From: a virus | Taxonomy: Duplodnaviria > Heunggongvirae > Uroviricota > Caudoviricetes | Strand: one strand, 5' to 3' | Virus record (IMG/VR): IMGVR_UViG_3300043313_000558 | DNA length: 64,000 nucleotides | Shown here: in pieces, positions 1 through 64,000 of the stretch | Position numbering within the stretch: position 1 is the stretch's first letter | Layout of the letters: every line of letters begins with the position of its first letter | Position numbers and translations under genes: made by a program | The notes under the pieces: model-generated | Told to the model about the DNA's origin: nothing | Databases searched by the model: none | Seen by the model: only the letters and a program-made list of their open reading frames with translations

Positions 1-143
1 GCGGTCGGAACCGCGTAGCCCTCCTCGGCACCAGGATCCGGGGCGAGGTTGGGGTACCAGGTGGGATCGGTGTACCCCATGTCCTCCAGGGTCTGCTCTC
101 CACTGCCGTACGTCGACGGCGTGAACATCACCCCGGCCATCTG
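1..143 (-). CDS. hypothetical protein, 5' part only (gene continues past left edge)
   Basis: ATG at 143 preceded by purine-rich RBS (aggaagaag); reverse complement of 1-143 reads MAGVMFTPSTYGSGEQTLEDMGYTDPTWYPNLAPDPGAEEGYAVPTA without a stop. Confidence 0.4.
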
Positions 144-240
144 CGCTTCTTCTTCCTCTTGAGCTTGCGAGCCACCTTGCCGTTACCAAGGACATGCACG
201 GCGCTCTGGTCCGGCATGCCCTTGGAGATCCGGACCAGCT

Positions 241-477
241 TCACGACAGCTCGGGTGGCCGAACCGACTCCGCCTGGTGGGTGGCCCTCGGGTCCTTGTT
301 CGGCACCGCGAAGACGGCACCACCGGAGACCAGGGCGATCACCGCGGCGGTGACCCACTCGTTGGTCATCACCTTGGAGCCGCCGTCGCTGGTCTCCAGC
401 AGGGCAGCGCCGATGGCGGTCAGGAAGGGGACCAGAATCGCGGTTATGGCCTTGTAGTACGGGGCGATGGTTTCCAT
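241..477 (-). CDS. holin-like small membrane protein (78 aa, two hydrophobic helices)
   Basis: internal Met METIAPYYKAITAILVPFLTAIGAALL..VTAAVIALVSGGAVFAV of the 241..585 ORF; start lies 3 nt after the stop of the upstream M15 peptidase gene. Confidence 0.5.
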   Translation of the reverse strand: METIAPYYKAITAILVPFLTAIGAALLETSDGGSKVMTNEWVTAAVIALVSGGAVFAVPNKDPRATHQAESVRPPELS

Positions 478-479
478 GT

Positions 480-1064
480 TCAGCGTCCGTCCTTGTAGAT
501 CTTCGGGTTGGCCTTGGTCGCGCCGGAGCCCATGTCGATGTGCTTGACCTTCTTGGAGACCGAGCCGTAGCCGATGTGGGTGCACACCTGCCAGCTCTTC
601 ACCTTGGTGGTCGAGTAGTAGGGCTGGGTGTCACTGGCCAGCCCGGACAGGTGGCGCGAGGTGGCCGAGCCACCGATCGCCTTGTTGTGGCTGGCACACC
701 GGCAGGCCGAGACGACGGTGAAGCTGCGGCCACTCTTGGTGCGGTACTGCTCCATCATCTGGAAGGCCTTGCGCTTGTGCCAGATCCGCTGGCAGGAGGA
801 GTACTTGCCCCCACACCGGCAGCGGACCTCGGTGAAGGAAAAGTGCGCGCTGGCGGTCGGCTGACCCGCCTTACGCCGGGCCTCGGACTTCAGCAGGGCA
901 GCCGAGGTCTTCGCCCCCACGCTGCCGTCCACGCTGAGCGCGCTGCCCAGGTTCCAGCCCGCCTGGAAGTTCTTCACGCAGGTCTTGTACTCGCTGGTGG
1001 TACGAACCCGCCAGCCGAGGTTGCGCAGGATCTTGGTGGCCTGAGCTTGGGTGAGGTTGGCCAT
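480..1064 (-). CDS. endolysin: N-terminal peptidoglycan-binding domain + peptidase M15 (VanY/DD-carboxypeptidase-fold) domain
   Basis: N-terminus ATKILRNLGW..LSVDGSVGAKTSAALL resembles PG_binding_1; C-terminus ..ACRCASHNKAIGGSATSRHLSGLASD has the SxHxxGxAxD zinc-ligand motif of M15 peptidases. Confidence 0.7.
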   Translation of the reverse strand: MANLTQAQATKILRNLGWRVRTTSEYKTCVKNFQAGWNLGSALSVDGSVGAKTSAALLKSEARRKAGQPTASAHFSFTEVRCRCGGKYSSCQRIWHKRKAFQMMEQYRTKSGRSFTVVSACRCASHNKAIGGSATSRHLSGLASDTQPYYSTTKVKSWQVCTHIGYGSVSKKVKHIDMGSGATKANPKIYKDGR

Positions 1065-1072
1065 CAGGCGTC

Positions 1073-1240
1073 GTCTCCCTTCACGTGCGGGTCGACCTGA
1101 TCCACCAGGTCATCCAGGTCCTCGGTGTCCAGATCCTCGGGGATCTCCTCACCGGACAGGTCGAGCTCGCCGATGTCCTCCTGGTTGGGATCGGTGTGCT
1201 CGTCGTCGTCGATCACGTCGTGGTCGGGCTGGTCGCTCAT
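1073..1240 (-). CDS. small acidic protein (55 aa)
   Basis: MSDQPDHDVIDDDEHTDPNQEDIGELDLSGEEIPEDLDTEDLDDLVDQVDPHVKGDDA; ATGA overlap with upstream stop and TGATG overlap with lysin start; unlisted small ORF, hand-translated. Confidence 0.35.
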
Positions 1241-2637
1241 CGGCGGTCCTTCTTCTTCAGGGTCACAGTGGTCTCCGGATCCATCTTCTTGAGCAGCTTC
1301 TTGGTCGAGCGCTGGTTTTGTGGGAACTGGTTAGCTGCCACACCGCCGATCACACCGGCCGTGGTGCCCTCCATGATCCGCTTCACCGAGGTGGTCATGT
1401 TCAGCTTCTTGGCCACCAGCGTGGGCGCACCGACGAACCGGCCCGACTTCAGGTCCCGGGTACGTACTGAGGTCAGCGACTCAGTACGGGTGCTGTCGTC
1501 GTTGATCAGAGTCCCAGGCATCTCCATGAAGCTCTTGGAGACCGCACCGGTGGTGCTGGGGAGCTGACGAGGTCCGGTGCGCATCAGCTTGCGCTTGGGC
1601 CGCCGGGTGGTGTTCAGCACCCGCTGCGGGTTGCCCTGCTGCAGCTTAGGCAGCTCGGACAGGAAATGGATCGAGCCCCGGTGGTCGGTGATCGCCGCGA
1701 CACCCGGGATACGGGCTCCTTTGGCCATCGCCAGGTTCTTCTTGACGTGGGACTTGTTGCGGTTGATCTCGTAGCCGTGCTTGCCTGCCACACCCGCAGC
1801 AGCGATCCCGACCCCAGCCACGCCCACCTTGCGGGAGATCTTGGCCATGTCCCCGTAGGTCTTGGCGAAGTAGCGCTCCTGACCGGCTGATCCGTGCAGG
1901 GCTCCCACCTTGGCGGCGTGCTCCTTGGACCGACCAGCGAAGATCTTGTTCCGCTCACTGGCCAGCACACCGGTGGACTTCTCCGGCTTCACGTCCGGAA
2001 CCCGGTGCTTGCTGGGCTGGATCGTGTATCCGCCCGCCTTGGGGTTCATCTTCATCGCCTGGTGCAGGCTGGCTGCGGAGCGCTTGGACCACTTCTTGCC
2101 CTGGCGATCCAGCAGCGTGCTGACCCCACCACCGAGCACCGCCGTGCTGGCACCACCTGCAGTGATCGCATCGGCCTTGAAGTGGTCGCGCTTAGCGGCC
2201 TTGTGGACGCTCTTGCGCTTGCTGTGCTGGTAGGCCCCGGCCCCGACCAGCGCAGCACCACCTGCCAGCGCCACGTTGGAGGCCTTACGGCCGATGTTCA
2301 GGTGCCGGATGATGTCGGTCTCGGATGCACTGCGCCCGGCGAACTCCCCTTGCCGAAAGGCCTGCTTGCGGGTGGGGTTCTCGGTGCCCTTGGCCTTGGG
2401 CTTGAGGGTGAAGGTGTCGAACACGTGGTGAGCGTTATGCCGGTAGCCGAACTCACCAGCTCCGTAGGCCTTACCGGCGATCTTCGCCTTCTCCTTACGC
2501 CCTGAGGCGGTCTTGACGTCGGCCAGGTTGGCCCTGGACTTGGTGCCGGGAAGCCCACCGCCGACCAGACCGACCGTGCCCAGGGTGGTCCCGGCACCGA
2601 CCATCGTGCCGGAGTGGTCCTTCTTCTTGACAGGCAT
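1237..2637 (-). CDS. Lys/Gly/Ala-rich 466-aa protein; possible virion or head-morphogenesis protein
   Basis: long ORF immediately downstream of the portal-like gene; strongly basic and glycine-rich; no catalytic motif recognised. Confidence 0.45.
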   Translation of the reverse strand: MPVKKKDHSGTMVGAGTTLGTVGLVGGGLPGTKSRANLADVKTASGRKEKAKIAGKAYGAGEFGYRHNAHHVFDTFTLKPKAKGTENPTRKQAFRQGEFAGRSASETDIIRHLNIGRKASNVALAGGAALVGAGAYQHSKRKSVHKAAKRDHFKADAITAGGASTAVLGGGVSTLLDRQGKKWSKRSAASLHQAMKMNPKAGGYTIQPSKHRVPDVKPEKSTGVLASERNKIFAGRSKEHAAKVGALHGSAGQERYFAKTYGDMAKISRKVGVAGVGIAAAGVAGKHGYEINRNKSHVKKNLAMAKGARIPGVAAITDHRGSIHFLSELPKLQQGNPQRVLNTTRRPKRKLMRTGPRQLPSTTGAVSKSFMEMPGTLINDDSTRTESLTSVRTRDLKSGRFVGAPTLVAKKLNMTTSVKRIMEGTTAGVIGGVAANQFPQNQRSTKKLLKKMDPETTVTLKKKDRR

Positions 2638-4584
2638 CTACTTGCCCTTCTTCTTCGGCACGATCTTCTTCTTGGGTCCGACGGTCTTGGCGTTGGCCTG
2701 CTGCCGGGCCTGGGCTTCCTTGAGCTTGCCCAGGAACTTCTGACGGCGCAGGTCGGCGTCCTTGCCCTCCTGATCCCGCTTGAAGTCCTTCTCCTTGCCC
2801 TGCTGGTCGCGCTTGAAGTCGGCTTCCTTGCCCTTCTGGTCCCGCTCGTGGTCGACCTGCTTGAACTTGTTGTCGACCTCCTTGCCCTGAAGATCCAGCT
2901 CCTTGCCCTTCAGGTCCATCTCGTTGGTGGCCTGAGCGTTGGGGTCCTGGGCAGCCAGCGCCTGCATGTCGGCCTGGTGCTGCACCTCCATCGCCTGCTG
3001 CTGCTCCATCTGCGCCTGCTGGGAGCCCATCACCTCCGGGTCGACAGCGGCCCGTGCCTGCCCGCGAGCCTGGCCCACGGCCTCGTTCTCCATCTGGTCC
3101 TGGTGCGGGCTCTCAGAGGCCATCTGGGCCTGCTCTGGGGTCATCCCGCCTTGGACCATGCCGAACTTCTGGTTGGAGCCCATGAACTCCATCGCGGTCT
3201 GCTGCTGAGCCATCTCGCGCTTGGCCTCCAGCACCTCGTCCGGGATGGCAGGCAGGTGAGCGACCTCGCGCAGGAACTTCTCCATGTCCGGGTCGGGGAA
3301 GAACTGCATGCCCAGCCCGGCCATGGACGTCATGAACCCGGCCAGCTCGGCCAGGTTGGGCGGGTCCACATTGGTCGGACGCAGCTTGGGCAGCTCTTCC
3401 AGCTGCCAGTTGTTCAACTCGAACAGGCGGGGGATGGCGTGCCGGTTGAACACGTCCGCGATGGCCGTGGTGATGGAGTTCAGCGCAGAGCGGAAGATGC
3501 CGGTCTTGTCCACGTGCATCGCGTAGGAGCCGGTGCCCTCGTGGCCGAGCAGCAGGAAGTCGGCCATGGTGACCATCAACATCCGCTGCTCGTAGCGCTG
3601 GATCAGCTCGTTGGTGTTGAAGCTCTTACCGCCTGAGCTGCTCATCAGCTCGAAGCGGAAGAGCTCCTTGCCCTTCTCGTCGTACTCCAGGGGGAGAACA
3701 AGGCCCTCGTGTTCGTCGCGCCGAACGTTTTGGACCATTTTCTTGAAGCTCTTGTAGACCTTGTTCTCGTTGGTTCCCTCGGTCGCCTTCATGTACGAAG
3801 AAGGCAGCATGGCTACCGGCATGCCAGCGAGGTCACGCTCTACCCCGATCGCCTCGAACTCCTCTAGGCGCTTCTTGAAGAACCAGGGTCGGTACGCAGT
3901 ACGCAGGATCGAGGTGCCCTCGGGGTTGCCCTTGTGGATCCCGGTCCTAAAGAGCAGCGAGCGCTCGATCGGGATGACGCAGGTCTTGTAGTACGGGGGC
4001 GGGATCTGCACATAGGCCTTCACCCCTCCGCTCTCGTCGAAGACCCAGCGCAGGTGGGTCTCCTGAGCACGGATCGGGATCTTCCGCCAGCCGATCCGAC
4101 CGTCGGTGTACCGGCTGCGCTTCTTGGGGTCCTTCTCCTGCGGGCCGACCCGCTTCTTGTAGACGATCTCGTGCCAGGAGAAGCCGTAGACCAGCATCGA
4201 GAGGATCTCGGAGATCATGTCGTCCCAGGTGTGCGACATGTCCTCCATGCACTCTTCGACGAACTGGACCGCATCCGAGCTCTCCGGGGAGTTGTCGTCC
4301 CCGACCACGGTCCACTCGACCTGCCGGATCAGCTTCTCGATGGAGAACAGCATCGCCCCGATGATCGGGTCGTTCAGGGCCATCTCGCGGAACACCGCGA
4401 TGGCCTTGCGGCCGCGTAGCGCAGGCAGGAACTCCTCGTCGATCATCCCCGCAGCGCGCTTGACCCCGGTGACCCCGATCTCGGTCAGTGGGGAGACCCG
4501 AGTCGGCGCGGAATCCAGGTCGATGGTCAGGTCGTCGTAACGGGAGATGTCCCCGTAACGACCTTGGCCGGACGCGATGGTCAT
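2638..4584 (-). CDS. portal-like protein (648 aa) with highly charged repetitive C-terminal tail
   Basis: size, position downstream of terL in the transcription direction, acidic core and C-terminal D/K/E repeat region (DLKGKELDLQGKEVD..KRDQQGKEKDFKRDQEGKD) typical of portal barrel extensions; RBS acaggagg upstream; assignment is by inference only. Confidence 0.4.
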   Translation of the reverse strand: MTIASGQGRYGDISRYDDLTIDLDSAPTRVSPLTEIGVTGVKRAAGMIDEEFLPALRGRKAIAVFREMALNDPIIGAMLFSIEKLIRQVEWTVVGDDNSPESSDAVQFVEECMEDMSHTWDDMISEILSMLVYGFSWHEIVYKKRVGPQEKDPKKRSRYTDGRIGWRKIPIRAQETHLRWVFDESGGVKAYVQIPPPYYKTCVIPIERSLLFRTGIHKGNPEGTSILRTAYRPWFFKKRLEEFEAIGVERDLAGMPVAMLPSSYMKATEGTNENKVYKSFKKMVQNVRRDEHEGLVLPLEYDEKGKELFRFELMSSSGGKSFNTNELIQRYEQRMLMVTMADFLLLGHEGTGSYAMHVDKTGIFRSALNSITTAIADVFNRHAIPRLFELNNWQLEELPKLRPTNVDPPNLAELAGFMTSMAGLGMQFFPDPDMEKFLREVAHLPAIPDEVLEAKREMAQQQTAMEFMGSNQKFGMVQGGMTPEQAQMASESPHQDQMENEAVGQARGQARAAVDPEVMGSQQAQMEQQQAMEVQHQADMQALAAQDPNAQATNEMDLKGKELDLQGKEVDNKFKQVDHERDQKGKEADFKRDQQGKEKDFKRDQEGKDADLRRQKFLGKLKEAQARQQANAKTVGPKKKIVPKKKGK

Positions 4585-4689
4585 GAAGCCTCCTGTTCGG
4601 TCCCATTCTCTGACCGCAGTCGAGGGACCTTGCTGGTCTCGATAACCTTCAGGAAAACGAGGTGTGGGGGAAAAGTGGGCAAGGACGTC

Positions 4690-5013
4690 TTACTGCTGCT
4701 GGCTGTTGTCGTCTCCGGGGTGGTTCTGGCCTTCCTGTTCATGGGCTTCGTTCTGATCCCCGCTCTCGCTCTTCGCTGAGCCCTTCACCACCGAGTAGGT
4801 GGTGGTGGTGCCAGCCAGAAAGCCCGCCAGCAGGCCGATCAGGGTGTTGGTGATGTCAGCGATGTAGCGCGACGGGCCTTCCAGGTCGCTGGCCGGGTTG
4901 ATGAAAGCGAACACCCAGGAGACCACCGAGGTGAAGACCAGCCCGGCGCAGATCGTCCCGGCGATCAGGATTACCAGGATGTCCGCGGTAGGCCGGTCTC
5001 GAAAACGAGCCAT
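4690..5013 (-). CDS. 2-TM membrane protein with charged C-terminus (holin-like)
   Basis: ILVILIAGTICAGLVFTSVVSWVFAF and TLIGLLAGFLAG hydrophobic helices followed by an acidic tail. Confidence 0.45.
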   Translation of the reverse strand: MARFRDRPTADILVILIAGTICAGLVFTSVVSWVFAFINPASDLEGPSRYIADITNTLIGLLAGFLAGTTTTYSVVKGSAKSESGDQNEAHEQEGQNHPGDDNSQQQ

Positions 5014-5375
5014 CAGAAGCCAACGATGTCGCTCAGGTTGCGCTCAGATCCAGTTGGCACGCTGATGTAGACCGGAGCAGGATCCATCCCCTCCAGGTCG
5101 AAGGTCACTCGGTACTGCCAGTTCACCGGCTTGATGTCGATGTCGTCGGTGGCCATCAGGGTGATCGTGGCCTCGCCGTCCTCTAGGAAAGCGACCACTG
5201 GCCAGGCCGGGATGATCAGCCCGGCACCGGAGTGGGTCAGGAAGTCGGGCAAGGCCTTGAAGATCACCTTGCCCTGCACCGGGGTGGTCTCCATCTGGTC
5301 GTAGTCGTCCAGGACCAGCGAGTAAAGCTTGATGTGGATGACGCCCAGACCGACGCCGGTTGGTAGTGCAGCCAT
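5013..5375 (-). CDS. fibre-associated protein; paralogue of the N-terminal domain of 8660..9421
   Basis: VIFKALPDFL...LMATDDIDIKPVNWQYRVTFDLEG aligns with VYFTPTAEFL...LVATDNPNLEPVDYTYEVSFDLEQ of the 266-aa ORF. Confidence 0.5.
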   Translation of the reverse strand: MAALPTGVGLGVIHIKLYSLVLDDYDQMETTPVQGKVIFKALPDFLTHSGAGLIIPAWPVVAFLEDGEATITLMATDDIDIKPVNWQYRVTFDLEGMDPAPVYISVPTGSERNLSDIVGF

Positions 5376-5377
5376 GA

Positions 5378-7405
5378 TCAGGTCCCTATGTCTTCGACGA
5401 CGAACTGTCCGGGTGAGGTGGCGCTGCCCTGCATGGTGATCACGCCGGTGCCCGAGGCCCGGGCGACGGAGACCTTGAGGACGTGTGAGCCCGCGGTGAA
5501 CTGGCCGATGTAGGTGGCGGTCATGTTGAAGGCGGTGGTCGCCGGTGCCTGGCTGATCGAGGAGACCAGCGAGGTAGCGCCATCACGCAGGATCAGCTGG
5601 ATTCGGTCACCGGCCACAGTGGTGATGAAGTTGGCCCACACGTTCAGCTTGTACCAGCGACCCGCCACACAGGTGATCGTCGTGGTCAGCCCCGCGATAT
5701 CCACCGGGGTGGTGCTGTTGGCGGTGTTGGCGGTGTTCGCGGTGATCTGGCCCATCCCCATGATCCCCAGCGGACGGTAGTCGACCTCGGCGACCTTGTT
5801 GTCCACGTAGTTCTTGGTGGTGGCGTGGTCGGGGTTGACCGGGTCGGCCATCCCGTAGATCTTCTGGCCGTTCATGTTGAAGCTGACCCCGACGGTGATG
5901 TCGCCCATCCCCGCTGGGTTGTAGTCCAGCTTGGTAGTGCGGATCTCGGTCTTGCTGAACGGGTCGGGCGTGCTGCCCCCACTACCGCCACTGAAGGCCA
6001 CCCAGGCGTTGGTCGTACCACCGACCCAGATGTAGCTCAGCCCGGTGTCGGTCTCGTAGATGATCAGACCGTCCTGGACGAAGGTTGGCCGAGTAGAGCT
6101 GGTCACCGTCCACACGTTGGCGGCGCTGTAGACCCACTTCAGCCCGTCCCAGATCGCCAGGGCACGCTGGTTCTGGTTGTAGTACAGCTGCCCAGCCCCA
6201 CGCGGAGTGGGGAAGGAGAACAGCCCGCCGGTGTCGACATGGGTCTGGCAGCGCCAGGTCTGGGAGTCGGTGCCCAGCGTGGCCACCGGGTCGGTCTGGG
6301 TGAAGATCTTCATGTAGCTGGTGGTGCCAGCCAGCACCTTGACCTTGGCACCCTGGGTGACCTTGGCTGCGGTGTTCGCATCGGTAGCCCGGCTCCAGGC
6401 TCCGGCAGCTGCGACGTAGATCCCGTTGTCGAACGCGTTGGTCTGGTTCTTGACCAGGATCCGTTCGGTGGCGCTGAAGGCGTAGCCGTCGATGGTCGAA
6501 GTGCCGGACAGGGTGATGTTGGCGGTGGTCGCACAGGCGACCGGGGCCAGGTACCGATCCCCGCTGGCGGTGAGCACTGTCCCGTTGATCGTGGCCCCGC
6601 TGGCGGCCAGCTGGGTGAAAGTGGCCGCACCGGCCTGGGTGATCCTGGCGACCTCAGTGCCCGCGTTCTTCCAGGACAGGTCGGTGTACAGGATGTTGGC
6701 CTGGTACTTGTCCACCGTCGGCATCTCGTTGCCGGTCATCGGTCGGTCCAGGGCCCACTCGATCTCGCCCACCTGAGCAGCAGCACCAGGAGGTGCGGTC
6801 AGGGTGAACTCCACCTCGGAGAGCTGGTAGAAGCTGTTGTAGGCCTTCTGGATCAGCTGGTCGGGGCTACGGCGCACCTCGTCGACCGTGTTCAGGGTGT
6901 GCCAGCCCAGCCCATGCGGGGCGTAGTTGCAGTAGACCCGCACGCTGACCGACTCGGTCCAGGACACGTAGTAGTGACTGACGATGAACCAGCCGTAGGG
7001 AAAGCCGTAGAAGAAGCCGTTGAAGTTGACGTTGAGGACCACGTAGTTGTTCGCCGCGATGGTGAAGCCGCCCTCGTAGTCCCCGTCGAAGAACTGGTCG
7101 ACCTGGGCGTTGGACAGAGTGCCGAGCAGGGTCCCGCCGTTGCGGTCGTAGATCTTGGCGGTGACGGTCCAGCGCTCCCGGGCCTTGAACATCGCGTCGT
7201 TGAGCGCGCTTTGGTACAGGTGTCGGCCACCGAACGGGTTGGCGTTCATCACCAGGTCATCGTTGGACAAGGTGGCGTACCAACCGTTGCCGTTGCTGAT
7301 GTAGTGCTTGCCGTCGGTGGTGTTGAAGTAGGTGCTTCCGGCAGGCGCGATGGCAGGCGCGGTGGCATAGCGCTGCGCCCCGGTGATGCCGTATCGCTGC
7401 GGCAT
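5378..7405 (-). CDS. tail fibre protein (675 aa)
   Basis: real start MPQRYGITGAQRYATAPAIAPAGSTYFNTTDG at 7405 (ATGA overlap with upstream stop); the first 163 codons of the listed 838-aa ORF are R/H-rich out-of-context read-through; shares YFNT[AT]D and TKNYVD motifs with 7405..8652. Confidence 0.6.
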   Translation of the reverse strand: MPQRYGITGAQRYATAPAIAPAGSTYFNTTDGKHYISNGNGWYATLSNDDLVMNANPFGGRHLYQSALNDAMFKARERWTVTAKIYDRNGGTLLGTLSNAQVDQFFDGDYEGGFTIAANNYVVLNVNFNGFFYGFPYGWFIVSHYYVSWTESVSVRVYCNYAPHGLGWHTLNTVDEVRRSPDQLIQKAYNSFYQLSEVEFTLTAPPGAAAQVGEIEWALDRPMTGNEMPTVDKYQANILYTDLSWKNAGTEVARITQAGAATFTQLAASGATINGTVLTASGDRYLAPVACATTANITLSGTSTIDGYAFSATERILVKNQTNAFDNGIYVAAAGAWSRATDANTAAKVTQGAKVKVLAGTTSYMKIFTQTDPVATLGTDSQTWRCQTHVDTGGLFSFPTPRGAGQLYYNQNQRALAIWDGLKWVYSAANVWTVTSSTRPTFVQDGLIIYETDTGLSYIWVGGTTNAWVAFSGGSGGSTPDPFSKTEIRTTKLDYNPAGMGDITVGVSFNMNGQKIYGMADPVNPDHATTKNYVDNKVAEVDYRPLGIMGMGQITANTANTANSTTPVDIAGLTTTITCVAGRWYKLNVWANFITTVAGDRIQLILRDGATSLVSSISQAPATTAFNMTATYIGQFTAGSHVLKVSVARASGTGVITMQGSATSPGQFVVEDIGT

Positions 7406-8652
7406 CAGCCCACCACCACGACCCGGTAGCCAGCGCCCAGGTTGGGGCTGTAGCGCAGCACGGCGGTGTTGACCGTGGTGGCATCCCAGTCGACCTCCAC
7501 CGCGGTGTACGGGGATGCCCCGTTGAGCACGGTCAGGGAGATGTCGCGGGTGTTCAGGTTGTGGGTGACCGTCTCCGGGCTTGCTGTTCCGCTCAGGCCT
7601 GCAGCGAACTTGCGAGCTCCAGCTGCAGCAGCGATTGCCGCGTTCATCGAGGTGATCGTCGGGATCACTGCGGTGTCCACGGCCACGGAGTCCGCGGCCA
7701 CGGTGATACCGGTGCCTGCCCCCACGTCGAAGGTGTTGGCTGAAAGGGTAAGGCCAGCACCCCCGACGTAGGTTGCCCCACCGGTACCGAACTGGGCATA
7801 GGTGAGGTTGGTGGTGTCGATGGTGATCGGCAGGTTGGTGGTGAGCACCCAGGCGGTGTCGGCCTGGGTAGAGCCCTCCTGCACGAACACACACATGCCC
7901 GCGATCTCGTTAGCGCTGTCCACGTCGGTGGCCCGGTACCAGGCCCCGGACTGAACCACCCAGATCCCGTTCTGGGAGGCGGTGCTCTGGTTCTTCACCA
8001 GCACCCGGTCCTGCACCACGGTGGTGACCCCGTCGATGGTCAGGAAGCCGCTCAGCGCGGTATTGGCCGTGGTGGCCACCCGCACGGCGTCCTTCCAGGC
8101 CAGGCCGAACACGGTGGCGTCCACATAGTTCTTGGTCGCTGCGTCGCTGGGCACGTTGGGCTCAGCCAGGTTGGTGATCTTCTTGGAGTTGAAGGACACG
8201 TCCACGGACGGCACGGCCAGGGCGCTCAGCGGGATGGTGGAGTGCGCGGACGCATCGTGCGCGGGAGTGCCGTGGGTGTGGTCGCTACGGGAGAGCGAGG
8301 AGGCAGAGCCGTTGGCTGAGGCCAGCCCATAGGTGGTCTCGGCGGTGACCGAGCCGAACGCGGGCATCCCGTGCTTGTGGTCCTCGCGGGCGAAGTTGGC
8401 CCCGGTGCCTACTGTCCCGCCATCACCGATCGCCTGGGTGGTCACGGTGGAGGCCGGGGTTGCTCCAGCACCCGCCTTGGCGGCAGTCCAGATCGGCCCG
8501 GTGGTGTTGGTGCAGCAGTACAGCGTGGCGTCGGCGGTGTTGAAGTAGATCTGCCCCAGGACGGGGCTGGCCGGGGCACTGGACAGGTTCTGCACCTGGG
8601 CTTGGCGCAGCTCGTTCTTGGACAGGTCTACGGCCCCGTAGAAGGTCGCCAT
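7405..8652 (-). CDS. tail fibre protein (415 aa), paralogue of 5378..7405
   Basis: N-terminus ..ASPVLGQIYFNTADATLY and ..SDAATKNYVDATV motifs shared with the neighbouring fibre gene; Ala/Thr/Gly-rich beta-type composition. Confidence 0.6.
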   Translation of the reverse strand: MATFYGAVDLSKNELRQAQVQNLSSAPASPVLGQIYFNTADATLYCCTNTTGPIWTAAKAGAGATPASTVTTQAIGDGGTVGTGANFAREDHKHGMPAFGSVTAETTYGLASANGSASSLSRSDHTHGTPAHDASAHSTIPLSALAVPSVDVSFNSKKITNLAEPNVPSDAATKNYVDATVFGLAWKDAVRVATTANTALSGFLTIDGVTTVVQDRVLVKNQSTASQNGIWVVQSGAWYRATDVDSANEIAGMCVFVQEGSTQADTAWVLTTNLPITIDTTNLTYAQFGTGGATYVGGAGLTLSANTFDVGAGTGITVAADSVAVDTAVIPTITSMNAAIAAAAGARKFAAGLSGTASPETVTHNLNTRDISLTVLNGASPYTAVEVDWDATTVNTAVLRYSPNLGAGYRVVVVG

Positions 8653-8659
8653 GGTGCTC

Positions 8660-9421
8660 CTAGGACAGATAGGCCTCTCCGCCCAGGGAGGCGGAGAAGG
8701 TCAGTCGGATGGTGGAGGCACTCAGGTACTCGACGGTGCCGGGAAAGACCTGTTCCTTCAGGGAGTTGACCACGACCACGGAGGGCTGAAAGGTCAGTGG
8801 GTGGCTGATCGTCCAGGTAGTGGAGGCGCTGACCTGGTAGTGCGTGTAGGAGGAGGTGCCCCCGGCCACTGCGGAGACGGTGATGATCGCCTCGCCAGCA
8901 TCACCGAGGGTGACCAGCACCCCCTCACCACGAAAGTCCAGCAGGGAGGCTGCGGTCAGTACCGTGGTGTTGTCCTCCTGGACCATCACAGACCCACCGA
9001 CTCCGGGTACTCCAGGTGGCCCAGGAGGGCCCTGCACGTACCAGATCCCGTTGGCTGCGGGCACCGGGGAGATGTCGGCCAGCTGCCGGTCACTGCCCTC
9101 GGGAACGTCGATGTGAAAGCTGTCCAGGTGGACCTGCTCCAGGTCAAAGCTGACCTCGTAGGTGTAGTCCACTGGCTCCAGGTTGGGGTTATCGGTGGCG
9201 ACCAGCTCCACCTGGCCATCCCCGTTGGGGTCCAGGTAGGCGCTGTAGGCGTGCACCGGGTAGAGCACGTCGTTGGTCGCATCGCGCAGAAACTCCGCAG
9301 TCGGGGTGAAGTAGACCCGGCCCACCACGGGCTGGATCAGCTGCACCCCATTGACCGCGACGGAGTGGCGTAGCCGTATCCGGACGATCCCGGTGCCCAC
9401 GCCGATCGGGAGATCTGGCAT
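8660..9421 (-). CDS. tail fibre-like protein (~253 aa)
   Basis: internal start MPDLPIGVGTG preferred over the ORF start at 9460; contains GPPGPPGVPG triplet and Ig-like beta-rich C-terminus; N-terminal domain paralogous to 5013..5375. Confidence 0.5.
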   Translation of the reverse strand: MPDLPIGVGTGIVRIRLRHSVAVNGVQLIQPVVGRVYFTPTAEFLRDATNDVLYPVHAYSAYLDPNGDGQVELVATDNPNLEPVDYTYEVSFDLEQVHLDSFHIDVPEGSDRQLADISPVPAANGIWYVQGPPGPPGVPGVGGSVMVQEDNTTVLTAASLLDFRGEGVLVTLGDAGEAIITVSAVAGGTSSYTHYQVSASTTWTISHPLTFQPSVVVVNSLKEQVFPGTVEYLSASTIRLTFSASLGGEAYLS

Positions 9422-9463
9422 GTCCTCAGTCTCCCAGCGCACGCACCTGACCCTGAGCACAGC

Positions 9464-9499
9464 AAAGCGCCGGGCCCCCCTGCAAAGGCCCGGCGCTTT
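9464..9499 (-). terminator. 13-bp-stem hairpin downstream of the 193-aa gene
   Basis: aaagcgccgggcc / ggcccggcgcttt perfect inverted repeat. Confidence 0.4.
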
Positions 9500-9517
9500 A
9501 GCTGCAAATGCTACTGC

Positions 9518-10099
9518 TTACTTGCGCTTGCCCCGACCACGCGGGTCCACGACCGGAGGCTCGCCCTCGACCGGGATCTCGTTGGGAAGGGTGTTGTCGG
9601 GGTGCTCACCCGGATTGCCACCACCAGAGCCAGGGAGGGTGTTGTCCGGGTGCTCTCCGCCACCGCCGGTCTGCGGGTCGTTGGCCTCGAAGCCCGAGGA
9701 GAGGTCATCGAGGCGCTGCTTGGCGCTGTCGATGGTGGACACCAGGGCCTCGGAGTTCGCGACCTGGGCCTCCAGGGCGGCGTTGAGCTCGGTGTTCTCC
9801 GAGGAAGCCGCTTCGAGGGCGTCACGGGTCTCCTGCAGGTTGCGCTCGGCTTCCTGCCGAACCTGGTCGAGCTCGGTGGTGATCGCCTGCTGCAGGCGGT
9901 TGATGGACTCGTTGAGCGGTGCCATGTACTTCTCCAGTTCTGTAGAAACGTGTCGTTCGATGTGCCGTACCGCGGCCCGGATAGCCCGCAGCGTTTCCTT
10001 GTGCATTGCCTTCATGCCCTGCTGTTCTAGCCAGCTGACCATCCGCTCTCCTTGCTCTTGTAGCCAGTCTCCCAGGGCCTGCACGTCAGCCCTGCGCAT
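9518..10099 (-). CDS. coiled-coil protein with Gly-rich C-terminal tandem repeat; possible fibre assembly/chaperone protein
   Basis: heptad-like ELEKYMAPLNESINRLQQAITTELDQVRQEAERNLQE region; C-terminus GEHPDNTLP repeated twice (48-bp DNA period at 9585-9658). Confidence 0.45.
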   Translation of the reverse strand: MRRADVQALGDWLQEQGERMVSWLEQQGMKAMHKETLRAIRAAVRHIERHVSTELEKYMAPLNESINRLQQAITTELDQVRQEAERNLQETRDALEAASSENTELNAALEAQVANSEALVSTIDSAKQRLDDLSSGFEANDPQTGGGGEHPDNTLPGSGGGNPGEHPDNTLPNEIPVEGEPPVVDPRGRGKRK

Positions 10100-10307
10100 C
10101 CATCAGGACGTGCCCGAAGTCGTGGTCGGCCTTGACCGTGATGATCTGGGAGTCGATCAGCTTGGGCTCCCAGCCACACAGGCAGATGAACGTGGGCTGG
10201 GTGAACAGGCGTTGGTCGTTTGCATCCAGCACGACCGTCTTGACCAGGCCCTGCTCGGTGCAGCCCGACACCAGGCACTGGTAGATGTTCTTCAGGCGCT
10301 TCCTCAT
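10086..10307 (-). CDS. hypothetical 73-aa protein
   Basis: ORF between two fibre-module genes, overlapping the next start; no motif. Confidence 0.3.
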   Translation of the reverse strand: MRKRLKNIYQCLVSGCTEQGLVKTVVLDANDQRLFTQPTFICLCGWEPKLIDSQIITVKADHDFGHVLMDAQG

Positions 10308-10316
10308 GTGCTCCCC

Positions 10317-11576
10317 TTACCTCGTGGCCGCCTTGATGACGGTCCCGCTCAGGTTCTTGATGGTGACCCGGGGGTCATCACAGATGATCTGGCTCTCGCG
10401 GGCCACGAAGATCTCCCGAGGGGCACCACCGAAGGTGTTGTTGTTGCCCCAGAGCAGCACGCCACCGAAGTTGGACTCCAGGCGGGCCAGACCTCGGTTG
10501 CCGCCGAACATGCAGCTGTCCACGGAGATCTCGGTGTTGCCGCTGATCCCCTGGATGCCCTGGCCGCCCTTGAACGAGCAGGCAGTGAAGGCGAAGTTGT
10601 TCGCGCTGCCGTTGAAGCGCACCTGGTAGGACTCGGTGGGGTAGCCGTCCGGGGCATCGAACTCGGTGCCGATGCACCGGGAGTTGTGCCCGTAGGTGAC
10701 CTTGAGCTGGTAGCTCTTGCGCCGCGCACTGATCATCGCGGAGCCGATGACGGACTTGGAGCAGGAGAACTCGATGAAGGGCAGGTCAGCACCCATCCAG
10801 GTGGTGTTGCCGGAGTCCATGAACCCACCACCGAGGAACCACTTGCACTCGGATCCGCCCAGGGTGAGCGGGGTTGCTCCGGACATGGCCTGGAAGTTGT
10901 TGAACCCGCTCATGTCCAGGCCAGTGCCCCAGCCCTTGAAGATGTTGCGCCAGCCCACGAAGGAGCAGTTGTTGAAGTCCCAGTACCACTGCACGTAGTT
11001 GGAGTCGAAGCCCCCAGGAGCCCGAGGCAGGAAGTCCTTGTCACTTCCTGCGCTGAACTGGATGCCCGAGGCCACGAAGTCCCGGCTAACCCCGTTGGCG
11101 GGGTAGCTGTAGCCGGTGTTCTTGTAGAGCACGAACATCGAGGAGCCCGCAGGCCCGGTGTAGGTGATCGTGGGGGCCTTGCCGTACTCGAAGGCCCTGC
11201 CCTGGCTACCACGCCATCTACCAGGCGCAGTGGGGATCTGCACGTTGCAGTAGTGGTTGCGGAAGGCGAACTCCACCTCACCGGTCCAGCCCTGCTTCAT
11301 CTTGTTGGCCAGGTTGGTGAACCGCTCGTTGTCCGAGCTGCCCAGCGAGTCGAACGGGGTGCCGTTGCCGCTGCCCTGGGTGATCGTGCCACCAGAGCCA
11401 GAGCCAGCAGGTCCGGGTGGGCCCATCGGGCCTTCGGGTCCGGGAGGACCTTGTGGACCGGGAGGACCTGCTGGGCCTTGGCTGCCGGTGCCCACAGTGG
11501 GATAGGGCGGTAGGGGGACGAACTGGTCCAGATCGGGATCAAACACCTGCAGGTTGGCCATGCGCTTACCTTTCAT
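10317..11576 (-). CDS. collagen-like repeat + right-handed beta-helix (pectin-lyase-like) tail fibre/tailspike
   Basis: GSQGPAGPPGPQGPPGPEGPMGPPGPAGS Gly-X-Y run; C-terminal repeats with N/G/C-rich beta-helix turns (NNFAFTACSF, NTEISVDSCMFGGN). Confidence 0.6.
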   Translation of the reverse strand: MKGKRMANLQVFDPDLDQFVPLPPYPTVGTGSQGPAGPPGPQGPPGPEGPMGPPGPAGSGSGGTITQGSGNGTPFDSLGSSDNERFTNLANKMKQGWTGEVEFAFRNHYCNVQIPTAPGRWRGSQGRAFEYGKAPTITYTGPAGSSMFVLYKNTGYSYPANGVSRDFVASGIQFSAGSDKDFLPRAPGGFDSNYVQWYWDFNNCSFVGWRNIFKGWGTGLDMSGFNNFQAMSGATPLTLGGSECKWFLGGGFMDSGNTTWMGADLPFIEFSCSKSVIGSAMISARRKSYQLKVTYGHNSRCIGTEFDAPDGYPTESYQVRFNGSANNFAFTACSFKGGQGIQGISGNTEISVDSCMFGGNRGLARLESNFGGVLLWGNNNTFGGAPREIFVARESQIICDDPRVTIKNLSGTVIKAATR

Positions 11577-11590
11577 GGGGGTTGGTAGAG

Positions 11591-11950
11591 CTAAAGGTCC
11601 TTGTGCCGCTCCTCATCGTGGAAGATCTCGCTGCGCTCTCCTACGTAGGCGACATCCACCTCGGTTTGGCCCTTGTGCTGAGCAAAGCTGATCTCGTACA
11701 CCTTGGTGCAGCTCTCACACCAAAGCAGCAAGGTGATGGAGTGCCTGCGCACGCTGTGCCCATGAACACGCCCATCGTTGCGGATGTCGACGTCACCGCC
11801 AGCCAGGGCGATGTACACGTCCTTGATCGGCTGGTCCTCCATCCGGACCTCAGCATGGCAGTGATCGATGTGCGTGAAGGTCCCTTCGCACCCCGGACAT
11901 CGCAGCGCAGGGGGCGCGAACATGTTCGAGGAGTCGAAGGACAGGCTCAT
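11591..11950 (-). CDS. Cys/His-rich small protein (119 aa)
   Basis: RCPGCEG..HIDHCH...CESC putative metal-binding ligands. Confidence 0.4.
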   Translation of the reverse strand: MSLSFDSSNMFAPPALRCPGCEGTFTHIDHCHAEVRMEDQPIKDVYIALAGGDVDIRNDGRVHGHSVRRHSITLLLWCESCTKVYEISFAQHKGQTEVDVAYVGERSEIFHDEERHKDL

Positions 11951-12324
11951 GTGCTCTTGATCCTGCGCAGCTTGACCCGCTCATGGCCGACCAGGGAGCG
12001 CCAGTTGTGGATCGCGGTGTCGGTGTTGGAGGTGACCGGCTCGGCATGGGCCCAGTTGCCCTTGCGGTCCTGCACCAGGATCCAGTGGGTGGGCTTGGGT
12101 TGGGCTTCGGCCTCGGCCCTCCACCGGGCGTAGCGGGCCTCCTCGGCCTCCTTGAACACCCTGGAGTTCCAGGTGATCTTGCGGCCCTCGCACTCGATGT
12201 AGTCGAGGGACTCCATGCCCATGTCGGAGGCGTAGATCGCGGCCTCGATGGCCTCGGGCAGCGAGTCGAAGCTCTCCACCACGTACTGCCCGTAGACGTG
12301 GGCGAACTTCAGGGCCTTGGCCAT
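11947..12324 (-). CDS. hypothetical 125-aa protein
   Basis: ORF with ATGA coupling to both neighbours. Confidence 0.4.
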   Translation of the reverse strand: MAKALKFAHVYGQYVVESFDSLPEAIEAAIYASDMGMESLDYIECEGRKITWNSRVFKEAEEARYARWRAEAEAQPKPTHWILVQDRKGNWAHAEPVTSNTDTAIHNWRSLVGHERVKLRRIKST

Positions 12325-12512
12325 CAGGAGGCCTTGCGGTGCGAGATCTCGAAGTAGGTGTTGGTCAGGTAGCGGATCACCGCGCTCATCGACTCCATGT
12401 TCAGCTCCTGCTGCAAGGCCCGGATCCTGGCCTTCTCGGTCGGGCTCAACCTCACGAATACCAGGTCTGAGCGGGTCTCACCGTCGATGGTGATCTCCTT
12501 GCCTCGGGGCAT
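12324..12512 (-). CDS. ribbon-helix-helix (CopG/Arc-like) DNA-binding protein
   Basis: internal start MPRGKEITIDGETRSDLVFVRLSPTEKARIRALQQELNMESMSAVIRYL: beta-strand followed by two helices typical of RHH. Confidence 0.45.
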   Translation of the reverse strand: MPRGKEITIDGETRSDLVFVRLSPTEKARIRALQQELNMESMSAVIRYLTNTYFEISHRKAS

Positions 12513-12583
12513 CTGCTTCTCCTTTAGGTGGGGCTCCGCCAGGCCGCAGGCCCGCATCACGCAACGACCTGGCGGAGGTCTTG

Positions 12584-12787
12584 TTAGTGCCAGCGATAGT
12601 GCTCTGCCCAGTCGTACTCACTGTCGTGCTTGCGTCCAGTGAGCAGCAGCTGCTCATGGGTGGGCCAGGTGTAGTAGGAGTCGGTGAAGTTGGGGTGCAT
12701 GGCGCACCGGATCACCACCACGTTCTCGTCCCCCAGGCGCTCGTAGGCGCAGTTGAGGGCGTGCTGGGGGTCGTCGCGCTCACTCAC
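12584..12787 (-). CDS. hypothetical 67-aa protein
   Basis: ORF only. Confidence 0.3.
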   Translation of the reverse strand: MSERDDPQHALNCAYERLGDENVVVIRCAMHPNFTDSYYTWPTHEQLLLTGRKHDSEYDWAEHYRWH

Positions 12788-12975
12788 TTCTTCCTGCCCT
12801 TGAAGTCGTTGAACAGCTCGAAGCCCTCGATGGCCTTGGTCAGGGCCTGCGTGGCCTGGACCTGTGCTGCTCCCAGCAGGGCTTGGGCTGCCTGTGGGGC
12901 ATCCCGGTCGTACATCTTCTGGGCCTCGTTGAGCAGATGATCTGTGGTCATCGAGCTCCAGGGTGCCGGGATCAT
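12784..12975 (-). CDS. hypothetical 63-aa helical protein
   Basis: ORF only. Confidence 0.3.
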   Translation of the reverse strand: MIPAPWSSMTTDHLLNEAQKMYDRDAPQAAQALLGAAQVQATQALTKAIEGFELFNDFKGRKK

Positions 12976-13090
12976 CTGCTACCTACGCTTCCGTAACCTA
13001 CGCAGACGTAACTTTCGGTTGCGTAGGTTTGGTTTGGTGTGGTGGTGTATGCCGAAGCACCACTGCCGAAGCAACCACGCCAGGGGATCA

Positions 13091-13267
13091 CGAGATCACC
13101 TTGACCCGGATGACCACGATGCCCGGGTAGCGAGCCTGGAGTGCATACAGAGCTTGGTCGATACCTTCGTATACCGTGCTGGCCGCCAGGAGAGCTCCGC
13201 AGCCCTTGGCACCCTCGGTCACCCGGTACCGAAAGCCGTAGGGCAGCTGTTCCACGATCGCGCTCAT
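13091..13267 (-). CDS. hypothetical 58-aa protein
   Basis: hand-translated MSAIVEQLPYGFRYRVTEGAKGCGALLAASTVYEGIDQALYALQARYPGIVVIRVKVIS; ATGA overlap with the upstream gene stop. Confidence 0.3.
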
Positions 13268-13488
13268 AGCTGCTCCGCACTCACCAGCGGGTAGTTCCGG
13301 TTGGTGATGAAGTACTCGGCACGGGTGTACTCCTCATCCACTGGACTGAAGTAGTGCCACCGGTGGTCGCACACGCTGCAGATCCAGAACAGCTCAGTAC
13401 CTCGGTTGGGCAGCATCCCGATCGGTATCGCATCGTGGCCACACTCAGGACAGCTCGTCTTGGCGCTCTTCATCATCGACCTCCGCAC
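13264..13488 (-). CDS. zinc-ribbon small protein
   Basis: CPECGH...CSVCDH two CxxC pairs. Confidence 0.4.
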   Translation of the reverse strand: MRRSMMKSAKTSCPECGHDAIPIGMLPNRGTELFWICSVCDHRWHYFSPVDEEYTRAEYFITNRNYPLVSAEQL

Positions 13489-13687
13489 ACTTGTAGCCGT
13501 ACCAGAACGTTGGTGCCCATCCGGCTACCGGGACACCATCGATGAACGCGGTGAGGTTGCCTGCGGAGTCCACTTCCATCTCCTCGGCTTCGACCACGTC
13601 GTAGTCCTCCCTGGTGTTCACCTGCCAGGTCTTCACTTGTTCTTGGTCCCGATGTCCGCACCCACACTCGGGCTCTTCCGGTACCAC
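13445..13687 (-). CDS. acidic 80-aa protein
   Basis: ORF; CGCGH motif near N-terminus. Confidence 0.3.
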   Translation of the reverse strand: MVPEEPECGCGHRDQEQVKTWQVNTREDYDVVEAEEMEVDSAGNLTAFIDGVPVAGWAPTFWYGYKCAEVDDEERQDELS

Positions 13688-13763
13688 TCAGGTGTTGCCA
13701 GGTCATCCTTGCGCTTCGCGCTCTTCGGCTTCTTGGTTTCTTTCTTGGAGTCCTTGCCCTTGC

Positions 13764-14036
13764 TCACTTGCTGACCTCCACCCGGTCCTGGATGCTCAGG
13801 TCCTCCTCGCTGAACAGCGTGGATGCACCGTTGATCATCTCGTTGCTCTCCCGAAGCGCAGGGTGCGCCTGGTAGTAGCTGAGTATCTCTTCCTCGTTGT
13901 GCAGCTCGATCCGGGCTTCACGCAGCTCACGGTCCATCTGATCCACCTTGCCTCGAAGGCGTTCCACCAGCTTGCTCTGCTTATCCAGCTGTTCCTGAGC
14001 TCGCACAGCCATCTCCCGCGTTACTCCCTTGCTCAT
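13764..14036 (-). CDS. coiled-coil 90-aa protein
   Basis: internal start MSKGVTREMAVRAQEQLDKQSKLVERLRGKVDQMDRELREARIEL. Confidence 0.35.
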   Translation of the reverse strand: MSKGVTREMAVRAQEQLDKQSKLVERLRGKVDQMDRELREARIELHNEEEILSYYQAHPALRESNEMINGASTLFSEEDLSIQDRVEVSK

Positions 14037-14177
14037 CTGTTCTCCTCCATGATCCGCACCATCACGACCCGATGACCTTTCTTCTTGGCCTTGGCGGTCA
14101 TCACCTGGTAGCCCATGGACTGGAACTGCCTCCGTGCTGATGCCGCGTTGTTCTCGCTGTAGGTTTCTGCTACCCAC

Positions 14178-14516
14178 TCACCTGGATGTGCCTCCACCAT
14201 CTGCTGGAACTCGTTGATGTTCACGTTCGGTGGTCGTCCCACTCGCTTCGGCTTGTAGTTCGCTCCTAGTACTTCCGGCATCCGTGTTCTCCTCTGGGAT
14301 CTTTGCTTCAAAATCCGCTTGACCTGCTACTTCGTCATTCAGAGCGCTTAGCTTTGCTGCATGAACAGCGACCTGAGCACAGGTCTGGCAGATCGGGAAC
14401 CGCGGAACCTCACCGAGGAGGGTGTACAGCACCTTGGCGGTGGACTTGAAGTTCTCCTTCTTCCACCCGCACAGCGTGGCCGGTCGGTAGTTGTAGCTGG
14501 TCCTACCGCTGCTCAT
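14178..14516 (-). CDS. hypothetical 112-aa protein with CxxC
   Basis: internal start MSSGRTSYNYRPATLCGWKK..FPICQTCAQ of the 14178..14651 ORF. Confidence 0.3.
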   Translation of the reverse strand: MSSGRTSYNYRPATLCGWKKENFKSTAKVLYTLLGEVPRFPICQTCAQVAVHAAKLSALNDEVAGQADFEAKIPEENTDAGSTRSELQAEASGTTTEREHQRVPADGGGTSR

Positions 14517-14821
14517 CACCTGGCCAGAGGACTGGACCCAGATACAGATGTGGGTGACCTTGGTGGTCTGAAGGTAGGCGACGCTCTCCGCCACGGTGCT
14601 CTCTTCCCGGCGGCTTACAGGCCTGCCTCTGCTTGGACGTCGCACCCACACTTGTAGAGCTTGTCACCGAGCTCCCTGGCCAGGATGGGCGTCATGGTCA
14701 GTTCCACCGCATCGATCTTCAAGACGACCTTTCCGCCCTGCTTTTCGATGGTTACTTCCTTACCTTCTCCCTGCGTTCCCACTGAACCTACCTCCTCGGT
14801 GCAAGGGTTGTCAAGCCTGGT

Positions 14822-16327
14822 CTAGGTCAGGTTGTAGACGTCCTCGTCAACCTTGTGCACCTCGCCCTCACGCCAGGCCGTACCGGTGGCCAGCTGCTCC
14901 TTGTTCTGCTCGACCTGGTCGGCCATCCAGTTCCGCTCGCTCTTAGGGCTCGCCCAGGGGTTCACCGCCGGGAAGCGGTGCGAGACCAGCTTCCAGGCCA
15001 GTGCGGCGCTGCAGAAGCTGTCCGGGAGGTGGAAGTCCTTACCCCGGCTGTACAGGTCGTCAGTGGACGCGTAGAGGATCTCCCGGTAGAAGGAGCCGAT
15101 CCGGGGTGCAGTGATCTGACCCCGCTCCACCCCGGAGACGAACTCGGAGAGCATGTCGTCACGCTCACGTCCGGCCATCACGAAGTTGCGGACCCGGCTG
15201 TCCATCATGTCGGAGACCACCCGGCCCAGCCCGGTGGCGTCGTGGATGCCCGCCGCGTTGTAGCTCTTGGCCAGCTTGTTGAACCAGCCGACCATGTACG
15301 GGTAGGGCCTGCGCTGCATCCGGATGTAGTACACGCAGCGGATCGGTGCACTGGTCACGTCCCACACGGTGATCACGGTCCAGTCGATCGCCTGAGCCCA
15401 GTCCGCGGCGATCACGTAGTCGGTGTCGGAGCGCGGCTCCTCGTAGAGCACCTGTTCGAAGTCCCGGTCGGCCTTGATCGGCTCAGGGTTGGGCAGCGAG
15501 AACATCCGTTCTACTGCTTCGGAGTCGATCGCACGGTTGCCGATGCTGGGCTCACCGAGCTCGTACTCCACTCGCCAGCGCTCTCGGGACACCTCCAGCT
15601 TCTTCTGCTCGACGAACTCTTCGTCCAGCCAGCCGTCCCGGGCCCACATCGTGTCCTTGTAGCACCACTCGAAGATGGGCAGGCCCTCGTCCTTGAACCG
15701 GTGCATCTCCTTGGCCATGGTGCCGTCGGCGTACTGCAGCGTGGAGCCCATCATGGTCTGCTGCGGGATCCGCGCCCCCACGTGGTTGGGCTGCGGCATC
15801 GGCTGGCCCTTGGCGCTCTCCAGGATCTCGTAGTCCATCTCGTCGATCTCGTCCAGGATCAGTCGAGGTGGGTGAGGACCACGCACCGCCTTCTGGGACG
15901 CGGTCAGTGGGCGGATGATCGCCTTGTTGTGCAGGATCATCTTCTGGATCGCGTCGGTCTTGATCATCGACCGAGGTGCACCGGGGCTGTCCCAGGCCTT
16001 ACGCATGTGCTCCAGGACGTTCTGGGACTGGTTCTCGCTACCACCGACGATGTTGCAGTCGGTGCCCCAGATCACCGCGGTGGTCAGCCCGAGCAGGCTC
16101 ATCATCGCGCTCTTACCGCTCAGGCCTCGCGAGCCCAGGCAGAGCACCTGTGGGCTGCGGGCGAAGAAGCTGTGCGCGAAGGCGTCGAACGGGGCCTGGT
16201 GGTGGGCACAGTGCTTGTCCCGGGGGATGGTCACCCCCCAGAAGGCCTTGACCACCTCGTAGAGCTCACCGTCGTTGTGCGGCGGACGGGTCAGCTGATA
16301 GCTGGGCGGGACGGTGATCGTGCTCAT
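14822..16327 (-). CDS. terminase large subunit
   Basis: Walker A GSRGLSGKS, Walker B LILDEIDEM, and C-terminal RNaseH-like nuclease region with acidic residues (DWAQAIDWTVITVWD, GIHDATGLG). Confidence 0.8.
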   Translation of the reverse strand: MSTITVPPSYQLTRPPHNDGELYEVVKAFWGVTIPRDKHCAHHQAPFDAFAHSFFARSPQVLCLGSRGLSGKSAMMSLLGLTTAVIWGTDCNIVGGSENQSQNVLEHMRKAWDSPGAPRSMIKTDAIQKMILHNKAIIRPLTASQKAVRGPHPPRLILDEIDEMDYEILESAKGQPMPQPNHVGARIPQQTMMGSTLQYADGTMAKEMHRFKDEGLPIFEWCYKDTMWARDGWLDEEFVEQKKLEVSRERWRVEYELGEPSIGNRAIDSEAVERMFSLPNPEPIKADRDFEQVLYEEPRSDTDYVIAADWAQAIDWTVITVWDVTSAPIRCVYYIRMQRRPYPYMVGWFNKLAKSYNAAGIHDATGLGRVVSDMMDSRVRNFVMAGRERDDMLSEFVSGVERGQITAPRIGSFYREILYASTDDLYSRGKDFHLPDSFCSAALAWKLVSHRFPAVNPWASPKSERNWMADQVEQNKEQLATGTAWREGEVHKVDEDVYNLT

Positions 16328-16348
16328 GTGGGCATCGTCCCACCCGTG

Positions 16349-17374
16349 TCACACGTACTCGCGCCAGGTGAACTTCAGCCGCCCGCTGGTGGTTCCCTTG
16401 CCGTAGCAGATGTTGTAGTAGCTGCTCGTGGTGGACGTGGTGCCGTACATCATCCCGATGCCCCGGTACTCCCCGGACAAGAAGTTGTTGTGCCAGTCGC
16501 TCTTGAGCGTGATCGTCTTGCCCTCGCCACGGCCCAGGTCCACCGCGTTGTACTCACCGACCACCCGGTTCGACCCCGGCGAGCCGGAGGGCTGGGAGGT
16601 CAGGTCGTGGTGCCCGATCATGATGTTGCCGTCACCGGCGATGCCGTGTGAGGAGGAGGAGCGCTGCACGTAGAGCTCCACCTTGGTCAGGTCGTAGGCG
16701 TTCTTTATGAGGTTGTAGATGGCCGTGCCGTAGAACCAGAACCCCTGGAAGTTATCGCCACTACCTTGGTACACGTAGTTGTTGTCGGTACGCCATCCGT
16801 AAGAGCTGCGGTACGACGCACTGTCGGTGCAGGTGACGTACGCGGTCTTAGTGGTGAGCACCTTACTTGGTGCCGGGGGTAGCGGAGTGGTCGTGGTGTA
16901 CTGAGTCGGCGCGCTCCAGTTCCCGGAGGCATCGCGAGTCCATCCGGTCACGTAGTACTTGGTCCCCGAGCTAAGCGCGGGGGTGACCCGGGTGGTGGTG
17001 GACCCGGGTGCCCCGGTCCAGGACCAGTGCGGCTGGCCATCGGCTTGGGTATTGGTGAAGCTGTTGGCGTCGACCACGCCCGGGTTGGTCGGGTACGCGG
17101 TCTTGGACATCTTCAGGCAGCCACCAGTGACATCGACGTCAGCGGCCAGCTTGACCGTCACTGAGTAGGTCTTGGTGGTGGTGTTGTGTGCTCCAGCGCT
17201 GAAGACGATCACGCCCGGGGGCACCAGGTCGGCGTTGAACCGCTCGGTCCACACCGTCGGGGCGGTCTTCTCGTACAGGTGCACCACCGGCTTCCAGCTG
17301 GTGGCGTCCTTGGTGTAGAGCGGACCGGGCTTCCAGCCGTCTACGGTCTTGATGTAGATCGTGCCGAAGGCCAT
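16349..17374 (-). CDS. tail fibre/receptor-binding-like protein (341 aa)
   Basis: Thr/Ser/Gly-rich beta composition, SWTGAPGSTTTRVTP, YYVTGWTRDASGNWSAPTQYTTTTP repeats. Confidence 0.45.
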   Translation of the reverse strand: MAFGTIYIKTVDGWKPGPLYTKDATSWKPVVHLYEKTAPTVWTERFNADLVPPGVIVFSAGAHNTTTKTYSVTVKLAADVDVTGGCLKMSKTAYPTNPGVVDANSFTNTQADGQPHWSWTGAPGSTTTRVTPALSSGTKYYVTGWTRDASGNWSAPTQYTTTTPLPPAPSKVLTTKTAYVTCTDSASYRSSYGWRTDNNYVYQGSGDNFQGFWFYGTAIYNLIKNAYDLTKVELYVQRSSSSHGIAGDGNIMIGHHDLTSQPSGSPGSNRVVGEYNAVDLGRGEGKTITLKSDWHNNFLSGEYRGIGMMYGTTSTTSSYYNICYGKGTTSGRLKFTWREYV

Positions 17375-17703
17375 CAGGTCGTCTTCACGTACAGGTCACC
17401 CACCGTGCCCAGTGAGGAAGCCGGTGCGGCGGTGCCGCTGTAGACCATCGGCTGGGGCGGGTAGACCCGCTTCCAGGTGGTGCCGTCATAGACCTGGATG
17501 ACCTTGTCGGCAGTGATCCAGGCGACCTCACCGGCCACCGGGGTGGGCCGCTTGGTGGACAGGTCAGCGGACGTGGTGAACCGCTGGACGCTACGCAGCT
17601 CGGCGAAGATGCTGAGCAGGTAGAGCCAGTCGTTCATGTTGTTCATCGGCTCGTTGACGTCCGGGAACGGCCAGGCCTGGTTGGCCGTTGCACGCATGCT
17701 CAT
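17374..17703 (-). CDS. small fibre-associated protein (109 aa)
   Basis: C-terminus VYDGTTWKRV..GDLYVKTT echoes the GTIYIKTVDGWK start of the downstream 341-aa gene. Confidence 0.35.
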   Translation of the reverse strand: MSMRATANQAWPFPDVNEPMNNMNDWLYLLSIFAELRSVQRFTTSADLSTKRPTPVAGEVAWITADKVIQVYDGTTWKRVYPPQPMVYSGTAAPASSLGTVGDLYVKTT

Positions 17704-17711
17704 GAGATCTC

Positions 17712-18446
17712 CTAGGCGGGGTTGGTGCCGCCGATGTCGGCGATCGTGGTGGTCGGGGTAACGATCGATCCGGCCGGGCCGACAGGACCCTGTGGGCCGA
17801 TGTCGCCCTGGATGCCCTGAATGCCCTGGATACCTTGCACACCCTGCTGCCCGGCACCGGTCTTGTTAATCCACAGGTAGCCGGTCACGTTCAGCGTGGC
17901 GGTGTCGTTGTGGCTGACCTTGAAGTTGAGGATGTCGGTGCCCGAGGTGGAGCGCAGCGACAGCGGCAGGCGAATCACGGTGTTGACCAGGCTGTTGCTG
18001 GGGATTATGACCTCCCCGACGTTCACCGAGTTGTAGACGGCCTGGATGGCCCTAAAGCCGGTGCCGTTGACCGAGGTCTGCTTGAAGAAGTGGATCGACA
18101 CTTCGAGGTTGTAGTCCGACCCCGGGGCCAGCACGAAGTTGGTGGTGGAGGCCTGCGCACTGAGTTCATCACGCACCACGGTGCCGAAGCTGATCGTGGT
18201 CCAGGTGGTCGGGTAGTTGCTGGTGACCGTGGACAGCCCGATGCCCTGGGAGGAGGCGGTGAACTGAGAGCTGACCTGCTGCACCCCACCAGTGGGTCCT
18301 GGCACGCCCTGAGGGCCCGCATCGCCCTTCTCCCCCTTGGGGCCGGTAGAACCGGTAGGACCCTGTGGACCGATGCCCTGGATGGTGCCGGTGCGCACGC
18401 TCAGCGTGCCCCCGCTCTCCAGCCGAGTGACCTGTGAGCTGCTCAT
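17712..18446 (-). CDS. collagen-like repeat protein (244 aa), fibre-like
   Basis: GPQGPTGSTGPKGEKGDAGPQGVPGPTG and GVQGIQGIQGIQGDIGPQGPVGPAG Gly-X-Y runs at both ends. Confidence 0.6.
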   Translation of the reverse strand: MSSSQVTRLESGGTLSVRTGTIQGIGPQGPTGSTGPKGEKGDAGPQGVPGPTGGVQQVSSQFTASSQGIGLSTVTSNYPTTWTTISFGTVVRDELSAQASTTNFVLAPGSDYNLEVSIHFFKQTSVNGTGFRAIQAVYNSVNVGEVIIPSNSLVNTVIRLPLSLRSTSGTDILNFKVSHNDTATLNVTGYLWINKTGAGQQGVQGIQGIQGIQGDIGPQGPVGPAGSIVTPTTTIADIGGTNPA

Positions 18447-18829
18447 ACCGACCTCGTGATCCGCTTGTTGACGTACACGTTGCCCTGGACCAGGCGATGG
18501 ATCCTCGTGGCGTTGGTGTCCATGTTGTCCACGTAGGTGATGAACAGGTCGTACTGGTAGACCCCCGACGGGAAGCCCGAGGTGTCCTCGGCCGGGATGG
18601 TCAGCTGGATCAGCCCGGTGTCGGAGTTGTACAGGATGCTCTGGGACCCGGTGGTGTTCCCGTCCGAGGTGGCCAGGGTGTACATGGTGTTGCCGACGTC
18701 GTCGCGGATCTCCATCCGCATCGGGGCGAGCACGGTGTAGGGCTGCTGATCCATCGTCGTCCAGTAGAGCTGAACGCCGTAGTCAGCGCCCTGGTCGATC
18801 TCCAGATCGACGAGCGCAGCAGTACTCAT
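18443..18829 (-). CDS. hypothetical 128-aa beta-rich protein
   Basis: ORF coupled to both neighbours. Confidence 0.35.
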   Translation of the reverse strand: MSTAALVDLEIDQGADYGVQLYWTTMDQQPYTVLAPMRMEIRDDVGNTMYTLATSDGNTTGSQSILYNSDTGLIQLTIPAEDTSGFPSGVYQYDLFITYVDNMDTNATRIHRLVQGNVYVNKRITRSV

Positions 18830-19296
18830 CAGGCCTCCTCTTCCTGACCATCATCGCGTGCCGGGCCAGTCACCTGATGCTGCTCGCGACCTGCTCGAAG
18901 AGCCCGCTCATAGGCCTCCTTGCCACCGGAGACCACGATCACCTGGGTGGCGTTGGCCAGCTCATCCGGGCTGGGCTGGTCCAGGCGAAGCAGCTTCATC
19001 CGCTGGGCCATGATCTTGAGAGTGACCTCAGCCCCCTCCTTGTCGCCCTCGGTGCCCTGCACGTAGAACGGGATCATCATCTCGTCCAGGCGGGCCAGCT
19101 CCATAGCGATGATGTGGTCGCGCTCTTGCAGGGAGTACTCGCTGACCATGTCCACCATGTAGGCCCGGTAGCCCCGGATGCACTCGGGCACGGTCAGCTG
19201 CAGGCGCTCAGCGATCTCCTCAAAGGACAGCCCTGCGCGCTTGAAGTGGTAGATCTTCTTGTCGGTGTCGTCGACCGGGAACTGGATCACGCTCAT
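18829..19296 (-). CDS. small terminase subunit-like HTH protein (155 aa)
   Basis: internal start MSVIQFPVDDTDKKIYHFKRAGLSFEEIAERLQLTVPECIRGY (helix-turn-helix) followed by a helical oligomerisation-like region; lies upstream of terL in the same transcript direction. Confidence 0.4.
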   Translation of the reverse strand: MSVIQFPVDDTDKKIYHFKRAGLSFEEIAERLQLTVPECIRGYRAYMVDMVSEYSLQERDHIIAMELARLDEMMIPFYVQGTEGDKEGAEVTLKIMAQRMKLLRLDQPSPDELANATQVIVVSGGKEAYERALRAGREQHQVTGPARDDGQEEEA

Positions 19297-19712
19297 GCCG
19301 CCTCGATCCTGCGCATCGCGTCGTATACCTCCGCGATGGTGAGTGCGGCCGAGTCGACCGCTCGGAAGATCTCCTTCCGCTGTCGCATCGTAGTTCCGGC
19401 CCACAGGCCGTAGTCCTCGCGGTTGGTCAGCGCCTGGTACAAGCACTCATTGAAAACCGGGCACATCTCGCAGATGGCCCGGGCTTTGCGTATCGAGGTG
19501 AGCGTGTACGCGGGACGCTCCTCGGGGGTCGAGGAGCCAAAGAACACACTCTTGGAGGTGGTCCGGCATGCTGCCCTGGTGTGCCACTCGGGCATCAGGG
19601 AGATGATGGACCGGTACCGGGGGACATCGTCCACGTCGGCATGATCAGCGATGCTGAAAAAGTCATTGGCACTCTTCCAGTGTCCGTCCGTAGACGAAGA
19701 TCGCTGCAGCAT
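19293..19712 (-). CDS. whiB: WhiB-like Fe-S transcription factor
   Basis: four Cys: WHTRAACRTT ... CEMCPVFNEC plus the GLWAG turn. Confidence 0.65.
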   Translation of the reverse strand: MLQRSSSTDGHWKSANDFFSIADHADVDDVPRYRSIISLMPEWHTRAACRTTSKSVFFGSSTPEERPAYTLTSIRKARAICEMCPVFNECLYQALTNREDYGLWAGTTMRQRKEIFRAVDSAALTIAEVYDAMRRIEAA

Positions 19713-20118
19713 CAGTCAGATCCTGGTCTTGACCGCAGAGCGCTGCATAGTCTGGGTGCTCCTTACCTAGCCATAACGCCACATCATCCTTGCTCACGCC
19801 ACCTTTGCCAACTGTTGCTTTTTTCCAGCTGTCGACCGGGACCACGTGCACCCGGGCGTGTCGCGAAAGAACCATCCCCACCGTCTCGGCGATGAGGATG
19901 GTTGTTCGGATGTTGCGCACCCCTGCTAACACCGGTTCTTCCACGTAGATCACCGGGTCGGGGTCGGCCTCGATCAGCGTGTTGAGCCAGAGCTTCATGG
20001 CGTTCAGCTCGATGTTGCGGTTGGTCTTCTTGACCAGGATGTGGGCAGTGCGTGGCCCTGCCTCACCATCGGTGAACAGGGCCAGCTTCTTGGATGCCGG
20101 GTCGCAGCCCCAGATCAT
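19663..20118 (-). CDS. ruvC: RuvC-like Holliday junction resolvase
   Basis: N-terminal IWGCDPASKK (catalytic Asp), later IYVEEPV and VPVDSWKK acidic residues in RNaseH-fold spacing. Confidence 0.6.
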   Translation of the reverse strand: MIWGCDPASKKLALFTDGEAGPRTAHILVKKTNRNIELNAMKLWLNTLIEADPDPVIYVEEPVLAGVRNIRTTILIAETVGMVLSRHARVHVVPVDSWKKATVGKGGVSKDDVALWLGKEHPDYAALCGQDQDLTDAAAIFVYGRTLEECQ

Positions 20119-20561
20119 CCGAGGTTGGCGTCGTAGCGCTGTCGGGAGATGACGTCCTCCTGGGTAAGTCGGCGAGAGCCAAGGTCACAGTGCTTGCGAG
20201 CGGCTTCGATGAACGCTCGTAGTGGGCCCACGCGGACTCGATAGTACGGGTCGGACTTCTTCACCGCCCCGGTCCCCTCGCCCTCATGGATCAGCGCGTC
20301 GATCTCCTGAGCTCGGGAGTAGTAGGCCACCGCGCACTCCATCAGGCCCAGGTATGGGCTGTCGATCGGTGGGTCTACTCGTCCGAGGAGGACGTTCCAG
20401 TACTCGTGGAGCTCTCCCAGAATCTCTGGTACGTCTGGAAGACCTGCGGGGAGAGGGACCGAGGTGAGTCGTTCGCCGAACTGGACATGCGAAGGATGAC
20501 GGACCTCGCCTGGACTGCCGGATACGACATCTTCGGGCAGCTTGATGCGAACGGACACCAT
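20115..20561 (-). CDS. hypothetical protein
   Basis: ORF 20115..20588; its 5' part overlaps the 3' end of the RecB-like gene in another frame, so the true start may lie near 20342. Confidence 0.3.
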   Translation of the reverse strand: MVSVRIKLPEDVVSGSPGEVRHPSHVQFGERLTSVPLPAGLPDVPEILGELHEYWNVLLGRVDPPIDSPYLGLMECAVAYYSRAQEIDALIHEGEGTGAVKKSDPYYRVRVGPLRAFIEAARKHCDLGSRRLTQEDVISRQRYDANLG

Positions 20562-21244
20562 CGGTATGCGCCTTCTTTCTTCGTGCACTCCTCCAGCATG
20601 GGGAGCAGAGTCCTGTTGTCGGTGGCCTCGTTGAGCATCTCCAGGTCATCACGGACGGCAGCGACCTCGTTCTCGTCGCGCTCCACGAAAAACTCCAGCA
20701 GGTCGTTGGTGTTCTTGTTCTCGTAGACCACCCGGAAGGCGTCGGTGCCACTGGCCAGCATGTAGCTGTGGATCTGGTGCCGGTGCTCGGCCTTGGGCCC
20801 GAAAGCACGCACGCTGCCGAACCCGTTCTGGTTGATGCTCTTGTACTCCACCGGGATGCCCTTGGTGTCCAGGGCGTCCATGGTGCCGACCAGGTTCAGC
20901 TCGGGCAGGGTCACCGGCACCTCGGCATCGCGCAGGTAGCCAGCGCTCAACCCGACCACCTGATGGCGCAGGTGGACGTAGGTGCCGTTGAGGAAGATGT
21001 TCAGCCCGTGCTCGTCGGGGGTCTTACCGTCCATCCCCAGGTAGGAGAACTGACGTTGCCGCAGGCACTTGCCTGCCCCCGATGCTGCCCAGGACTGGGT
21101 GCGGTCACGCTCCGGGATGCCCAGCAGCCGATGCATATGGTTGCGCTCGGCTTCCACGTTGCGTGGGCCTGCCAGGTAGGCGGCGTAACGAGGTCGGATC
21201 CAGTCCATGGTCTTGGCGATCCGCATCGCCTCGCCGAGCTTCAT
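20375..21244 (-). CDS. RecB-family / Cas4-like PD-(D/E)xK exonuclease
   Basis: GTMDALDTKGIPVEYKS (D..E.K motif) and C-terminal Cys cluster CTKKEGAYRWCPFASSCP typical of Cas4/RecB nuclease Fe-S domain. Confidence 0.65.
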   Translation of the reverse strand: MKLGEAMRIAKTMDWIRPRYAAYLAGPRNVEAERNHMHRLLGIPERDRTQSWAASGAGKCLRQRQFSYLGMDGKTPDEHGLNIFLNGTYVHLRHQVVGLSAGYLRDAEVPVTLPELNLVGTMDALDTKGIPVEYKSINQNGFGSVRAFGPKAEHRHQIHSYMLASGTDAFRVVYENKNTNDLLEFFVERDENEVAAVRDDLEMLNEATDNRTLLPMLEECTKKEGAYRWCPFASSCPKMSYPAVQARSVILRMSSSANDSPRSLSPQVFQTYQRFWESSTSTGTSSSDE

Positions 21245-21576
21245 GAGGTCTTCTTCCCGTACTTGGAGGAGAGGTAGAGGTCCGGTCCGATGTAGAGCAC
21301 CTGATCTCCATCGGACCGGACGTACCCTTCGATGAGCAGCCCGGAGGATGCCCCTCGATTGTCTACCTCTTCGTGGTGCGCCCGGCAGAGCGCGAGGTGA
21401 TGGTAGGTCTCACCGGCTGCGTCCAGGACGGATCCACCTCGCCCCCGTGGGAGGACGTGGTGATCGTCCACAGGGGACTTGCCACACCTGACCCATGCTC
21501 GGTCGAGCCGGACCATGGCTTCGCAGTGGCCTTGAGACCTTCGTAGGACCTGTTCACGGATGTTCTCCTTCTTCAT
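21241..21576 (-). CDS. HNH endonuclease (111 aa)
   Basis: internal start MKKENIREQV..; VDDHHVLPRGRGGS...LALCRAHHEEVDN H-N-H core. Confidence 0.55.
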   Translation of the reverse strand: MKKENIREQVLRRSQGHCEAMVRLDRAWVRCGKSPVDDHHVLPRGRGGSVLDAAGETYHHLALCRAHHEEVDNRGASSGLLIEGYVRSDGDQVLYIGPDLYLSSKYGKKTS

Positions 21577-21893
21577 GTGCGGCGCTTCACGCCGGTCACG
21601 GCTTCGGTGTACCTGGCCATCTCGGCCGGGTCCATCTCGGTATCGATGGTCGGGCTCTTGGGGACCATCACGAACGGCTTGACTGGCTCTTCTTCCTGGC
21701 TGGCTGGTTCTGGTTCTTCGTTGGTCCGATTCAGCGCACTGTCGACCACCTGGTTGACGCAGGGCCATCCGCACACGTCGATGGCGATGCCCTCGCCCTC
21801 TTCCTCGACGAACGAAGCCGGGATGACCATCTCGATCATGTCGTCGCCGGGTCCGTAGTCCGTCCCGCAGACGTCGCACTTGATGATCCGCAT
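21573..21893 (-). CDS. acidic zinc-ribbon protein (106 aa)
   Basis: MRIIKCDVCGTDY ... IDVCGWPC. Confidence 0.4.
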   Translation of the reverse strand: MRIIKCDVCGTDYGPGDDMIEMVIPASFVEEEGEGIAIDVCGWPCVNQVVDSALNRTNEEPEPASQEEEPVKPFVMVPKSPTIDTEMDPAEMARYTEAVTGVKRRT

Positions 21894-21895
21894 AC

Positions 21896-24520
21896 CTAAC
21901 CTCCTACTAACGAGGCCATCGCCCCGGCGCTGTAGAGCACGGCGAGTTTGCCGATGCTCAGGTCCTTGTCCTCCAGGTAGGCGTAGACGCCGCTGACCTT
22001 TACGGGGTTGACCTTCTCGCAGAACTCATCGATGCTGCGATAGGGCTGAAAGGCCTCCACCTCCCGGGCTACCACCGGTCCGATCCCGTCGAGCGACAGA
22101 AGCCCCCTGCGGATAGCGCCGACGCTGTGGTCCACCGAGTAGGTGGCCCGGGAGCTGTTCACATCCGGCTTGAGCAGCTTGATCCCACGGTGCCGGGTGA
22201 CCCGCTGGTAGTGGGTCTCCTTGTCGGTGCCAGCGGCCACGGCCAGCAGCGCAGCGTGGAACTCCAGTGGGTGGTTCTTGATCAGCCAGGCGCAGTGGTA
22301 CGCGGTGATCCCGTACACGGTGGCGTGGGCCCGGTTGAACGAGTACTCGGCGAAGGCCTCCAGGGCCTTCCAAAGCCACTCCACGTCCCCGGCGGTCATT
22401 CCGGCCCTGTTGCACATTTTGGCCACGATCGGCTCATAGTGCTCCATCACCGCCTTGGCCCGCTCTACGCCCTTGTTGGAGGCCTTGACCGCCTTGAGGA
22501 AGGTGTTCAGGTCATCCGGGCTCATCCCCATCGAGCGCAGGATCTCGATCACCTGGTCCTGGTAGAGCAGGATGCCGAAGGTCTCGTTGGTGGCGTCGGC
22601 GATGATCTTGTGCCGCACTGGCAGTCGCTCGGTGCGGTTCTTGCGCTGCACGTAGGACTCCATCGCCCCGGAGTTCATCACCCCGGGCCGGAACAGGGCC
22701 ATCGCCGCGATCACGTCGCCGATCTTGGTCGGGTGCAGCCGCTTGATCTGTCGCTGGCTGGTGTAGCCCTCCAGTTGGAAGATGCCGTCCGTGTCCGCCG
22801 AGGCGATCATCGAGTAGGTGGCCCGGTCGGTGTACGGGATCCAGGACAGGCCCTCACCTGGATCCCGGCCCAGGTTCAGGATGGTCCGTCTCAGGACCGA
22901 GAGGGTCTTCACCCCGAGCACGTCCAGCTTGACCAGGCCGATCTCCTCTACGTCCTTCATGTCGTACTGGGTCACCCAGGTCTTGGACGAGGCGATCCAC
23001 TGCAGCGGCACGTACTTCTCTATGTCGGCCCGCGAGGAGGCCACCACCAGCCCTGCCGCGTGGGTGCCCGGCCCGGACACCAGGGACAGGGAGGAGAGCT
23101 GGTAGAGCAGCATCTTGTCCTCGGCGGTGGCGGTGGCCCAGTCCGCGCTGCCGGTGGTCTTGCGCTGCCGGGACAGGTACTTCACCCGCAGTGAGCCCTT
23201 ACCGGTGTCCCCGTCGATGCTGTAGGTCCCCCACGAGCAGATCTGGACCACCGCGTAGCGGGCCCCAATCCACTCCATCAGTTCCTTGCGTCGGTCGTGC
23301 TCGATGTCGATGTCGACGTCCGGGGGCTTGGTGCGGTCCTTGGTCAGAAAGCGGTCGAAGCGCAACTTCCAGGTCAGCGGGTCGTGGCTGGCGATCTTGA
23401 GCAGGTAGCAGACCAGTGAGCCCGCCGCACTGCCCCGGATCTGGAAGAACATCTTGACCTCACGCATGTGCTCACACACGTCGGCCACCATCAGCATGTA
23501 GTCGGCCATCCCGGCCGCCTTGATCACCGAGAGCTCTTCCTCCAGCCGGTCCTTGTAGACCTGCTTAGCAATCCCGAGAGCCTGGGCACACCGTGCCGCC
23601 AGTTCCACGTCGGGCAGCGGGTAGATCTGCGGGATCTTGAACTCGTAGGTGTCCATCTCCTCAATGGCCATGTCCCACTGGTTCAGCAGGCGTTGCAGAC
23701 CCGCGATCCCGGCCTCGAAGTGCTTGGGCTCGTGGTGCTCACGCATCCAGGCCTCGTCGACCATGTGGAAGCCGTCGCCGGGGAACTTGGCGTTGTCCGG
23801 CTCATCGGACCAGGAGACCAGTTCCTTGAGCGTGTCGTGGAACTCCTTCTCCTTCTCGTGCACGTAGTGGGAGTCCTGGGTGATCACCACCGGCAGGTTC
23901 AGTTCCCGGGCGATCCGGTACAGCAGACGGCAGATGGTCCGCTCGGACAGCCGCACATCGTGCTCGATGTTGTGGGCCTGGATCTCCACGTAGGTGTCGA
24001 ACCACAGGCTGAAGGTGGCCACCAGTTGCTTGGCCGCGGCGTAGCCGTCGTTGATCAGGGTCTGGATGACCATCCCGAAGTAACAGCCGGTGGTCAGTGC
24101 CAGGCCCTCGGTCTTCCCCTCCTGCGCCAGGTTGGCCAGGTCAGTCAGGTCCAGCAGTGGCCGGTGGTAGAAGTTGGCGTGGGAGAGCGTGGAGATCGCC
24201 ACCAGGTTGCGGTAGCCGGTCGTGGTGTAGGCCACCAGACCAGCGTGGTAGCGCTTCGCCTTCTTGTCGGCACGGTCCTTGACCAGGTACAACTCGGTCC
24301 CGGGCATCGGCTTGATGCCGACCTTCTTGCAGGCCTTGTAGAGCTGAACTGATGCGGCCATGTTGCCGTGATCGGTGATCGCCAAAGCGGGGTAGTGCAA
24401 GGCCGACGCCTGTGCCACCACTTCTGCCACCGATGGCAGCGCGTCGTTGAACGAGTACCGGCTGTGGGTGTGCAAAGAAAAGTAGCGGCTATTTGGCACG
24501 ATCCGTATCGACTGTGTCAT
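21896..24520 (-). CDS. dnaE: DNA polymerase III alpha subunit (DnaE-type) with N-terminal PHP domain
   Basis: HTHSRYSFNDALPSVAEVV..ALAITDHGNMAASV PHP motifs; 874 aa; C-family polymerase core layout. Confidence 0.8.
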   Translation of the reverse strand: MTQSIRIVPNSRYFSLHTHSRYSFNDALPSVAEVVAQASALHYPALAITDHGNMAASVQLYKACKKVGIKPMPGTELYLVKDRADKKAKRYHAGLVAYTTTGYRNLVAISTLSHANFYHRPLLDLTDLANLAQEGKTEGLALTTGCYFGMVIQTLINDGYAAAKQLVATFSLWFDTYVEIQAHNIEHDVRLSERTICRLLYRIARELNLPVVITQDSHYVHEKEKEFHDTLKELVSWSDEPDNAKFPGDGFHMVDEAWMREHHEPKHFEAGIAGLQRLLNQWDMAIEEMDTYEFKIPQIYPLPDVELAARCAQALGIAKQVYKDRLEEELSVIKAAGMADYMLMVADVCEHMREVKMFFQIRGSAAGSLVCYLLKIASHDPLTWKLRFDRFLTKDRTKPPDVDIDIEHDRRKELMEWIGARYAVVQICSWGTYSIDGDTGKGSLRVKYLSRQRKTTGSADWATATAEDKMLLYQLSSLSLVSGPGTHAAGLVVASSRADIEKYVPLQWIASSKTWVTQYDMKDVEEIGLVKLDVLGVKTLSVLRRTILNLGRDPGEGLSWIPYTDRATYSMIASADTDGIFQLEGYTSQRQIKRLHPTKIGDVIAAMALFRPGVMNSGAMESYVQRKNRTERLPVRHKIIADATNETFGILLYQDQVIEILRSMGMSPDDLNTFLKAVKASNKGVERAKAVMEHYEPIVAKMCNRAGMTAGDVEWLWKALEAFAEYSFNRAHATVYGITAYHCAWLIKNHPLEFHAALLAVAAGTDKETHYQRVTRHRGIKLLKPDVNSSRATYSVDHSVGAIRRGLLSLDGIGPVVAREVEAFQPYRSIDEFCEKVNPVKVSGVYAYLEDKDLSIGKLAVLYSAGAMASLVGG

Positions 24521-24555
24521 GCTGTGATCTCCAGGTTCAGAGCGCCTAGGACACG

Positions 24556-24587
24556 GAAGGCCCCCGGGTTGGTAGCCGGGGGCCTTC
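24556..24587 (-). terminator. GC hairpin between the 275-aa gene and dnaE
   Basis: gaaggcccccgg / ccgggggccttc 12-bp stem. Confidence 0.4.
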
Positions 24588-24598
24588 CCCTATGCCTT

Positions 24599-25426
24599 CT
24601 AGGACAGGGCGGCGACGAGCTGCTTGACCAGGTCGTCGTGGTCCTTGAAGGCGGGAACAGGGAGCTTCGCGATCCGGTAGACCTCGATGACCTCGTTCAC
24701 GTCCATTGCCTGGAGCTGTTCCATGGTGAGCTCCCGCTGACCCTCGTCCTGCTGGGCAGCGGGCTCAGAAGGGGGGTCGTCGGGGAACCTGTCCGCGTCC
24801 GCCATCGAGCGCGGCTTGTCCAGCGGCTTGAGGTAGCCCGCCGCCGTAATCGGCTCTTCCAGCCCGAACAGCTGACCACCTGAGTACTCCGGCTCGTCCG
24901 GCAGACCGCCCCAGACCTCCCGGAAGGCCTCCTTGAGCGCCTCCTGGTGGTCCTTGAGCTGGGTCTTGGCCTCGGTGAGGTCGGTGTCGGTCTTCTCCTC
25001 ACGGTCGATCGAGTACGAGGTCTTGTTGGCGACCTGGTCCTTGTAGATCGTGTAGGGCCGGTCCATGATCGTGCCGAACTTGTCGGACTGCCGCAGCAGG
25101 TCGTCGATCAGTGAGTACGGGATCTTGTAGAGGTCCACGTAGCCGGTCTCGGTGTTCAGCGCGTTGACGATGTAGCGCTTGGAGGCCTTGGCCTCGCGCT
25201 CGTTCTCGCTGTTGTGACCCGGGCAGGTCGGCCGGTCATCCGTGCACGGGTAGTCCCGGTTCTTGGTCTGGTTGAAGTGCATCCACACGCTGGTCCAGTC
25301 CTTGATCTCCTCCAGGAAGATCAGCGTGGTGGCCTTGTCCTTGAAGTACTTGATGTACGAGCCCTGGGAGCCGTTGGCCTCCGGGTCGTACGCAGGCTCT
25401 TGGGCCTGGGCAACACCGAACTGCAT
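24599..25426 (-). CDS. hypothetical 275-aa protein (possible ssDNA-binding/recombination accessory)
   Basis: internal start MQFGVAQAQEP; position within the replication module; CPGH motif; no definitive signature. Confidence 0.35.
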   Translation of the reverse strand: MQFGVAQAQEPAYDPEANGSQGSYIKYFKDKATTLIFLEEIKDWTSVWMHFNQTKNRDYPCTDDRPTCPGHNSENEREAKASKRYIVNALNTETGYVDLYKIPYSLIDDLLRQSDKFGTIMDRPYTIYKDQVANKTSYSIDREEKTDTDLTEAKTQLKDHQEALKEAFREVWGGLPDEPEYSGGQLFGLEEPITAAGYLKPLDKPRSMADADRFPDDPPSEPAAQQDEGQRELTMEQLQAMDVNEVIEVYRIAKLPVPAFKDHDDLVKQLVAALS

Positions 25427-25427
25427 G

Positions 25428-25739
25428 TCAGTCCTTTCGACGGGTGATCTTCGGGGTGAAGTAGTCCCGAAGCTCCTGAATGTCATCTGGGGTGTAGAGG
25501 TAGACCTTCATCTTGCCCTCCCAGACCTCGTGGGACGGGGCCTTCACCCTGCCCCGGTACATGGCCCGGCGGATCGTCATCTGGTCTTTCCCGAGGATGT
25601 CAGCGACCTCTGACAGGAGGTAATACTGCCCGTCCAGCGAGGACACCAGTCGGGCAGCGGGGGAGATGCCCCCGCCGGGCTGGTTGGTCCGCTTCACGAC
25701 TTCAGGAGTCGTCTGCGGCTCTGGTGCTGAATCGGACAC
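25428..25739 (-). CDS. helix-turn-helix DNA-binding protein
   Basis: YYLLSEVADILGKDQMTIRRAMYRG MerR/excisionase-like HTH. Confidence 0.45.
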   Translation of the reverse strand: MSDSAPEPQTTPEVVKRTNQPGGGISPAARLVSSLDGQYYLLSEVADILGKDQMTIRRAMYRGRVKAPSHEVWEGKMKVYLYTPDDIQELRDYFTPKITRRKD

Positions 25740-26142
25740 TGGGACGGTTCTTCCTCTCCGTGACGTGCTTGCCCACGGCGAACGGGTCGACCTCGCCGTG
25801 CTCCATACCCTCTTCGAGGGCTTTGCGGTCCAGAACGCGCTTGGTGAACTTCTCGTAGGTCTCCGTACCGAGCTCCTTCTCCAGGCCTACCTCGTCGATG
25901 ATCGGCGTGGTGGCCTGCAGAAACGTGGCGCGGTAGATCTTCCCGCCGTCCTGGACTTCGTGGGTCTTGATCTGCTGGGCCTCCATCTCGGCGGCCAGCG
26001 TCTTACGGACGGCTTCGAAGGCGTTCTGGGCGTCGGTCGCGGCCTGTTGCATCTCCGCGAACGACCCGACCAGCAGGTCCATCTTCAGCTTGGTGTTGTC
26101 GTCCATGACCCACACCCTGCCACCCTGGTCCACTCTTGTCAA
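25702..26142 (-). CDS. hypothetical 146-aa protein
   Basis: ORF; ATGA overlap with the primase stop. Confidence 0.35.
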   Translation of the reverse strand: MTRVDQGGRVWVMDDNTKLKMDLLVGSFAEMQQAATDAQNAFEAVRKTLAAEMEAQQIKTHEVQDGGKIYRATFLQATTPIIDEVGLEKELGTETYEKFTKRVLDRKALEEGMEHGEVDPFAVGKHVTERKNRPSVRFSTRAADDS

Positions 26143-26957
26143 GCGTAGGTCACTGCCAGGTGGTCGAACATCACCTTGCGGTCAGCGAGCGGGATCGCAG
26201 CCAGGTCCTTGTAGCCCTCCCAGACCAGGCGGTCCACCTTCACGTCGTGGCGCAGCACCTTGCGGACCTGCTCGGTGCCCGCGTGGCCCGCGTCGTCCTG
26301 GTCGTAGGCGACCAGCAGCACCTCCGGGTCGTAGGCCCGGATCAGGTCCGCCTGAGCCCGTGAGAGCCCGTTACGGAACGAGGCGACCGCGGAGGGCCAT
26401 CCGGCCTCCTCGGCTGCGATCGCGTCCGTAGCCCCCTCTGTGAGGATCAGGACGTCCCCCTCTGCCCGGTGCACGTTGTACAGGAAGCGGGAGATCGGCA
26501 CGTTGACCGGGTAGCGGTACTTGGGCCCGTGCCGAGAGAGCAGATCTCGACGGATCACCCCGTGCAGCTCCCCAGCCGGGTCCCGCACCGGGATGGTGGC
26601 AAACTGCCCGGTCATGTCCACCCCGAGCCGGTGGACCCGGCACAGCGCTCGGTTGAACCGGGAGAGCCAGTACTCCCCCGGTCCCAGCACGTCGTAGAAG
26701 TCCAGGTAGGACTCCGGCAGCGTTCGCACGTCCTCCTCCATCCGATCCAGCATGGAACGGACCGAGGCGGTGGCCTGAGCCGGAGTGAGCTCGGAGACCA
26801 GGTACTTCCCCTTGGCTCCGCACGCGTAGCAGAACCACAGTCCGGTCATCGAGTTAACGCTTGCCGAGGGGTTGGTGTCCCCGTGCACATGGCACCTGAA
26901 CTGCCGTTCCACCCCCTGGCCGTAGACCATCGCCTCAGCAAGTGAGCCGTAGCTCAT
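26139..26957 (-). CDS. DnaG-like DNA primase (zinc-binding + TOPRIM)
   Basis: CHVHGDTNPSASVNSMTGLWFCYACGAKG zinc ribbon; VLILTEGATDAIAAEEAGW and YDQDDAGHAG TOPRIM acidic motifs. Confidence 0.7.
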   Translation of the reverse strand: MSYGSLAEAMVYGQGVERQFRCHVHGDTNPSASVNSMTGLWFCYACGAKGKYLVSELTPAQATASVRSMLDRMEEDVRTLPESYLDFYDVLGPGEYWLSRFNRALCRVHRLGVDMTGQFATIPVRDPAGELHGVIRRDLLSRHGPKYRYPVNVPISRFLYNVHRAEGDVLILTEGATDAIAAEEAGWPSAVASFRNGLSRAQADLIRAYDPEVLLVAYDQDDAGHAGTEQVRKVLRHDVKVDRLVWEGYKDLAAIPLADRKVMFDHLAVTYA

Positions 26958-27081
26958 GCCACGACCTTGTCCAGCACGGCCTGACGGATCAGGTCCTGGA
27001 CTCGTTGATGATGCTCCTCCGCGGCGGCCCGGATGTCAGCGATTTCTTCCTCGGTGAAGAGGTCCTGGGTGTCGTCGGTGG

Positions 27082-28320
27082 TCATAGCCCGTCCTCGTCC
27101 CTGTCCTTGATCTCCTCCGCCTCGTCCTTGGTGATCTCGCGGAAGTCGCCGTGGTTGGCGTCGTAGAGGTTGAAGAACAGGTCACCGGAGGACCCGTGCC
27201 GGTTCTTCTCGATGGAGGACACCGCAGCGCCCTTGCCGAAACGCTTCATGGTGATCACCACGTCGCCGTCGTTGCCCAGGTGGTCGCTCTGGGCCAGGGT
27301 GTGCAGGGCTGGCGGACGCCACCGCACGCTCACTCCATCCCGGTTGATCTGGGAGGCGGCGATGATCGGGTGGTACTTGGCCAGACAGGTGGCTTTCAGC
27401 CCGTTGGAGATCTCGGCGATGATCCGGTAGTCCTTGATCGCAGGCAGGCCCTCGTCGTTGCGCATCAGCCCGACGTAGTCGATCACGGACAGGTCGAAGT
27501 CACCTGCGTGGCTGTTCACCAGGCCCGGGGTGACCAGCCCCATGGACATCTCGTGGATGTGCACCGAGCCGGGGACCTGCTCCTCGATGGACTGCAGCAA
27601 GTGCTTGTAGTCGGCGTGCGGCCAGGTCCGGCGCAGCATCGCGTTGGCATCGACCTTGTGCCCGAGGCGACGACCCAGCGCAGCGTGCAGACGGACCTGG
27701 GCCTGCCTGCGGGTCATCTCCAGCGAGTAGAAGACCACGCTCTTGCCGTGCACCGCCGCCTCGGCAGCCATGTCGAGCAGGAAGGAGGACTTGCCGTGGC
27801 CCTGCCGGGCGGCGAAGTACCACAGCTCACCGGCACCGATGCCGTTGGTCCGGGTCTCCAGCGAGTCCCAGGGGACCGGGATCCGGGGCTCTCGCACGTC
27901 CTCGTAGCCGTCCAGGAAGGCGTAGTCGACCAGGGCGTTGCCGGGCTTGGGGGATACCACGTTCATCTTGCAGTTCTCGAAGAGCTTGTAGGCCCCCTCC
28001 ACGTCGTCGCGGTCCAGGGCCATGGTGGCGTCACGCAGCCGTTGCTGCATCTTGCGGCGGTCGAACTTCATCCGGATCTCCCGGGCGGGCCAGCCTGCTG
28101 AGGCGTGGTCGGCCGCGTACGGGAAGGCCGGGAAGGCGGCCAGGAGTTGGGAGCCGGACGGACAGGTGCCGTACTGCCGGTAGTTGGTCAGCACCCACTC
28201 GTACTCGTTGCGGTGGCCGGTGAAGTGCTCGGGCCGCAGCCCGTAGGACTCCCCCAGACCGGGGTCGTTGCTGTTGACGATGGCGGAAATGAGCAGCGTT
28301 TCAGGAGTCGTCCGTGCCAT
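27082..28320 (-). CDS. dnaB: DnaB-family replicative helicase
   Basis: Walker A ARQGHGKSSFLLDMA; RecA-like C-terminal domain layout; conserved leader motif shared with dnaE. Confidence 0.75.
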   Translation of the reverse strand: MARTTPETLLISAIVNSNDPGLGESYGLRPEHFTGHRNEYEWVLTNYRQYGTCPSGSQLLAAFPAFPYAADHASAGWPAREIRMKFDRRKMQQRLRDATMALDRDDVEGAYKLFENCKMNVVSPKPGNALVDYAFLDGYEDVREPRIPVPWDSLETRTNGIGAGELWYFAARQGHGKSSFLLDMAAEAAVHGKSVVFYSLEMTRRQAQVRLHAALGRRLGHKVDANAMLRRTWPHADYKHLLQSIEEQVPGSVHIHEMSMGLVTPGLVNSHAGDFDLSVIDYVGLMRNDEGLPAIKDYRIIAEISNGLKATCLAKYHPIIAASQINRDGVSVRWRPPALHTLAQSDHLGNDGDVVITMKRFGKGAAVSSIEKNRHGSSGDLFFNLYDANHGDFREITKDEAEEIKDRDEDGL

Positions 28321-28353
28321 GCGGGGGTCCTTCCAGGTTCAGAGCGTCTGGCG

Positions 28354-28382
28354 AACCTAGCAGAGTTGCCTAGGGTTGACAA
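28354..28382 (-). promoter_or_regulatory. putative promoter upstream of dnaB (TTGTCA-17-TAGGTT on minus strand)
   Basis: plus-strand aaccta at 28354-28359 and tgacaa at 28377-28382 with 17-nt spacer. Confidence 0.3.
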
Positions 28383-28674
28383 TGGTCCGAACGGCCACAT
28401 CCTCGGGCCACACCCAGACCATCCGGGTCCTGCCCTGGACCTGCACTCCCCCGTTGTGCGGGCATGGCCAGGTGGTCTTGTGCCCACAGGTGGTACAGCG
28501 GGCATGGACCGAGGAGATCTGGCCGGAGAAGCAGGTCTTGCACAGGTAGGTGACCCGGAAGTAGGTGTCGTCGAGCTCACGAACAGGGCGGACGCGTCCG
28601 TCGTGCAGCTTGGGGCAGTCAGGGTGAGCGTGGACCGCGCCCTTGCGGAGCCGACCAGTGCCGTACCAGGTCAT
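28357..28674 (-). CDS. Cys-rich 105-aa protein
   Basis: internal start MTWYGTGRLRKGAVHAHPDCPKLH..CKTCFSG..CTTCGHKTTWPCPHNG. Confidence 0.35.
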   Translation of the reverse strand: MTWYGTGRLRKGAVHAHPDCPKLHDGRVRPVRELDDTYFRVTYLCKTCFSGQISSVHARCTTCGHKTTWPCPHNGGVQVQGRTRMVWVWPEDVAVRTIVNPRQLC

Positions 28675-28792
28675 GCGACCATCCTCCACCCGCAGGCGAG
28701 GCACCTGAAAAACGTTTTGGATTTTGACACAAAAATAGGACCAGAAGCCCCCGCCGAAGCGGGGGCATAAAGGTCCAGAAACACGAATATTT

Positions 28793-29188
28793 TCAGGAGC
28801 CCCCGTCCGCGAGGACGGGGGCATAGAGGGCAGGGCGGTACGACTTCAGTCGGTGACAGTTGGAGCAGAGGGTCTGTAGGTTCTCGGCACGGTGGTCAGA
28901 CCGGTCGCCGTTGATATGGTCCAGGTCCATCTGACACAGGTCACCCACGAAGCCGCAGCGCACGCAGGTGTTGGTCTTGTGGTCCTTGAAGGTGTTGCCA
29001 GCGCGGTCACGGTTCATCCGCTGCTGGTGGGCTCGATAGGCCACGTCACACCGGTAGGTGTTCCCGTAGACCTTGATCTTCACCGGCCCATCCACCGCGC
29101 ACACCGCGGTGAGGGCCTCGAAGTCCTTGTTGGTCAGCTTGTGTACTTTGACTCCCATGGGGACATAGTACACCCCACCCAAACGCAA
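28793..29188 (-). CDS. HNH endonuclease
   Basis: CVRCGF..DLDHINGDRSDHRAENLQTLCSNCHRLK canonical H-N-H. Confidence 0.7.
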   Translation of the reverse strand: MRLGGVYYVPMGVKVHKLTNKDFEALTAVCAVDGPVKIKVYGNTYRCDVAYRAHQQRMNRDRAGNTFKDHKTNTCVRCGFVGDLCQMDLDHINGDRSDHRAENLQTLCSNCHRLKSYRPALYAPVLADGGS

Positions 29189-29202
29189 AAATGGTCAGTA
29201 AG

Positions 29203-29238
29203 CCCTCCCTCGCGCCCCGGAGGTGGGCGCGGGGAGGG
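29203..29238 (-). terminator. long GC hairpin (about 15 bp, one mismatch) followed by a T-run on the minus strand
   Basis: ccctccctcgcgcccc / gggcgcggggaggg; aaaa run at 29186-29191 on plus strand. Confidence 0.45.
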
Positions 29239-29283
29239 ATAGGGCCGGTACTGCTGGCCCGATGGGTACTGTCCTCCGTGGGC

Positions 29284-29754
29284 TCAGAAATCCAGGACGG
29301 TGACCTTCTCGGTCTTCGCCTTGGGCTGGGCCATCGCGGCAAGGTCGCCGCCATTGACGGGCGCGTTACGCCCGGCGGTGCAGCAGTGGTTAGCTGCGTG
29401 CTCAGCGCCCTTACGGCCGTCGGCTCCTGTGCCGAACTGATGTGCTGAGCAGTGGTCGTTGTCGTAGGTGAACTCCTGACCACAGGAGGTACACCGGTAG
29501 CCCGAGCACTCGATCATGGTCCAGTCCCCTTGGTCAAGGAAACAGGTGCTGTCCTCGTTGTGACAGGCCCAGGTTGGAACTCCGACCAGGATCTTGGTCT
29601 CGCCCGCGAGGAAGGTATCGCCATCGTCATCGCGATACCCATTCGAGGTAACGAAGTAATGGCCCTTGCGAGGACCTTCTGACTCTTCGAAGTAGCAGTC
29701 ACAGCTGTTGCAGTAGTACTTGTGGACCCGAGTGAAGTGCTCGGCGTTGGCCAT
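29284..29754 (-). CDS. Cys-rich 156-aa protein
   Basis: CNSCDC ... CTSCGQ ... HCSAHQ multiple metal-ligand pairs. Confidence 0.4.
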   Translation of the reverse strand: MANAEHFTRVHKYYCNSCDCYFEESEGPRKGHYFVTSNGYRDDDGDTFLAGETKILVGVPTWACHNEDSTCFLDQGDWTMIECSGYRCTSCGQEFTYDNDHCSAHQFGTGADGRKGAEHAANHCCTAGRNAPVNGGDLAAMAQPKAKTEKVTVLDF

Positions 29755-29924
29755 TACGCTCTCACGCTCCTTACGTAGCTTTCAGCGATCTCACGTACCG
29801 CGTTTTGTAGCGCGGTTTCGAACACCCCCTTCCCTTGTGATCGGGCGATCCGACCGGCCGACGCGGTGAGCGCGATCAGCAGGATCTTGGCTGCGTTTGC
29901 CAGGGTGTTCAGCAGCTTTCTCAC
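29754..29924 (-). CDS. small single-TM protein (56 aa, GTG start)
   Basis: hand translation VRKLLNTLANAAKILLIALTASAGRIARSQGKGVFETALQNAVREIAESYVRSVRA; aaggaa RBS 7 nt upstream; TAATG overlap with the next gene start. Confidence 0.35.
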   Translation of the reverse strand: MRKLLNTLANAAKILLIALTASAGRIARSQGKGVFETALQNAVREIAESYVRSVRA

Positions 29925-29962
29925 GTACCACTTCCTTGCAGGGGATGAGGCGGATGGACCCG

Positions 29963-30002
29963 CGCCGTCCCCTCCCCGGACGTAGTGAGGGAGGGGACGG
30001 CG
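29963..30002 (-). terminator. perfect 14-bp-stem hairpin 25 nt downstream of the AAA ATPase stop
   Basis: cgccgtcccctccc / gggaggggacggcg with 12-nt loop. Confidence 0.45.
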
Positions 30003-30026
30003 GGAGTCCTGAGGAGATCTACCGGG

Positions 30027-31619
30027 TCAGACCCGGACAACCTCGTTGCGAACGGTGACGATCTCGCCCTTGAGGGTGATCCCGTCGCCCTTCAGCGTGG
30101 CCTGACCAGTGGTGTGACCGGCCATGGCGTCGACGATCGTGTCCTTGAGAACCGTGGACAGGCTGTCGCGGGTCCGGTCGTCGCTCTTCTCGGAGTGCAT
30201 CAGGTGCTGCGGACGCAGGATGTTGGCCGCGTTTACGAAGTCCTTGGTCCCGAGCTTGAACTTCCTCGGGTCCTTGGCTCCGCTGTCCGCCGCCCGGATC
30301 AGAGCCGCGGTCGCGGCCTGGTCGAACGTCTGCCGGACGAAGGCGGGCTCGAAGCCCTCCAGCGCCGTGTGCACCTCGGTGTAGTCGATGTCGTCCTCCA
30401 GGCGGTCCTTGCCGACCACCCGGCGGATCATCTCCTCCGTCGCCTCCCGATCCAGCGCACCGATCTCGATCATCCGATCGATGCGTCCGGCCCGGAGCAT
30501 GCCCTTGGAGAACTCGGCAGCCCGGTTGGAGGTCATCAGGAGCATGACCTTGTCCTCCTTGGACCCGAGACCGTCGAACATGTTGCTCAGACGGCTCTGG
30601 TACTGCGGGTCCTCGTTGGAGGCGTAGGTGTCGATGTCCTCGATCATGACCACCGACGGCTGGTAGAGCCGCGCTGTGGCGATGGTGCGGTCGAGGTCGT
30701 CGAGCGTGCCCTTGTTGGACTCGAACTTGAAGAAGGTCCACCCGTTGGCGTTGGCCACGCTTCCGGTGATCTTCCCGCACTCGGACTTGCCAGTGCCGTA
30801 CGGGCCGTGGAGCAGGACCCGGTTGTTCACCTTGCGGTTGTCGGCCGCCAGGATGTCGGCGTTGCGGATGACACCCCAGACGGTGTTCTCCAGGGCACCC
30901 ATGACCGCCTCGTTGTAGACGATGGTCTGGTCCTGGGCGGTGCCGATGAAGCGGATCTCGTCGATCCCATCGGCGGACTTGGACGTGCGCACGGACTTGC
31001 CCTTGTAGATGCTGTGCTCCTCCAGCTCACGCTGGATCATCTTGAAGAACCCGGCCACGCTGGCCCCGTACCGCTTGGGGCAGCTGATGGAGAGCTCGAA
31101 GAGCATCCCGTACTCGGAGTCCTGTGAAACCCCGAGCATGAGCAGGCCCTCGAAGGGGCTGAACTCGATGTGACCCCACGGAACCTGGACCGTTTCCGTG
31201 AGAGAGATCTCCACCTCCACCTGCTTGGGCGGGGTGGAGCCGAACATGGTACGGATCGGCACCCCCCGACCGGTGGTGCCGAAGAACTTGGACAGGACCT
31301 GGACCAGCGCGAACGCGCCGTCCCAGGGCCGGTACTTGAACACGCGCTGGAAGGTCTCCTTCTGGTCGAGCGCGATCGCCACGTCGGACAGGGCCTTGGA
31401 TCCCTGTGCCGGTGTCATCCCCTCCGGGAGGGAGATCTTGTTGGGCGGGTCGACGTGGTAGGCCACGCCCTGGTCCGCGGAGAACGTGTCGCCGTTGTAC
31501 TCGGCGAGGAGCTCCAGCAGGTGCTGCCGGAACTCCTTGGAGTTCACGTCGCGGAAGGGCTTGCCAGCCGGGTCGGCGGTGCGAGTTGCCACAGTGTTTC
31601 TCTTTCCCTGTTGGTCCAT
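30027..31619 (-). CDS. classical-clade AAA ATPase (530 aa) with ~270-aa N-terminal domain of unknown function
   Basis: Walker A LLHGPYGTGKS, Walker B VVMIEDID, sensor-1 LLMTSNR, second region of homology AGRIDRMIEIG. Confidence 0.75.
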   Translation of the reverse strand: MDQQGKRNTVATRTADPAGKPFRDVNSKEFRQHLLELLAEYNGDTFSADQGVAYHVDPPNKISLPEGMTPAQGSKALSDVAIALDQKETFQRVFKYRPWDGAFALVQVLSKFFGTTGRGVPIRTMFGSTPPKQVEVEISLTETVQVPWGHIEFSPFEGLLMLGVSQDSEYGMLFELSISCPKRYGASVAGFFKMIQRELEEHSIYKGKSVRTSKSADGIDEIRFIGTAQDQTIVYNEAVMGALENTVWGVIRNADILAADNRKVNNRVLLHGPYGTGKSECGKITGSVANANGWTFFKFESNKGTLDDLDRTIATARLYQPSVVMIEDIDTYASNEDPQYQSRLSNMFDGLGSKEDKVMLLMTSNRAAEFSKGMLRAGRIDRMIEIGALDREATEEMIRRVVGKDRLEDDIDYTEVHTALEGFEPAFVRQTFDQAATAALIRAADSGAKDPRKFKLGTKDFVNAANILRPQHLMHSEKSDDRTRDSLSTVLKDTIVDAMAGHTTGQATLKGDGITLKGEIVTVRNEVVRV

Positions 31620-31699
31620 CAGGAAAGCCCCCGGTCGGATACCGGAGGCCTTTGTGAGAGTGCTACTGGTTGTGCTGGTGGTGCTGGTGGTTCAGGACG

Positions 31700-31966
31700 T
31701 CAGAGCTCGTCCTGGCCGTCCTTGCGGTACATGCGCGGCATCGACTTCATCGACGCGCAGTCCCGGTCGTCCTCCTCGTGCTGGTGGATGTGCGATCCAC
31801 CGGCCTGGGCCTTGCCCTCGAACCCCATCGCGGGCAGCACCACGGCGACCATGTGGTCACCGAGGTTGTCACCCTGCTTGCGAAGGGTGTCCACGAGCTC
31901 CTCGGGGTCGAGCGTGCGGATGTCCGCGGTAACGCGAACGGTCTGGGGGTATCCGCCATCAGCCAT
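31700..31966 (-). CDS. hypothetical 88-aa protein
   Basis: ORF downstream of the 187-aa gene. Confidence 0.3.
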   Translation of the reverse strand: MADGGYPQTVRVTADIRTLDPEELVDTLRKQGDNLGDHMVAVVLPAMGFEGKAQAGGSHIHQHEEDDRDCASMKSMPRMYRKDGQDEL

Positions 31967-32522
31967 TTGGTTGTCTCCTCTTGCGTTGTGTTTCGATTTC
32001 TTGCTGGATATCCCGGCACATGCGCGTGATGTCGCCGAACATCCTCATATCCACCTGATCAAGGAGGGAGGTTGTCCACTTTCCATCGTTGTCCGGGATG
32101 TTCGTCTCCACGTCTCGCTCCATGCGGGAGATGACGATGTTGTTATCCGCCGAGATCGTGATGACGTACTTGGACTCCTTCTTCCGAACCTTCGTACCGT
32201 CTTCCTGTATCTCCCCGGCATAAGCACCGAGGTGAATGGATACTGCCAGGACTTTGCCGCCATGGAATCTGACGAACTCGGTAATCGGGATGTCGAAGAA
32301 GTCAGCGGGGGTGGTGTCCGTTACCCCCATGCTCACGTGGTCGATGAATCCTTCGTCCAGCATGAAGACGAAGGCGAACTGCGCGGTCCACTCGTGGTGA
32401 GCGGCCATGCAGGCCATGGTGTGCAGGTTGGAGACCTGCTCATCCTCACTGCGGCCTTCCCAGGCCTCAGGGTCAACGACCACCCTGGAGATCTCCAGGT
32501 CGATGTGATCAGGGTCGATCAC
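31959..32522 (-). CDS. hypothetical 187-aa protein
   Basis: ORF with protein-like composition. Confidence 0.4.
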   Translation of the reverse strand: MIDPDHIDLEISRVVVDPEAWEGRSEDEQVSNLHTMACMAAHHEWTAQFAFVFMLDEGFIDHVSMGVTDTTPADFFDIPITEFVRFHGGKVLAVSIHLGAYAGEIQEDGTKVRKKESKYVITISADNNIVISRMERDVETNIPDNDGKWTTSLLDQVDMRMFGDITRMCRDIQQEIETQRKRRQPNG

Positions 32523-32879
32523 GATGCCCGCAGCTCATCGATCAGAGCGCGGGTGGAGTCCGTGGGGACTCCGGTGCCGGAGTGGCGTACCTCCGGACCG
32601 CCTTCGGTATCGGTCACGATCACGGCGACGTAAGCCCCCGCGACGTTCCCGTTGGCGTTGAGCAGGTTGCTTTCGGCCCAACGCACCCGCCGATCATGCT
32701 CGGTGGCGGACATGCCCACGGTCTCCACGACCAGGGTGACCTGACGGACTGTTCTTTGTGCGTCTGCTGTCACTCTCCTTCTCTCCTCACCGATGTGCGG
32801 GGGCCCCCCTGCAGGAGCCCCCGCACACCTTTGTTGCCCCGGGTAGGGCCTTACTCTCGGAGGCTCGGATCCTCCAAGC

Positions 32880-33158
32880 TCATCGGTCCTTCTCCTCGGC
32901 CGCCTCCCACACCAGGTAGACCTTGCGACGACGGCCGTCGTGCCGCACGTGCAGGCCGTCGAAGTCGCAGACCTCGCCGGTGGTGAGGTGCCACAGCCCG
33001 TCGTTGTAGAACCGCTGGGCTGCGGTACCAGTGGGGGAAGAGACCATGACGATGGACCCGCGTGGCGGCTGTGGGTCACCTGCGTGCCACTGCCGCATCG
33101 TCGGCATCGAGACCACAATGGTCCCGTTACCGCGGTGCTTGTCCTCGACGGCGGTCAT
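32880..33158 (-). CDS. hypothetical 92-aa protein
   Basis: ORF; overlap with the upstream stop. Confidence 0.35.
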   Translation of the reverse strand: MTAVEDKHRGNGTIVVSMPTMRQWHAGDPQPPRGSIVMVSSPTGTAAQRFYNDGLWHLTTGEVCDFDGLHVRHDGRRRKVYLVWEAAEEKDR

Positions 33159-34318
33159 CAGAACACCTGAGCGAGGTCTCGGTAGACGAACGGGGTGGCG
33201 TCCCGCATCCCGCGCTGAACCGCACCGGCGATGTTCGGGTCGACGAACTTCTCGACCCAGTACGGAGCCTGTGCGATCGCGTGCTGCTTACGGATCACGT
33301 CAGCCAGCTCGCTGTTGATCTGGGTGGCCATCAGCGCACCCAGTCGGTACGCCTCGTCCTTGCCCTTGACGCCCAGCTTGAGCCGGGCATCCTTGTCGAT
33401 CGGCGTGCCGTTGGTCTCCTCGAAGTCCGCCGCCTTCTCGGCGACGATGCCCTCGAAGACGACGTCGTGAGCGGCCTTGATCTCCGGGAACTGGTCCTCG
33501 GAGGAGTACGCCTTGGCGTTGTGCAGGCGCATGGACGCTGCGTGCAGCATCATGTTCCAGCCGACGGCCAGGGTGTGCCGGAAGACCCAGTTGGTCATCG
33601 CGTTGACCCCGGAGGTCGCAGCGAAGATGTCGGTGTCCTTCTTGAAGGCGAGGTCGCGGAAGACGGCCACACCAAGGACACCGAGGTTCCAGGCAAGCCC
33701 AACAGCACCGGCGAGAACCCATGCCGGTGAGGTCAGGATCGCCGTCCACCAACCTGCCTCCCAGATGACGGCACGCTTGAGGCGACGCCACATCCGGTGC
33801 GGAAGGTCAACCAGCCACTGGCCGAAGGAACGGCGCTGCGGAGTGCGCTGAAGGCGCTCCAGCTCACTGACCAGCTCGTTGTGCTTGACCCGCTGCTCGT
33901 GGGCAGCGGCCTTAGCACCACCGTTGATGGTGCCGTTCATGATCAGCTCGCTGTGCAGCCGCTGGATGTCGTTCCCGCGACGCGCCTTGTCGATCACGTT
34001 CTGCAGGATGTCGACGGCCTCCAACAGCAAGATGTTGTAGCCGATCCCGCGCAGGAGGGCGGTACCGACCTTGGGGGCCATGGTGCGGATCGTGTCCGGG
34101 GCCATGGCAGCGCTGTAGTTGGCGCTGGCCTCGACCCAGGTGGCGGCGTCAGCAGCGCTGGCCTTGGTGACCTCAACGGCGTGACCCGCTGCGGCCTGGG
34201 CGGCCTCGGCGCTGTTGACAGCAGCGGCCTGGGCGGCGGCGGCCGTTCTGGCAGCGGACGCCGTGGTGATGTTGAAGCCCGCGGCGAGGCTTTCTCTGAA
34301 TGCTCGAAGCATGTTCAT
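33158..34318 (-). CDS. membrane protein (386 aa)
   Basis: Ala-rich N-terminus, central hydrophobic segments (AGWWTAILTSPAWVLAGAVGLAWNLGVLGVAVF). Confidence 0.45.
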   Translation of the reverse strand: MNMLRAFRESLAAGFNITTASAARTAAAAQAAAVNSAEAAQAAAGHAVEVTKASAADAATWVEASANYSAAMAPDTIRTMAPKVGTALLRGIGYNILLLEAVDILQNVIDKARRGNDIQRLHSELIMNGTINGGAKAAAHEQRVKHNELVSELERLQRTPQRRSFGQWLVDLPHRMWRRLKRAVIWEAGWWTAILTSPAWVLAGAVGLAWNLGVLGVAVFRDLAFKKDTDIFAATSGVNAMTNWVFRHTLAVGWNMMLHAASMRLHNAKAYSSEDQFPEIKAAHDVVFEGIVAEKAADFEETNGTPIDKDARLKLGVKGKDEAYRLGALMATQINSELADVIRKQHAIAQAPYWVEKFVDPNIAGAVQRGMRDATPFVYRDLAQVF

Positions 34319-34459
34319 GGTTGTCTGCTTTCTGCGTGGTTGGTTGGTTTACTGCGGTGGTTGGGCACTGCGTTTGGTGATGGGGCACTGATTTCCTGCA
34401 TGGCAGGCGAAAGGCCCCGGTCCTCCCCCACCAGAAGGAGAGCCGGAGCCAGTCGTCCG

Positions 34460-34615
34460 TCAGCGGAGAACGCCGGTGGAATCGGCTACCGCGAGGAGGT
34501 CCCGCTCGACTTGAGGAGCAAAGTCGCTCGGGAGGAAGGAAGCACAGACCTTGCACCAGATCCGGTCCTCCATGACGATGATGTGCTTGTGCTCGCAGTC
34601 CGGGTGCACGGCCAC
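34460..34615 (-). CDS. candidate 51-aa zinc-ribbon peptide (GTG start)
   Basis: hand translation VAVHPDCEHKHIIVMEDRIWCKVCASFLPSDF...; begins 2 codons after the upstream stop. Confidence 0.2.
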   Translation of the reverse strand: MAVHPDCEHKHIIVMEDRIWCKVCASFLPSDFAPQVERDLLAVADSTGVLR

Positions 34616-34618
34616 GAG

Positions 34619-35089
34619 CTACGCCTTGCCGATCTCAGCCAGGGCGGCGACGGCGTCGGCGGGGTTGCGGTACGGCCGAGCCGGGACGTCGCCCGACGGT
34701 TCGGGCACCGGAGTCAGCACGACGGTCTCGAAGAGCGCGGCATGCCGGGCCTTGTAGGAGCCGTCGTCACCGGCTCGGATCGCGTTGAGCCGTTCGGTGA
34801 ACTCCTCCTCGGACATCTGCGACCCGTTGATCGGGATCAGGATGTCGTCCTTGACCAGCTCCCGGATCGCCGGGGACTGCTCGATGGCCAGGATGTGGAT
34901 CTCCTCCAGGAACAGACCCAGTCGCTGGTTGTCACCCCCTGCTCGGTTGATCGCCATCCGGAGCAGGGCGTTCTCGATGCGGAACTGCTCGCGCTCGATG
35001 AGCGCGGCCTTGATCTGGTCGGGCGTCAGCTCGACATGGGACTCCGCAGTGTTGTCGGAGAGGGCTCGGGAAAAGACGTCGCTGTTCAT
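34619..35089 (-). CDS. hypothetical 156-aa protein
   Basis: internal start MNSDVFSRAL. Confidence 0.4.
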   Translation of the reverse strand: MNSDVFSRALSDNTAESHVELTPDQIKAALIEREQFRIENALLRMAINRAGGDNQRLGLFLEEIHILAIEQSPAIRELVKDDILIPINGSQMSEEEFTERLNAIRAGDDGSYKARHAALFETVVLTPVPEPSGDVPARPYRNPADAVAALAEIGKA

Positions 35090-35307
35090 TCGGTGCTGCC
35101 TTCCTGGGTGGGGTGGATACGGCGGTTGTTGTACAGGTCGCCCATCTCGGCGTTGCAGTGAGCACACAGGTGCGGGTGCCCATTGCCCGGGACGAACGCG
35201 TGCTGGTTGGCACGCCGGTCGTTGATCTTCTTCACCGTGCGCTGCTTCGGGCTCAGCTGAGCGCTCCTGGTGAGCTCCCGATGCGTCGGCGGGAAGCGGT
35301 TGGCCAC
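35086..35307 (-). CDS. zinc-binding 73-aa protein
   Basis: HPHLCAHCNAEMG. Confidence 0.35.
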   Translation of the reverse strand: MANRFPPTHRELTRSAQLSPKQRTVKKINDRRANQHAFVPGNGHPHLCAHCNAEMGDLYNNRRIHPTQEGSTE

Positions 35308-35308
35308 C

Positions 35309-36487
35309 TCAGACCGCCTCGTGGCCGTAGTGAGCCCTGACCAGCTCGTCGAGCTCGTCGTCGGTCATCGACTTCCACTCCAGCGGGATGACCGAAGCCC
35401 GGATGAGGCTCTGCAGGTCCTGCTCGGTCTCGGAGAACTTCAGGGCGGGAGAGAAGTCGCCCTGCAGTGCATCGAAGTACTGGACCGCCTCCTGCGACTG
35501 GTTGGGGTCGAACAGACCCAGGGTCCGGCAGATCCGACCGGGACCTGCGTCACCCTCGACGTTCAGCTGCAGCAGGTGCATGCCGATCTGCTCGCCCTTG
35601 CCGTACCGGTCGACCTCGACCAGGTAGACCGGGAGAGTGGACACCAGATCGCCCATCACCCGCTTCATCATCGAGATGGCGATCGGGTCCGACTTGGCCA
35701 GGTCCATCATGTCCTTGCCGATCAGGTCCTCCACCGTGGTGGACGCCCCGGCGTTGAAGGCCCGGTCCCGCAGGCCGGTGTGCTGAGCGGACGGGTGCCG
35801 CTGCATGGTCTCCGTGCGAGCCTTCTCCATCGGCTCGACGTACAGGAACCGGTGGTCCAGCACCTCCTCCAGGACGACCAGTGAGGCGTGCAGGAAGGCC
35901 TCCTCGTCGTCGTGCTCCTCGCCGGTGTCCAGGATGGCCATGATCCGTCGGTTCAGGACGGTCTCCAGCTCCTCCAGCTCGGTCTGGGACATCGTCTCCA
36001 GCTCCTCGCGGGCCAGCTTGACGTCGAAGTACGGGGAGTCCGCACCCGGCTTGAGCTCCAGCCCGTTGGCCTTGACCAGCGCCATGGCCTCCTCCCGGAC
36101 CTGGACCAGGCGGTCGAAGACGGTGACGTCACCCTCGGCCAGGTGTGCGGCCCACAGCTCGGTGCGGGAAGCACCGAGGTCGTAGGAGTCCTGCTTGCTC
36201 TCCTTGACCGCCTCGCGGATCTTCATGCCCGTCTGGTAGGTGGCGTAGCCCAGACCGAGCAGGTAGATCGTCGTGGAGATCTTGTTGCCACGCATGGTGG
36301 TCATCGTGTTGCCGAACTTGAACGAGCCCTTGAAGCCGAACTCGCGCATGGCCTTCACGGACAGGATGACCGCCGGGATGGCGGCGATGTTGGTGCCGAT
36401 CCGCGCCTTCGCGGTGCGGTCGAGCACGTCGAGGTCAGCGGTTGCAGCGGCGACGTTGGTAACGAAGTCGCGGAGGTGGAGCTTCAT
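35309..36487 (-). CDS. hypothetical 392-aa protein
   Basis: long ORF; acidic helical regions; N-terminal hydrophobic stretch. Confidence 0.45.
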   Translation of the reverse strand: MKLHLRDFVTNVAAATADLDVLDRTAKARIGTNIAAIPAVILSVKAMREFGFKGSFKFGNTMTTMRGNKISTTIYLLGLGYATYQTGMKIREAVKESKQDSYDLGASRTELWAAHLAEGDVTVFDRLVQVREEAMALVKANGLELKPGADSPYFDVKLAREELETMSQTELEELETVLNRRIMAILDTGEEHDDEEAFLHASLVVLEEVLDHRFLYVEPMEKARTETMQRHPSAQHTGLRDRAFNAGASTTVEDLIGKDMMDLAKSDPIAISMMKRVMGDLVSTLPVYLVEVDRYGKGEQIGMHLLQLNVEGDAGPGRICRTLGLFDPNQSQEAVQYFDALQGDFSPALKFSETEQDLQSLIRASVIPLEWKSMTDDELDELVRAHYGHEAV

Positions 36488-36565
36488 GACGGTTGGTGTC
36501 TCTTTCTTCTGGTTGGTGTTGGGTGCACAACAGTGGGGCCTCCTAATGCCAGGAGGCCCCGGGTA

Positions 36566-36739
36566 CTACTTCAGTCGCAGAGTTCGCAACCGTAGCCCTG
36601 CGGGTACGCGCTGGACTCGCCCATGTAAGCGAGATCGACGTACCGCACGACGTTGTTGAGCCGGACCTCAATGGCCCGGCAGCCGAGACACTGCCCGTAG
36701 ATGGGCTTGATCTCGACGTCTGCCTTGGTGTCGGCCATA
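36566..36739 (-). CDS. zinc-ribbon peptide (57 aa)
   Basis: hand translation MADTKADVEIKPIYGQCLGCRAIEV...GYGCELCD. Confidence 0.3.
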
Positions 36740-36747
36740 GCTCCCTC

Positions 36748-37116
36748 TCAGACGGCCCGCAGGCGCGGGCTGCTGTCGTCCTCGGCCTGCATCAAGGACG
36801 AGTAGAGCTCAGCGATCTTGCGCTGCTGAACCTCGACCATCCGAGCCAGGGCCCGGCTGGCCAGGTCCTGGTTGGTCGCGGCCACCACCTTGGCGGTGGC
36901 CTGCATCGGCAGCACGTCCTCCGGCTGGTTCAGGAAGTACCGAACCACCCCGGATAGCTCCGGGTGAAGGTGGACCAAGGTGTTGGCCAGGTTCCAACGG
37001 GTGGCGTGCACGACGTCGGTGCCGACGCCCTTGCACTTGACGCCCACAGCAACGCTGCAGGTCGGGCACTGGATGTCGGTGTACGAGCCGAGGACCTCGG
37101 CGTGGGCGATCTTCAT
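36748..37116 (-). CDS. 122-aa protein with N-terminal zinc ribbon
   Basis: internal start MKIAHAEVLGSYTDIQCPTCSVAVGVKCKG. Confidence 0.4.
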   Translation of the reverse strand: MKIAHAEVLGSYTDIQCPTCSVAVGVKCKGVGTDVVHATRWNLANTLVHLHPELSGVVRYFLNQPEDVLPMQATAKVVAATNQDLASRALARMVEVQQRKIAELYSSLMQAEDDSSPRLRAV

Positions 37117-37183
37117 GGTGGTACTGCCTTTCTGGTGGGTACAGCAGAAGGGGCCCCAGCGGTTGCTGGGGCCCCGGTGGTGC

Positions 37184-37396
37184 TCAGTTGGACATGATGA
37201 AGATGTTCGTGACCACGGTGGTGGAAGCAACCACCTGACCGTTCGCATCGAACAGGAACATCCGTCCTCTGATGACCTGGATCCTGGCCGCCTTGCGGGC
37301 CCAACCTTTGTCGTCGTGGATGAGCACGACGCCGACGTTGGGCCGGGCGATCACGGTGTAGCGCGACCCGGAGGCCGTGTCGACCGTTGCGCTCAT
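37184..37396 (-). CDS. hypothetical 70-aa protein
   Basis: internal start MSATVDTASG; first gene after the promoter/hairpin cassette. Confidence 0.35.
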   Translation of the reverse strand: MSATVDTASGSRYTVIARPNVGVVLIHDDKGWARKAARIQVIRGRMFLFDANGQVVASTTVVTNIFIMSN

Positions 37397-37497
37397 GTGG
37401 TTGGAGCACAGGATCGAGATGTCGGTGTTGCGGCGCACGTTCTGAAGCGCGGTAGTAGACACGGTGCAGTGTCCTTTCTGGTGGTGGGCATGAAAAA

Positions 37498-37543
37498 GCG
37501 GGCGGAGCCGTGTGCGTCTCTCGCAGGACACAGCTCCGCCCGC
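37498..37543 (-). terminator. 11-bp-stem hairpin followed by T5 on the minus strand, directly downstream of a TATAAT box
   Basis: gcgggcggagc / gctccgcccgc; plus-strand gaaaaa at 37492-37497. Confidence 0.5.
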
Positions 37544-37547
37544 TCCT

Positions 37548-37615
37548 TCTATTATAGGGCATTTTTGAGCCTTTTACCAACTATTTGGCCCCTTTTTGCC
37601 CCCTTTTTGCCTCCT
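37548..37615 (-). promoter_or_regulatory. conserved promoter-like element copy 1 (TCAAAAATGCCCTATAATAG on minus strand) with upstream GGCAAAAAGGGG direct repeats
   Basis: plus-strand attata at 37551-37556; second copy with the same core at 55172-55216. Confidence 0.45.
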
Positions 37616-38433
37616 TAGGCGTCGACCTTCGACATCTCCAGGAAGGCCCGCTCGACCGCCGCGAAATCGACCTCGGGGGCCTTCAGGTCCGCGAGCTCCT
37701 CGAAACGGTCGATGATCCGGTGCGCCTGGGACAGCAGCATCCGGTGCTGGATCTCCTTGCCCTGCTCGTCCCGGGCGAACAGGAAGTCCGCGTCGAACTC
37801 GTCGTCCAGGAAGGTGTCGAAGCAGCTGGCCATCTCGAAGACCTCAGAAGGCACCTTGGGCGCGTAGGCCATGGTGGCCGCCTCCCGGGCCTTCCAGACC
37901 CGCTCCTGAGCGTCACGGAGCAGATTCTGCCGGTTGATCTGGTCCTTGGCGGCGATCACCTCCTGACAGGCCTTGATCGTCTCCCTGGCCATGAAGATCT
38001 TGGCGTCGCGCTCACCACGACGGCGCAGCCGCTCCCAGTGCCGGACGTTGTTGACCAGCCGGTCGGTGAGGATCTGCATCCAGACCTCCAGGCCACCGTT
38101 GCCGACCAGGTAGGTGCCCACGGTGCGGTGGGCCAGGTCCAGGGCCTTCATCGAGCAGGCCGGGCAGAGCAGCCGGGCCTCACGCTGGACGACAGGGTCA
38201 TCCTCGCCAGGCCCGGTGGAGATCTCGTAGGTCTTCAGCTCGGTGTGCTTGCACAGCGAGTCGTTGACCCCGTGAATCATCCGGGCCAGGAACTTGTCGG
38301 AGCAGGCGGGCAGGTCGGAGATGTCCGGGTCGCCGGTCTCCCAGGCGATCACGTTCATCGCGCAGCCGTAGCCGGATCCCCTCAGGTGGGATCCGACGGC
38401 CAGGCGCAGGGGTTCGGTGATGGAAGTGGTCAT
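37615..38433 (-). CDS. hypothetical 272-aa protein
   Basis: internal start MTTSITEPLR; ATGA overlap with upstream stop. Confidence 0.45.
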   Translation of the reverse strand: MTTSITEPLRLAVGSHLRGSGYGCAMNVIAWETGDPDISDLPACSDKFLARMIHGVNDSLCKHTELKTYEISTGPGEDDPVVQREARLLCPACSMKALDLAHRTVGTYLVGNGGLEVWMQILTDRLVNNVRHWERLRRRGERDAKIFMARETIKACQEVIAAKDQINRQNLLRDAQERVWKAREAATMAYAPKVPSEVFEMASCFDTFLDDEFDADFLFARDEQGKEIQHRMLLSQAHRIIDRFEELADLKAPEVDFAAVERAFLEMSKVDA

Positions 38434-39239
38434 GAGTCGTCCTCGTCGTCGGGGGTGGGCATGTCGGGCGGGATCATGTTCTGCAGGATCCGGGTGATCA
38501 CCTCGGGGATCTTCTCCTCGGGGTCTCGGGTGTCCTGGCGACCGATCGGTCCCAGGTCGTGGGTAAACCACATTGCGCAGTCCTGGCCCCGAGCACCGGC
38601 GTAGTAACCGGCGAACAGGGCCTCGATGTAGACCCCGGTCATGATGGTGGCCATCGCGAACCGGGCGTCGTTGGGGTCCAGGACCAGGAAAGCTGCCTTG
38701 AAGTCGTCCATCTCGGCCATCGCACCGTCGGCGTAGCGCGCCATCCGGTTACCGATCGCGTCGATGAACTTCTGCCCGAGCATGATGTTCATGTACTCGG
38801 GCCTGGTCTCGTGGTAGTAGTACGTGTGCTGGATGGCCCGCAGGAACTGCTCGTGCAGCGCAGCGTCGGGAAAGGCCTTGAGGTCATCCATGATCGTGTC
38901 GTTGGTAGGACCACGCAGCGGGTCGAAGTTGAAGTCCATCAGGTCGGTCATGCTCTCGGGGTTGACCCGCATGGCGTTCTTGAACTCCTCGATCGCCGCG
39001 TTGCGCTCCTCGTCGGTCTCGGCCGCGGTCATCCTCGCCAGGATGGCGATGAACTCCTCGATCTCGGCGTCGGTGTAATCGTGCTCCTCTCGGTTCTCGA
39101 CCAGGTAGGCCACCGAGGCAGCAAAGCCCTCGATGTCCTCGTTGGTTCGTACCAGGCCGGGCTTTGCGTACTCCTTGTAGATCAGATCCCGGATGTGTTC
39201 CCGGAACTCGTTGGGGTTATCCAGGCAGGTCAAGCACAT
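38430..39239 (-). CDS. hypothetical 269-aa acidic protein
   Basis: internal start MCLTCLDNPNEF preceded by aaaggagag RBS. Confidence 0.45.
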   Translation of the reverse strand: MCLTCLDNPNEFREHIRDLIYKEYAKPGLVRTNEDIEGFAASVAYLVENREEHDYTDAEIEEFIAILARMTAAETDEERNAAIEEFKNAMRVNPESMTDLMDFNFDPLRGPTNDTIMDDLKAFPDAALHEQFLRAIQHTYYYHETRPEYMNIMLGQKFIDAIGNRMARYADGAMAEMDDFKAAFLVLDPNDARFAMATIMTGVYIEALFAGYYAGARGQDCAMWFTHDLGPIGRQDTRDPEEKIPEVITRILQNMIPPDMPTPDDEDDS

Positions 39240-39266
39240 TGCGTACGCTCTCCTTTTGAACGTAGA

Positions 39267-39312
39267 AAAGGCCCCCGGTTCACTCATTGGGTTGAGTTGG
39301 CCGGGGGCCTTT
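39267..39312 (-). terminator. intrinsic terminator: 12-bp perfect stem + TTTT on minus strand
   Basis: aaaggcccccgg / ccgggggccttt with 22-nt loop. Confidence 0.55.
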
Positions 39313-39811
39313 CGCGGAGTATCTCTGGAAGGACTTCTCCTCTGCTTCACTCACTAGCTGCTCGGGGAGCCTTTGAGCGAAACGGTTACAAGCGGGTCGG
39401 TGGGCCGCACTCTCGTGGCGACTCACAGGCGGTTATTCCCGCGTTGTGCTTCTATTGTATCACGGTTGTGTCAGACCTTCAAGCAGTCCTTTGATCGACT
39501 CCACGTGGTCCCCGGGAAGGCGGATCTCGTGGGAGGTCATCAGCACCACCGTGATCGGTTCACTGCCTCGTAGTTCGCGCAGGTACACACCCTCGACCTT
39601 CGAGGGGAACACCCACACGTGGTCGAAGATCTCGATCACCTCATACTCCTTATCTCCCGCTCCAGGGCTTCCACCTGGTGCCTCTTGATGTGCTGCCACG
39701 CGGAGGTAACCGCGTCGAGGTGTCGGTAGGCGTAGTCCGCCCAGCTCCCACACAAGCGACACGAGACCCGCCATCGGAAAGGCGGGAACGTGTAGTGCCT
39801 CCGGATCCGGA

Positions 39812-40084
39812 TCATCTTCCAAGTTCGGCTGGCTCTGCGGGTTGGTTCCAGGTCACCGCCACTACCGGGGAGGTGATAGTGGTGGGCAACGTGCCGTTTG
39901 GATTGATCCACGGCCACAGGATGACCAGGCCGATCTCGGTCTGTGCGAGTGCTTGATACGGCCTCCACTCGCCATCAACTCCCACTCGGGGGGTCGGGTC
40001 GTTGACCCCGCTCAGGCGGCGGATCCGGCGAAGTCGCTCGTCCACTTCGTAGAGCGAGTTCGCGGTCTGGTACCGGACGGTCAT
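39812..40084 (-). CDS. hypothetical 90-aa protein
   Basis: ORF. Confidence 0.35.
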   Translation of the reverse strand: MTVRYQTANSLYEVDERLRRIRRLSGVNDPTPRVGVDGEWRPYQALAQTEIGLVILWPWINPNGTLPTTITSPVVAVTWNQPAEPAELGR

Positions 40085-40393
40085 GGAGCTCCTTTCGGAT
40101 TGCGTTCAGGTCCTCGACGACGGTGTTGTGCCAGTCGTCGTGGACGTCGGTGTCGAGCACGAGCACCCCGCACTCCTGGCAGATCACGGTGATCTCCAGG
40201 GTGTAGGAGGGCTCGTAGCGGGTCAGCCCGGCCATCGCGAAGCCGGGGACCTCGCGGTGGTGGGTGTACAGGTGACCGTTCTTGGAGACCCAGCCCTCGT
40301 ACCCGCAGCCGCATCGACCCCGCGCCTTCTCGGTCACGGGGTCGATCCACAGGTCCACAGGACGCCGTGACGGGCACGGCGATGACCCGCGCA

Positions 40394-40726
40394 TCAGATG
40401 CCATGCGGAAGGTCTGGGGTGCGCTCAGAGAGCTGTTCCTGGAGCTTCAGGAGCCGCTCCCGCTGGTCGCTGGTCATCCCCTGCGGCGGGACCTTGCCGT
40501 CGACCATGTCCTCGAAGGACAGACCGCGCTGGAAGGTCTCGACCGCCTCGATCCGCTCGGTGGTGATCTGGAGCAACCCCAAGGTCACCTCCTGCAGCAC
40601 GGCCATCCGCTGCACCACGTCGGTCATCTTGGAGATCAACGTCATCTCCAGGCTGACCTCCTCCTCCAGGTTCTCTTCCTCGGCCATCAGTTCTTCCTCT
40701 CGACTTGGTGGTCCAGGTAGTTGCAC
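40394..40726 (-). CDS. acidic coiled-coil 110-aa protein
   Basis: EEE-rich N-terminus and heptad helices. Confidence 0.4.
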   Translation of the reverse strand: MQLPGPPSREEELMAEEENLEEEVSLEMTLISKMTDVVQRMAVLQEVTLGLLQITTERIEAVETFQRGLSFEDMVDGKVPPQGMTSDQRERLLKLQEQLSERTPDLPHGI

Positions 40727-40846
40727 ACGCAGGTCACCCGACGGTCGATGATCCGGTCGTAGGTGGTGCCGTCGCAGTCGGTGTGGTTACCGGTCTGGCA
40801 CTGCGGACAGATCATGTTGTTCAGGTCCTCGATGGTGACCGCCTCG

Positions 40847-41413
40847 TCATCGGGGGACACGGTCACCGTCTTCGCGGTCCTGGTGCATCGGCTTGGCCGC
40901 CTCCGCGGAGCCGATCGGGTGCATCCCGGCGTCGATCGGGCGCTCACCGGAGTCGATGGTGTAGTCCCCGGAGTCCTTGGCGATCACCGAGGACACCTCA
41001 GAGCTGCCACCGTGGATCACCCGCTCCTGCACCTCATTGGCCTTGCGCTGCTCCTCGGCGTCGTGGTCACGGACCATCTTGATCACCATCCGGGCCACCG
41101 AGGTGAAGGACTCGGTGACCCGAGCACCGGTCAGGCTGGCAGCCATCTTGGCGATCTGGTCACCGACCTCGTCGCGGAACTTCTCCTCGGCCGTGGGCCG
41201 GGACAAGATGGTGATGAACCGGATGTTCTCCCAGGGCACCCAGTAGCGCGAGACGTAGACCCCGCCGTTGTGGATCGAACGGTGGCCTTCCTGCATCGGT
41301 TCGATGCCGGTGATCCGGCCCTCCATCATCGTCTCGTCGAAGAGCTGGACCCGTGCCCGGTCACCGACTTCGAGCTGGTTGAACCTGCCGTGCAGGCTGT
41401 TCTGGTTGATCAC
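40847..41413 (-). CDS. hypothetical 188-aa protein (possible partner of the upstream toxin-like fusion)
   Basis: ATGA-coupled directly downstream of 41410..41907. Confidence 0.4.
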   Translation of the reverse strand: MINQNSLHGRFNQLEVGDRARVQLFDETMMEGRITGIEPMQEGHRSIHNGGVYVSRYWVPWENIRFITILSRPTAEEKFRDEVGDQIAKMAASLTGARVTESFTSVARMVIKMVRDHDAEEQRKANEVQERVIHGGSSEVSSVIAKDSGDYTIDSGERPIDAGMHPIGSAEAAKPMHQDREDGDRVPR

Positions 41414-41907
41414 GATGCTTTGCCTCTCATTCGCTTTGCCTGAGCATCCTTCTTCAGGAAGGAGGACCAGGCGTTGGGGATGGACCGGTGATCAGACGGG
41501 GTGACCGGCAAGCTCATCAGGAACTCGCCGGTGACCTTGTCCACCACGCGGTAGTGGGATCCGCCCATCTCGACTCGGTAGCCGTGATCGAGGATCCGCT
41601 TGACCAGCGCCTTCATCGTGGTGGGACCGGTCTTCCCGGCACCACCAGGCGCTTTGCTGCCTGCCCTTGACTCGTGATGGTGGTCAACCATCACGCTCAT
41701 GATCACCGGGCGCTTTGGCTCCCGGTAGCCCACGACCACGATGACGTCTCCTGCTCGATACCTCACGATCAGGTGACCGACCTCGTGGGAGCGTGGGTCT
41801 AACTGCGGGTTGGTCTTGTTGGTGACAATCAGTTCAACGTCGTCCGGGGTGAGCCCATAGGACTGCGCGTACTCCTTGGCGTCGTCGTGCCAATCAATGC
41901 TCGCCAT
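41410..41907 (-). CDS. two-domain toxin-like protein: N-terminal BrnT/DUF497 (RelE-fold)-like domain fused to C-terminal HicA(YcfA)-like domain
   Basis: N-terminus IDWHDDAKEYAQSYGLTPDDVELIV ... DPRSHEVGHLIVRYRAGDVIVVVGYREPKRPVIMSVMV parallels the BrnT FEWDxxKAxxNxxKHGxxFEEA...RLLVVVYTER pattern; C-terminus KALVKRILDHGYRVEMGGSHYRVVDKVTGEFLMSLPVTPSDHRSIPNAWSSFLKK parallels HicA ..GSH.....vtvP.H...l..gtl.sIlKq. Confidence 0.5.
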   Translation of the reverse strand: MASIDWHDDAKEYAQSYGLTPDDVELIVTNKTNPQLDPRSHEVGHLIVRYRAGDVIVVVGYREPKRPVIMSVMVDHHHESRAGSKAPGGAGKTGPTTMKALVKRILDHGYRVEMGGSHYRVVDKVTGEFLMSLPVTPSDHRSIPNAWSSFLKKDAQAKRMRGKAS

Positions 41908-41955
41908 GTGCGTTGCCTTTCGGGCATAGGGAAAGCCCCGGCCAATGAACCGGGG

Positions 41956-42279
41956 CTACAGCTTGCGGGTGATGATCTCCTTGTAGTTCATGTTGCTCCG
42001 GTGGCAGATCGCACACGCGAAGCCGTTCAAACCGTGGTGCACACAGCAGTGTGCGATCCAGCCCTGGATGTAGATCACGCAGGGCTCACAAAGCAGGATG
42101 GTGCACCCGCTCTGCGCACCGACATGAGAACCAAGCCAGGTGGCCGGTTCCTTGTGGTGGCTCTTGCAGCGCTTCTTGCGCACGTCGCACGGAACGGACT
42201 CGTCGAAGTCCTCCATGGTGATGGTGTCGAAGTCCAGACCCTCGTGGGTGAGCTCGTCGATGCCGGGGATCGAGGTCAT
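41956..42279 (-). CDS. Cys-rich 107-aa protein
   Basis: internal start MTSIPGIDEL; CKSHH..CTILLCEPC..HCCVHH..CAICH. Confidence 0.4.
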   Translation of the reverse strand: MTSIPGIDELTHEGLDFDTITMEDFDESVPCDVRKKRCKSHHKEPATWLGSHVGAQSGCTILLCEPCVIYIQGWIAHCCVHHGLNGFACAICHRSNMNYKEIITRKL

Positions 42280-42599
42280 GTCGGTTCTCCTTGGATGTCG
42301 GTTGGAATGTCGGAGAGGTCTACGTAGTCGGCCATGGGTGCCGTGTACTGGTTGAAGGAGGGGAACAGGTGCTCGGCCATGCACTGCATAACGTCGCACT
42401 GTTCTCCGTTCTGGAAGTCGTTGAACTGTTGGGTGACCTTGGCGATGAGCCGTAACCTGCACATGTCGCAGGCGAGGAAGACCTTCTCGCAGTCCCCGGT
42501 GAAGTCGGGCTTCGGGTGGAGGACTACGTACTGCTTTTCTCTGGGGGTCTCGGAGAAGTGCGAGCACGCTCCGAACGGTTCGAGGTACTGGGTCGTCAT
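42276..42599 (-). CDS. Cys-containing 107-aa protein
   Basis: GDCEKVFLACDMCRL. Confidence 0.4.
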   Translation of the reverse strand: MTTQYLEPFGACSHFSETPREKQYVVLHPKPDFTGDCEKVFLACDMCRLRLIAKVTQQFNDFQNGEQCDVMQCMAEHLFPSFNQYTAPMADYVDLSDIPTDIQGEPT

Positions 42600-42819
42600 C
42601 GAACTCCTTGGTGCTGGTGGCCACCGTGGTGGCCTCGGACTCCTTCGGAGCCTGTTCTTTTTGGGCGCAGCAACTCATTGGCATCAACAGCCCTAGAGCT
42701 CGCTACAGGGAAGTTAGGCCCAGTGAGTGCCACAGGCCGGTTCGCTCCACGCTGGTGTTCCGGTGCACCGCTGCCAGGCCCTGGCTCAGCGGTATGGGCG
42801 TCAGCACCATGCCCTGGCG

Positions 42820-43080
42820 CTACATGACGCCCTTGAGGAAGGAGGGCTGCTCCACTGGAGCACGCTCCCTGCGCTTGGCATCCCGCATGTTGCTGCGGTG
42901 CCCGTTACGGCGCTTCCAGGCCTTGAACCGGGCCTCGTGGACGTTGTGCCGACCTACGCCCTGGCACCGGTCTCCGGGCCAGGCGTTGCACTGCGGGCAC
43001 TGGACGTTGGTGGCCAGGTCCTTCTTGGTCTTCTTGCGGGCACCCACGATCGACATCGCGGCTCCGCGGCTTCCCTTCAT
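42820..43080 (-). CDS. basic zinc-ribbon protein (86 aa)
   Basis: CPQCNAWPGDRC followed by a Lys/Arg-rich tail. Confidence 0.4.
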   Translation of the reverse strand: MKGSRGAAMSIVGARKKTKKDLATNVQCPQCNAWPGDRCQGVGRHNVHEARFKAWKRRNGHRSNMRDAKRRERAPVEQPSFLKGVM

Positions 43081-43214
43081 TGGGCTTGGTACCTCCTGCG
43101 GTGTTGTGCAGCGCAGAGGGAGCCCGTAGGCTCAGCCCTGCGCGTCCGACAAACGCAACGTACAGCCCCCGCCAGGACCCGGTCAACACCGGCGAGCGGG
43201 GGCTGTACGGCGTA

Positions 43215-43463
43215 CTACCTGCTGAGGCCTCGTCTGAGACGCCGGTAGTCCTCCCGCGACCGGGAGTGTCGGCCACGGTCGCCCCAGTGGACCAGGTCGA
43301 TCCACATGAAGTGACGGCCGAGGCCGAGGTTGATGCGACGGTTCGGGCCTTCGCTGTGGACCGTGCCGTCGTCCCAGGTCCAGGTGCCTACGAAGGCCTG
43401 GCACTCCTTGTCCCACCCGCAGTAGTGCAGGCGGAAGAAGGGCCAGGGTGTGCCGATCTTCAT
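43215..43463 (-). CDS. hypothetical 82-aa Trp-rich protein
   Basis: ORF. Confidence 0.35.
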   Translation of the reverse strand: MKIGTPWPFFRLHYCGWDKECQAFVGTWTWDDGTVHSEGPNRRINLGLGRHFMWIDLVHWGDRGRHSRSREDYRRLRRGLSR

Positions 43464-43744
43464 CTTGTAGCCCCATGACCCCGGGGCGCGGGGATGGTTA
43501 CCCGCCCACGTCCAGCAGGACGCAGGCGATGATGAACACGATCGGGCCGAAGATCAGGACGATCCCCAACCAGAACCCGACCGGGTCCTCCTTCACGGGG
43601 TGGGTGGCACCCCGTAGGAGCGGTCCAGTTCCTCCCAGACGATGTGCTCGAAATCCTTGAGCAGAGCCCGGATGATGGTTCTGGCGGTGTCCTCAGTGAA
43701 CTCTGGGGGGTCCACAGGGGGCACCGCCTTCAGCCTGCTCTGCC

Positions 43745-44014
43745 TCATGGTTCCTCGACCCCTTCTTCGTTGGCGATCTGGGCGATCATGGCCGAGCCCA
43801 TCACCCGCCTAGCCAGGGCTATTGCACCCTCCTCGCGGGGGTGGCGCAAGCGACCCTTGTAGGTGGTGGGCTCGCTCTGGGTGGTTCCGAGCTGCCGCTT
43901 GGTGACCGTCCACTCGTACAGGTGGCCGTCCTTGTTGGACCGGTTCGAGAGCCGTACCGCCCGCCAGGTGACCAGGGTGGAGTTGTTCAACTTGATGTCG
44001 CCGGTCAGTGGCAT
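43745..44014 (-). CDS. hypothetical 89-aa protein
   Basis: internal start MPLTGDIKLNN; ATGA overlap with upstream stop. Confidence 0.35.
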   Translation of the reverse strand: MPLTGDIKLNNSTLVTWRAVRLSNRSNKDGHLYEWTVTKRQLGTTQSEPTTYKGRLRHPREEGAIALARRVMGSAMIAQIANEEGVEEP

Positions 44015-44226
44015 CAGGCGGGCTTCCCCCAGGGCCGCTTCTGCCCGGAGTTCTTGGGGATCGTGTAGAGCCCCTTGACCGCGTGGCAGTCCCGACAACG
44101 GTGCATGTCGTCCCAGTGGCCGATGGTGCCGCCGTCGAGGTGGTAGCCCCGACGCCAGCAGACCCAGTGGCCCTTGATGTGCCTGAACTCGATCTCCAGG
44201 CGCTCGCGGATGCTCTTCTTGTGCAT
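44014..44226 (-). CDS. His/Cys-rich 70-aa protein (HNH-like)
   Basis: HIKGHWVCWRRGYHLDGGTIGHWDDMHRCRDCHAVKG. Confidence 0.35.
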   Translation of the reverse strand: MHKKSIRERLEIEFRHIKGHWVCWRRGYHLDGGTIGHWDDMHRCRDCHAVKGLYTIPKNSGQKRPWGKPA

Positions 44227-44552
44227 CAGTCCTCCATGAACGACGTGAGCGACAGATCGAGGCGTGCGGCATTCATGCCGTCGCTCAACCCCATGACGTA
44301 GATGCGCCAGATCACGTTCCTGCGCCTGCCGTGGACGTAGCCCTGGTAGGGGAACGCGTCCCTGACCGTTTGGCAGGGCTCGCCGGGCTTGGCCTCGCAG
44401 ACCGGACAGAGCACCAGCTCGACGGCCTTCTTCATCAGCCGATCGCGGTGGTGCTCGACCAGGCTCTGGTGCTGGTCCAGACGCCGTTGCCGTTCGTCCT
44501 GAGCGTGCTCGATCTGCTCTCTGGTCCTGGTCCCGAGGTCGCTGATGGTCAT
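44226..44552 (-). CDS. hypothetical 108-aa protein with CxxC
   Basis: internal start MTISDLGTRT; LCPVCEAKPGEPCQ. Confidence 0.35.
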   Translation of the reverse strand: MTISDLGTRTREQIEHAQDERQRRLDQHQSLVEHHRDRLMKKAVELVLCPVCEAKPGEPCQTVRDAFPYQGYVHGRRRNVIWRIYVMGLSDGMNAARLDLSLTSFMED

Positions 44553-44845
44553 GCCGCCACCTTCTTGGCCTTGGCGAGCTCGAAGACGCAGCACTTCTCG
44601 CACCAGCCGATGGCGCGGGTGAGCTCCTTCTGGTCTCGGCCGTGCGACCACAGCGCGTCCAGTACCGCCCAGGGAAGCTTGATGGCGTTCTCTCCGGCGC
44701 ACGGGTTAGACGCGTGCATCACGTTGTTGGCCGATAGGAAGTGCAGCTCTTTCGGGTATCTGAGCCCAAACCGGTTCAGATCGCCGTAGTAGAAGTTCGG
44801 CCCGGGGGCCATGTAGATCTCGTGCTTCAGTTCGTCGATGATCAT
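44549..44845 (-). CDS. hypothetical 98-aa protein
   Basis: ORF, ATGA coupled. Confidence 0.35.
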   Translation of the reverse strand: MIIDELKHEIYMAPGPNFYYGDLNRFGLRYPKELHFLSANNVMHASNPCAGENAIKLPWAVLDALWSHGRDQKELTRAIGWCEKCCVFELAKAKKVAA

Positions 44846-45193
44846 CTGCCTTTTCTCTCCTTATTGATGAGCGCCCGCAGGTGCGGGCGCATGTCCTTGC
44901 CTCTCTCTCCGATGGGGACGCCGTCCTCATCGAAGCCCTGAACCCCGAGATCCCGTAGGCGGGACTCGGCGATCAGCTGGTCCCAGAGCGGGTGCCCTGG
45001 TCGCAGGTACTGCTCTGCCTGTGCTTCTGGACTTGGGTCCAACTGGGGCTGCCTTTTGCGCCTCCAAAGCCTCACAGGTCCTTCATCTCCTTCCGCCGAC
45101 GTACTCGTTGGCGTTGTTTACGTAACCGACGAGCGATTGCCCATCGGTGGTACTTGCCGCCGTAGCCGAACAGCCCGTCGTAGCCGGTGAGTT

Positions 45194-45544
45194 TCATGAG
45201 GCCAGGTAGGACGCGGTGTTGGCCGCGAAAGCACCTTGCCAGCCCCACTTATTGAGGACGTACTGCTCGAAGCTGCGCTCGTCGAGGTCGATGGTGTCGC
45301 CCTCAGCCCAGTCCACCATCGAGATGGCGGTGTCGTAGGACTCGGTGTAGTCCTGCGGCTCGGGCAGCCGGAAGGCCATGTCGATCTTCCCGCCCTCACG
45401 AGCCCGCTGTAGGCGGGAGTCCAACAGCTTGATGACCTCTTCGCGGTACACCTCCTGGGCGTCCAGGAACATCTGCCGATGCACCTTGCGGTTCTTTCTC
45501 AGCGTCTTGAGCAGGCGCTTCTTCTTGACCTTGATGATCTCCAT
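45194..45544 (-). CDS. hypothetical 116-aa protein
   Basis: ORF with basic N-terminus. Confidence 0.4.
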   Translation of the reverse strand: MEIIKVKKKRLLKTLRKNRKVHRQMFLDAQEVYREEVIKLLDSRLQRAREGGKIDMAFRLPEPQDYTESYDTAISMVDWAEGDTIDLDERSFEQYVLNKWGWQGAFAANTASYLAS

Positions 45545-45777
45545 CAGGCGACCTCCTTGGGGTTGTTCTCGTCGGTGATGTCGATGACCGGCTGCATGGT
45601 CGCCTCCAGCATCCTGCCGAGCTCACTACGAACCTCGTCCAGGTTCTCTCCGGTAGGCGGTGCGGGGTTGACCGTCCAGCCGATCTGACCTTCCGGGCCG
45701 TAGTAGACCTCCCGGATGGCGAACTCGACTTCACCGGCGAGCTCACGCCGGGTAACGCGGTAGTTCCAGTGGCTCAT
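45544..45777 (-). CDS. hypothetical 77-aa protein
   Basis: ORF. Confidence 0.35.
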   Translation of the reverse strand: MSHWNYRVTRRELAGEVEFAIREVYYGPEGQIGWTVNPAPPTGENLDEVRSELGRMLEATMQPVIDITDENNPKEVA

Positions 45778-45792
45778 CGGTTCACCTCCGTT

Positions 45793-46200
45793 TCACGTGA
45801 AACGCTCGATCAGCTCATCCAGCCAGCGCTCGTGCGCGGCCTCCATCTTCTTCTTGCGAGCGACCCGGCCGGCGTACCGGCCGGAGGTCTTCGCAGCGAA
45901 CCCCGGCATTGGCAGTCCGTCGTAGTACTTGGACTTCCAGCCGGGGAAGTAGTCGCATCCACAGCCCAGTGGGCCGATGGAGGTGACGATGGTGTTGTCC
46001 ACCGGGTCGATGGAGTACTCGCACCGCCCCCAAGGACATAGGACCTGGTAGGTCCGGTCCATCACCTTGCGGGCGTGCAGGTAGCCCTTCATGAACTCCG
46101 GGTCTTCCATCTGCTTGCGCAGGTAGTCGTCGAAGGTCTCCCGGTCCAGCCGCTCTGCCTCACTCACCGGGTTGCCTCGATCGTTGGATGGTGACCACAA
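45793..46200 (-). CDS. hypothetical 135-aa protein with Cys pairs
   Basis: CPWGRCEY..GCGCDY. Confidence 0.4.
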   Translation of the reverse strand: MWSPSNDRGNPVSEAERLDRETFDDYLRKQMEDPEFMKGYLHARKVMDRTYQVLCPWGRCEYSIDPVDNTIVTSIGPLGCGCDYFPGWKSKYYDGLPMPGFAAKTSGRYAGRVARKKKMEAAHERWLDELIERFT

Positions 46201-46655
46201 TGCCCGGGTCGTCGGTACGCTGGCCGACCGCGTAGGCGAGGGTCACCCGGTACCGCAACCCGTTCTGATCGGTGACGACGATCCGGTTCCGTAAGGCCTC
46301 CAATGCGTTGGCGGCCGCCACGACCTGCTCTCCTAGTTCGCTCATTTACTCTCCTCTGTCGTTCCAGACGATGACCGCGATCATCACGATGATGGCGACC
46401 GCGATGATCCCAAAGCAGCCGAGAACGAACGGGTCGTTCATCCACTCGGGCATCCACTGCGGTGGCCAAGGATCAGGTGCGGGTTCCATTGGTTCCCCTT
46501 AGGTGTTCTCCAAGCCTGCCCTCTCTTTCAAGGAGGTCTCCAACCCCCAGATGGCCATGTAGAGAGAGAACCACCAGGTGCCCTGCTGGATTGGGGGTGG
46601 GACCAGCCAGGTGGCCGTGTACGCCACCCCCAATGCCAACAGGATCTTGGTCTGC

Positions 46656-46925
46656 TTACTCAAGGCCCAGTTCTCGTCTAAGAGCCCGCACGACTTCCTG
46701 CGGGTCCGCGGCCCTGCCTGCCCCGCTCAGGATGGACGCGACGATCGCTGGTTGTCCTCCCAAGCACGGTATGCACTTGCTGTCGATGTTCGGGTCCACG
46801 AAGGCCTTCTCAGAGCCCGGGGACAGCCAGCACTGGTGACCGCAGCCAGCGGTCACCTCGTAGGCCTCCGGCACCCACTTGGCGTGGGTTACCGGGGACA
46901 GGACCAAGACGGCGTGCTCACTCAT
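46656..46925 (-). CDS. Cys-containing 89-aa protein
   Basis: GCGHQCW...CIPCLG. Confidence 0.35.
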   Translation of the reverse strand: MSEHAVLVLSPVTHAKWVPEAYEVTAGCGHQCWLSPGSEKAFVDPNIDSKCIPCLGGQPAIVASILSGAGRAADPQEVVRALRRELGLE

Positions 46926-47108
46926 AGCCCAGGTCCGTCAGGGCCTTGTCGAAGATGTGCCGCAGCACCGGGGCCACGGTGTCCTCGATGCTGGCCCCCT
47001 CCTCGGGAACCAGCTGGGCGACCACCTCGTTGCCGAAGAGGACCTCGACGAGGTCACCGTCGGTGTCCGGGACGGTGCGGGCGGTCAGCTTGGCCAGGTC
47101 GGTGTCGT

Positions 47109-47477
47109 TCATTCGTAACGCTCCTTGTTGAGTGCGGACTTCGCCTTGTGGCGGGCCCGTCGGTTCTGCCTTCTGCGGTAGTACTGCGAGGTGCACAGCT
47201 GGCACCCGCAGTCGCTCTTGATCCGGCCGTGCAGGCCGATGTACGGGTCCGGGGACCAGTAGCACTGGACCCGGTTTAGGTGAAACATCCCGTTCCACTT
47301 GGACTGCCAGATCCGGAACATGGTCGGCGGTATCGAGGTCGGGTGGTGCCCGGTCAACGGGGGCAGGTTGCAGTTCTTCGGGTCTGCCAAACACTCGCGG
47401 GAGTGCACCGGTTGGGCGGTGCGGTCTCCCTCAACAGCCTGCACCCGCCATGGGCGGGTCTTGTCGGTCTTACTCAC
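47109..47477 (-). CDS. small Cys-rich protein (122 aa), last member of tandem array
   Basis: CGCQLCTSQYY; basic C-terminus. Confidence 0.4.
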   Translation of the reverse strand: MSKTDKTRPWRVQAVEGDRTAQPVHSRECLADPKNCNLPPLTGHHPTSIPPTMFRIWQSKWNGMFHLNRVQCYWSPDPYIGLHGRIKSDCGCQLCTSQYYRRRQNRRARHKAKSALNKERYE

Positions 47478-47724
47478 TCTTCTCCTCTTTCTTCACCCCG
47501 CCTTCGGGGAACATCAGCGCCTGGTACATGGCGTTCTCGCTGCGCAGCGTGTACACCTGCTTCATCAGCTCGATGACGCAGTCGGGGCAGATCGCCTCGG
47601 GCTTGTGGTCCTTGCCCTTCCACGGGCCGATGTGCCCGCAGAGGCCGGTCACTAGGTGGCCGACCTTGGTGTCGTCGTCGACGACCTCGGTGATGTGGCC
47701 GAGCTCGTCGTTGGGAGTTCCCAT
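47470..47724 (-). CDS. small zinc-ribbon protein (84 aa), tandem array member
   Basis: internal start MGTPNDELGH; CGHIGPWKGKDHKPEAICPDC. Confidence 0.4.
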   Translation of the reverse strand: MGTPNDELGHITEVVDDDTKVGHLVTGLCGHIGPWKGKDHKPEAICPDCVIELMKQVYTLRSENAMYQALMFPEGGVKKEEKSE

Positions 47725-47726
47725 CG

Positions 47727-47984
47727 TCACGCTTCTCCTAGGATCGTCCAGTGGTTTTGGACTTGTAGCGGTCGGTTGCATTTGTTGCACCCGACGGTGA
47801 GCTCGGGCTTTCCTTCGTAGCTGCGGATCGTCGCGGTGCACTGCTCGCAGACGTAGACGACCTGGTAGTCGCCGCACAACGAGCAGTTGATCCGCATGAT
47901 GTGGGTGCCCCGGTGGATCGACGGGTCACCGTGGAAGTGGCACTTTTTGGGCAACGCCTCCTGACCTCGAACTACCTGGGCCAT
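47727..47984 (-). CDS. small Cys-rich protein (85 aa), tandem array member
   Basis: internal start MAQVVRGQ; CHFHG..CSLCGDYQVVYVCEQC..CNKCNRP..HWTILGEA. Confidence 0.45.
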   Translation of the reverse strand: MAQVVRGQEALPKKCHFHGDPSIHRGTHIMRINCSLCGDYQVVYVCEQCTATIRSYEGKPELTVGCNKCNRPLQVQNHWTILGEA

Positions 47985-47995
47985 CACCAGCTCCT

Positions 47996-48346
47996 TTACT
48001 GTGCGACGTCGCCGATGGTCTTCCAGAGCACCCGGGATTCGCTGACCCCATTGCAGTCCTTGCAGCGGGACCGCGAACCCGTGTTCTGCTGGTAACTGTC
48101 CACGTCCATGGCGCAGTGGGCGCACACCGAGACGATCTTGAAGACGCCGCACTTTTGGCAGTCGACTCGTAGGTACCGGCACGAGATCACCCCCGGCTGG
48201 CCGACGGCATCGTGGAAGTAGCAGAACTCACTGGGCTCCTTCTTCTTGCTGATGACGGTGACGATGTCGCCCGCGCTGCCGCTGGTGGTAGCGGTCCAGG
48301 TGACCCCGTTGCCGACGATGGTGAGGTTGTTGACGAGTACGGCCAT
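47996..48346 (-). CDS. small Cys-rich protein (116 aa), tandem array member
   Basis: internal start MAVLVNNL; CRYLRVDCQKCG..CAHCAM..CKDCNG..LWKTIGDVAQ. Confidence 0.45.
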   Translation of the reverse strand: MAVLVNNLTIVGNGVTWTATTSGSAGDIVTVISKKKEPSEFCYFHDAVGQPGVISCRYLRVDCQKCGVFKIVSVCAHCAMDVDSYQQNTGSRSRCKDCNGVSESRVLWKTIGDVAQ

Positions 48347-48615
48347 CAGGCCCTCCCGAGGATGTCCATGCCCACCGGCATACGGCGGTTCTTGTGGCAG
48401 CCCATGCATCTCCACCTGGGCCGTTGGTCCAGCGGCATCTCCCTGGCGAAGTTGTTGCGACGCTCGATGTACTCCTTGCAGTCGTCGCAGATCTCCAGCA
48501 CCTGGAAGTAGTCGCACTTGTCGCAGGTCCGGCGCAGCAACCACTTTGCTGGCTTCCGGTTGCAGACCGTGGTCCGCTGGCACATGCCCAGCGGGTTGTT
48601 GGCGTAGACGGCCAT
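48346..48615 (-). CDS. small Cys-rich protein (89 aa), tandem array member
   Basis: internal start MAVYANNPLG; CDKCDYFQVLEICDDC..CMGCHKN..MDILGRA. Confidence 0.45.
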   Translation of the reverse strand: MAVYANNPLGMCQRTTVCNRKPAKWLLRRTCDKCDYFQVLEICDDCKEYIERRNNFAREMPLDQRPRWRCMGCHKNRRMPVGMDILGRA

Positions 48616-48863
48616 TACTCCGCCACGCTCTCGTAGAGCGTCCAGGCCAGGTTCGCCTCCATCGACCGCTTGCACTTCGGGCACCAGGTGTAGGCACCCC
48701 AGCCCTTGTCGATGTAGGCCCGGAAGACCTTGGCGCAGGCGGTGCACATGCCGGTGATCGACATGTGCCCACACCGCGGACACGAGTGCCGCACGTAGTG
48801 GGTGATCGGTTCCAGGTTGCGTACCGGGTGGCCCTGACCTGCGATTTCACAGAACATGCTCAT
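48615..48863 (-). CDS. small Cys-rich protein (82 aa), tandem array member
   Basis: CPRCGHMSITGMCTAC...CPKCKRS. Confidence 0.45.
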   Translation of the reverse strand: MSMFCEIAGQGHPVRNLEPITHYVRHSCPRCGHMSITGMCTACAKVFRAYIDKGWGAYTWCPKCKRSMEANLAWTLYESVAE

Positions 48864-49120
48864 CAGACGCTCCCTAAGATCGCCCAGTAGTCCCGGACGC
48901 GGCCCTCGTGGTGGCAGTACGAGCAGTGCATCGAGGTGTTGGCCCTGATCTTCTCCTCGACGTGGTCACGGCAGGTTGGGCACAGGGCCTTGATCTTGTA
49001 GTAGCTGCAGCGCTCCGGGTGGTACGGGCAGGTGCTGCGCATGAGGACCACGGCAAACCGGTTGGAGTGGTCTGATCGGTAGGTGCAGTACTGGGGCTCC
49101 ATTTCTCTCCTTGCGGACAT
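48863..49120 (-). CDS. small Cys-rich protein (85 aa), first member of tandem array
   Basis: CPYHPERC..CPTCRDH..CSYCHHEG..YWAILGSV. Confidence 0.45.
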   Translation of the reverse strand: MSARREMEPQYCTYRSDHSNRFAVVLMRSTCPYHPERCSYYKIKALCPTCRDHVEEKIRANTSMHCSYCHHEGRVRDYWAILGSV

Positions 49121-49126
49121 GAAGAA

Positions 49127-49160
49127 GCCCCCTGGTCGAAGGCAGTGACGACCAGGGGGC
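49127..49160 (-). terminator. 12-bp-stem hairpin upstream of the Cys-rich array
   Basis: gccccctggtcg / cgaccagggggc. Confidence 0.4.
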
Positions 49161-49226
49161 CCCGAACGGGTGCAGCGGAAGATCGCGCTCCCGCTCAGGC
49201 CAACCTGGGAGGCATTTCCAGGTTGG

Positions 49227-50075
49227 TCACTTGGTGATGGTATTGGGGTCGGTCAGCTCAAAGTCCGCCAACGCCTCCTCCACCGAGGTGTAAACCGGTA
49301 GGTCAGGATATCTACTCCTGATCCTCTGCATCGCGTACTCATCCGGCTGGAAGGTGTGCGGGAACTGTCGCCGGATGTCGGCCATGAACGCCATCTGCAT
49401 GCTGTGGTAGCCGTTGCTGGCCTTGGTGTAGTTCCTCCAGCGGCGCTTGTGGACCTTGCCCACCACGGCCATCACCACAGTGCCCGACCAGCAGATCAAG
49501 GTCGGGATCGGAAACGGCAGCACCGTGGTGAAGGTCAGCACCAGCCCGAAGACCAGCAGGAACACCGCGGCGAACATCCCGAACCACAGCAGCCTCATGC
49601 TGGGCATCTTGGGCTCGCCGGGCTTCTCCTCGTACGCCGCGAGGGTGTCCTCGTCGTCGTAGGCCAGGGCCAGGATCTCCATCTTCTCGGAGCGGAAGCC
49701 CTGGTCACCGTAGGTGAGCCGACCGTAGGCCTTGACGATCGCGAAGACCCCGCCGACCGGCAGGTAGGTGTAGGCCCTCTTCTGGGTGAAGTAGGCGTAG
49801 AACCCACAGGAGCATTCCTGCATGGCCACCTTGTGGTCGACCAGCCCCTTCTCGGTGTACGCCTTGCCCATGTGGCCAACTCGGACCTGACGACGGACCA
49901 GCAGCCCACCGTCGTTGTAGTTGATGCAACCCGCCACGTTGGTATTGGTCGGGTTCCACACGAAGTGCTGCTGCGGGGAGTGGATGTACCCGCTGGCTGT
50001 GATCGTCATTGCCCTTATCCCCACCAGGTACCCCGGGTATACCGGGGCCGCGTGTCGGGAGAAGTAGTCCTCCAT
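49227..50075 (-). CDS. 282-aa protein with central transmembrane segment
   Basis: LLWFGMFAAVFLLVFGLVLTFTTVLPFPIPTLICWSGTVVMAVVG hydrophobic block between two soluble domains. Confidence 0.45.
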   Translation of the reverse strand: MEDYFSRHAAPVYPGYLVGIRAMTITASGYIHSPQQHFVWNPTNTNVAGCINYNDGGLLVRRQVRVGHMGKAYTEKGLVDHKVAMQECSCGFYAYFTQKRAYTYLPVGGVFAIVKAYGRLTYGDQGFRSEKMEILALAYDDEDTLAAYEEKPGEPKMPSMRLLWFGMFAAVFLLVFGLVLTFTTVLPFPIPTLICWSGTVVMAVVGKVHKRRWRNYTKASNGYHSMQMAFMADIRRQFPHTFQPDEYAMQRIRSRYPDLPVYTSVEEALADFELTDPNTITK

Positions 50076-50101
50076 TGTTTGCCTTTCGGTGCGAAAGGGA
50101 A

Positions 50102-50144
50102 GGCCGCCCCCAGGCCGGGGTCCAGTCGGGACCTGAGGGCGGCC
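50102..50144 (-). terminator. 8-bp GC stem hairpin between genes
   Basis: ggccgccc / gggcggcc. Confidence 0.35.
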
Positions 50145-50159
50145 GCTGGTGGGGTAGGC

Positions 50160-50480
50160 CTAGGAGACCTTGTTCAGCTCGCCCTTGAAGGTGAGGTCCT
50201 CGGCGGTGTGCTTGCCGTTGTCGGGGTCCTCGCACTTGCAGTAGTACTGGTCGCGGTAGCCGTACTGGACGCACCTCCAGCACAGCCGGACGGTGTGGTA
50301 CTTCTCCTTGTCGGCCTGCGTCTTGCAGCAGTCGGAGTTGTCGACCTCGACCATGATGATCGCCGGGACGTCGTCACCACCGCGGTGGTTGACGTACTGG
50401 CACTTCTTGCCGGTCTCGCGGTACGGGTCGAAGGCCTCGTCTTCGGCCATCCGCTCGACGTTCACCTTGTAGTTACTCAT
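50160..50480 (-). CDS. Cys-rich 106-aa protein
   Basis: SDCCKTQ..LCWRCVQYGYRDQYYCKCED. Confidence 0.4.
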   Translation of the reverse strand: MSNYKVNVERMAEDEAFDPYRETGKKCQYVNHRGGDDVPAIIMVEVDNSDCCKTQADKEKYHTVRLCWRCVQYGYRDQYYCKCEDPDNGKHTAEDLTFKGELNKVS

Positions 50481-50520
50481 CCTGTTCCTGCCTCTTCCTT
50501 TTGGTGGGGTGGTGCTGGGT

Positions 50521-51261
50521 CTAAGCGGGCCGGACCTTGTAGCCCATGGCCTCCAGGTCTGCGACCATCTCGTCCAAGGTCACGCCGCCGGGCATGGTGA
50601 TGACCGCTGCGGTCTCCACCTCCGGCAGCAGGAAGCCGATCTCGACGAACTGCTCGCGGGCCCACTCCAGGTCCTCAGCGGAGCCGCCACAGCGGCTCCA
50701 GAGGTCTGTGAGCAGCTTCAGGACGTCGTAGTCCTGGGTCTCCTCGTAGCCGTCCGCCGGTGCCGTCTCGGACAGCCCGGCCTCGGGCTCGGCAACAGCC
50801 CCGTCGGTGGCCGTAGGGGGCTCTGCAGGCCACGCAGGCGCGGTGACCAGCTGAGGGCCCTTGGAGCCCTCTCCGGCCCGCTGAGCGGCCTCGTGGATGG
50901 CCTCGATGACCTCCTTGGGCTGCTTGGCTACCGCCGCCTTCTTGGTGCTGCGACGGCCGCCTTCACGGTCCGGGGGCGGGTCCTTCAAGCCCAGGTCCTT
51001 CATGATCCGGTCCCGCAGCTGCAGGACGTCCACGTGGGCTGGAGGACGGACCTGCTTGGGCGTGATCTTGGTACCCGTCGGGTTCTGGAAGCTCTTGGGT
51101 ACTTCGGTCAGCGAGTACGTGAAGCACCTGCCGTCCTTGGCGATCCAGACCCGGTACTCCGGGGTGTAGATGTGGTACGTCTTCCGGTTGGTTTGGTAGA
51201 CGTAGCCCTCGTAAAACCGCTTTCCTTCCATCAGGTGATGGCGGAAAGCGGTGGTCTTCAT
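50521..51261 (-). CDS. hypothetical 246-aa protein
   Basis: internal start MKTTAFRHHLMEGKRFYEGYVYQT; acidic C-terminal half. Confidence 0.4.
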   Translation of the reverse strand: MKTTAFRHHLMEGKRFYEGYVYQTNRKTYHIYTPEYRVWIAKDGRCFTYSLTEVPKSFQNPTGTKITPKQVRPPAHVDVLQLRDRIMKDLGLKDPPPDREGGRRSTKKAAVAKQPKEVIEAIHEAAQRAGEGSKGPQLVTAPAWPAEPPTATDGAVAEPEAGLSETAPADGYEETQDYDVLKLLTDLWSRCGGSAEDLEWAREQFVEIGFLLPEVETAAVITMPGGVTLDEMVADLEAMGYKVRPA

Positions 51262-51586
51262 GATCGTGGCGCGGTTCACGCTCGACTCCTCAAATACTTG
51301 GTGGTCATCAACGCGCCCATGATCAGGCCGAAGAAGACCCAGTTCTCGGTGGCTAGTGCTGCGAACGCACAGACGGCGATGAAGCACCAGAAAAACAGGA
51401 AGGCCCCCACCAGGGCCGCGAACAGTTGGAAGAACAGCATTGGCTGGCCCTTCTAGGCGGGGACCTTTTCAGGCTCCTTGACGGGCTCCTTAGCAGGAGC
51501 AGGCTCAGGCTGGGTTGCCGGAACCTCGATGGGCTCGAACTCGACCTCGTGGGGGTCCTCACCGATGTTTCCCATGGGGCTGCCTT

Positions 51587-51862
51587 TCAGTTGGAGAGGG
51601 AAATAAGGGTGAAGATCACCCAGATGAAAAAGATCGCCGTGCCTCCGAGCACGACGACGATCAGCCACCATTTGGCGGCTGTTTGGAGCCAGGGCTTGGC
51701 CTTGGGATCTTGGCGGACCATGTTCTGGGAGGTCATCCGGCCCTGGTCGTTGATCTGCACCTCGGACTTGAACCGGGGCTTGGACCACCACAGGCGGACT
51801 ACTGCCGCGCCCATGGTGGTGATCGAGGCCAGGACCGCGAAGAACGGCGCGATAACCCTCAT
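51587..51862 (-). CDS. 2-TM small membrane protein (91 aa)
   Basis: internal start MRVIAPFFAVLASITTMGAAVV; second helix WWLIVVVLGGTAIFFIWVIFTLI. Confidence 0.4.
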   Translation of the reverse strand: MRVIAPFFAVLASITTMGAAVVRLWWSKPRFKSEVQINDQGRMTSQNMVRQDPKAKPWLQTAAKWWLIVVVLGGTAIFFIWVIFTLISLSN

Positions 51863-52098
51863 CGGCCGACCTTCTTCCCGGTCACGACCTCGTAGATGAT
51901 GACGCCGACCCAGCCCAAGATGACCAGCAACGTGCCGACCATCGACAGCAGCCCGATCAGCTCGAACTGGTCGGGCGCGACGAAGAAAGCGATCATCACG
52001 CAGAGCTGGAACAGGGCCAGGGCGCACAGCCCTAGCAACAGCGGAAGTGGCATCCCGGCGAACCACCTGACCAGGCGGTTCATCGGTTCATCTCCCAC
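51859..52098 (-). CDS. 2-TM small membrane protein (79 aa)
   Basis: PLPLLLGLCALALFQLCVMIAFFV and LLSMVGTLLVILGWVGVIIY. Confidence 0.4.
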   Translation of the reverse strand: MGDEPMNRLVRWFAGMPLPLLLGLCALALFQLCVMIAFFVAPDQFELIGLLSMVGTLLVILGWVGVIIYEVVTGKKVGR

Positions 52099-52448
52099 AG
52101 CAGGAGGTTGCCGATGGCGAGACCCACGAGGATCCCGCCCAAGATGGCCGCCATGTACTTGGCGACCGAGTGAATGCGATCTCTCATGTGGCCTCCAATG
52201 CCAGGTAGATCATGCAGCCGGTCGAGATCAGGATGCAGATCGTCAGAACGATCCCGATCAGGAAGTCGACCAGGTCGTCGGGCTTCTGCTTCTTGCTCAC
52301 GTGAGCGCCCAGGCCATGACGCCGAGGATGGCGACAACGGCGACGAGGGCGACGAACTGGAGTTCTCCATCGGTCATGCCCCCCTCACTAGCACAGCGGC
52401 GAACAGGACGACGATCACGAGCCAGGCACCCAGAGCCAGGTGCATGAA
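52080..52448 (-). other. cluster of three to four tiny (25-40 aa) single-TM peptide ORFs
   Basis: hand translations MRDRIHSVAKYMAAILGGILVGLAIGNLLLWEMNR; VSKKQKPDDLVDFLIGIVLTICILISTGCMIYLALEAT; MTDGELQFVALVAVVAILGVMAWALT; MFMHLALGAWLVIVVLFAAVLVRGA. Confidence 0.3.
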
Positions 52449-52653
52449 CATCTCGAAGCGGCGCTGCGACCGCTCCTCGTTCAAAGCTGCTCCAGGACGT
52501 TGTAGAGCTGGTTGATGCCGGTTCCCAGCAGCACCAGCCCGTAGCTGCGCATCTCCCGGTCGGTCATCTCGCCGGAGTCGAGCGCCCGAGTACAGGCGGC
52601 ACATCGAGTCCGACAGTGACCTAGTTCCAGGACCCCTTCCGGGTCGATGTGGT

Positions 52654-52926
52654 TCATAGCGCCTCCTTACAGGTCGGGTCGTTCGGCACGACGCTGATCG
52701 CGTCGTTGCTGGCCGTCTGGTAGATCCGGTTGCCGTGGTCGCAGGTGGTGGCGATCTTGGCGAACCCCGTGGGCATCAGGACGATGTCCCCGCTCTTGGT
52801 GGAGGTCTGACCCTCCTCGGAGTGCGGGTACTCACCGCAGGCCACCAGGGTGGCTCCGATGACGAAGATGACACCGGCGATCTTGAGCCGCTTGATGTCC
52901 GATCTGGTGAACAGAGGGCGCTTCAT
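52654..52926 (-). CDS. small lipoprotein (90 aa)
   Basis: signal peptide with lipobox IGATLVACG. Confidence 0.5.
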   Translation of the reverse strand: MKRPLFTRSDIKRLKIAGVIFVIGATLVACGEYPHSEEGQTSTKSGDIVLMPTGFAKIATTCDHGNRIYQTASNDAISVVPNDPTCKEAL

Positions 52927-53205
52927 GGGAGAAACACCTCCGCCAGCGCGTAGCCGAGGGCTACGAAGAACGCGATCCGGAAGGGCAGCATCTTCCTGCT
53001 CCAGAACCAGTTCATGAGTCCTCCCGGATCTCCAGCTGCCAGCGGTCCCCGTTGTAGACCAACGAGACCTCCTGGTCGCGGGTGTTCTCGGTAAGCCGGA
53101 CCTCGCTGCGCACCAGGAAGCCGAGGCCGTTGGCGGCGTCCTCGATGGCCTGCTGGGTCTCTACGGCCTGCCGGGCCAGCTCGAAGGGCAGGATCGCGAT
53201 GGTCC

Positions 53206-53496
53206 TCACGACTCCTCCTCGACGGGCTTGATCTCGTCCTCGTCGGTGAGGGTGACCTGGAAGACGGTCTTGTCGCCGATCGCCTTCTTGGCGGCCTCGA
53301 TGTCTCCCCACCAGCACTGGAAGCCCCAGACGCCCTTGCCGTCGTCGAGCAGGATGTAGGGGTTCTTGATCCCCAGCTCCTTGAATGGGCTGACGTCCGG
53401 AACGCGGTTACCGACGTAGGTGCCCTCGCCGAACACGTGGACGGAGACGTCGGTGGACTTCTGCATGGCCATCACCTTGGCCCCGACGGCGGTCAC
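53206..53496 (-). CDS. hypothetical 96-aa protein
   Basis: ORF. Confidence 0.35.
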   Translation of the reverse strand: MTAVGAKVMAMQKSTDVSVHVFGEGTYVGNRVPDVSPFKELGIKNPYILLDDGKGVWGFQCWWGDIEAAKKAIGDKTVFQVTLTDEDEIKPVEEES

Positions 53497-54413
53497 GGGT
53501 TCACCAGCGCGTTGCCGTAGGTGGGCTGCCAGGGGTTGATCCCCTTGGCGACCGCCTGCGCCTTGGCCCAGGCCTCGGCACCGCCGTAGCTACGGATCTC
53601 CGCAGCTCGGATCTGCGCCTCGATCTGGGCGACCTTGAGCTCGGCCTCCTTCTGGGAGACCTGGCTGTTGGCTGCCGCCTCCGCAGCCGAAGCGTCCGCC
53701 TTGGCCTTGGCCTCGGTGGCCTTGGCAGCGGCGATCGCCTCCTCCTGAGAGCGCACTGAGGCGACCAGGGACTCCGGGGCGATCGGCTGGGTGACCAGCA
53801 CCGAGTAGCCCTGGAAGAAGTCCTCCTGGCCCTCCATCTGCTGGTTGATCAGCCGGGCGATCGTCTCGTTGACGTCGGCGTTGATCTTGTCCTTGATCGA
53901 CGGATCGGAGCGCAGCTCGTTCCAGGTGTACTGCTTGGCGAGCCGGTCCAGCGAGGCGTCCAGCGGAGGTGCCATGTAGAGGTTGAGCACCTTGGTCCAG
54001 CCGTCACCGGTCTGGTTGTCCTCCATGTAGGCCCGGTACCGGTTCCCGATCAGGTCGTGGAACCGCTGCAGGACCTTGCAGTCGGTGTTGAGCACGAAGC
54101 TCAGCGTGCCCGGGATGGTCAGGGTCTGACCGTCCTTGGACACCACCTCGAAGGGCCCACGGTCGCTGCCGTTGACCCCGCGGAAGTCGAAGACCCGCTG
54201 GTTCTGGGGGTAGGCGTAGTAGTCGTCGCCCATCCCGGTACCCCAGTTGATCTGTCGGGTGGCTGCCGGGACGCAGCCCTTGTCCTCGTGGCCCTCGGAG
54301 ATACCGGAGCCCTTGTGCACGAACACCTCGTCAGCCTGGGTGCTGGGTGCGGAACACCCGGCAAGCGCCAGAGCTGCGAGGATGCCGCCTGCAACTGCCT
54401 TATTCATCTTCAT
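53493..54413 (-). CDS. lipoprotein (306 aa) with Ala/Glu-rich coiled-coil C-terminus
   Basis: lipobox LALAGCSAP; C-terminal ..AAAKATEAKAKADASAAEAAANSQVSQKEAELKVAQIEAQIRAAEIRSYGG coiled coil, reminiscent of SPFH/band-7 tails. Confidence 0.5.
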   Translation of the reverse strand: MKMNKAVAGGILAALALAGCSAPSTQADEVFVHKGSGISEGHEDKGCVPAATRQINWGTGMGDDYYAYPQNQRVFDFRGVNGSDRGPFEVVSKDGQTLTIPGTLSFVLNTDCKVLQRFHDLIGNRYRAYMEDNQTGDGWTKVLNLYMAPPLDASLDRLAKQYTWNELRSDPSIKDKINADVNETIARLINQQMEGQEDFFQGYSVLVTQPIAPESLVASVRSQEEAIAAAKATEAKAKADASAAEAAANSQVSQKEAELKVAQIEAQIRAAEIRSYGGAEAWAKAQAVAKGINPWQPTYGNALVNP

Positions 54414-54804
54414 TCTCTGCCTCTTCTTCTGTGATTGGAGTCAGTTGCGACTCGATGATGTGCGGTGTTTTCAACGTCTCAAGTGCCTCTTTGTGGCCCT
54501 CAAGCGCTTCCTGCTCGTTCGTGTACCGCCTGCAGTAGACCGAGCTGCGGTCCTCGTCATCAGGCATCCGAACGAAGATCATGGTTTCGAAGATGACCGG
54601 GTCACCTTCGTGGCTCCAGTTGTGGTTGATGCCGAGCCAGATGGTGGAGACGTCGAAGTCCCCGTACTGGTCGAAGGCCACCCGCCGGTAGTCCATCCAG
54701 TTCTTGGAGTCCCCAAGCAGCTCCACATACTGCTGGAAGCTGATCTTGTTGCCCTCACGGTCGTAGATGTCCATGTCGGGCAGGTCGGGGTACTTACGCG
54801 CCAT
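54400..54804 (-). CDS. hypothetical 134-aa acidic protein
   Basis: ORF. Confidence 0.4.
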   Translation of the reverse strand: MARKYPDLPDMDIYDREGNKISFQQYVELLGDSKNWMDYRRVAFDQYGDFDVSTIWLGINHNWSHEGDPVIFETMIFVRMPDDEDRSSVYCRRYTNEQEALEGHKEALETLKTPHIIESQLTPITEEEAENEDE

Positions 54805-55093
54805 CTCCGGTCTCCTCGGGGTCCGCGTAGAAGACCCCCAGGCAGCCCTGGGGGTGGGTGGTGACCTTGAAGCGCTGGGCGTCCAGGTCGTAGTGGTCGT
54901 AGATCATCGACCAGGTGGTGCCGAACAAGGACCAGGCCTCGGTGCGGGCGTCCTCCTCGTTGTCGGCCACGATGATGACGTACCCGTCTGGGTGCATGCC
55001 CAGGGGGTGTGGGTGGGTGCGGTACTGCACCCCGAAGGTGACGTAGAAGACGTGCTCCCGCGGGGTGGAAGCGGGGATCATCGGCTCTGCCAT
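54794..55093 (-). CDS. hypothetical 99-aa protein; first gene downstream of the promoter/hairpin cassette
   Basis: ORF with gaaaggg RBS. Confidence 0.4.
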   Translation of the reverse strand: MAEPMIPASTPREHVFYVTFGVQYRTHPHPLGMHPDGYVIIVADNEEDARTEAWSLFGTTWSMIYDHYDLDAQRFKVTTHPQGCLGVFYADPEETGDGA

Positions 55094-55124
55094 CGTGCTT
55101 CCCTTTCTGTTTAGGGCAGCAAAA

Positions 55125-55166
55125 AGCGCCCTGCTCCCAGGCCGGGCGTGGCCTGAAAGAGGGCGC
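55125..55166 (-). terminator. compound hairpin + T5 on minus strand, 18 nt downstream of a TATAAT box
   Basis: outer stem gcgccct / agggcgc, imperfect inner stem caggcc / ggcctg; plus-strand aaaaa at 55120-55124. Confidence 0.45.
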
Positions 55167-55171
55167 GAAAA

Positions 55172-55216
55172 CTTGCGTACCCCTATTATAGCAGTTTTTG
55201 ACCCGTTTTTACTACT
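55172..55216 (-). promoter_or_regulatory. conserved promoter-like element copy 2 (GGTCAAAAACTGCTATAATAG, extended -10 TGnTATAAT)
   Basis: plus-strand attata at 55185-55190; the core matches copy 1 at 37548-37600. Confidence 0.45.
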
Positions 55217-55582
55217 TTATGGCAGTGATATTGCCAGCGCAGCCGAGGGCACCGAGAACTTCTTCCCGGCCAGCACGGGCTGTGCTTGGGGCAGCGGAAC
55301 CGAGTACTCCATGTCCCCGTTGTACTGGGCGTTCCAGCCCACCACGTGAGTGACCCGGGTAGCGGGCATCCCGGTCCAGGTGATGTCCGAGGTGTTGAAG
55401 ATGGCCCGTCCGTCCGGGTCACCGAAGACCACCTTGATCCGGGCATAGGAGCCGCCGAAGACCTCGGAGGCGTAGGCCCCGGCGATGTTCGGGTCATCGA
55501 AAGCCAAGCCCAGCCAGAGCGTGGTCAGATCAGCCAGCCACAGGTTGATCCGGTAGTCGGAGAACAGTCCTTGTGCCGCCAT
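55217..55582 (-). CDS. small tail protein (121 aa), last gene of tail operon
   Basis: coupled to the 724-aa tail gene; beta-rich composition. Confidence 0.4.
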   Translation of the reverse strand: MAAQGLFSDYRINLWLADLTTLWLGLAFDDPNIAGAYASEVFGGSYARIKVVFGDPDGRAIFNTSDITWTGMPATRVTHVVGWNAQYNGDMEYSVPLPQAQPVLAGKKFSVPSAALAISLP

Positions 55583-57756
55583 CAGGCACCTCCTTCAGCA
55601 TGGAACAGCCTGCCCAGGAAGTAGACCGGCTTGGTGCCCTGGTCGTCGCAGTAGATCATGATGTAGCCCAGCCCAGCGAGCTTGTCCTTGCGGGTCTTCT
55701 CGGCCCGGTACCGGTCGAACTGGGTGGCTCCGGTGGTGTCGAAGGACCAGGTCTGCTCCTCGGAGAGCAGCCCGGTCTTGACCCCTCCACGGGACTGTCG
55801 TCCCGGCCAGTAACCAGCACCCTCGTAGGCGTTGCCGAAGCCCACCCACAGGTCAGAGCCCTCGGCGACCAGCCGGGCCGGGTTGTTGGTGTCGGTGCCG
55901 TCCTCACGCTTGGCCTCGAACGCTCCCGGATAGAACGGGTAGTGCATGGCCGCCTTGTAGTAGGGCTTACGTGGGCCGTACTTACCATCCAGCGAGGCCG
56001 GGATCGAGGGCATCGCCTTCACCGTGGTCCCGTTGTTGCCGTAGAAGGACACGTGGAAGCGGCAGGGCAGCACGTTGCCGTTCTCGTCGTAGGCGGCGAT
56101 CTGGGTCAGCCGGATGTTGCCGGACTGGCTCATCCGGATCGGCAGCGAGGCCCAGTACAGGCCCTCCTTAGTCACCCCGGACCAGTTCAGGTTGGCGTCG
56201 GTGCTCTGCTTCGGGATCTTGATGTAGTAGCCCGGGTACTTCTTCGGCGGGTACTTGCGGGTGGTGTTGGTCCAGGGGAACTTCTCCTCGGCAGGCATCT
56301 TGGTCAGGAACAGCTTGGAGGCGTCGAAGGCCCCACCGCCGGAGGGGATGATCCCGGCCCCGTGGCTGTAGCTCCAGGGCAGGATCTGGTCCTGGACCTG
56401 CACCGAGTAGGCCCCGACCTTGAGCAGCCGGACCGGGTCCAGCGCATCGCGGGTCATCGCCCGGACCTCGTAGACCGTCTTGGCGTCGCGGTACTTGGTG
56501 TCCAGGGTCAGCGAGACGGTCATGTCCATCGGGGAGACGTTGGACTCGGTGATGTGGAAGAGCATGTCGGCTCCGCGCACCCCGTGCACCACGATCCCCT
56601 GACCAGCCCGGATCAGGAGCCGGTTGTACGGGATCCCACCCCGCAGCGGGTCAGTGCTCAGCCGTAGCTGCCCGGTGTACCCCGGGTCAGCGAACTTGCG
56701 CAGGTGACCCTCGGCGACCGTCTTGGCCTCCAGCTGGCTCATCCCGGCTGGGAACTCCAGACGGGACTCGTTGCGCCGGATCTTGTCGTTGACCCGCGGG
56801 TTGTCCGCGGTGGCCGGATACACGCTGGGCAGCGCCGCGAACGGCTCGTAGTAGGTGGTCGACCCGTCCCGGGTGACCTGCTGGCCGGAGAACGCGCTCC
56901 CCGCCAGGTCGGAGCCAGAGCCGAAGATCACGTTGGTGGACTGGGTGAAGTCCCGGGACAGGCTCAGCTCCACGCTAGGAGCCCCGTACCAGACGTGCAG
57001 GGTGTCCTCGGTCGGGGCGGTGATCTCCGGGCGGATCATCAGCACCGGGGTGCGGCCGGTCTCCTTCTTGACCGTCCACTGGCCACCACCCTCGGTGTAC
57101 ATAATCGAGAGCAGGGTCTGCACGAAGCCGGTCAGCAGCGGGTCCCAGGAGCCGGTGTTGCGGGTGGTGAACCCGGTCCACTTCGCTCCGGGCTTGATCC
57201 CCCACGGGGTCAGGTACCAGAAGTTGGTGCTGCGCTCCTTGGGCACCACCTGGCTCCAGTCCGCTGGGAAGTCGATCCGCAGTGGAGAGGTCCGCAGCCC
57301 GATCCGCATGTTCGGGTCGAAGGAGTCCCGGATCAGCAGTTCGTAGGGCACCGGGCGCTGCGGGTACCAGGGCTTGGCCTTGTAGTTGTCGAGCTCGAAC
57401 AGGGCCCCCTTGAGGGTCAGAGCCAGGCCGTCGTTGCTGATCTCCTCGGAGACCATGAACCCTTCCCAGACCCAGGTGGTCGGAGAGCCGTCGTCGTTGT
57501 ACCAGGCGATGTCGACCATCACCCAGGGCACCATCCACCACAGGTCCCCGTAGCCGGGCCGCTCGAACCCGCTGACCTGCGGGAAGTTCAGCTGGGCGGT
57601 GGCGTCCCCGAACGGGTCCACCGAGCTCATCGAGTTGATCTGGATCGGGGAGCCCCGGAACTTGGTGATGTCCACCAGCTGTCCGTTGGGCGCGTGCACC
57701 ATGACCCGGAAGTACCCGGAGCTGCCGCGGATCTGGTCGATCCAGGGGGTTGCCAT
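55582..57756 (-). CDS. large minor tail protein (724 aa), tail tip/endopeptidase-tail-like
   Basis: size, position after distal tail genes, Trp/Tyr/Gly-rich beta composition. Confidence 0.55.
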   Translation of the reverse strand: MATPWIDQIRGSSGYFRVMVHAPNGQLVDITKFRGSPIQINSMSSVDPFGDATAQLNFPQVSGFERPGYGDLWWMVPWVMVDIAWYNDDGSPTTWVWEGFMVSEEISNDGLALTLKGALFELDNYKAKPWYPQRPVPYELLIRDSFDPNMRIGLRTSPLRIDFPADWSQVVPKERSTNFWYLTPWGIKPGAKWTGFTTRNTGSWDPLLTGFVQTLLSIMYTEGGGQWTVKKETGRTPVLMIRPEITAPTEDTLHVWYGAPSVELSLSRDFTQSTNVIFGSGSDLAGSAFSGQQVTRDGSTTYYEPFAALPSVYPATADNPRVNDKIRRNESRLEFPAGMSQLEAKTVAEGHLRKFADPGYTGQLRLSTDPLRGGIPYNRLLIRAGQGIVVHGVRGADMLFHITESNVSPMDMTVSLTLDTKYRDAKTVYEVRAMTRDALDPVRLLKVGAYSVQVQDQILPWSYSHGAGIIPSGGGAFDASKLFLTKMPAEEKFPWTNTTRKYPPKKYPGYYIKIPKQSTDANLNWSGVTKEGLYWASLPIRMSQSGNIRLTQIAAYDENGNVLPCRFHVSFYGNNGTTVKAMPSIPASLDGKYGPRKPYYKAAMHYPFYPGAFEAKREDGTDTNNPARLVAEGSDLWVGFGNAYEGAGYWPGRQSRGGVKTGLLSEEQTWSFDTTGATQFDRYRAEKTRKDKLAGLGYIMIYCDDQGTKPVYFLGRLFHAEGGA

Positions 57757-58688
57757 CAGGAAGCTCCGTAGATGTCGGCCATTGCGGTGATGATCTGCTC
57801 GGGGGTCATCTCCCCATTGAACGCGTACGGGAAGATGGTCAGCTCGAACAGGTTCAGGTCCAGCGTGGTGTTCCCGGACAGGTCTTCACCCAGGATCACG
57901 TTCAGCGACCGAGTGGCGTCCTTGTTGGGGATGCGGACCTTGTGGATCTGGGTGATCCCGTTGCTCACCCGTAGCTCGGTCTTCTCCGGGTCGTTGATCA
58001 GCACCAGGTAGAACGGCTGCATCTGAGCCGGGTGGACCAGTGGAATCAGGGTGGCGGTGCCGTACTGGTTGCGCAGGTAGAAGTTCTCGTCCACCTCAAC
58101 GATCACCGAGTTGCCCACGGTGTCGCCGACCCGGATCAGCGAAGCCCGCTCGGAGGAGTTGATCGTCCCGGCCAGCGCGATCATGAACGAGGAGGCGTCA
58201 TCCAGGCCGGAGTTGAACGCGGAGATCAGCGAGGTCTCCTCCTGCAGACGCACCGAGGAGAACTCGTAGAACAGCTTGCCGATGGTGTAGTCGATGGTGT
58301 CCAGGCGGGGCTCTACGCCGCCCAGGGGGTAGCTGAACGAGTAATCCACCCCGGAGGTGTACAGCGGCAGCCAGCGGCCCCCTATCGGGTCCCAGAGGTT
58401 GTCCATGGCCACGAAGCGGGTGTGCGCTCCGCTGAACTCCCCTTCCCAGGGGTAGACGCCCTCGTCGACGTGCAGACCCTCGGTGCTGATCAGGTAGTTG
58501 CTGCTCACGTGCAGCATCGGCTCGTAGGGGAAGCCGTCCTTGAGCACGTACTCCACCGGACGCACCGAGGAGGCGATCAGCGGGGTCCGGCTGTCGTCGA
58601 TCGGCTTCCCGGCGATGTTGCGACGTCGGGTTCTGGCGATCGGTCGAAAAACCTTGGACGCGCCGATCGTGATGTTGCGGGTGGTCAC
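57756..58688 (-). CDS. minor tail protein (310 aa)
   Basis: position in tail operon; beta-sandwich-like composition. Confidence 0.45.
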   Translation of the reverse strand: MTTRNITIGASKVFRPIARTRRRNIAGKPIDDSRTPLIASSVRPVEYVLKDGFPYEPMLHVSSNYLISTEGLHVDEGVYPWEGEFSGAHTRFVAMDNLWDPIGGRWLPLYTSGVDYSFSYPLGGVEPRLDTIDYTIGKLFYEFSSVRLQEETSLISAFNSGLDDASSFMIALAGTINSSERASLIRVGDTVGNSVIVEVDENFYLRNQYGTATLIPLVHPAQMQPFYLVLINDPEKTELRVSNGITQIHKVRIPNKDATRSLNVILGEDLSGNTTLDLNLFELTIFPYAFNGEMTPEQIITAMADIYGAS

Positions 58689-59113
58689 GTGACCTCCCGC
58701 CAGCCAGCCAGCTCGATCGACAGGCTGATCGACCCAGGCGGCAGGAAGGTCTGGTCCCCCAGCGAGATGTCGTACATGTCGGCGTCTCCGGCGTAGAGCA
58801 CCCGGCCTCCGACCTCGGAGTCGCAGATCACCCAGCCGACGATCCCAGCCCAGTCGTCCACTCCGGGAATCGGAAAGGTGATCAGCACCGTGTTGCTGGC
58901 CGTGCCGTACGCGATCGTCCAGGACTCCGGGCCGATGCTGATCGGCACCCGGAAGTAGTCGCCGCTGGTCGGCTCGGAGATGCTCTCCCCGGACTCCGAA
59001 GCTCCAACCGCCTCAGTGACCAGCCCGATCCAGTACTCCGGCAGGATCTCCTCGACCCCGGTGAACAGCGACATCAGGTAGTCGGCACCGTCGGTGGTGA
59101 TGAACCCGGCCAT
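58685..59113 (-). CDS. minor tail protein (142 aa)
   Basis: position; ATGA coupling. Confidence 0.4.
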   Translation of the reverse strand: MAGFITTDGADYLMSLFTGVEEILPEYWIGLVTEAVGASESGESISEPTSGDYFRVPISIGPESWTIAYGTASNTVLITFPIPGVDDWAGIVGWVICDSEVGGRVLYAGDADMYDISLGDQTFLPPGSISLSIELAGWREVT

Positions 59114-60570
59114 CAGATCACCTCGTAGCTGACCTGGGGCAGCCGGGGAACCTGCAGCCGCATCATCGCCCGAGTGTTGTGCATGTTGATGTGCCCGCGC
59201 TGGATGGTGTAGTCCGCGCTCTGGCAGGACCAGGTCTCAGCGTGGTCGCCCATGGTCAGCCGGATCCGGAACGAGGGCTGGGAGATCAGCTCTTCGAGCA
59301 GCAGCATGTTCTCGGTGACCTGGTTCTGCGAGGAGCCCAGGATGCCGACGACCAGGCTCTCCTGGACGTTCTCGCGCACTGAGTGCACCAGATAGGTCCC
59401 GTCGTAGAACGGGGAGGAGGCGGTGACCCGGCGCAGCACCTGGGCCTTGTCCCCGAAGTCCTCGGCACTCATGTAGAACCGGTAGCCGTCGGTCAGGCTG
59501 TACCAGGAGGTGCCCGAGGAGATCGCCACCTCGAAGTTCTCCAGCCGATCCCCGTCCCGCTTGATTCGCTCCGTGTGCCGTGGCGAGAAGGTGCCTACCG
59601 GCTCATCGACCACCGAGTTGAAGTCGCGGAAGTACAGCGTCCCGGCCGTCTGCATCGGGTCCGGCCGGGTGGCGTAGACCACCGCGAAGTCGTCGGCATA
59701 GGCGAACACGGAGGCTCCAGCGCCAGCGTCCAGGCCCTGGCTGAAGGTGCCCCGGCGCACGAAGGTGTCCCCGTCGTAGAGCATCCAGGACCACTGGCCC
59801 TGCGCGGGGTACAGGGTCTGGTCCTGGTAGATGATCCCCAGGTCACCCCCTGCTGAGACGATTCCCGGATCTCCGGTGCCGTCAATAACAGGCAGGGTAG
59901 GGCCCCAAGTCCCGGTGGACAGGTCTCGGGTGGTGTACAGGATCCGGTCGCTGCCGCTGAAGGTGAAGTACGGGCCCTCGCGCATCACCAGGTGAATGGT
60001 GGAACCGACCACTGCGATCCGCGGGTGCACGTTGTCCATCGTTGTCAGCTGGCTGGCCAGGCCCAGCGAGGTCCAGGTGGTCAGGTTGGTCGAGCTGTAG
60101 AGCTTGGCCACGTAGGGGGAGTTGGTAGCGGTCTTGATCGTGACAGCCAGGTAGTAGGTCCCGTTCGCGAACACCAGGTCGGAGACCACCGAGTGGAAGT
60201 CAAGCAGCGGGATGCTGGTGAACGCGGTCCATCCGGTGATTCCGTTGGGCGAGGTGACGTGCAGGTTGTTGTTGATCCCACCGGGCACCCCCATCTCGCC
60301 CAGGGTCATGACGAAGTTGGACCCGTTGTGCACCACTCCGCCCAGGCGGTAGTCGTAGCCCGGCACCCCGTCCCAGACCGACACCGGGGTACTCCACGAG
60401 GTCCGGTTCTGCGAGGTGGACACCATGATGTCGGAGGGGGAGGGCTTACCCAGATCGGGGGCGGTCCGCCAGTACGCGTAGATGGTGTCCCCGACCACGC
60501 AGGTACGGACCGCTTCAGCTCCGACGACCTGGGCGATCAGCCGGTTCTCACCGATCATGTGGAAGCTCAT
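59113..60570 (-). CDS. tail protein at distal-tail (Dit) position with Asp-box/BNR beta-propeller repeats
   Basis: repeated S-x-D/N-x-G-x-T-W-like boxes: STSQNRTSWSTP, SPNGITGWTAF, SSTNLTTWTSLG, RDLSTGTWGPT; immediately follows the tape measure gene. Confidence 0.5.
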   Translation of the reverse strand: MSFHMIGENRLIAQVVGAEAVRTCVVGDTIYAYWRTAPDLGKPSPSDIMVSTSQNRTSWSTPVSVWDGVPGYDYRLGGVVHNGSNFVMTLGEMGVPGGINNNLHVTSPNGITGWTAFTSIPLLDFHSVVSDLVFANGTYYLAVTIKTATNSPYVAKLYSSTNLTTWTSLGLASQLTTMDNVHPRIAVVGSTIHLVMREGPYFTFSGSDRILYTTRDLSTGTWGPTLPVIDGTGDPGIVSAGGDLGIIYQDQTLYPAQGQWSWMLYDGDTFVRRGTFSQGLDAGAGASVFAYADDFAVVYATRPDPMQTAGTLYFRDFNSVVDEPVGTFSPRHTERIKRDGDRLENFEVAISSGTSWYSLTDGYRFYMSAEDFGDKAQVLRRVTASSPFYDGTYLVHSVRENVQESLVVGILGSSQNQVTENMLLLEELISQPSFRIRLTMGDHAETWSCQSADYTIQRGHINMHNTRAMMRLQVPRLPQVSYEVI

Positions 60571-63500
60571 CAGTGCCGACCCTTCAGCGTTTCCAGGGCC
60601 TTCTTGGCCTGAAGCTTGCGCAGCATCTCGTCAGGGTCCTGGGACTGCACGGTGATCGGCCCGGTGATCTGGGTGCTCTTGTCGATCCGTGAGTAGTAGC
60701 TCACGGTGTTGCCCTGAAGCGGAACTCCTCCGGACGCCACCAGAGCGCGTTTGGAGTCGGAGGAGTTCCGCTTCATCACTTCGAACAGGAAGTCCACACC
60801 GCGTTGGTTAAGCGGCAGGACAGCCTCCGGGCCGTTCTCGCCCACCCCGATCTGCTGCTTGCCCCCGAAGACCGCGCCCTCGCCGTACCAGTGCGGGGTG
60901 TGGCTGTTCCAGAAGTCCCAGGCCTTGCTCGGGTTTCCGTAGCGCTGGGCGATGTACTGCAGCCCGTACTTGCCCTGCAGGGTGGGGTCGGAGGTCTTGT
61001 GCCCACCCACGCCCTTCCAGGTGGAGTTGAGGAACTGGAACAGGCCGTACGCGCTGGAGGTCGGGTTCTGGGCCTTGGGGTTCCAGGAGGACTCGTGCGC
61101 GACCAGCTGGTCCAGGTCCCGCCACTGGTTACCGGTCCAGCCCCGCTGAGCAGCCAGTTGCTGCACGATCGCCTTGGCCGAACCGCCACCGGTGGGGTTG
61201 TAGTCGAAGTCGACCGCACCGCCGGGGGCAGCGCTCATCACCATCCCCACCTTGGCGATCTTCCTGGCCAGCCAGTCCTTGCCCATCGCGTTGGCCCCGT
61301 TGAGGTCGTTGGCGTCCATGGCCTTGGAGAACTTCTGCACCGAGGCCAGCTTCTGAACCAGGTCGACCAGGCCCTTCTCGGTGCCGTCCCAGCCGCCACC
61401 GCCACCCACACCGGCTGCACCGGCCAGGCCGTTCATCGACTGCATCGCCCAGTGCACGTGGTTCCAGTGGTCGCCCTTGGTGACGCTGTCCATCTTCCAG
61501 GGCTTACCGCGCAGGATGGTCCGGCCATCGGCGGGTGCGTAGAAGAGCTGGTGGATCTTGTTGCCGAAGGCGGACAGGATCGTGTTGAAGGTGTTCATGC
61601 TGGGTGCGAGGTCGAGCGCCTTGCCCTGGGAGTGCATCGAGACGTTGCCCAGTGCGGTGATCGCGCCAGGCCGATAAGAGCTGGTGATCTGGACCTTGGG
61701 CAGGTTCTTGCCCAGCCAGGCTTCCATCTGCTTGTAGACCATGCCGCCGTCGGCGAACTTGGGGAGCTTGCGGTCCTTGACCGCGTCCATGAAGTCCTTG
61801 CCGTAGTACTGCACCGCATCCACCGGAAGCATGTACTCCCCGGCCGTGGCCATGATCGGGATGTTGTCGGCCCGCTTGTGCGGGGAGCGACCACCGATCT
61901 CACCACCGGCAGCGAACTGCCCGTAGTTGTAGGTCTGGCCGCCGACCTTGACCGTGCCGGTCATCTTCTTGCCGCCACCAGGAGTGGTCAGCGCGCCGCC
62001 GGTGTCGATCCCCAGGGACTGGAACAGCGCGTTGACCTCACGGGCGCTGGTCCCCGTAGCCGCAGTGATCGAGGTGGACAGGGAGTTGATGTTGTCCAGG
62101 ACCGCGGTCAGCTGGTCCTTGGCAGCCCCGGACAGCCCGGCCAGGGCTTCCTTCTGCAGCTCTGCGAAGGTGCCGGTCACCTCGGTCATCGAGCGGTTGA
62201 AGGCGTCCGCAGAGCGGTCCATCCCGGTGTCGTACGCGGTGGCCTGCCGGTCCATCGAGTTCTCGAACTGCTCAGCCTGGCGGGTCATCGCCTGGTTGTA
62301 GTCCTCTTCGCCCTGGTCCATCGAGCGCTTGAACTGGTAGCGCATCTCCTGCCACTGGGTGTTGGACTCGTCGGTGTTGATTTGCCCAGCGACCGCGTTG
62401 CGCTTCTTGGCCATGTCGTTGAACGCTTTGACCATCTTCGGGTCATTGGCCATGTCGTCAGCCAGGCGAGCGAGCTGTTGCATGTTGGCCGGGTCGTTTA
62501 GACCCATCTGCTCGATGGTGGCGTTGGACATCCCGGCCCTACGCAGCCGGTCCAGGTTCTTTTGCTGGTCCTCCAGGTTCTTCTGCTGGTCGGCCATGTT
62601 CTGGTACAGGTTGGCCGCGTCCCAGGTCCGCTCGGTGGTCTGCCGCTCGTAGATGTTGGTCATCGTCTTGGCCGTGTTCTTGGCCATCGTCTCGACCTGG
62701 TGGTTGAAGTTCTGCTCAGCCCTCAGCCGGTTCTTGGTGTAGTCCATGAAGGCCCACTCGCGCTGCCGGGCGAAGTCCTCCTCGGCATACCCACGCTGGA
62801 GCTGGTAGTCGTCCTCAGCCTGCTGGCGCGAGATGTTGAACTCGCGCATCGAGTTGACCATCGTCTTGACCCGCTGGAACTGCTCCTGCTTGAAGGCCTC
62901 GGCCGCAGCCCGGTCCTCCTCGCGGTGCGCTCCGGTGACCTCGGAAGGCCGGGACAGGTCCGCAGCCAGCGAGGTCCGGTAGTTCTGCATGAGCTCAGCA
63001 CCACGGCCCGCCGTGGTCATGTAGCCCATCTCCTCGGACTGGGCCTGACGAGTGCGGGCTCGGGCCTGCTGAGCCATCGCACCGAGCTGGGTGGCCGCTC
63101 CACCCGCAGCAGCGGTCATCTCGTCCAGGTGGACCGACGCCTCACCGAAGGACTGGGTCAGCCCGATCGAGACGTCCGACAGCGTCTTCATCGCGGTCCA
63201 CTGGGCTGCGACATCGTTCTCGTTGGCCAGCGCCCGCTGAACAGCCCGTCCAGGTCCACCGGTGCCGCTGCCACCGAAGACCGCGGTGGCGGTGGCGTTC
63301 AGGTTCCCCTGCTGGTAATCGACGTAGCCCGGCGTTCCCGGCCTTGCGTCCTTGTAGTCCACCCCGCGCAGCCGGTTCAGGGCCATCTGGTCGATGCCTG
63401 CGGTACCTGCCCAGCCGGACTGGTAGGTGCGCATGTTGGGCAGCGTCGTCGCCGCCATGTTGTAGCCCGGGCCAGCAGCAGCCTGTGCCGCCTTGAGCTC

Positions 63501-63995
63501 AGCACCGATCCTGGTGTCGCCCTGAGTCAGCTGACGCTGAACACCGATCGGGTCGCCCTTGTTGTCCATCAGCGCATCGGCGATGGCTCTGACGCTGTCC
63601 TCGTCGACGTTCTCGCCCAGGATGCCCTTGGCGTAACCGCGGGCCGCATTGCGCAGGGCCAGCTGGTTGCGGTTGTTGGCACCGGAGCCACCAGGGCCAG
63701 CAGGCCCGGCCTTGACCTGGCTGGCAGTCAGCGCGTTCAGCGAGGCGATCGTGGTCTGACCGGCCTGCTTAGTCCCCGGCCCGGACAGGGCGATCTGCTC
63801 CTGGATCGTGCTGGCCACTCCAGCGGAGGCCGCGATCGCCTGGTCGTTGAGCTTGAACTGGTTGGCGAAGCCCTGACGGCGGTAGGCCTGCTGGAACATC
63901 CCGGTCAGCTCTGGCGCATTGGCCATATTGCCGGTGTTCATCACGTTCTCGACCCGAGCCAGGCCAGCCGCGTCGGACCCGTAGAGCCGGACCAT
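60570..63995 (-). CDS. tape measure protein with embedded M15-family peptidase and SLT lytic transglycosylase motifs (N-terminus may extend beyond window)
   Basis: 1141-aa Ala/Gln-rich helical protein; ITSSYRPGAITALGNVSMHSQGKALDL (SxHxxGxAxD-type M15 motif) and LVAHESSWNPKAQNPTSSAYGLFQFLNSTW (SLT E-S...GLMQ motif) in the C-terminal third. Confidence 0.65.
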   Translation of the reverse strand: MVRLYGSDAAGLARVENVMNTGNMANAPELTGMFQQAYRRQGFANQFKLNDQAIAASAGVASTIQEQIALSGPGTKQAGQTTIASLNALTASQVKAGPAGPGGSGANNRNQLALRNAARGYAKGILGENVDEDSVRAIADALMDNKGDPIGVQRQLTQGDTRIGAELKAAQAAAGPGYNMAATTLPNMRTYQSGWAGTAGIDQMALNRLRGVDYKDARPGTPGYVDYQQGNLNATATAVFGGSGTGGPGRAVQRALANENDVAAQWTAMKTLSDVSIGLTQSFGEASVHLDEMTAAAGGAATQLGAMAQQARARTRQAQSEEMGYMTTAGRGAELMQNYRTSLAADLSRPSEVTGAHREEDRAAAEAFKQEQFQRVKTMVNSMREFNISRQQAEDDYQLQRGYAEEDFARQREWAFMDYTKNRLRAEQNFNHQVETMAKNTAKTMTNIYERQTTERTWDAANLYQNMADQQKNLEDQQKNLDRLRRAGMSNATIEQMGLNDPANMQQLARLADDMANDPKMVKAFNDMAKKRNAVAGQINTDESNTQWQEMRYQFKRSMDQGEEDYNQAMTRQAEQFENSMDRQATAYDTGMDRSADAFNRSMTEVTGTFAELQKEALAGLSGAAKDQLTAVLDNINSLSTSITAATGTSAREVNALFQSLGIDTGGALTTPGGGKKMTGTVKVGGQTYNYGQFAAGGEIGGRSPHKRADNIPIMATAGEYMLPVDAVQYYGKDFMDAVKDRKLPKFADGGMVYKQMEAWLGKNLPKVQITSSYRPGAITALGNVSMHSQGKALDLAPSMNTFNTILSAFGNKIHQLFYAPADGRTILRGKPWKMDSVTKGDHWNHVHWAMQSMNGLAGAAGVGGGGGWDGTEKGLVDLVQKLASVQKFSKAMDANDLNGANAMGKDWLARKIAKVGMVMSAAPGGAVDFDYNPTGGGSAKAIVQQLAAQRGWTGNQWRDLDQLVAHESSWNPKAQNPTSSAYGLFQFLNSTWKGVGGHKTSDPTLQGKYGLQYIAQRYGNPSKAWDFWNSHTPHWYGEGAVFGGKQQIGVGENGPEAVLPLNQRGVDFLFEVMKRNSSDSKRALVASGGVPLQGNTVSYYSRIDKSTQITGPITVQSQDPDEMLRKLQAKKALETLKGRH

Positions 63996-64000
63996 GTCGG

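Follow-up and report, generated by a model that had tools for sequence, protein, structure and literature searches.

Is the 15-nt sequence that stands before both the polymerase gene and the helicase gene of this phage a control site common to the two, and if so, would it act on the mRNA or on the DNA? The window, i.e., the whole stretch of 64,000 nt that was analysed, contains two copies of this sequence, and these and the genes that follow them are all on the minus strand:

28332..28346, minus strand: motif copy 1, CGCTCTGAACCTGGA, in the dnaB leader at -26 to -12 relative to the dnaB ATG
27082..28320, minus strand: dnaB-type replicative helicase gene (Pfam DnaB_C, E = 6e-26), 3' of motif copy 1
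24530..24544, minus strand: motif copy 2, CGCTCTGAACCTGGA, in the dnaE leader at -24 to -10 relative to the dnaE ATG
24534-24544, minus strand: core CGCTCTGAACC, part of motif copy 2
21896..24520, minus strand: dnaE-type DNA polymerase III alpha gene (Pfam PHP, DNA_pol3_alpha, finger and HHH_6), 3' of motif copy 2

The 15-nt sequence in the window

Both copies are exact, as the sequence-only reading had reported, and Pfam supports both gene assignments. The near-equal distance to the two starts that was described before is also found, with 9 nt (dnaE) and 11 nt (dnaB) between the end of the 15-mer and the ATG. The conserved core is CGCTCTGAA(A)CC. An overlap with the ribosome-binding site had been proposed as well; it is limited to the last 4–5 nt of the motif. 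The 3' TGGA is the only part that merges with the Shine-Dalgarno sequence, and the core lies 5' of it.

An exact repeat of this length means little by itself, since the GC-rich window has 45 repeated exact 15-mers, mostly in coding sequence. Among 91 upstream regions of 40 nt each, the longest string in common is this motif (15 nt) and the runner-up has 12 nt. Shuffled upstream regions gave a shared 15-mer in 1 of 30 sets and a string of at least 13 nt in 3 of 30. Chance recurrence of the 15-mer inside the window is only moderately unlikely. The motif is missing from the other ~90 gene starts, and the 64 kb of the window have no third match with two or fewer mismatches. The scan thus does not give the picture of many unrelated genes at variable spacing that would make the motif just a favoured ribosome-binding context. 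A partial third copy, CGCTCTGAA at positions 14338–14346, is in a probable coding frame and has a synonymous change relative to the close relative L081; it probably represents chance. The only output of a generic repeat finder run on the window was codon-bias noise.

A conserved RNA structure of the motif had also been suggested, and this part of the earlier proposal is not upheld. Consensus and single-sequence folding reveal no conserved structure that includes the motif, which is predicted to be unpaired in both. A hairpin TCCNAGG/CCTGGA that would sequester the Shine-Dalgarno sequence was suspected by eye, but it is not kept at dnaB or in relatives. The window has no match in Rfam 15 at gathering thresholds, and the region 24300–28600 has chance-level matches only. 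For an antisense or small RNA partner encoded in the window, the best duplex is -26.1 kcal/mol, which is inside the range of shuffled motifs (-21.7 to -27.3 kcal/mol). A comparison with actinobacterial 16S and rRNA-operon sequences, made with an epsilon-type enhancer in mind, shows no complementarity to the motif beyond the Shine-Dalgarno sequence.

Conservation and concerted change in relatives

Relatives have DnaE proteins that are ~60–96% identical. Both leaders were read in ten genomes (the window and nine relatives), over 5.6–23 kb per relative; three further relatives end before dnaB and provide the dnaE leader only. One of the nine, L087 (87% identical), is from a JGI metagenome scan with DnaB, which gave two loci, with the leaders covered in L087 only. 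In all ten genomes a single copy precedes dnaB and another precedes dnaE, both in the same orientation. The dnaE copy is kept in 12 of 12 relatives examined and the dnaB copy in the 9 of 9 that have the dnaB start on the contig. There is no further leader copy in the 5.6–23 kb read from each relative with both leaders. The core match is 10–11 nt; it ends 14–16 nt before the dnaE start and 16–22 nt before the dnaB start, with the Shine-Dalgarno sequence in between, and the end of the 15-mer is 9–15 nt from the start codon. In L211 and L212 the dnaB core ends 21–22 nt 5' of the start codon, at the edge of the ribosome footprint.

The non-coding bases around the motif drift among relatives. The most closely related sequence, L081 (96% identical), has an unchanged motif, and the 9–10 nt between motif and dnaE ATG are rewritten from gatcacagc to tgaactcact; the hairpin before dnaE differs by compensatory substitutions. 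Where the motif does vary, the two copies of a genome vary together. GAACC is found at both copies in the window, L081 and L087, GAAACC at both in L082 and L207, CCACTCTGGACTGGA at both in L210 and CGCTCGAACCG at both in L212. The mean edit distance between the dnaB and dnaE motifs is 1.9 within genomes vs. 4.6 between genomes, and in a permutation test on the pairing 4 of 5040 permutations were as good as that observed, in a small sample of about seven independent lineages.

It is the conservation and co-variation in relatives, and not rarity within the window, that is convincing. Comparison of the genomes establishes purifying selection on the motif site. The motif is kept at just these two places and changes in step at both, and thus it looks like a real control site common to dnaB and dnaE. 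The earlier view of a specific leader element of two replication genes is borne out: the copies co-evolve while their flanks diverge, and no other leader copy is found in the window or in the stretches read from the relatives. The reading of a chance repeat, or of a favoured ribosome-binding context with no specific function, would draw on the frequency of exact 15-mers in the window and on the single shuffle in 30 that gave one. On the comparative data it is effectively refuted, in that both orthologous positions keep the motif in all relatives, the variants are common to both copies, and the other gene starts are devoid of it.

A megablast search of the replication region against cultured phages gave no match. 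The nearest cultured phage DnaE homologues are ~35% identical, and in the phage with the nearest one, ChisanaKitsune (35%), dnaE is translationally coupled and is without the leader, so that this phage is uninformative on the motif. A pattern scan of IMG/VR resulted in single chance matches only, unrelated to dnaE or dnaB. DnaE relatives in IMG/VR that are at most 49% identical are without the motif. These have a different sequence possibly shared before dnaB and dnaE, (G/A)ACGAGC, a 7-mer that is too short to trust.

The dnaB leader

The dnaB copy is preceded by a predicted promoter:

28354..28382, minus strand: predicted sigma-70-type promoter P_dnaB, with -35 TTGTCA at 28377–28382, a 17-nt spacer and -10 TAGGTT at 28354–28359
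28328..28334, minus strand: likely dnaB Shine-Dalgarno sequence GGAAGGA, beginning with the three bases that end the 15-mer

P_dnaB agrees with the sigma-70 features tested, i.e., a TTGACA-like -35, a TANNNT -10, a separation of 16–18 nt and conservation that is independent of coding. The consensus in relatives is TTGTCA-N17-TAGNNT; the hexamers and a spacing of 17–18 nt are kept in 10 genomes and the spacer sequence varies. The TAG of the -10 hexamer doubles as the stop of the ORF upstream, and the -35 coincides with codons that end in T, a rarity here (5% of third positions). In L212, the promoter DNA is kept despite a different reading frame, and no ORF is called there.

Motif copy 1 begins 7 nt after the -10 hexamer, which is at about the predicted +1/+2 of P_dnaB. 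This distance is 7 nt in 7 of 10 genomes and is better conserved at dnaB than the distance from motif to start codon. The sequence-only reading, which suggested a translational operator or a conserved RNA structure, missed this start. Because the dnaB copy starts at a predicted transcription start, an operator at the DNA level has as good a claim as a translational one.

Another predicted promoter, of the P_dnaB type, is found at positions 14785–14814. The motif does not follow this promoter, nor does it follow one at 37551–37580.

The dnaE leader

The dnaE copy is in a different setting:

24555..24588, minus strand: GC-rich hairpin, GGAAGGCCCCCGG / CCGGGGGCCTTCC with an 8-nt loop, 3' of the upstream ORF's stop codon and 5' of the dnaE motif
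24545..24554, minus strand: linker from hairpin to motif copy 2, with a semi-conserved TCC(W)(R)GG, here TCCTAGG
24529..24532, minus strand: likely dnaE Shine-Dalgarno sequence GGAG as read from the sequence, beginning with the three bases that end the 15-mer

The hairpin is the only conserved structure found near either motif copy. It has 14 base pairs, 9 of which show compensatory double changes (RNAalifold, 13 genomes). As a stable GC-rich stem loop it is terminator-like; however, in the window the stem is followed by GTGTCC in place of a U-tract, and a simple terminator scan does not list it. The sequence 3' of the stem is moderately T-rich in L211 and L212 only. The linker between hairpin and motif ranges from 2 to about 16 nt among relatives. 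About 25 nt of the dnaE leader are conserved (GTCCWRGGCGCTCTGAAACCTGGAT); an upstream element TCCWRGG is present at dnaE and absent at dnaB. No promoter is evident at the dnaE copy, which has no TANNNT or -35-like element. The purine-rich element differs by relative (GGAG, GGGAGGG, AAGGGA, GGTGA or none obvious), and in L081 and L086 there is no good Shine-Dalgarno sequence besides the CCTGGA of the motif itself. On the 3' side of dnaE, ~9.7 kb of the window are without a strong hairpin or gap.

Both the start of transcription at dnaB and how the hairpin behaves are no more than predicted.

Candidate factors

Two small ORFs between the motif copies were considered as sources of a factor that recognizes the motif:

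25428..25697, minus strand: MerR/Xis/BldC-like winged-helix protein of 89 aa, candidate trans-acting factor
26954..27085, minus strand: 43-aa ORF, translationally coupled to dnaB, second and weaker candidate

Both ORFs are conserved in all relatives. The 89-aa protein has a sub-threshold match to Pfam HTH_17, which is also found in the L211 and L212 orthologues (weakly in L211). An AlphaFold model made from the single sequence has a pLDDT of 72.5, and its Foldseek matches are the DNA-binding domains of RacA, MtaN, NmlR, BldC and Xis, with probabilities of ~1.0 but E values of only 0.02–0.3. The region of the recognition helix diverges most in L210, L211 and L212, which are the relatives with the most divergent motifs; this correlation is not separable from overall divergence. 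We infer from these properties that the winged-helix protein is a candidate trans-acting factor for the motif. The 43-aa ORF has a faint ribbon-helix-helix-like pattern and sub-threshold Pfam similarities (NikA-like, DUF6290), but its single-sequence AlphaFold model is one long helix and does not confirm a ribbon-helix-helix fold. Sequence and profile searches of the PDB gave no significant match for either protein. The ORFs scanned, which are a part of those in the window, include no RNA polymerase or sigma gene and no integrase or immunity repressor. A RegA homologue was not noticed, and no protein was identified as homologous to a known translational repressor.

Possible functions of the shared site

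The reading tentatively preferred here, which is a good possibility while falling short of probable, is that the motif is an operator on the mRNA, common to dnaB and dnaE, for a lineage-specific factor. The 15-mer would be this phage's version of a short cis-regulatory site in the untranslated leader, directly 5' of the Shine-Dalgarno sequence; since the dnaB copy is at the predicted +1, the dnaB mRNA would begin with it. One sequence-specific and lineage-specific factor, most probably a phage-encoded protein, would read both copies. As the site abuts the ribosome-binding site, occupancy by the factor may set how frequently translation of dnaB and dnaE is initiated, and helicase and polymerase output would thereby be coupled, as with the translational operators of T4 RegA or gp43. 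What argues for an mRNA operator, at the level of sequence, is the exclusivity of the motif, the selection on it, its concerted change, its like placement in both translation-initiation regions and its predicted accessibility, together with the lack of an evident promoter at the dnaE copy. The 7-nt distance from the -10 to the motif is no less well explained by a DNA operator over +1, and the dnaB core of L211 and L212 at the edge of the ribosome footprint also speaks against action on the mRNA, as does the presence in the operon of a conserved protein that is predicted to be MerR/Xis-like and DNA-binding.

T4 provides the closest functional parallel. The RegA gene belongs to the replication gene cluster and its product binds to sites that are unstructured and lie at the AUG or just 5' of it, and the gp43 operator consists of a hairpin and a stretch that overlaps with the ribosome-binding site (PMC3014915). 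Provided that the predicted dnaB start site is correct, the phage motif is similarly a cis site in the translation-initiation regions of replication-gene mRNAs. The layout at dnaE, with a hairpin upstream and a single-stranded sequence that reaches the ribosome-binding site, resembles the gp43 operator. However, the hairpin here is a terminator-like 14-bp GC stem. The sequences and proteins are also unrelated, the polymerase being DnaE-type and that of T4 family B. RegA sites are A/U-rich and degenerate and are on ~30 mRNAs, whereas the phage motif is at two genes.

Recognition of the double-stranded motif by a phage DNA-binding protein, with the MerR/Xis/BldC-like 89-aa protein as the leading candidate, is the main alternative, possible but rather unlikely. 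A protein bound at +1 to +15 of P_dnaB would lead to autorepression of the operon. As there is no promoter at the dnaE copy, a role at the DNA level there would be that of a roadblock only: a protein just 3' of the dnaE hairpin may limit read-through into dnaE. The position of the motif over the predicted start, 7 nt past the -10 in most of the genomes, is the classic one for a repressor, and the operon has kept a gene for a winged-helix protein in all relatives. BldC, the excisionases and other small winged-helix proteins of the MerR/Xis type, the first two of which are among the fold matches, recognize sites that are asymmetric or composed of direct repeats; the asymmetry of the motif, which has no conserved dyad in the leaders of the window and relatives, suits such a protein. 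In-step change of both sites is expected from co-evolution with a phage-encoded protein, and the recognition-helix region is most divergent where the motifs are. This divergence, as stated, is confounded with that of the genomes, and the fold assignment is from a single-sequence model with weak E values. There is also no promoter to regulate at dnaE, and a constant 14–16 nt to the start codon is needless for a roadblock. The nearest precedent is in the orientation-dependent stoperators of Cluster A mycobacteriophages, the sites of L5 gp71. These are asymmetric 13-bp protein-binding DNA sites at a promoter and in intergenic gaps inside transcription units; they have the orientation of transcription and evolve together with the repressor that the phage itself encodes, and 20–30 copies across the genome serve a temperate immunity system. 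The phage motif is likewise asymmetric and co-oriented, with one site at the +1 of P_dnaB and one inside the operon, but it differs in sequence, has two sites per genome and is not accompanied by an integrase or immunity repressor among the ORFs scanned.

An improbable reading is that of a boxA- or nut-like element, in which host NusB/NusE (S10), with or without a phage factor, would be brought to the polymerase by the core of the nascent RNA, CGCUCUGAA(A)C. Polymerase from P_dnaB would read through the dnaE hairpin and the second copy would reload the complex, in the way of the leader and spacer boxA of rrn operons or of nutL and nutR in lambda; in such a mimic, the abutting ribosome-binding sites would tie translation of helicase and polymerase to the modified transcription complex. 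The boxA sequences of lambda, nutL and rrn are CGCUCUUA, cgcucuuaaaaa and UGCUCUUUA, respectively (PMC2724277). The first six core bases, CGCUCU, are those of lambda boxA (5'-CGCUCUUA-3'), an identity noticed after the fact, and the core aligns with two small gaps to CCGCTCCTTGAGAAC of some actinobacterial rrn leaders (L233, L310 and L321). As with boxA, the motif is a linear element predicted to be single-stranded, located just after a promoter and present twice, co-oriented, in a transcription unit with a terminator-like hairpin 3.7 kb downstream of the first copy; the second copy is next to this hairpin, in the hairpin-then-boxA order of rrn. The U-run and the following A are missing, however, and the match to actinobacterial rrn boxA (TTGAGAACTCAA) is poor. 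Across 84 actinobacterial rrn leaders, the part of boxA that does not vary is YYTTGAGAACTCAA, of which the motif lacks the U-run and ACTCAA; host boxA varies at the CTC positions, which do not change in the phages. The motif also abuts the ribosome-binding site, it is absent after the other promoters of the window (37551–37580 and 14785–14814), and there is no intrinsic terminator for the second copy to overcome in the ~9.7 kb after dnaE. There is likewise little likelihood that the motif is a factor-independent leader, i.e., a translational enhancer or standby site, or a determinant of RNA stability or processing, that is served by general host machinery (ribosome, S1, RNases). It is unstructured and directly 5' of the Shine-Dalgarno sequence, and its CCTGGA is all that serves as one at dnaE in L081 and L086. 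But the lack of rRNA complementarity beyond the Shine-Dalgarno sequence is against it, a general enhancer is expected on more than two genes, and invariant host machinery should not give lineage-specific concerted change, unless the phages have different hosts. RN|CNU, the RNase E pattern of mycobacteria, fits AACCU of the window but not the variants of L210, L211 or L212. Very improbable is a dnaE promoter composed of the motif and the upstream TCCWRGG, for a phage-modified or phage-encoded polymerase or sigma factor, with the dnaB copy as a second, tandem promoter. A terminator-like hairpin right upstream suggests that re-initiation is needed, and the ~25 nt of GTCCWRGGCGCTCTGAAACCTGGAT are kept there. 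Against this, dnaE is devoid of a TANNNT and of a -35-like element, dnaB lacks TCCWRGG, and no RNA polymerase or sigma gene is among the ORFs scanned. Transcription from inside the motif would give a leader of ~10 nt, and in L210 the motif is ~3 nt past the hairpin, with no room for upstream promoter elements.

Other known elements were compared by eye. The partner elements needed for an ECF-sigma site, a LexA site (Cheo-type box), a DnaA box, a RecA-NDp promoter or a leaderless promoter are absent. Loading sites of the Q/AlpA type, which occupy the space from -35 to -10 and depend on a -10-like pause element (PMC9371919), were likewise rejected.

Relation to start-associated sequences of actinobacteriophages

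Short intergenic motifs are also found in other actinobacteriophages. The Start-Associated Sequences (SAS) of Cluster K mycobacteriophages have a 13-bp consensus, GGGATAGGAGCCC, that is centred on AGGAG; they are 3–7 bp before start codons in one orientation and number about 10–20 copies per genome, at genes of many families (PMC3203893). They have been contrasted with stoperators (PMC3203893). Microbacterium phages of clusters EC and EF have short asymmetric intergenic motifs akin to SAS (PMC7302621). The authors leave open whether the partner of such motifs is of host or phage origin, RNA or protein (PMC3203893; PMC7302621). The phage motif is like those of the SAS type in being short (13–18 bp) and asymmetric, in its place in small intergenic gaps before non-structural genes, and in having one orientation, a fixed short distance upstream of starts and conservation within a phage group. 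It has no sequence similarity to SAS, since CGCTCTGAA(A)CCTGGA is without an AGGAG core. SAS are on the ribosome-binding site, 3–7 bp from the start, whereas the phage core is 5' of it, 14–22 nt away. Motifs of the SAS type have 5–20 copies at assorted genes, whereas there are two here, at dnaB and dnaE only, and one of these coincides with a predicted transcription start.

If a shared operator is confirmed, it would mean that uncultured, probably actinobacterial phages co-regulate helicase and polymerase via one small co-evolving site. This would be a compact and testable case of coordinated control of replisome genes outside the T4 model. It would not be a new principle, since operators and leader motifs of this sort are well known in phages. 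The motif does offer a handle on the role of start-associated intergenic motifs in actinobacteriophages, with two sites, two well-understood genes and natural variants (L210 and L212). A boxA mimic, if that were the correct reading, would make this the first description of a nut-like system in an actinobacteriophage.

A second leader sequence

A different conserved leader, CCACCAGAAAGG, had been reported upstream of the genes at 34318, 36487, 37116 and 37396. This holds only in part. There are two exact copies in the window; that at positions 37127–37138 is 10 nt before the ATG at 37116, and that at 37473–37484 is 10 nt before a GTG at 37461, not the ATG at 37396. The leaders at 34318 and 36487 are A/C-rich and only loosely similar. 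Matches with two or fewer mismatches are not in excess (9 found vs. 6.9 expected). The AGAAAGG part of the sequence is complementary to the 16S 3' end, ...CCTCCTTTCT, and CCACCAGAAAGG is for the most part an extended Shine-Dalgarno sequence, of which two copies are real.

Leader motif in the window

The 15-mer CGCTCTGAACCTGGA occurs on the minus strand at 24530–24544 and 28332–28346, ending 9 nt before the ATG of dnaE (24520) and 11 nt before the ATG of dnaB (28320), respectively. No further site with two or fewer mismatches is present in the window. The two exact copies bear out the sequence-only reading that one 15-mer stands ahead of both genes; its interpretation as a common translational operator or conserved RNA structure is supported in part. 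The ORFs downstream of the motif are:

21896–24520, minus strand, DnaE-type Pol III alpha
27082–28320, minus strand, DnaB-type helicase

The window is a phage genome segment of 63% GC with essentially all genes on the minus strand, among them those for a tape-measure protein, a portal, a terminase-like protein and a WhiB homologue. No close cultured relative was found. There are 45 different exactly repeated 15-mers in the window, mainly from codon bias. The motif is the longest string common to upstream regions (15 nt, the next being 12 nt; 91 regions of 40 nt each), and a shared string reaches 15 nt in one of 30 shuffles of these regions. Judged inside the window alone, its excess over chance is only moderate, and the case for the motif therefore depends on related genomes.

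Conservation and concerted change

Relatives were gathered by protein searches with DnaE and DnaB and their DNA was fetched. They form a graded series, all uncultured.

Relatives of the window and protein identity to it
L081: DnaE 96%
L087: DnaB 87%
L082: DnaE 76%
L085: DnaE 73%
L086: DnaE 71%
L083/L084: DnaE 68%
L209: DnaE 67%
L207: DnaB 64% (leaders like those of L082)
L208: DnaB 62%
L210, L211, L212: DnaE about 60–61%

All genomes with a contig spanning the sites have a single copy at dnaB and a single copy at dnaE in the same orientation, and the stretches read from relatives contain no extra copies in leaders. The core kept across the series is CGCTCTGAA(A)CC; the 3' TGGA(R) merges gradually into a purine-rich Shine-Dalgarno, which is variable. 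L081 keeps the motif unchanged; its spacer up to the dnaE ATG has a new sequence, and the hairpin upstream of the dnaE motif is altered through compensatory substitutions.

Lineage-specific variants of the motif are common to the two copies within one genome.

Motif variants at dnaB and dnaE
Window, L081, L087: dnaB CGCTCTGAACC, dnaE CGCTCTGAACC
L082, L207: dnaB GCTCTGAAACC, dnaE GCTCTGAAACC
L210: dnaB CCACTCTGGACTGGA, dnaE CCACTCTGGACTGGA
L211: dnaB CGCTCTAAC, dnaE CGCTCTAAAC
L212: dnaB CGCTCGAACCG, dnaE CGCTCGAACCG

L210 departs from the window at three motif positions, each of them changed in both of its copies. With seven lineages, one representative each, dnaB and dnaE sites differ by a mean of 1.9 edits in the same genome and 4.6 in different genomes, and orthologous sites by 4.0–4.5; of 5040 pairings just 4 match as closely as the true one. 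With unrelated flanks and a repeat of just 15 nt, gene conversion is an unlikely source of the matching copies. The simplest reading is that both copies are selected to fit one evolving partner, and the natural specificity variants make that partner identifiable by experiment.

In L002–L007, a more distant IMG/VR clade with DnaE about 48% identical, CGCTCTGAA is absent. Other sequences stand about 20–40 nt upstream of the two genes there: GGACGAGC at dnaB, which often occupies the loop of a small GTGTG/CACAC hairpin and occurs twice in L002 and L007, and (G/A)ACGA(G/C)C at dnaE; these may represent an analogous shared element of different sequence.

The dnaB leader

Upstream of the dnaB motif, TTGTCA, a 17-nt spacer (18 in L212) of variable sequence and TAGNNT are kept in ten genomes. 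The distance from TAGNNT to the core is 7 nt in seven of the ten and 5, 6 and 15 nt in the remaining three. In most genomes the TAG doubles as the stop codon of the upstream ORF, and TTGTCA sits within its TLVNP codons and uses codons ending in T, a base at only 5% of third positions here. L212 has no ORF called upstream of dnaB and a different frame, and the DNA is nonetheless kept; dnaB is there the first gene of a divergent transcription unit. This element, P_dnaB, is predicted to be a genuine sigma-70-type promoter, in which case the motif would form about the first 15 nt of dnaB mRNA, usually behind a single purine. Its family has a second member in the window:

28354–28382, minus strand, P_dnaB
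14785–14814, minus strand, second promoter (TTGACAACCC...TAGGTT), directly past the terminase-like gene

The second promoter is kept in the 96% relative L081 (19710–19738), and the motif is absent downstream of it.

L211 and L212 are the most distant motif-bearing relatives, with an architecture around the replication module unlike that of the window. In both, the genes preceding dnaB are encoded on the strand opposite to it (L211 7086–7606, L212 9757–10001), and in L211 a 115-aa ORF opens the divergent unit, followed by dnaB. Free-standing HNH and Endonuclease_7 genes vary in position around the replication genes from one relative to another, which suggests mobile homing-endonuclease insertions; one HNH gene in the window is directly upstream of the dnaB promoter region:

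Window 28793–29188, minus strand, HNH/Endonuclease_7
L082 4963–5280, 8413–8841, 16616–16915 and 19031–19528, HNH/Endonuclease_7
L207 9179–9550, HNH/Endonuclease_7

The dnaE leader

A GC-rich 14-bp hairpin lies past the stop of the upstream ORF and before dnaE in 13 of 13 genomes, with compensatory changes supporting nine pairs. It is followed by a linker (2 to about 16 nt), the motif and the start codon, which is 14–16 nt past the core. A U-tract after the hairpin is absent in the window. In the consensus fold the motif stays unpaired, and folding of single sequences gives no structure that recurs.

CCTAGG has only 6 sites in the window and is thus rare (CTAG has 25 in 64 kb), and two of the six sites are within 30 nt upstream of motif copies, adjoining the motif at dnaE (24545–24550) and within the promoter spacer at dnaB (28369–28374). 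Relatives do not keep it, having CCAAGG or CCTGG instead.

Possible function of the motif

The motif is firmly a functional cis element, specific to dnaB and dnaE and of fixed orientation, which co-evolves at its two sites and, if transcribed, is predicted to be single-stranded. Action on the mRNA is tentatively favoured because the dnaE copy is without a promoter, both copies share a position directly 5' of the Shine-Dalgarno, and the T4 RegA and gp43 operators give precedent. RegA, whose gene is in the replication cluster, binds unstructured sites close to the AUG, and the gp43 operator combines a hairpin with sequence extending to the ribosome-binding site (PMC3014915). That the motif is itself the dnaE promoter is very improbable: no -35/-10 pair is present at this copy, and L210 lacks space for promoter elements between hairpin and motif. 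A DNA operator is possible though doubtful; the core lies over the predicted P_dnaB start site with conserved spacing and a putative winged-helix protein is encoded in the operon, and the dnaE copy would then serve as a stoperator-like roadblock.

Recruitment of the boxA type is unlikely. The CGCUCU of the motif is identical to bases 1–6 of lambda boxA (PMC2724277) and the copies are arranged as in nut or rrn, but YYTTGAGAACTCAA, the invariant part in 84 actinobacterial rrn leaders, is poorly matched, the motif is absent at the other promoters of the window, and about 9.7 kb past dnaE contain nothing terminator-like. There is no Rfam match for the motif, no antisense partner in the window above the shuffled-motif background, and no stretch complementary to actinobacterial 16S or to the rRNA operon; a factor-independent leader function is likewise improbable, and a chance origin is hardly credible. 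Two ORFs between the motif copies encode candidate factors:

25428–25697, minus strand, 89-aa ORF with a sub-threshold HTH_17 match
26954–27085, minus strand, 43-aa ORF coupled to dnaB, faint ribbon-helix-helix-like matches below threshold

The AlphaFold model of the 89-aa ORF resembles DNA-binding domains of MerR/RacA/BldC/Xis. Orthologues of the 43-aa ORF (40–46 aa) overlap the dnaB stop (ATGA) in every relative and are duplicated in L210. Their pattern, LFT-EEExxDIxAAAEE-xxxxELIRQAVL, recalls ribbon-helix-helix proteins, a fold that modelling did not confirm. Neither candidate could be tied to the motif in the present sample.

Actinobacteriophages are described as having several asymmetric short motifs, without assigned function, in gaps between genes close to start codons: SAS (Start-Associated Sequence) and ESAS in Cluster K, an 18-bp motif 21–30 bp upstream of start codons in Cluster EC, and a SAS-like motif in Cluster EF (PMC3203893, PMC7302621). 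The dnaB/dnaE motif is of this same kind, within the broader class of phage leader or operator motifs. However, it is outside these families by sequence and copy number and departs from them in exact position. It also stands apart in being limited to the two replisome genes, in coinciding with a predicted transcription start and in its demonstrable co-variation.

Other leaders and repeats

A second conserved leader, CCACCAGAAAGG, had been proposed before several other genes; two exact copies exist (before ATG 37116 and GTG 37461) and the other cited sites are just loosely similar. Because there are only two exact copies and AGAAAGG complements the 3' end of 16S, it is mainly an extended Shine-Dalgarno within A/C-rich early leaders. 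A strong sigma-70-like promoter, TTGGTA-18-TATAAT (37551–37580, minus strand), has within about 10 nt a canonical terminator-like hairpin, GCGGGCGGAGC...GCTCCGCCCGC TTTTT (37493–37543, minus strand, T5 tract), followed by the leader CCCACCAGAAAGG and GTG 37461. Promoter and hairpin (37493–37580) look like a promoter-proximal attenuator of the early operon.

Two leaders at 50076–50110 and 41908–41940 (minus strand) have in common an 11-mer and a layout of GC hairpin, ...CCCT(T/A)T..CCGAAAGGCAA... and ATG; at 50076–50110, the Shine-Dalgarno GAAAGG might base-pair with CCTTTC. A third partial motif copy, CGCTCTGAA(T), at 14338–14346 (minus strand) is inside a probable small coding frame and is probably due to chance; L081 has CGCTCTGAAC there (20177), with a synonymous AAT/AAC difference. 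A tandem array of about four units, each 33 nt or 11 codons long, is present at 2757–2934, in the 3' part of a portal-like gene (2638–4584, minus strand).

Follow-up and report, generated by a model that had tools for sequence, protein, structure and literature searches.

Results

Genes and features around the 37.5-kb cassette

The window analysed here, a stretch of 64 kb, belongs to an uncultured actinobacteriophage (host group: high-GC Gram-positive bacteria) with a genome of ~83.7 kb and a lytic-looking lifestyle. The bacterial host shows Actinomycetota-like affinities, nothing narrower. The genes of the whole phage are oriented on one strand (-), as are all the elements of the cassettes A (37.5 kb) and B (55.1 kb) and of the third unit (39.4 kb) described below. 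Cassette A is preceded by a 272-aa gene (ORF 37615..38571; TAA stop 37615..37617), the second gene of a unit placed under a promoter at 39.46 kb. The homologue of this gene in strain L003 stops at the same place. Behind cassette A lies a 92-aa gene, the first of the replication module, whose product is a 99% match to P0048; genes for zinc-finger, AAA, DnaB, primase and DnaE proteins are found downstream. On the - strand the order of the elements is the upstream stop, five A-tracts, TTGGTA-18-TATAAT, 7 nt, a hairpin, TTTTT, a Shine-Dalgarno site and GTG.

The -35-like hexamer TTGGTA (37575..37580) matches TTGACA at 4/6 positions and is separated by an 18-nt spacer from the -10 hexamer TATAAT (37551..37556). 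With a 10/12 match to TTGACA/TATAAT, this is the best promoter-like site between 30 and 50 kb. Standard spacing would place the transcription start at A37544, i.e. at the 7th nucleotide after the -10 and 1 nt before the hairpin. The -10 itself, the -35 or TGN element, the intergenic position on the same strand as the genes and the conservation described below are all consistent with a promoter of the housekeeping-sigma (sigma-70/sigma-A) class.

Two tandem direct repeats GGCAAAAAGGGG (37600-37611 and 37589-37600, together 37589..37611) stand upstream of this site, as the original prediction had stated. The copies overlap by one G, hence a period of 11 bp. Two of the five A-tracts (37562..37608; starts 37608, 37597, 37586, 37575 and 37566) are inside these repeats. 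The tracts are helically phased, with spacings given as 11, 11, 11, 9 and 10 bp, and their centres are at ~ -62, -51, -41, -30 and -20 relative to the predicted start. The Fourier amplitude of A-tracts at a period of 10-11 bp is 15.5 in A, the maximum of the window (background 0.33 +/- 1.05), and cassette B gives the second-highest value. The 12-mer repeat alone is weaker evidence, as two near-matches were reached in 2/100 shuffles, and no further copy of GGCAAAAAGGGG was found in the window or in any locus retrieved from relatives. The GGCAAAAAGGGG repeats are thus best read as a phased A-tract bend and not as members of a repeat family; the array would correspond to intrinsically bent, UP-element-like DNA, the bending itself being a prediction from tract phase.

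The hairpin covers 46 nt (37498..37543). Its arms GCGGGCGGAGC (37533-37543) and GCTCCGCCCGC (37498-37508) form a perfect basal stem of 11 bp (G-C in 10 of the 11 pairs), extended by 5 pairs, a 3-nt bulge, 3 pairs and a 5-nt loop, for a total of ~20 pairs. The first arm starts 7 nt after the -10, the distance initially proposed. The RNAfold energy of the structure is -39.9 kcal/mol (z = -7.8). A T5 run (37493..37497) adjoins the hairpin on its 3' side; it had been missed in the original prediction. Because this run lies directly behind the stem in the direction of transcription, the hairpin has the form of a canonical intrinsic terminator, oriented with the genes. The GC stem-loop, the adjoining U-tract and the maintenance of the structure despite changes in sequence all point to the intrinsic (Rho-independent) class. 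The leader CATGCCCACCACCAGAAAGGACACTGCACC (37460..37492) follows, with a Shine-Dalgarno site GAAAGGA (37472-37478) and the GTG start codon of the 92-aa gene (37460-37462); in L003 the gene is called from the corresponding GTG.

A sibling cassette at 55.1 kb and a related unit at 39.4 kb

Cassette A had been presented as the second copy of a promoter-hairpin cassette, and this is borne out by the core TCAAAAA-TGC..TATAATAG, found at 37549-37568 in A (where the common core TCAAAAATGCCCTATAATAG includes the -10) and again at 55183-55201 in B. Cassette B (55091..55219) comes directly after the last tail-fibre-like gene and ahead of small early-type genes, so that the cassette is duplicated at a late-to-early gene boundary. 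It comprises the TAA stop of the tail-fibre-like gene (55217-55219), two A5 tracts (55206-55210 and 55195-55199), an extended -10 TGCTATAAT (55185-55193) followed by an 18-nt stretch, a hairpin GCGCCCT...AGGGCGC (55126-55166; -36.6 kcal/mol, z = -5.9), a T5 run (55121-55125) with a Shine-Dalgarno site behind it, and an ATG start (55091-55093). A good -35 is missing from B and its relatives, whose TATAAT is instead directly preceded by TGC or TGG. The A and B leaders can be aligned as TTTTT-N2-TGCCC-N5/6-CAGAAAGG, and the stems are unrelated in sequence.

The hairpin begins 7 nt after the -10 in A and 18 nt after it in B, which leaves 12 nt of predicted RNA ahead of the B stem. In the predicted fold these 12 nt can pair partly with the U-tract/GCUG region. 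The proposal that the hairpin itself would be the 5' end of the transcript thus agrees with the predicted start of A, but it does not describe a common feature of the two cassettes. We also considered a transcription start inside the terminator stem, which would leave an RNA unable to form the hairpin. This was rejected: the stem begins at the 8th (A) or the 19th (B) nucleotide after the -10, so the whole stem would be transcribed.

A third, related unit (39237..39482) has the same layout in L003, and its leader is homologous to that of L187. It is composed of a promoter TTGAAG-17-TGATACAAT (39454-39482), a leader with a GCGG-GAAUAA-CCGC mini-hairpin (GGAAUAAC type), a hairpin GGCCCCCGG..CCGGGGGCC (39270-39309), a TTTT run (39266-39269) followed by a Shine-Dalgarno site, and an ATG start (39237-39239). 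The mini-hairpin of this type is present in the 39.46-kb leader, in L187 and in L188, i.e. in three different phages, at 16-18 nt after the -10. The mini-hairpin GGAATAAC is absent from A, and the B leader is likewise without the GCGG-GAAUAA-CCGC type. Upstream of dnaB lies a fourth promoter candidate (TTGTCA-17-TGCTAGGTT, 28354-28362), which is weaker and has no such terminator.

Rarity of the elements

On either strand of the window TATAAT occurs at two sites only (37551-37556 and 55185-55190), both in the cassettes. The gapped core has 2 matches versus 0.00 expected, and TATAATAG has 2 matches versus 0.02 expected. Of the ten T5+ runs on the gene strand, those of A and B belong to the two strongest combinations of hairpin and T5, A being the strongest. 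Rough arithmetic puts the probability of finding a T5 run within 80 nt of each TATAAT at (10 x 80 / 64000)^2, i.e. ~1.6e-4. The cassette pattern is therefore real and far from chance. The genome-wide count suggested in the original prediction finds the core motif in these two copies only, in ~81 of the ~83.7 kb; it is therefore not a motif dispersed at operon starts. A simple consensus scanner misses the promoter of B, which has no -35, and both terminators, whose apical part exceeds the loop limit; the terminators were found instead by a custom scan for a hairpin plus a T-run.

Conservation in diverged relatives

At both positions, diverged relatives keep the succession of promoter, hairpin with T-run and ribosome site; the structure of the hairpin is kept and its sequence altered. 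Cassette B is retained in L184, L185 and L186, relatives whose downstream protein is 81, 73 and 62% identical. These loci keep A5-TGN-TATAAT, 18-19 nt, a hairpin, TTTTTGCTG, a Shine-Dalgarno site and ATG. The T5 and the -10 are invariant in all of them and the upper stem varies. The changes in the B family stem amount to one compensatory pair, two wobble swaps and, in L185, replacement of the upper stem, in a small covariation sample of 4-5 distinct sequences.

For A, the cassette is 98-100% identical in strain L003: the GGCAAAAAGGGG repeats are identical, the -10 is retained and the hairpin bears two substitutions in the upper stem (-39.2 vs -39.9 kcal/mol). The upstream gene is only ~78% identical, and the cassette therefore travels with its downstream gene. 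L188 (59% identity) has an unrelated upstream gene and lacks the GGCAAAAAGGGG repeats. Its A site displays TTGCAT-17-CATACT, a leader, a different GC hairpin of 10 bp, ATTTTGCTG, a Shine-Dalgarno site and ATG, and its T-run is a T4. Conservation of this kind across diverged relatives argues that the promoter-then-terminator order itself is under selection.

Searches in wider collections gave little more. Megablast and blastn against GenBank phages returned nothing useful, and scans of IMG/VR with the exact and the gapped core, like that of a metagenome contig collection, yielded only low-GC chance matches or ordinary promoters. A protein-guided scan of IMG/VR with the upstream gene as query gave no match. 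This phage lineage is absent from the collections scanned. The samples JGI 3300067032 and 3300075532 and ENA ERZ27257245 do contain the phage, and relatives are represented by, among others, ERZ27257245:k141_429302, SRR8335272, SRR27563693 and Ga0485826_0000158. The same kind of search with a 724-aa tail protein recovered one distant relative, L183; it has an ordinary convergent terminator after the fibre gene and not a cassette, which counts against the explanation preferred below. Bacterial genomes scanned for the B-type terminator (GCGCCC..GGGCGCTTTTTGCTG) yielded at least 120 generic terminators from many phyla and no relatives, and a -10-like motif stood upstream of 1/120 of these generic terminators with the same basal stem. 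Rfam gave no match at gathering thresholds, a permissive search returning only sub-threshold microRNA-precursor look-alikes, themselves generic hairpins. Homologues of the gene downstream of B are located mid-operon in Arthrobacter and Curtobacterium phages and are uninformative.

A Q-like antiterminator encoded just upstream of A was also considered and rejected on the evidence of the 272-aa protein. This protein has no Pfam match and no PDB sequence match and belongs to PHROG families of unknown function; its AlphaFold model (pLDDT 89) gives generic helical-bundle matches only, none Q-like or informative. About 30 further early/replication proteins searched against Pfam contain no sigma factor and no antiterminator, their matches being to zinc-finger, primase, nuclease and collagen-like domains only. 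No N-like protein was identified.

Discussion

A proposed coupling of promoter and leader terminator

The elements of cassette A could be brought together as a transcription-unit boundary, in which a sigma-A-type promoter with its upstream bend is coupled to a leader terminator that both attenuates and caps. We give this explanation about an even chance of being correct. The host sigma-70/sigma-A promoter would be TTGGTA-18-TATAAT, preceded and spanned by the A-tract array with its GGCAAAAAGGGG repeats, and the RNA would begin 1 nt before the very stable GC hairpin and its U5, acting as an intrinsic terminator. Such a terminator could do three jobs. It would halt polymerases coming from the upstream two-gene unit. 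It would also halt a large share of the polymerases from its own promoter, giving a hairpin RNA of ~52 nt, and would in this respect be a built-in attenuator. Finally, the read-through mRNA would receive a base-paired 5' end just before the ribosome site of the replication module's first gene. Placing the promoter before the terminator thus probably throttles or gates the genes behind the cassette. What the sequence shows directly is the arrangement of the elements, how rare it is, its second occurrence at the late-to-early boundary and its retention in relatives despite an altered hairpin. From these features we infer promoter activity, start site, DNA bending, termination efficiency and regulatory purpose; sigma specificity and terminator efficiency are assumed for a host whose affinities are only Actinomycetota-like.

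Some points weigh against this explanation, among them the small covariation sample and the promoter candidate upstream of dnaB that lacks a terminator. With a U-tract of only five residues, termination might be inefficient. The hairpin is closer to the -10 in A than in B, so that its role as a 5' cap cannot be identical in both. In addition, a terminator followed by a promoter would insulate the upstream unit just as well and without wasted transcripts; that the reverse order is nevertheless conserved hints at a purpose beyond a leaky attenuator.

An alternative is a gate, in the manner of lambda N/nut or Q/PR'-tR': a strong constitutive promoter would be followed by an efficient leader terminator, and the module would be expressed only by an RNA polymerase made resistant to termination by a factor from the phage or the host. 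In that case the short hairpin RNA would arise merely as a by-product. The order is kept at three loci and in diverged relatives, and the cassettes contain the strongest canonical terminators in a genome whose transcription, on one strand, has to pass many GC hairpins. The mini-hairpin of the sibling leaders has a purine-rich loop reminiscent of boxB, and a precedent for this regulation exists (PMC7547250). We nevertheless consider a gate unlikely. No antiterminator was identified, the upstream 272-aa protein is without a Pfam or PDB match or a Q-like fold, the initially transcribed region has no -10-like pause element, and A is without the mini-hairpin. The cassettes are placed ahead of early/replication genes rather than late genes and, if all strong promoters were gated, the first expression would depend on leakage. 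More doubtful still is the broader proposal that the 55.1, 39.4 and 37.5 kb cassettes, with the boxB-like GGAAUAAC, mark an undescribed temporal programme for the early and replication modules, based on antitermination by a factor without recognisable homology to N, Q or known antiterminators.

The function of the hairpin might instead be limited to the 5' end of the mRNA, which it would protect by base pairing from RNases that depend on that end (in actinobacteria, RNase J and RNase E). The T-run would then be incidental or serve the upstream unit only. The predicted start of A 1 nt before the stem agrees with this, as does the capacity of the B 5' leader to pair with the U-tract/GCUG region, which would sequester the 5' end of the read-through RNA too. 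In L004, an unrelated actinophage contig, three extended -10 promoters each have a leader hairpin within ~5 nt and without a T-run. In A, in B and in every B relative, however, a T5 run directly follows the stem, and L188 has a T4 run. The strand has only ten T5 runs; the B hairpin is offset by 18 nt and the stems are much longer and stronger than a cap needs. A pure stabiliser thus seems improbable. The original prediction had favoured a 5' stabilising or regulatory structure "rather than a simple terminator". Stabilisation is plausible for the read-through RNA; the opposition to a terminator, however, is unsupported, as the T5 directly behind the hairpin is invariant in B relatives and a stabiliser needs no U-tract. 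If the product were the hairpin itself, an abundant RNA of ~52 nt (A) or ~58 nt (B) acting in trans, e.g. as a decoy or regulator, a consensus promoter and a terminator with nothing between them would form a complete minimal gene, and functional short phage RNAs derived from 5'UTRs or from PR' are documented (PMC11512511, PMC7547250). This we regard as highly improbable: the A and B hairpins share no sequence and the upper stem and loop are freely replaced in relatives, hence no conserved seed or recognition surface, the RNA would be almost entirely double-stranded, and Rfam contains no match. We see hardly any likelihood in an element working at the DNA level, where the 11-bp repeats and the bent array would be iteron-like protein sites or part of a replication origin, with the promoter supplying transcriptional activation or priming. 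The repeats, at ~ -45 to -67, fall on the same face of the helix, the bend signal is the strongest of the window and the site is just upstream of the zinc-finger and replication genes. But the 12-mer is found nowhere else in the window or the retrieved loci, including B and the orthologous site of L188; transcription alone accounts for the -10, the hairpin, the T5 and the leader, and an AT-rich patch at 28.7 kb, beside dnaB, would make an origin candidate no worse than this one.

To our knowledge, little is known of expression timing in phages of high-GC Gram-positive bacteria, and annotations of promoters or terminators are rare among the thousands of sequenced actinobacteriophages. The cassette offers a compact and testable object: a strong terminator joined to the downstream side of a consensus promoter, where the usual arrangement has it upstream. 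It also makes an explicit prediction, the ~52-nt hairpin RNA. A gated terminator would point to a new antitermination factor; a merely leaky one would be a natural promoter-attenuator part for tuning expression in actinobacteria.

Comparison with known systems

The cassette is of a type already known in kind, of which it would be a new variant. At the lambdoid PR'-tR' (6S RNA/StxS; Q antitermination) a short terminated RNA of 194-258 nt is made by default (PMC7547250). Like PR'-tR', the cassettes associate a strong, constitutive-looking promoter with a same-strand intrinsic terminator ahead of the genes served. Unlike it, the RNA would be ~52-58 nt, little beyond the terminator itself, no Q-like gene was found, and the polymerase would be actinobacterial. 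Both A and B lie ahead of early/replication genes and not of lysis or structural late genes, and by inspection neither the initially transcribed sequence of A (AGCGGGCGGAGC...) nor that of B (ACGCAAGTTTTCGCG...) has a TANNNT-like pause element. In the Pseudomonas phage 201phi2-1, ONT-cappable-seq revealed terminators immediately after promoters and short RNAs derived from 5'UTRs, interpreted by the authors as timing or antitermination control or as sources of sRNAs (PMC11512511). A termination site directly behind the start site, mapped by experiment there and predicted from sequence here, is common to both cases; 201phi2-1 is of a different type, with a different transcription machinery and no sequence in common. 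In the promoter-coupled terminators described by Fletcher et al. (bioRxiv 10.64898/2026.08.19.745784), transcripts end ~10 bp before the start site and the T-tract immediately precedes the -10. There too the promoter and the terminator of adjacent same-strand units share sequence within one short intergenic region, but the order is reversed here: the A promoter is wholly upstream and the T5 is ~50 nt downstream of the predicted start.

Two other classes of elements are related to parts of the cassette. The leaders of E. coli ompA, T7 phi10, B. subtilis phage SP82 and aprE carry 5'-terminal stem-loops that stabilise the mRNA; they have no U-tract and are not terminators. The A hairpin resembles them in lying 0-1 nt from the predicted 5' end and just upstream of the ribosome site; that of B lies 12 nt from its predicted 5' end. 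UP elements and phased A-tract bends precede strong promoters such as rrnB P1 and Bacillus phage promoters. The A-tracts of cassette A recur in the same way every 10-11 bp from ~ -20 to -62, but here they also cover the spacer and the -35, in an array composed of a GC-flanked duplication of 11 bp.

Cassette A and its 55.1-kb sibling

On the - strand, between the TAA stop of the upstream gene (37615-37617) and the GTG start of the next one (37460-37462), cassette A is composed of two copies of GGCAAAAAGGGG with an 11-bp period (37589-37611), a TTGGTA hexamer (37575-37580) followed by an 18-nt spacer and the -10 box TATAAT (37551-37556) and, 7 nt further, a hairpin with basal arms GCGGGCGGAGC (37533-37543) and GCTCCGCCCGC (37498-37508), directly followed by TTTTT (37493-37497; T5). 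TTGGTA-18-TATAAT is the best sigma-70-like match within 30-50 kb, and on both strands of the 64 kb TATAAT is present at only two sites, cassettes A and B. The hairpin folds at -39.9 kcal/mol (z = -7.8). The promoter-hairpin arrangement claimed by the original prediction for 37492-37615 is thus real, with repeats, -10, gap and arms all present. It is also a second copy of cassette B (55091-55219, - strand): the core TCAAAAA..TGC..TATAATAG is found again at 55183-55201, with 2 matches to the gapped core against 0.00 expected and 2 to TATAATAG against 0.02.

The alignment of A and B extends past the promoter, i.e. (A/T)GTAAAA-N3-5-TCAAAAA-N3-5-TATAATAG ... hairpin ... CGCTTTTT-N2-TGCCC-N5-6-CAGAAAGG-N ... 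start codon. Only the hairpins are wholly unlike in sequence, both keeping a long GC stem and T5, and the two cassettes are homologous modules. Cassette B immediately follows the last fibre-like gene, where the structural block ends, and precedes small early-type genes; A is 17.6 kb beyond, before the replication module. The genome-wide count of the core bore out the second copy but yielded no others, either in the window or in 16.5 kb of the ~19.7 kb outside it, so the genome has two cassette copies and not a dispersed family.

The hairpin as a predicted terminator

The T5 run of cassette A was not mentioned in the original prediction. An intrinsic terminator is recognised by a GC-rich stem and, next along the transcript, a U-tract. 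The gene strand of the window holds only ten runs of at least five T, and each was scored for an abutting hairpin. By a wide margin the two best are those of cassettes A (-37.1 kcal/mol) and B (-33.5 kcal/mol). The hairpin and T5 of cassette A are thus a predicted intrinsic terminator oriented with transcription, and both TATAAT boxes would lead into the region's two strongest canonical terminators, after 7 nt in A and 18 nt in B. A rough calculation gives p ~1.6e-4 for this coincidence. Since only 1 of 120 control bacterial terminators with a B-type basal stem and tail has a -10-like motif at most 60 nt upstream, the promoter-before-terminator order is a conserved trait of this phage group rather than something that terminators bring with them in general.

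The hairpin had been proposed as a 5' stabilising or regulatory structure rather than a simple terminator. A base-paired 5' end survives as one predicted role, but not as an alternative to termination, because no part of the element is more conserved than the U-tract and because the hairpin of B is offset by 18 nt.

The bases after the T-run are alike at several unrelated terminator-like sites of the phage group: TTTTTCATGCCC, TTTTTGCTGCCC, TTTTTTATGCCC and TTTTTATGCCC (window 37486-37497 and 55114-55125, - strand; 3396-3409 and 6047-6059 of L187, a locus from another phage). Another strong hairpin with CTTTTT (51633-51658, - strand) lies within an apparent membrane-protein coding region and is probably a by-product of the coding sequence, not a terminator.

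The direct repeats belong to a phased A-tract array

A-tracts start at 37608, 37597, 37586, 37575 and 37566, with spacings of 11, 11, 11, 9 and 10 bp, the array extending into the -10; the direct repeats are its two outermost members, and the original prediction did not describe this wider pattern. A Fourier measure of A-tract phasing at 10-11 bp reaches its window maximum at cassette A (15.5; mean 0.33, sd 1.05) and its second-highest value, 8.8, at cassette B. No further copy of the 12-mer was found in the window or in 188 fetched loci, except in the near-identical strain L003. Given this phasing maximum and this restriction, the repeats read as a local duplication building a helically phased, presumably bent, UP-element-like upstream region, rather than as a repeat family or operator array; bending of the DNA is predicted from the A-tracts.

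Conservation of the cassettes

Pattern scans of IMG/VR and of a metagenome collection gave only low-GC chance matches, and relatives were reached via homologues of the genes immediately downstream of each cassette. For cassette B they are L184, L186 and L185 (downstream protein 81, 73 and 62% identical), which share the order fibre-gene stop, A5, TGN-TATAAT, 18-19 nt, GC hairpin, TTTTTGCTG, ribosome site and ATG. The -10, the TG, A5, the basal stem GCGCCC/GGGCGC and T5 are invariant in this family. In the upper stem, one U-A pair has become G-C, a compensatory change, and two wobble swaps occur; the upper stem of L185 is shorter and different.

L003 is 95% identical to the window overall. The gene upstream of cassette A (37620-38320; 4400-5080 in L003) falls to ~78% DNA and 71% protein identity, and identity is back to 98-100% exactly from the cassette onward. 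By this jump, cassette A marks a recombination (mosaic) boundary and is passed on together with the downstream gene. Its two substitutions in L003 are both in the upper stem and do not alter its stability (-39.2 against -39.9 kcal/mol). Two further blocks, at 33.3-34.1 kb and 39.3-39.5 kb, have diverged in a similar way.

A more distant locus, L188, has 59% identity and an unrelated upstream gene. Ahead of the orthologous gene it carries TTGCAT-17-CATACT and then, after a leader of 40 nt, a GC hairpin of 10 bp that differs from that of A, ATTTTGCTG and a ribosome site. In a 1.2-kb metagenomic contig (L175, 1-60) the 99-aa gene and its leader are identical, and the T5 run is the exact point where 46 nt of unrelated DNA (26% GC) adjoin; the gene downstream differs as well. 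The junction reflects a recombinant or else an assembly chimera at the T-run.

Predicted mode of action and alternatives

From sequence we infer initiation, termination and the roles of the cassette. It appears to be a real, conserved regulatory unit in which a host-type promoter, with phased A-tracts in its upstream region, is fused to a strong intrinsic terminator. At the customary distance of seven nucleotides from the -10, transcription of A would start at A37544, one nt before the stem. Every transcript would then hold the whole terminator, polymerase reaching the U-tract at ~+48 to +52. The terminator would thus make up the 5' end of the transcript, with promoter and terminator in the inverse of their common order. 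A start inside the stem, sparing local transcripts from termination, is ruled out by the spacing in both cassettes, so that the terminator would act alike on incoming polymerases and on those of its own promoter. The incoming ones would be, for A, those of the two-gene unit of a promoter at 39.46 kb and, for B, those of the structural operon; no terminator other than that of B was found between the structural operon and the early genes.

Most simply, the cassette reads as a strong promoter that includes a putative built-in attenuator. Most initiations would end as a ~52-nt hairpin RNA, and in the read-through fraction the 5' end, shortly before the ribosome site, would be fully base-paired. 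Actinobacteria possess 5'-end-dependent RNase J and RNase E, from which such an end would be expected to protect the message. The single parts are ordinary in kind; what is unusual is their arrangement, their extreme compactness and their conservation in an uncharacterised actinophage lineage. Promoter-coupled terminators, in which termination occurs ~10 bp upstream of initiation (10.64898/2026.08.19.745784), have the opposite order and so represent something else.

The chief competing reading is a lambda-like antitermination gate, in which a phage factor would render polymerase resistant to the leader terminator. The conserved promoter-then-terminator order would suit it, as would the rank of these terminators as the strongest of a genome whose transcription, confined to one strand, has to pass many GC hairpins, and there are documented precedents (PMC7547250, PMC11512511). 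Three sibling leaders from three phages also conserve, at 16-18 nt downstream of the -10, a small hairpin whose loop is rich in purines. It reads GCGG-GAAUAA-CCGC or a variant of this, the core of the loop being GGAATAAC or GAAGATAAC (window 39432-39439, - strand, the exact 8-mer occurring once in the window; L187 3312-3320; L188 1096-1103), and may be a boxB-like recognition hairpin. However, a search for an antiterminator found none. The 272-aa protein encoded just upstream of A (37615-38430, - strand; family P0001-P0043) matches nothing in Pfam or the PDB, and a confident model of it (pLDDT 89) fits no informative fold. Its N-terminal domain, with invariant C24, C44, C61, C90, C93 and H102, is probably zinc-binding and is common to ~155 Mycobacterium phage genomes, in which it is labelled hypothetical. 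Moreover the cassettes are not ahead of late genes and no pause-inducing -10-like element is present, and we consider the gate improbable. A small-RNA gene is unlikely too, conservation being limited to the basal stem and the U-tract. An origin or iteron role would account for the repeats alone, which B and L188 lack, and deserves very little credence beside the attenuated promoter.

Other predicted promoter units

The 39.46-kb promoter, TTGAAG-17-TGATACAAT with a -10 context (AATAGAAG) similar to that of A, opens a third promoter-leader-terminator unit (39237-39482, - strand) and overlaps the stop codon of an ORF (39460-39822). A leader of ~185 nt precedes the hairpin GGCCCCCGG..CCGGGGGCC and TTTT (39266-39309), closely followed by the next gene's ribosome site and ATG (39237-39239). 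The leader is ~56% identical in L003, promoter and terminator being kept. In L187 two hairpin/T-run elements separate the homologous promoter from the next gene.

The fourth candidate, TTGTCA-17-TGCTAGGTT (28320-28385, - strand), is weaker. With its extended -10 at 28354-28362, it precedes the start of a dnaB-like gene by 33 nt; no hairpin or T-run was found behind it. The third AT-rich patch of the window (28697-28830, - strand; TATTTTTGTGTCAAAATCCAAAACGTTTTTCAGG) comes after an HNH-like gene and two GC hairpins and before the gene upstream of dnaB. It contains no TATAAT and could represent another class of promoter or a region resembling an origin. In a distantly related actinophage contig (L004), three near-identical extended -10 promoters, TGATAG[GTA]AT (1140, 3113 and 14489, + strand), each precede two conserved leader hairpins, the second being GACTTCCC-N4-GGGAAGTC without a T-run; this is a repeated module of promoter plus leader, differing in design.

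Phage genome and host

In a GC3-filtered ORF map all credible genes of the window (63-64% GC) are on the - strand. Down the coordinates come the tape-measure protein and tail genes, two Gp80-like fibre proteins, a long series of small orphan genes, then AAA ATPase, DnaB, primase and DnaE-type polymerase, and finally terminase, portal and head genes. Exact-protein look-ups place the window in a phage genome of ~83.7 kb repeatedly found in metagenomes (an 82,841-bp JGI contig, an 83,700-bp ENA contig). No DNA-level relative was found among GenBank phages. Since the protein affinities are with phages of Arthrobacter, Microbacterium, Curtobacterium, Gordonia, Brevibacterium and Mycobacterium, the host is most likely an actinobacterium. 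Outside the window, the ENA version carries among the head-tail connector genes, on the opposite strand, an HNH_3 endonuclease gene (L179 1230-1631, - strand) absent from the JGI version, likely a mobile homing-endonuclease insertion.

What the first reader, a model, noticed from the sequence alone, without database searches (positions are those of the whole stretch)
47109..49120. Tandem array of seven translationally coupled small Cys-rich paralogues
Seven consecutive 82-122-aa ORFs each carry three to four CxxC/CxxH pairs, and several end in a shared W-x-ILG motif (HWTILGEA, YWAILGSV, LWKTIGDVAQ, MDILGRA). Almost all starts overlap the previous stop (ATGA). This looks like an expanded family of zinc-ribbon proteins unique to this phage lineage. 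Further Cys-rich singletons occur at 50160..50480, 41956..42599, 29284..29754, 28357..28674 and 36566..37116. Possible roles are host-factor inhibitors, anti-defence proteins, or nucleic-acid binders deployed early.
Basis: seen in the sequence. Interest (0 to 1): 0.7.

Follow-up and report, generated by a model that had tools for sequence, protein, structure and literature searches.

The report
Five-paralogue zinc-finger cassette in phage
An uncultured high-GC phage carries five (not seven) adjacent genes for ~80-residue proteins of one undescribed two-zinc-finger family, kept in the same order in related uncultured phages, with function still unknown.

Summary
The ORFs are real minus-strand genes (GC3 0.80-0.92). 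Only five of the seven are paralogues: g1 48863-49102, g2 48615-48863, g3 48346-48615, g4 47996-48346 and g5 47727-47984. They share C-x2-6-[H/C] ... R-x2-C-x2(6)-C-x8-C-x2-C-x12-27-C-x2-C ... W-x-I-L-G, which gives eight ligands and implies two zinc ions. g6 and g7 are unrelated (hhalign probability 1.9% and 0.4%).

Pfam, PHROGs, NCBIfam, GenBank phages, IMG/VR and GTDB genomes hold no relative. An exhaustive HMMER search found about 50 small relatives, all metagenomic.

In divergent relatives the order g1-g2-g3-(g4)-g5 recurs, with each paralogue grouping with its positional orthologue. The duplications are therefore old and fixed, not a recent expansion.

Start/stop overlap is the genome's general style (29 of 48 junctions). 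A conserved three-hairpin, terminator-like RNA element lies directly upstream of g1.

Function is inferred only. The most likely role is a set of non-enzymatic binding modules with distinct partners.

The parts
49122..49226 (-). Conserved structured RNA element of three hairpins, the last terminator-like with a U-rich tail. It lies between the upstream 282-aa membrane-protein gene and g1, and ends about 20 nt before the g1 start.
   Evidence: MFE -73.2 kcal/mol, z -5.7. Terminator-like site at 49143..49127. Aligned with L011, L014 and L016, 37 pairs are predicted and 6 carry compensatory changes; the central hairpin sequence is nearly invariant across the four sequences (two one-base differences). 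Nucleotide identity is 83-88% against 73-80% for the flanking CDS. No Rfam family. Single copy in the window.
48863..49102 (-). g1, 79 aa (85 aa if started at 49120). Family member, clade 1. Knuckle 1 is widened to C-x6-C (CPYHPERC).
   Evidence: Profile E 6e-21. Groups with L011_1, L016_1 and L017_1. GC3 0.91.
48615..48863 (-). g2, 82 aa. Family member, clade 2. C-terminus is WTLYESVAE instead of W-x-ILG. Start overlaps the g1 stop by 1 nt.
   Evidence: Profile E 6e-22. Groups with L016_2, L011_2 and L017_2.
48346..48615 (-). g3, 89 aa. Family member, clade 3. The most basic of the five (net charge about +7.5). Conserved LRR..YI..RN..WRC..R.MP.GMDILG. 1-nt overlap with g2.
   Evidence: Profile E 2.5e-20. 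Groups with L008_3, L011_3 and L016_3.
47996..48346 (-). g4, 116 aa. Family member, clade 4, with a ~35-residue N-terminal extension. 1-nt overlap with g3. Absent from relative L016.
   Evidence: Profile E 1.6e-19. Sister to the g5 clade.
47727..47984 (-). g5, 85 aa. Family member, clade 5 (CHFHG ... W-x-I-x-G-x-A). Has its own AGGAG Shine-Dalgarno 11 nt after the g4 stop. This protein was modelled with AF2.
   Evidence: AF2 pLDDT 89.3, pTM 0.73. Profile E 8e-25.
47470..47724 (-). g6, 84 aa, acidic (pI 5.1). Has C-x-H ... C-x2-C followed by a long helix. Not a family member, but conserved at this position in relatives, where it lies between g5 and a sixth member.
   Evidence: hhalign probability 1.9%. 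Orthologues in L003, L008, L009, L011 and L016. Weak sub-threshold DUF3039 hit.
47109..47477 (-). g7, 122 aa, very basic (pI 10). Not a family member. It occupies the slot that holds a sixth family member (CWYH...ESCG...RR.VGK) in L011 and L016.
   Evidence: hhalign probability 0.4%. No Pfam, PHROG or NCBIfam hit. Homologues in L008, L016 and L019. Sixth-member clade shown.
41956..42279 (-). Possible remote, degenerate relative of the family, 107 aa. The knuckle-1 Cys pair is reduced to one Cys, and there is an extra HCCVHH cluster. Not established as a member.
   Evidence: hhalign vs family alignment A3: probability 70.5%, E 3.9e-5. hmmsearch is not significant (E 1.7). 40% identical to an L019 protein that hits the family profile at E 8.7e-4.

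Best explanation
SHOWN. The locus is a cassette of five anciently duplicated genes, g1-g5, for a previously undescribed ~75-90-residue protein family. Two unrelated small genes, g6 and g7, follow. The cassette lies in the non-structural small-gene region of an uncultured ~84-kb high-GC tailed phage, probably of Actinomycetota. Each protein carries eight conserved Cys/His ligands: an N-terminal C-x2-6-H/C, then C-x2(6)-C, then C-x2-C at the start of a helix, then C-x2-C. A C-terminal strand W-x-I-L-G follows. The same paralogues recur in the same order in divergent relatives, and each keeps its own set of invariant non-ligand residues.

INFERRED. The domain binds two Zn ions. The secondary-structure layout favours an interleaved, cross-brace-like arrangement. 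In it, knuckle 1 pairs with knuckle 2 as a zinc ribbon, and the N-terminal C/H pair joins the helix-N-terminal pair as a treble-clef-like site. The sequential arrangement is not excluded.

The proteins have no catalytic motifs, signal peptides or membrane segments. They most likely act as zinc-stapled, non-enzymatic binding modules made together from one transcript. Each would recognise a different partner (host or phage protein, or nucleic acid) to reprogramme the cell during infection, rather than forming a redundant or rapidly expanding arsenal. Confidence is about 0.9 for the family, fold and evolution part, and about 0.35 for the 'separate binding modules with distinct partners' mechanism.
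For: Homology of g1-g5 and the invariant R plus six Cys.

Family of about 50 small proteins, with the core motif in 43 of 48. Ligand substitutions are Cys-to-His, not random.

Confident AF2 model (pLDDT 89.3). CxxC loops sit between strands 28-33/40-45 and 63-65/72-74, and CxxC starts helix 47-55.

Real coding frames and mild purifying selection (dN/dS 0.25-0.7 against close orthologues).

Conserved order and clade-wise orthology.

Clade-specific invariant residues outside the ligands.

Member gain and loss between relatives argues against an obligate fixed complex. L016 lacks g4, the window lacks the sixth member, and L019 and L010 have different sets.

No enzyme or known family.
Against: No experimental or homology-based functional evidence of any kind exists. 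Metal binding and ligand pairing are inferred, because model coordinates could not be inspected. Conserved order over long distances, plus tight packing, would also fit subunits of one complex. Proteins are mildly basic (median pI 8.5, g3 +7.5), which fits nucleic-acid binding as well. Expression timing is unknown. The terminator-like element directly upstream leaves the promoter unidentified.
Confidence: 0.4

Rival explanations
1. The five proteins are sequence- or structure-specific nucleic-acid binders, acting as transcription or translation regulators. They might act on the conserved three-hairpin RNA leader directly upstream for autoregulation or antitermination.
For: Mildly to strongly basic (g3 net +7.5). 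A helix starts at a CxxC pair, as in DNA-reading treble-clef fingers (own knowledge). A conserved structured RNA with a nearly invariant central hairpin abuts the cassette. Other small DNA-binding-type zinc fingers (PF24623) occur in the same region.
Against: The helix after the CxxC is not consistently basic across clades. There is no match to any DNA- or RNA-binding family above threshold. The RNA element is absent from more distant relatives that still have the array (L017-L019).
Confidence: 0.25
2. g1-g5, perhaps with g6, are subunits of one hetero-oligomeric assembly. Tight coupling would ensure stoichiometry, and the edge strands and hairpins would mediate beta-sheet augmentation between paralogues.
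Confidence: 0.15
3. This is a recent, lineage-specific expansion driven by an arms race, that is, anti-defence or host-factor inhibitor paralogues diversifying rapidly.
For: Paralogues are only about 25% identical. dN/dS is not very low (0.25-0.7). The family is restricted to one group of uncultured phages.
Against: Each paralogue has a positional orthologue in divergent phages, so duplications are old and copies are stably retained. Clade-specific residues are invariant. This does not exclude an anti-defence role for individual, stably kept members.
Confidence: 0.1
4. The Cys clusters bind Fe-S clusters or act as redox switches, like the WhiB-like regulators common in actinobacteriophages, rather than holding structural zinc.
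For: Seven to eight Cys in small actinophage-type proteins with a conserved Trp near the C-terminus. Wbl proteins are frequent in such phages (own knowledge; paper PMC13013590 listed).
Against: There is no Whib Pfam hit in any of the 48 members. The ligand pattern is three CxxC pairs plus C/H, not C-x14-22-C-x2-C-x5-C. His replaces Cys at ligand positions. The predicted knuckle and helix geometry is typical of zinc sites.
Confidence: 0.05

Closest known systems
Cross-brace / treble-clef two-zinc fingers (B-box, ZZ, RING, FYVE; ArfGAP-type treble clef)
Archaeal Nop10 zinc ribbon and small archaeal zinc-finger proteins (HVO_2753-like PF07754, DUF1610-type)
   Same: Stand-alone small proteins with C-x2-C-x8-C-x2-C. 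The family profile hits Nop10 chains at E 1.6e-3 over about 23 residues. JGI pipelines labelled orthologues 'S27E', 'DUF1610', 'RPC12/RpoP' and 'RPR2'.
   Different: All scores are far below the curated cut-offs (17.6 vs 33.2 bits for PF07754). The match covers one CxxC-x8-CxxC stretch only. The second site, the C-terminal strand and the Nop10 C-terminal helix do not correspond. In the AF2 model the eight intervening residues form one strand rather than a tight hairpin.
Phage_zn_bind_8 (PF24623), small putative DNA-binding phage zinc fingers
   Same: Small zinc-finger proteins in the same non-structural region of the same phage. Three copies reach the gathering score, at 44226-44552, 42820-43056 and 36748-37116.
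   Different: g1-g5 and the other 43 family members do not hit PF24623. It is a different family.
WhiB-like (Wbl) proteins of Actinobacteria and their phages
   Same: Small Cys-rich regulators common in actinobacteriophages, with a Trp-containing C-terminal motif (own knowledge).
   Different: The four-Cys Fe-S pattern and the G[VI]WGG turn are absent, and there is no Pfam Whib hit.
Host-takeover modules of small early genes (e.g. SPO1, T4, T7 early regions; own knowledge)
   Same: A run of tightly packed, co-oriented small genes without enzymatic motifs in the non-structural part of a lytic-type phage genome.
   Different: Those modules are made of unrelated proteins. Here five members are paralogues kept in fixed order. 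Expression timing is unknown.

Membership tests
New family defined here (alignment A3) | N-terminal C-x2-6-H/C, then R-x2-C-x2(6)-C-x8-C-x2-C-x12-27-C-x2-C, then a C-terminal aromatic-x-[ILV]-x-G strand; length 64-119 aa | tested here: met
   g1-g5 match at E 1.6e-19 to 8e-25. The core motif is present in 43 of 48 members. g6, g7 and all other window ORFs fail.
Treble-clef zinc finger (structural class) | Two ligands come from a zinc knuckle and two from the first turn of an alpha-helix | tested here: inconclusive
Cross-brace fingers (B-box PF00643, RING, ZZ) | Significant profile or fold match, with interleaved ligand pairs 1+3 and 2+4 | tested here: not met
Zinc-ribbon Pfam/NCBIfam families (Zn_ribbon_8 PF09723 / FmdB TIGR02605, Zn_ribbon_6, DZR) | Score at or above the curated gathering cut-off | tested here: not met
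   Best is g2: 21.2 bits vs 34.4 (PF09723) and 20.0 vs 31.3 (TIGR02605). At most 3-4 of 48 members hit weakly.
Nop10 (archaeal) zinc ribbon | Homology over the Nop10 N-terminal ribbon and the C-terminal Cbf5-binding helix | tested here: not met
   Only 23 residues (C-x2-C-x8-C-x2-C) align, E 1.6e-3, 21.6 bits. The rest does not align.
HVO_2753-like / DUF1610 small zinc-finger proteins | Pfam PF07754 or NCBIfam PRK14890 score at or above cut-off | tested here: not met
   17.6 vs 33.2 bits, and 17.5 vs 61 bits, for g2 only. Two of 48 members hit.
Phage_zn_bind_8 (PF24623) | Score of at least 24 bits | tested here: not met
   No hit for g1-g5 or any of the 48 members. Three other window proteins do meet it.
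WhiB-like (PF02467) | C-x14-22-C-x2-C-x5-C Fe-S motif and a G[VI]WGG turn; Pfam hit | tested here: not met
   No Pfam hit at E <= 1 for g1-g7 or E <= 0.05 for the 48 members. The motif is absent from the alignment.
Any PHROG family | Significant profile hit | tested here: not met
   Best E for g1-g5 is 2e-3 to 8e-3 to unrelated families. No family is hit by more than 6 of 48 members.

The most novel reading that the evidence does not exclude
The ordered cassette of five to six ancient paralogues, plus the embedded acidic g6, would encode a hetero-oligomeric zinc-finger assembly peculiar to this phage clade. It would capture a central host factor, for example RNA polymerase/sigma or the nucleoid silencer Lsr2, whose dimerisation domain is the top though weak fold match. 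Its synthesis would be gated by the conserved three-hairpin leader through regulated terminator read-through or SD sequestration. The invariant loop of hairpin 1 contains CCUCC, which is complementary to the g1 Shine-Dalgarno.
Probability: 0.1. Interest if true: 0.7.

Novelty: new variant of a known kind. Interest (0 to 1): 0.4.

Why it matters
Small Cys-rich ORFans are very common in phages of high-GC Gram-positive bacteria and are almost entirely uncharacterised. Here one such set turns out to be a coherent, undescribed two-zinc domain family with a confident structural model. It has about 50 relatives and an unusual evolutionary signature: five to six paralogues held in fixed order, each with its own conserved surface. 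That gives a defined family, clear orthologous groups and specific residues to mutate. It turns 'Cys-rich hypothetical proteins' into a testable set of candidate effectors or regulators. The conserved structured RNA directly upstream is a second, independent lead on how this gene block is expressed. If the proteins target distinct host factors, they would be compact, zinc-stabilised binders useful as probes of actinobacterial physiology.

Tried and rejected
1. Near-DNA search of the locus in GenBank phages gave no match.
2. tblastn of g5, P0043 and P0061 against GenBank phages found nothing relevant. There was one E 0.1 hit in a Bacillus phage.
3. IMG/VR scan with the g5-clade alignment found no relatives. 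GTDB genomes and metagenome contigs scanned with the g3-clade alignment gave none. Alignments A3 and A4 were too divergent for pattern building in some collections.
4. Pfam, PHROGs and NCBIfam on g1-g7 and on all 48 members gave only scattered sub-threshold zinc-finger hits.
6. g6 and g7 as distant members: rejected by phmmer, hmmsearch and hhalign.
7. The other Cys-rich 'singletons' as members: rejected. The exception is a possible remote relative at 41956-42279.
8. Translational coupling as a special feature of the array: rejected, because 60% of neighbouring junctions overlap.
9. Rfam match for the upstream RNA element: none. Collection scans with its invariant 25-mer returned only a contig already in hand.
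10. The closest cultured phage by DnaE, Gordonia phage ChisanaKitsune, is a myovirus with no family member in 50 kb of its genome.
11. Two literature searches found nothing on such a family.
12. Annotation of neighbouring genes was mostly empty.
Full report
CONTEXT. The window has 62-66% G+C throughout, and essentially all long ORFs with coding signal lie on the minus strand. It is about 64 kb of an ~83.7-kb phage genome that recurs almost identically in several metagenome assemblies, for example ENA ERZ27257245 contig k141_429302, locus L001.

Recognisable genes are:
- a tape-measure protein with an SLT domain;
- a Mu-like portal;
- a DnaE-like Pol III alpha subunit;
- an AAA ATPase;
- a DnaB-like helicase and an HNH endonuclease.

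The locus has no near-DNA match in GenBank phages. The best protein matches are to actinobacteriophages. DnaE is 35% identical to Gordonia and Brevibacterium phages, and the portal is about 44% identical to Arthrobacter phages. The host is therefore probably a high-GC Gram-positive bacterium; this is an inference. The finding lies in a long run of small unannotated genes between the tail genes and the replication genes.

CHECK OF THE OBSERVATION. Seven consecutive minus-strand ORFs are present:

| Gene | Coordinates | Length |
|---|---|---|
| g1 | 48863-49102 | 79 aa (85 aa from the upstream ATG at 49120) |
| g2 | 48615-48863 | 82 aa |
| g3 | 48346-48615 | 89 aa |
| g4 | 47996-48346 | 116 aa |
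| g5 | 47727-47984 | 85 aa |
| g6 | 47470-47724 | 84 aa |
| g7 | 47109-47477 | 122 aa |

Third-position GC is 0.80-0.92 in these frames, and metagenome gene callers call the same genes. The alternative 'another frame' is therefore excluded. Against close orthologues, Nei-Gojobori dN/dS is 0.25-0.7. With such biased codon usage dS is underestimated, so this indicates purifying but not strong constraint.

g1-g5 contain 7-8 Cys each, against a baseline of 1.25% Cys.

The junctions are not ATGA. Three are 1-nt overlaps (TGATG or TAATG), one is an 8-nt overlap, and two are short gaps. In the surrounding 20 kb, 29 of 48 junctions overlap, so coupling is the genome's style rather than a property of this array.

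FIVE PARALOGUES, NOT SEVEN. g1-g5 align with an invariant Arg and six invariant Cys. Pairwise phmmer E-values range from 4e-11 to 1e-2, with g1/g2 the weakest pair. A profile of the five plus orthologues finds exactly these five in all six frames of the window; the next hit has E 0.09. A 48-sequence family profile gives the same answer. g6 and g7 show no relationship (hhalign probabilities 1.9% and 0.4%).

- 28793-29188 is an HNH endonuclease;
- 36748-37116 is a Phage_zn_bind_8 protein;
- '41956..42599' is two genes.

The second of those two genes (41956-42279) may be a remote, degenerate relative. Its hhalign probability is 70%, E 3.9e-5. It is 40% identical to a protein of a distant relative that hits the profile at 8.7e-4. 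I leave it as a possibility.

THE FAMILY. The word-indexed search found only orthologues from near relatives. The exhaustive HMMER search of 1.84 billion representatives found 105 hits at E <= 1e-3. About 50 of these are 64-100-residue proteins matching the whole profile. The remainder are long proteins with repeated generic C-x2-C-x17-C-x2-C units that match only profile positions about 41-77, and I do not count them.

In the 48-sequence alignment the first Cys, the two knuckle pairs and the helix pair are invariant or nearly so. The core C-x2(6)-C-x8-C-x2-C-x12-27-C-x2-C is intact in 43 of 48. The five exceptions carry Cys-to-His swaps, altered (C-x-C) spacing or, in one case, a lost ligand. 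The N-terminal Cys is followed after 2, 5 or 6 residues by His in 30 of the 43 sequences with an intact core. Eight ligands imply two metal sites, and Cys/His interchange points to zinc.

No member reaches any Pfam, PHROG or NCBIfam threshold, and no family is hit consistently. Nothing was found in GenBank phages, IMG/VR, GTDB species genomes or 50 kb of the nearest cultured phage by DnaE.

STRUCTURE. With the 48-sequence alignment AlphaFold2 models g5 at mean pLDDT 89.3, pTM 0.73. An 11-sequence alignment gave 74.6 for g1. The order of elements is:
- an N-terminal C-H-F-H segment;
- hairpin 28-33/40-45 with C34-x2-C37 in its loop;
- C46-x2-C49 opening helix 47-55;
- hairpin 63-65/72-74 with C66-x2-C69 in its loop;
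- a short helix;
- the C-terminal strand 79-84, which is the W-x-I-L-G motif.

That motif is therefore most likely a core strand rather than a functional tag (inference).

Knuckle 1 is at the tip of a six-residue hairpin and the helix pair is at its base. I therefore consider an interleaved arrangement somewhat more likely than the sequential one suggested by the local Nop10 similarity (E 1.6e-3 over 23 residues). In the interleaved arrangement, knuckle 1 pairs with knuckle 2, and the N-terminal pair joins the helix pair. I could not inspect coordinates, so this is unresolved.

EVOLUTION AND ANATOMY OF THE CASSETTE. Contigs of more divergent relatives show the same neighbourhood: genes of about 255, 108 and 285 aa, then the array.

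| Locus | Order of genes in the array |
|---|---|
| L011-L013 | g1, g2, g3, g4, g5, g6-like non-member, sixth family member |
| L016 | g1, g2, g3, g5, g6-like non-member, sixth family member |
| L008/L009 | g3, g4, g5, g6, g7 |

More distant contigs (L010, L017, L018, L019) carry two to six tandem or clustered members of partly different types.

A neighbour-joining tree places each window paralogue with its positional orthologues. BLOSUM distances are 0.14-0.6 to orthologues and 0.76-0.81 to the nearest window paralogue. g4 and g5 are sister clades, and there is a sixth clade that the window lacks. Each clade has its own invariant non-ligand residues, for example LRR..YI..RN..WRC..MP.GMDILG in g3 and CHFHG..Y..R..W.I.G.A in g5.

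The duplications are therefore old. The copies are individually maintained and non-redundant, with occasional loss or replacement. In the window, g7 sits where relatives have the sixth member.

UPSTREAM RNA ELEMENT. The 124-nt spacer before g1 folds into three strong hairpins (-73 kcal/mol, z -5.7). The last is terminator-like with a U-rich tail. The element is conserved in L011, L014 and L016. The central hairpin is nearly invariant across the four sequences, with two one-base differences. Six pairs in hairpins 1 and 3 show compensatory changes. Identity is 83-88% against 73-80% for the flanking genes.

It matches no Rfam family and is absent from the more distant relatives in hand. Only about 20 nt separate it from the g1 start. 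The cassette must therefore be transcribed either through this structure or from a promoter upstream of or within it. No sigma-70-like promoter was found, though that scan is of limited value for this host type.

With four distinct sequences the covariation evidence is suggestive, not conclusive.

MECHANISM. Nothing enzymatic, secreted or membrane-bound is apparent. The proteins are small, mildly basic and predicted to be rigid, zinc-stapled domains.

My best-supported reading is a co-expressed set of non-enzymatic binding modules, each with a distinct partner (probability about 0.35-0.4). It rests on clade-specific conserved surfaces together with the observed gain and loss of individual members.

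The rivals are:
- nucleic-acid-binding regulators, possibly linked to the leader RNA (0.25);
- subunits of one hetero-oligomer (0.15);
- a rapidly expanding arms-race family (0.1), contradicted as to timing by the tree;
- Fe-S or redox proteins (0.05).

All functional statements are inference. What is shown is the family, its conservation pattern, the predicted fold and the genomic anatomy.

VERDICT. The zinc-finger interpretation is well supported. 'Lineage-unique expansion' should be replaced by 'ancient ordered cassette of an undescribed family confined to a clade of uncultured phages'.

It is a new family within a well-known general kind, small phage zinc fingers. The unusually stable multi-paralogue architecture and the adjacent conserved RNA structure are its most interesting aspects. 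Interest is moderate (0.4), limited by the absence of any functional handle.

Noticed in passing
window 49122-49226 (- strand); also L011 2530-2660, L014 2301-2436, L016 6285-6419: Conserved three-hairpin, terminator-like RNA element directly upstream of g1. The central hairpin sequence is nearly invariant across phages whose flanking proteins are about 50% identical, and there are compensatory changes in the outer hairpins. There is no Rfam family. The invariant loop of hairpin 1 contains CCUCC, complementary to the g1 Shine-Dalgarno.
   Followed up: partly
window 55105-55153 (- strand): A second, weaker copy of the terminator-like hairpin portion of that element (nhmmer E 0.002), in the gap after the Gp80-like gene.
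   Followed up: no
window 44226-44552, 42820-43056, 36748-37116 (- strand): Three small proteins each just reach the Pfam gathering score for Phage_zn_bind_8 (PF24623; 26.9, 24.2 and 24.3 bits against a cut-off of 24). This is a second, unrelated zinc-finger family present in several copies in the same phage.
   Followed up: partly
window 41956-42279 (- strand): A 107-aa protein that may be a remote, degenerate relative of the g1-g5 family (hhalign probability 70%). It has lost most of knuckle 1 and gained an HCCVHH cluster. It overlaps the preceding 107-aa Cys-rich gene (42276-42599) by 4 nt.
   Followed up: partly
window 47109-47477 vs L011 4144-4380 and L016 7649-7894: The slot after g6 holds the unrelated basic protein g7 here and in L008. 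In L011 and L016 it holds a sixth member of the zinc-finger family. g7 homologues occur elsewhere in L016 and L019 (39-52% identity). This is a gene replacement at a fixed position.
   Followed up: partly
window 47470-47724 (- strand): g6 is an acidic 84-aa protein with C-x-H...C-x2-C followed by a long helix. It is conserved inside the array in all relatives seen. It has a weak sub-threshold similarity to the actinobacterial DUF3039 (E 0.036).
   Followed up: no
window 49227-50075 (- strand): A conserved 282-aa protein with a Cys-containing N-terminal domain (CSCGFYAYF) and a long hydrophobic, probably double membrane-spanning, segment. It always lies immediately upstream of the RNA element and array. 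No Pfam, PHROG or NCBIfam hit.
   Followed up: no
window 53493-54413 (- strand): A phage-encoded Band_7/SPFH-domain protein (PF01145; phrog_200 'lipoprotein', E 3e-21) sits among the small genes downstream of the tail genes.
   Followed up: no
window 27082-29188 (- strand): An HNH endonuclease gene (28793-29188) lies upstream of, and one small ORF (28357-28824) away from, the DnaB-like helicase gene (27082-28320) in the replication module.
   Followed up: no
whole window: The phage as a whole is very poorly represented. There was no near-DNA match in GenBank phages for the 2.4-kb locus searched. The 724-aa tail-region protein hits only an EBPR siphovirus at 24% identity. Most large proteins have no Pfam or PHROG family.
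   Followed up: partly
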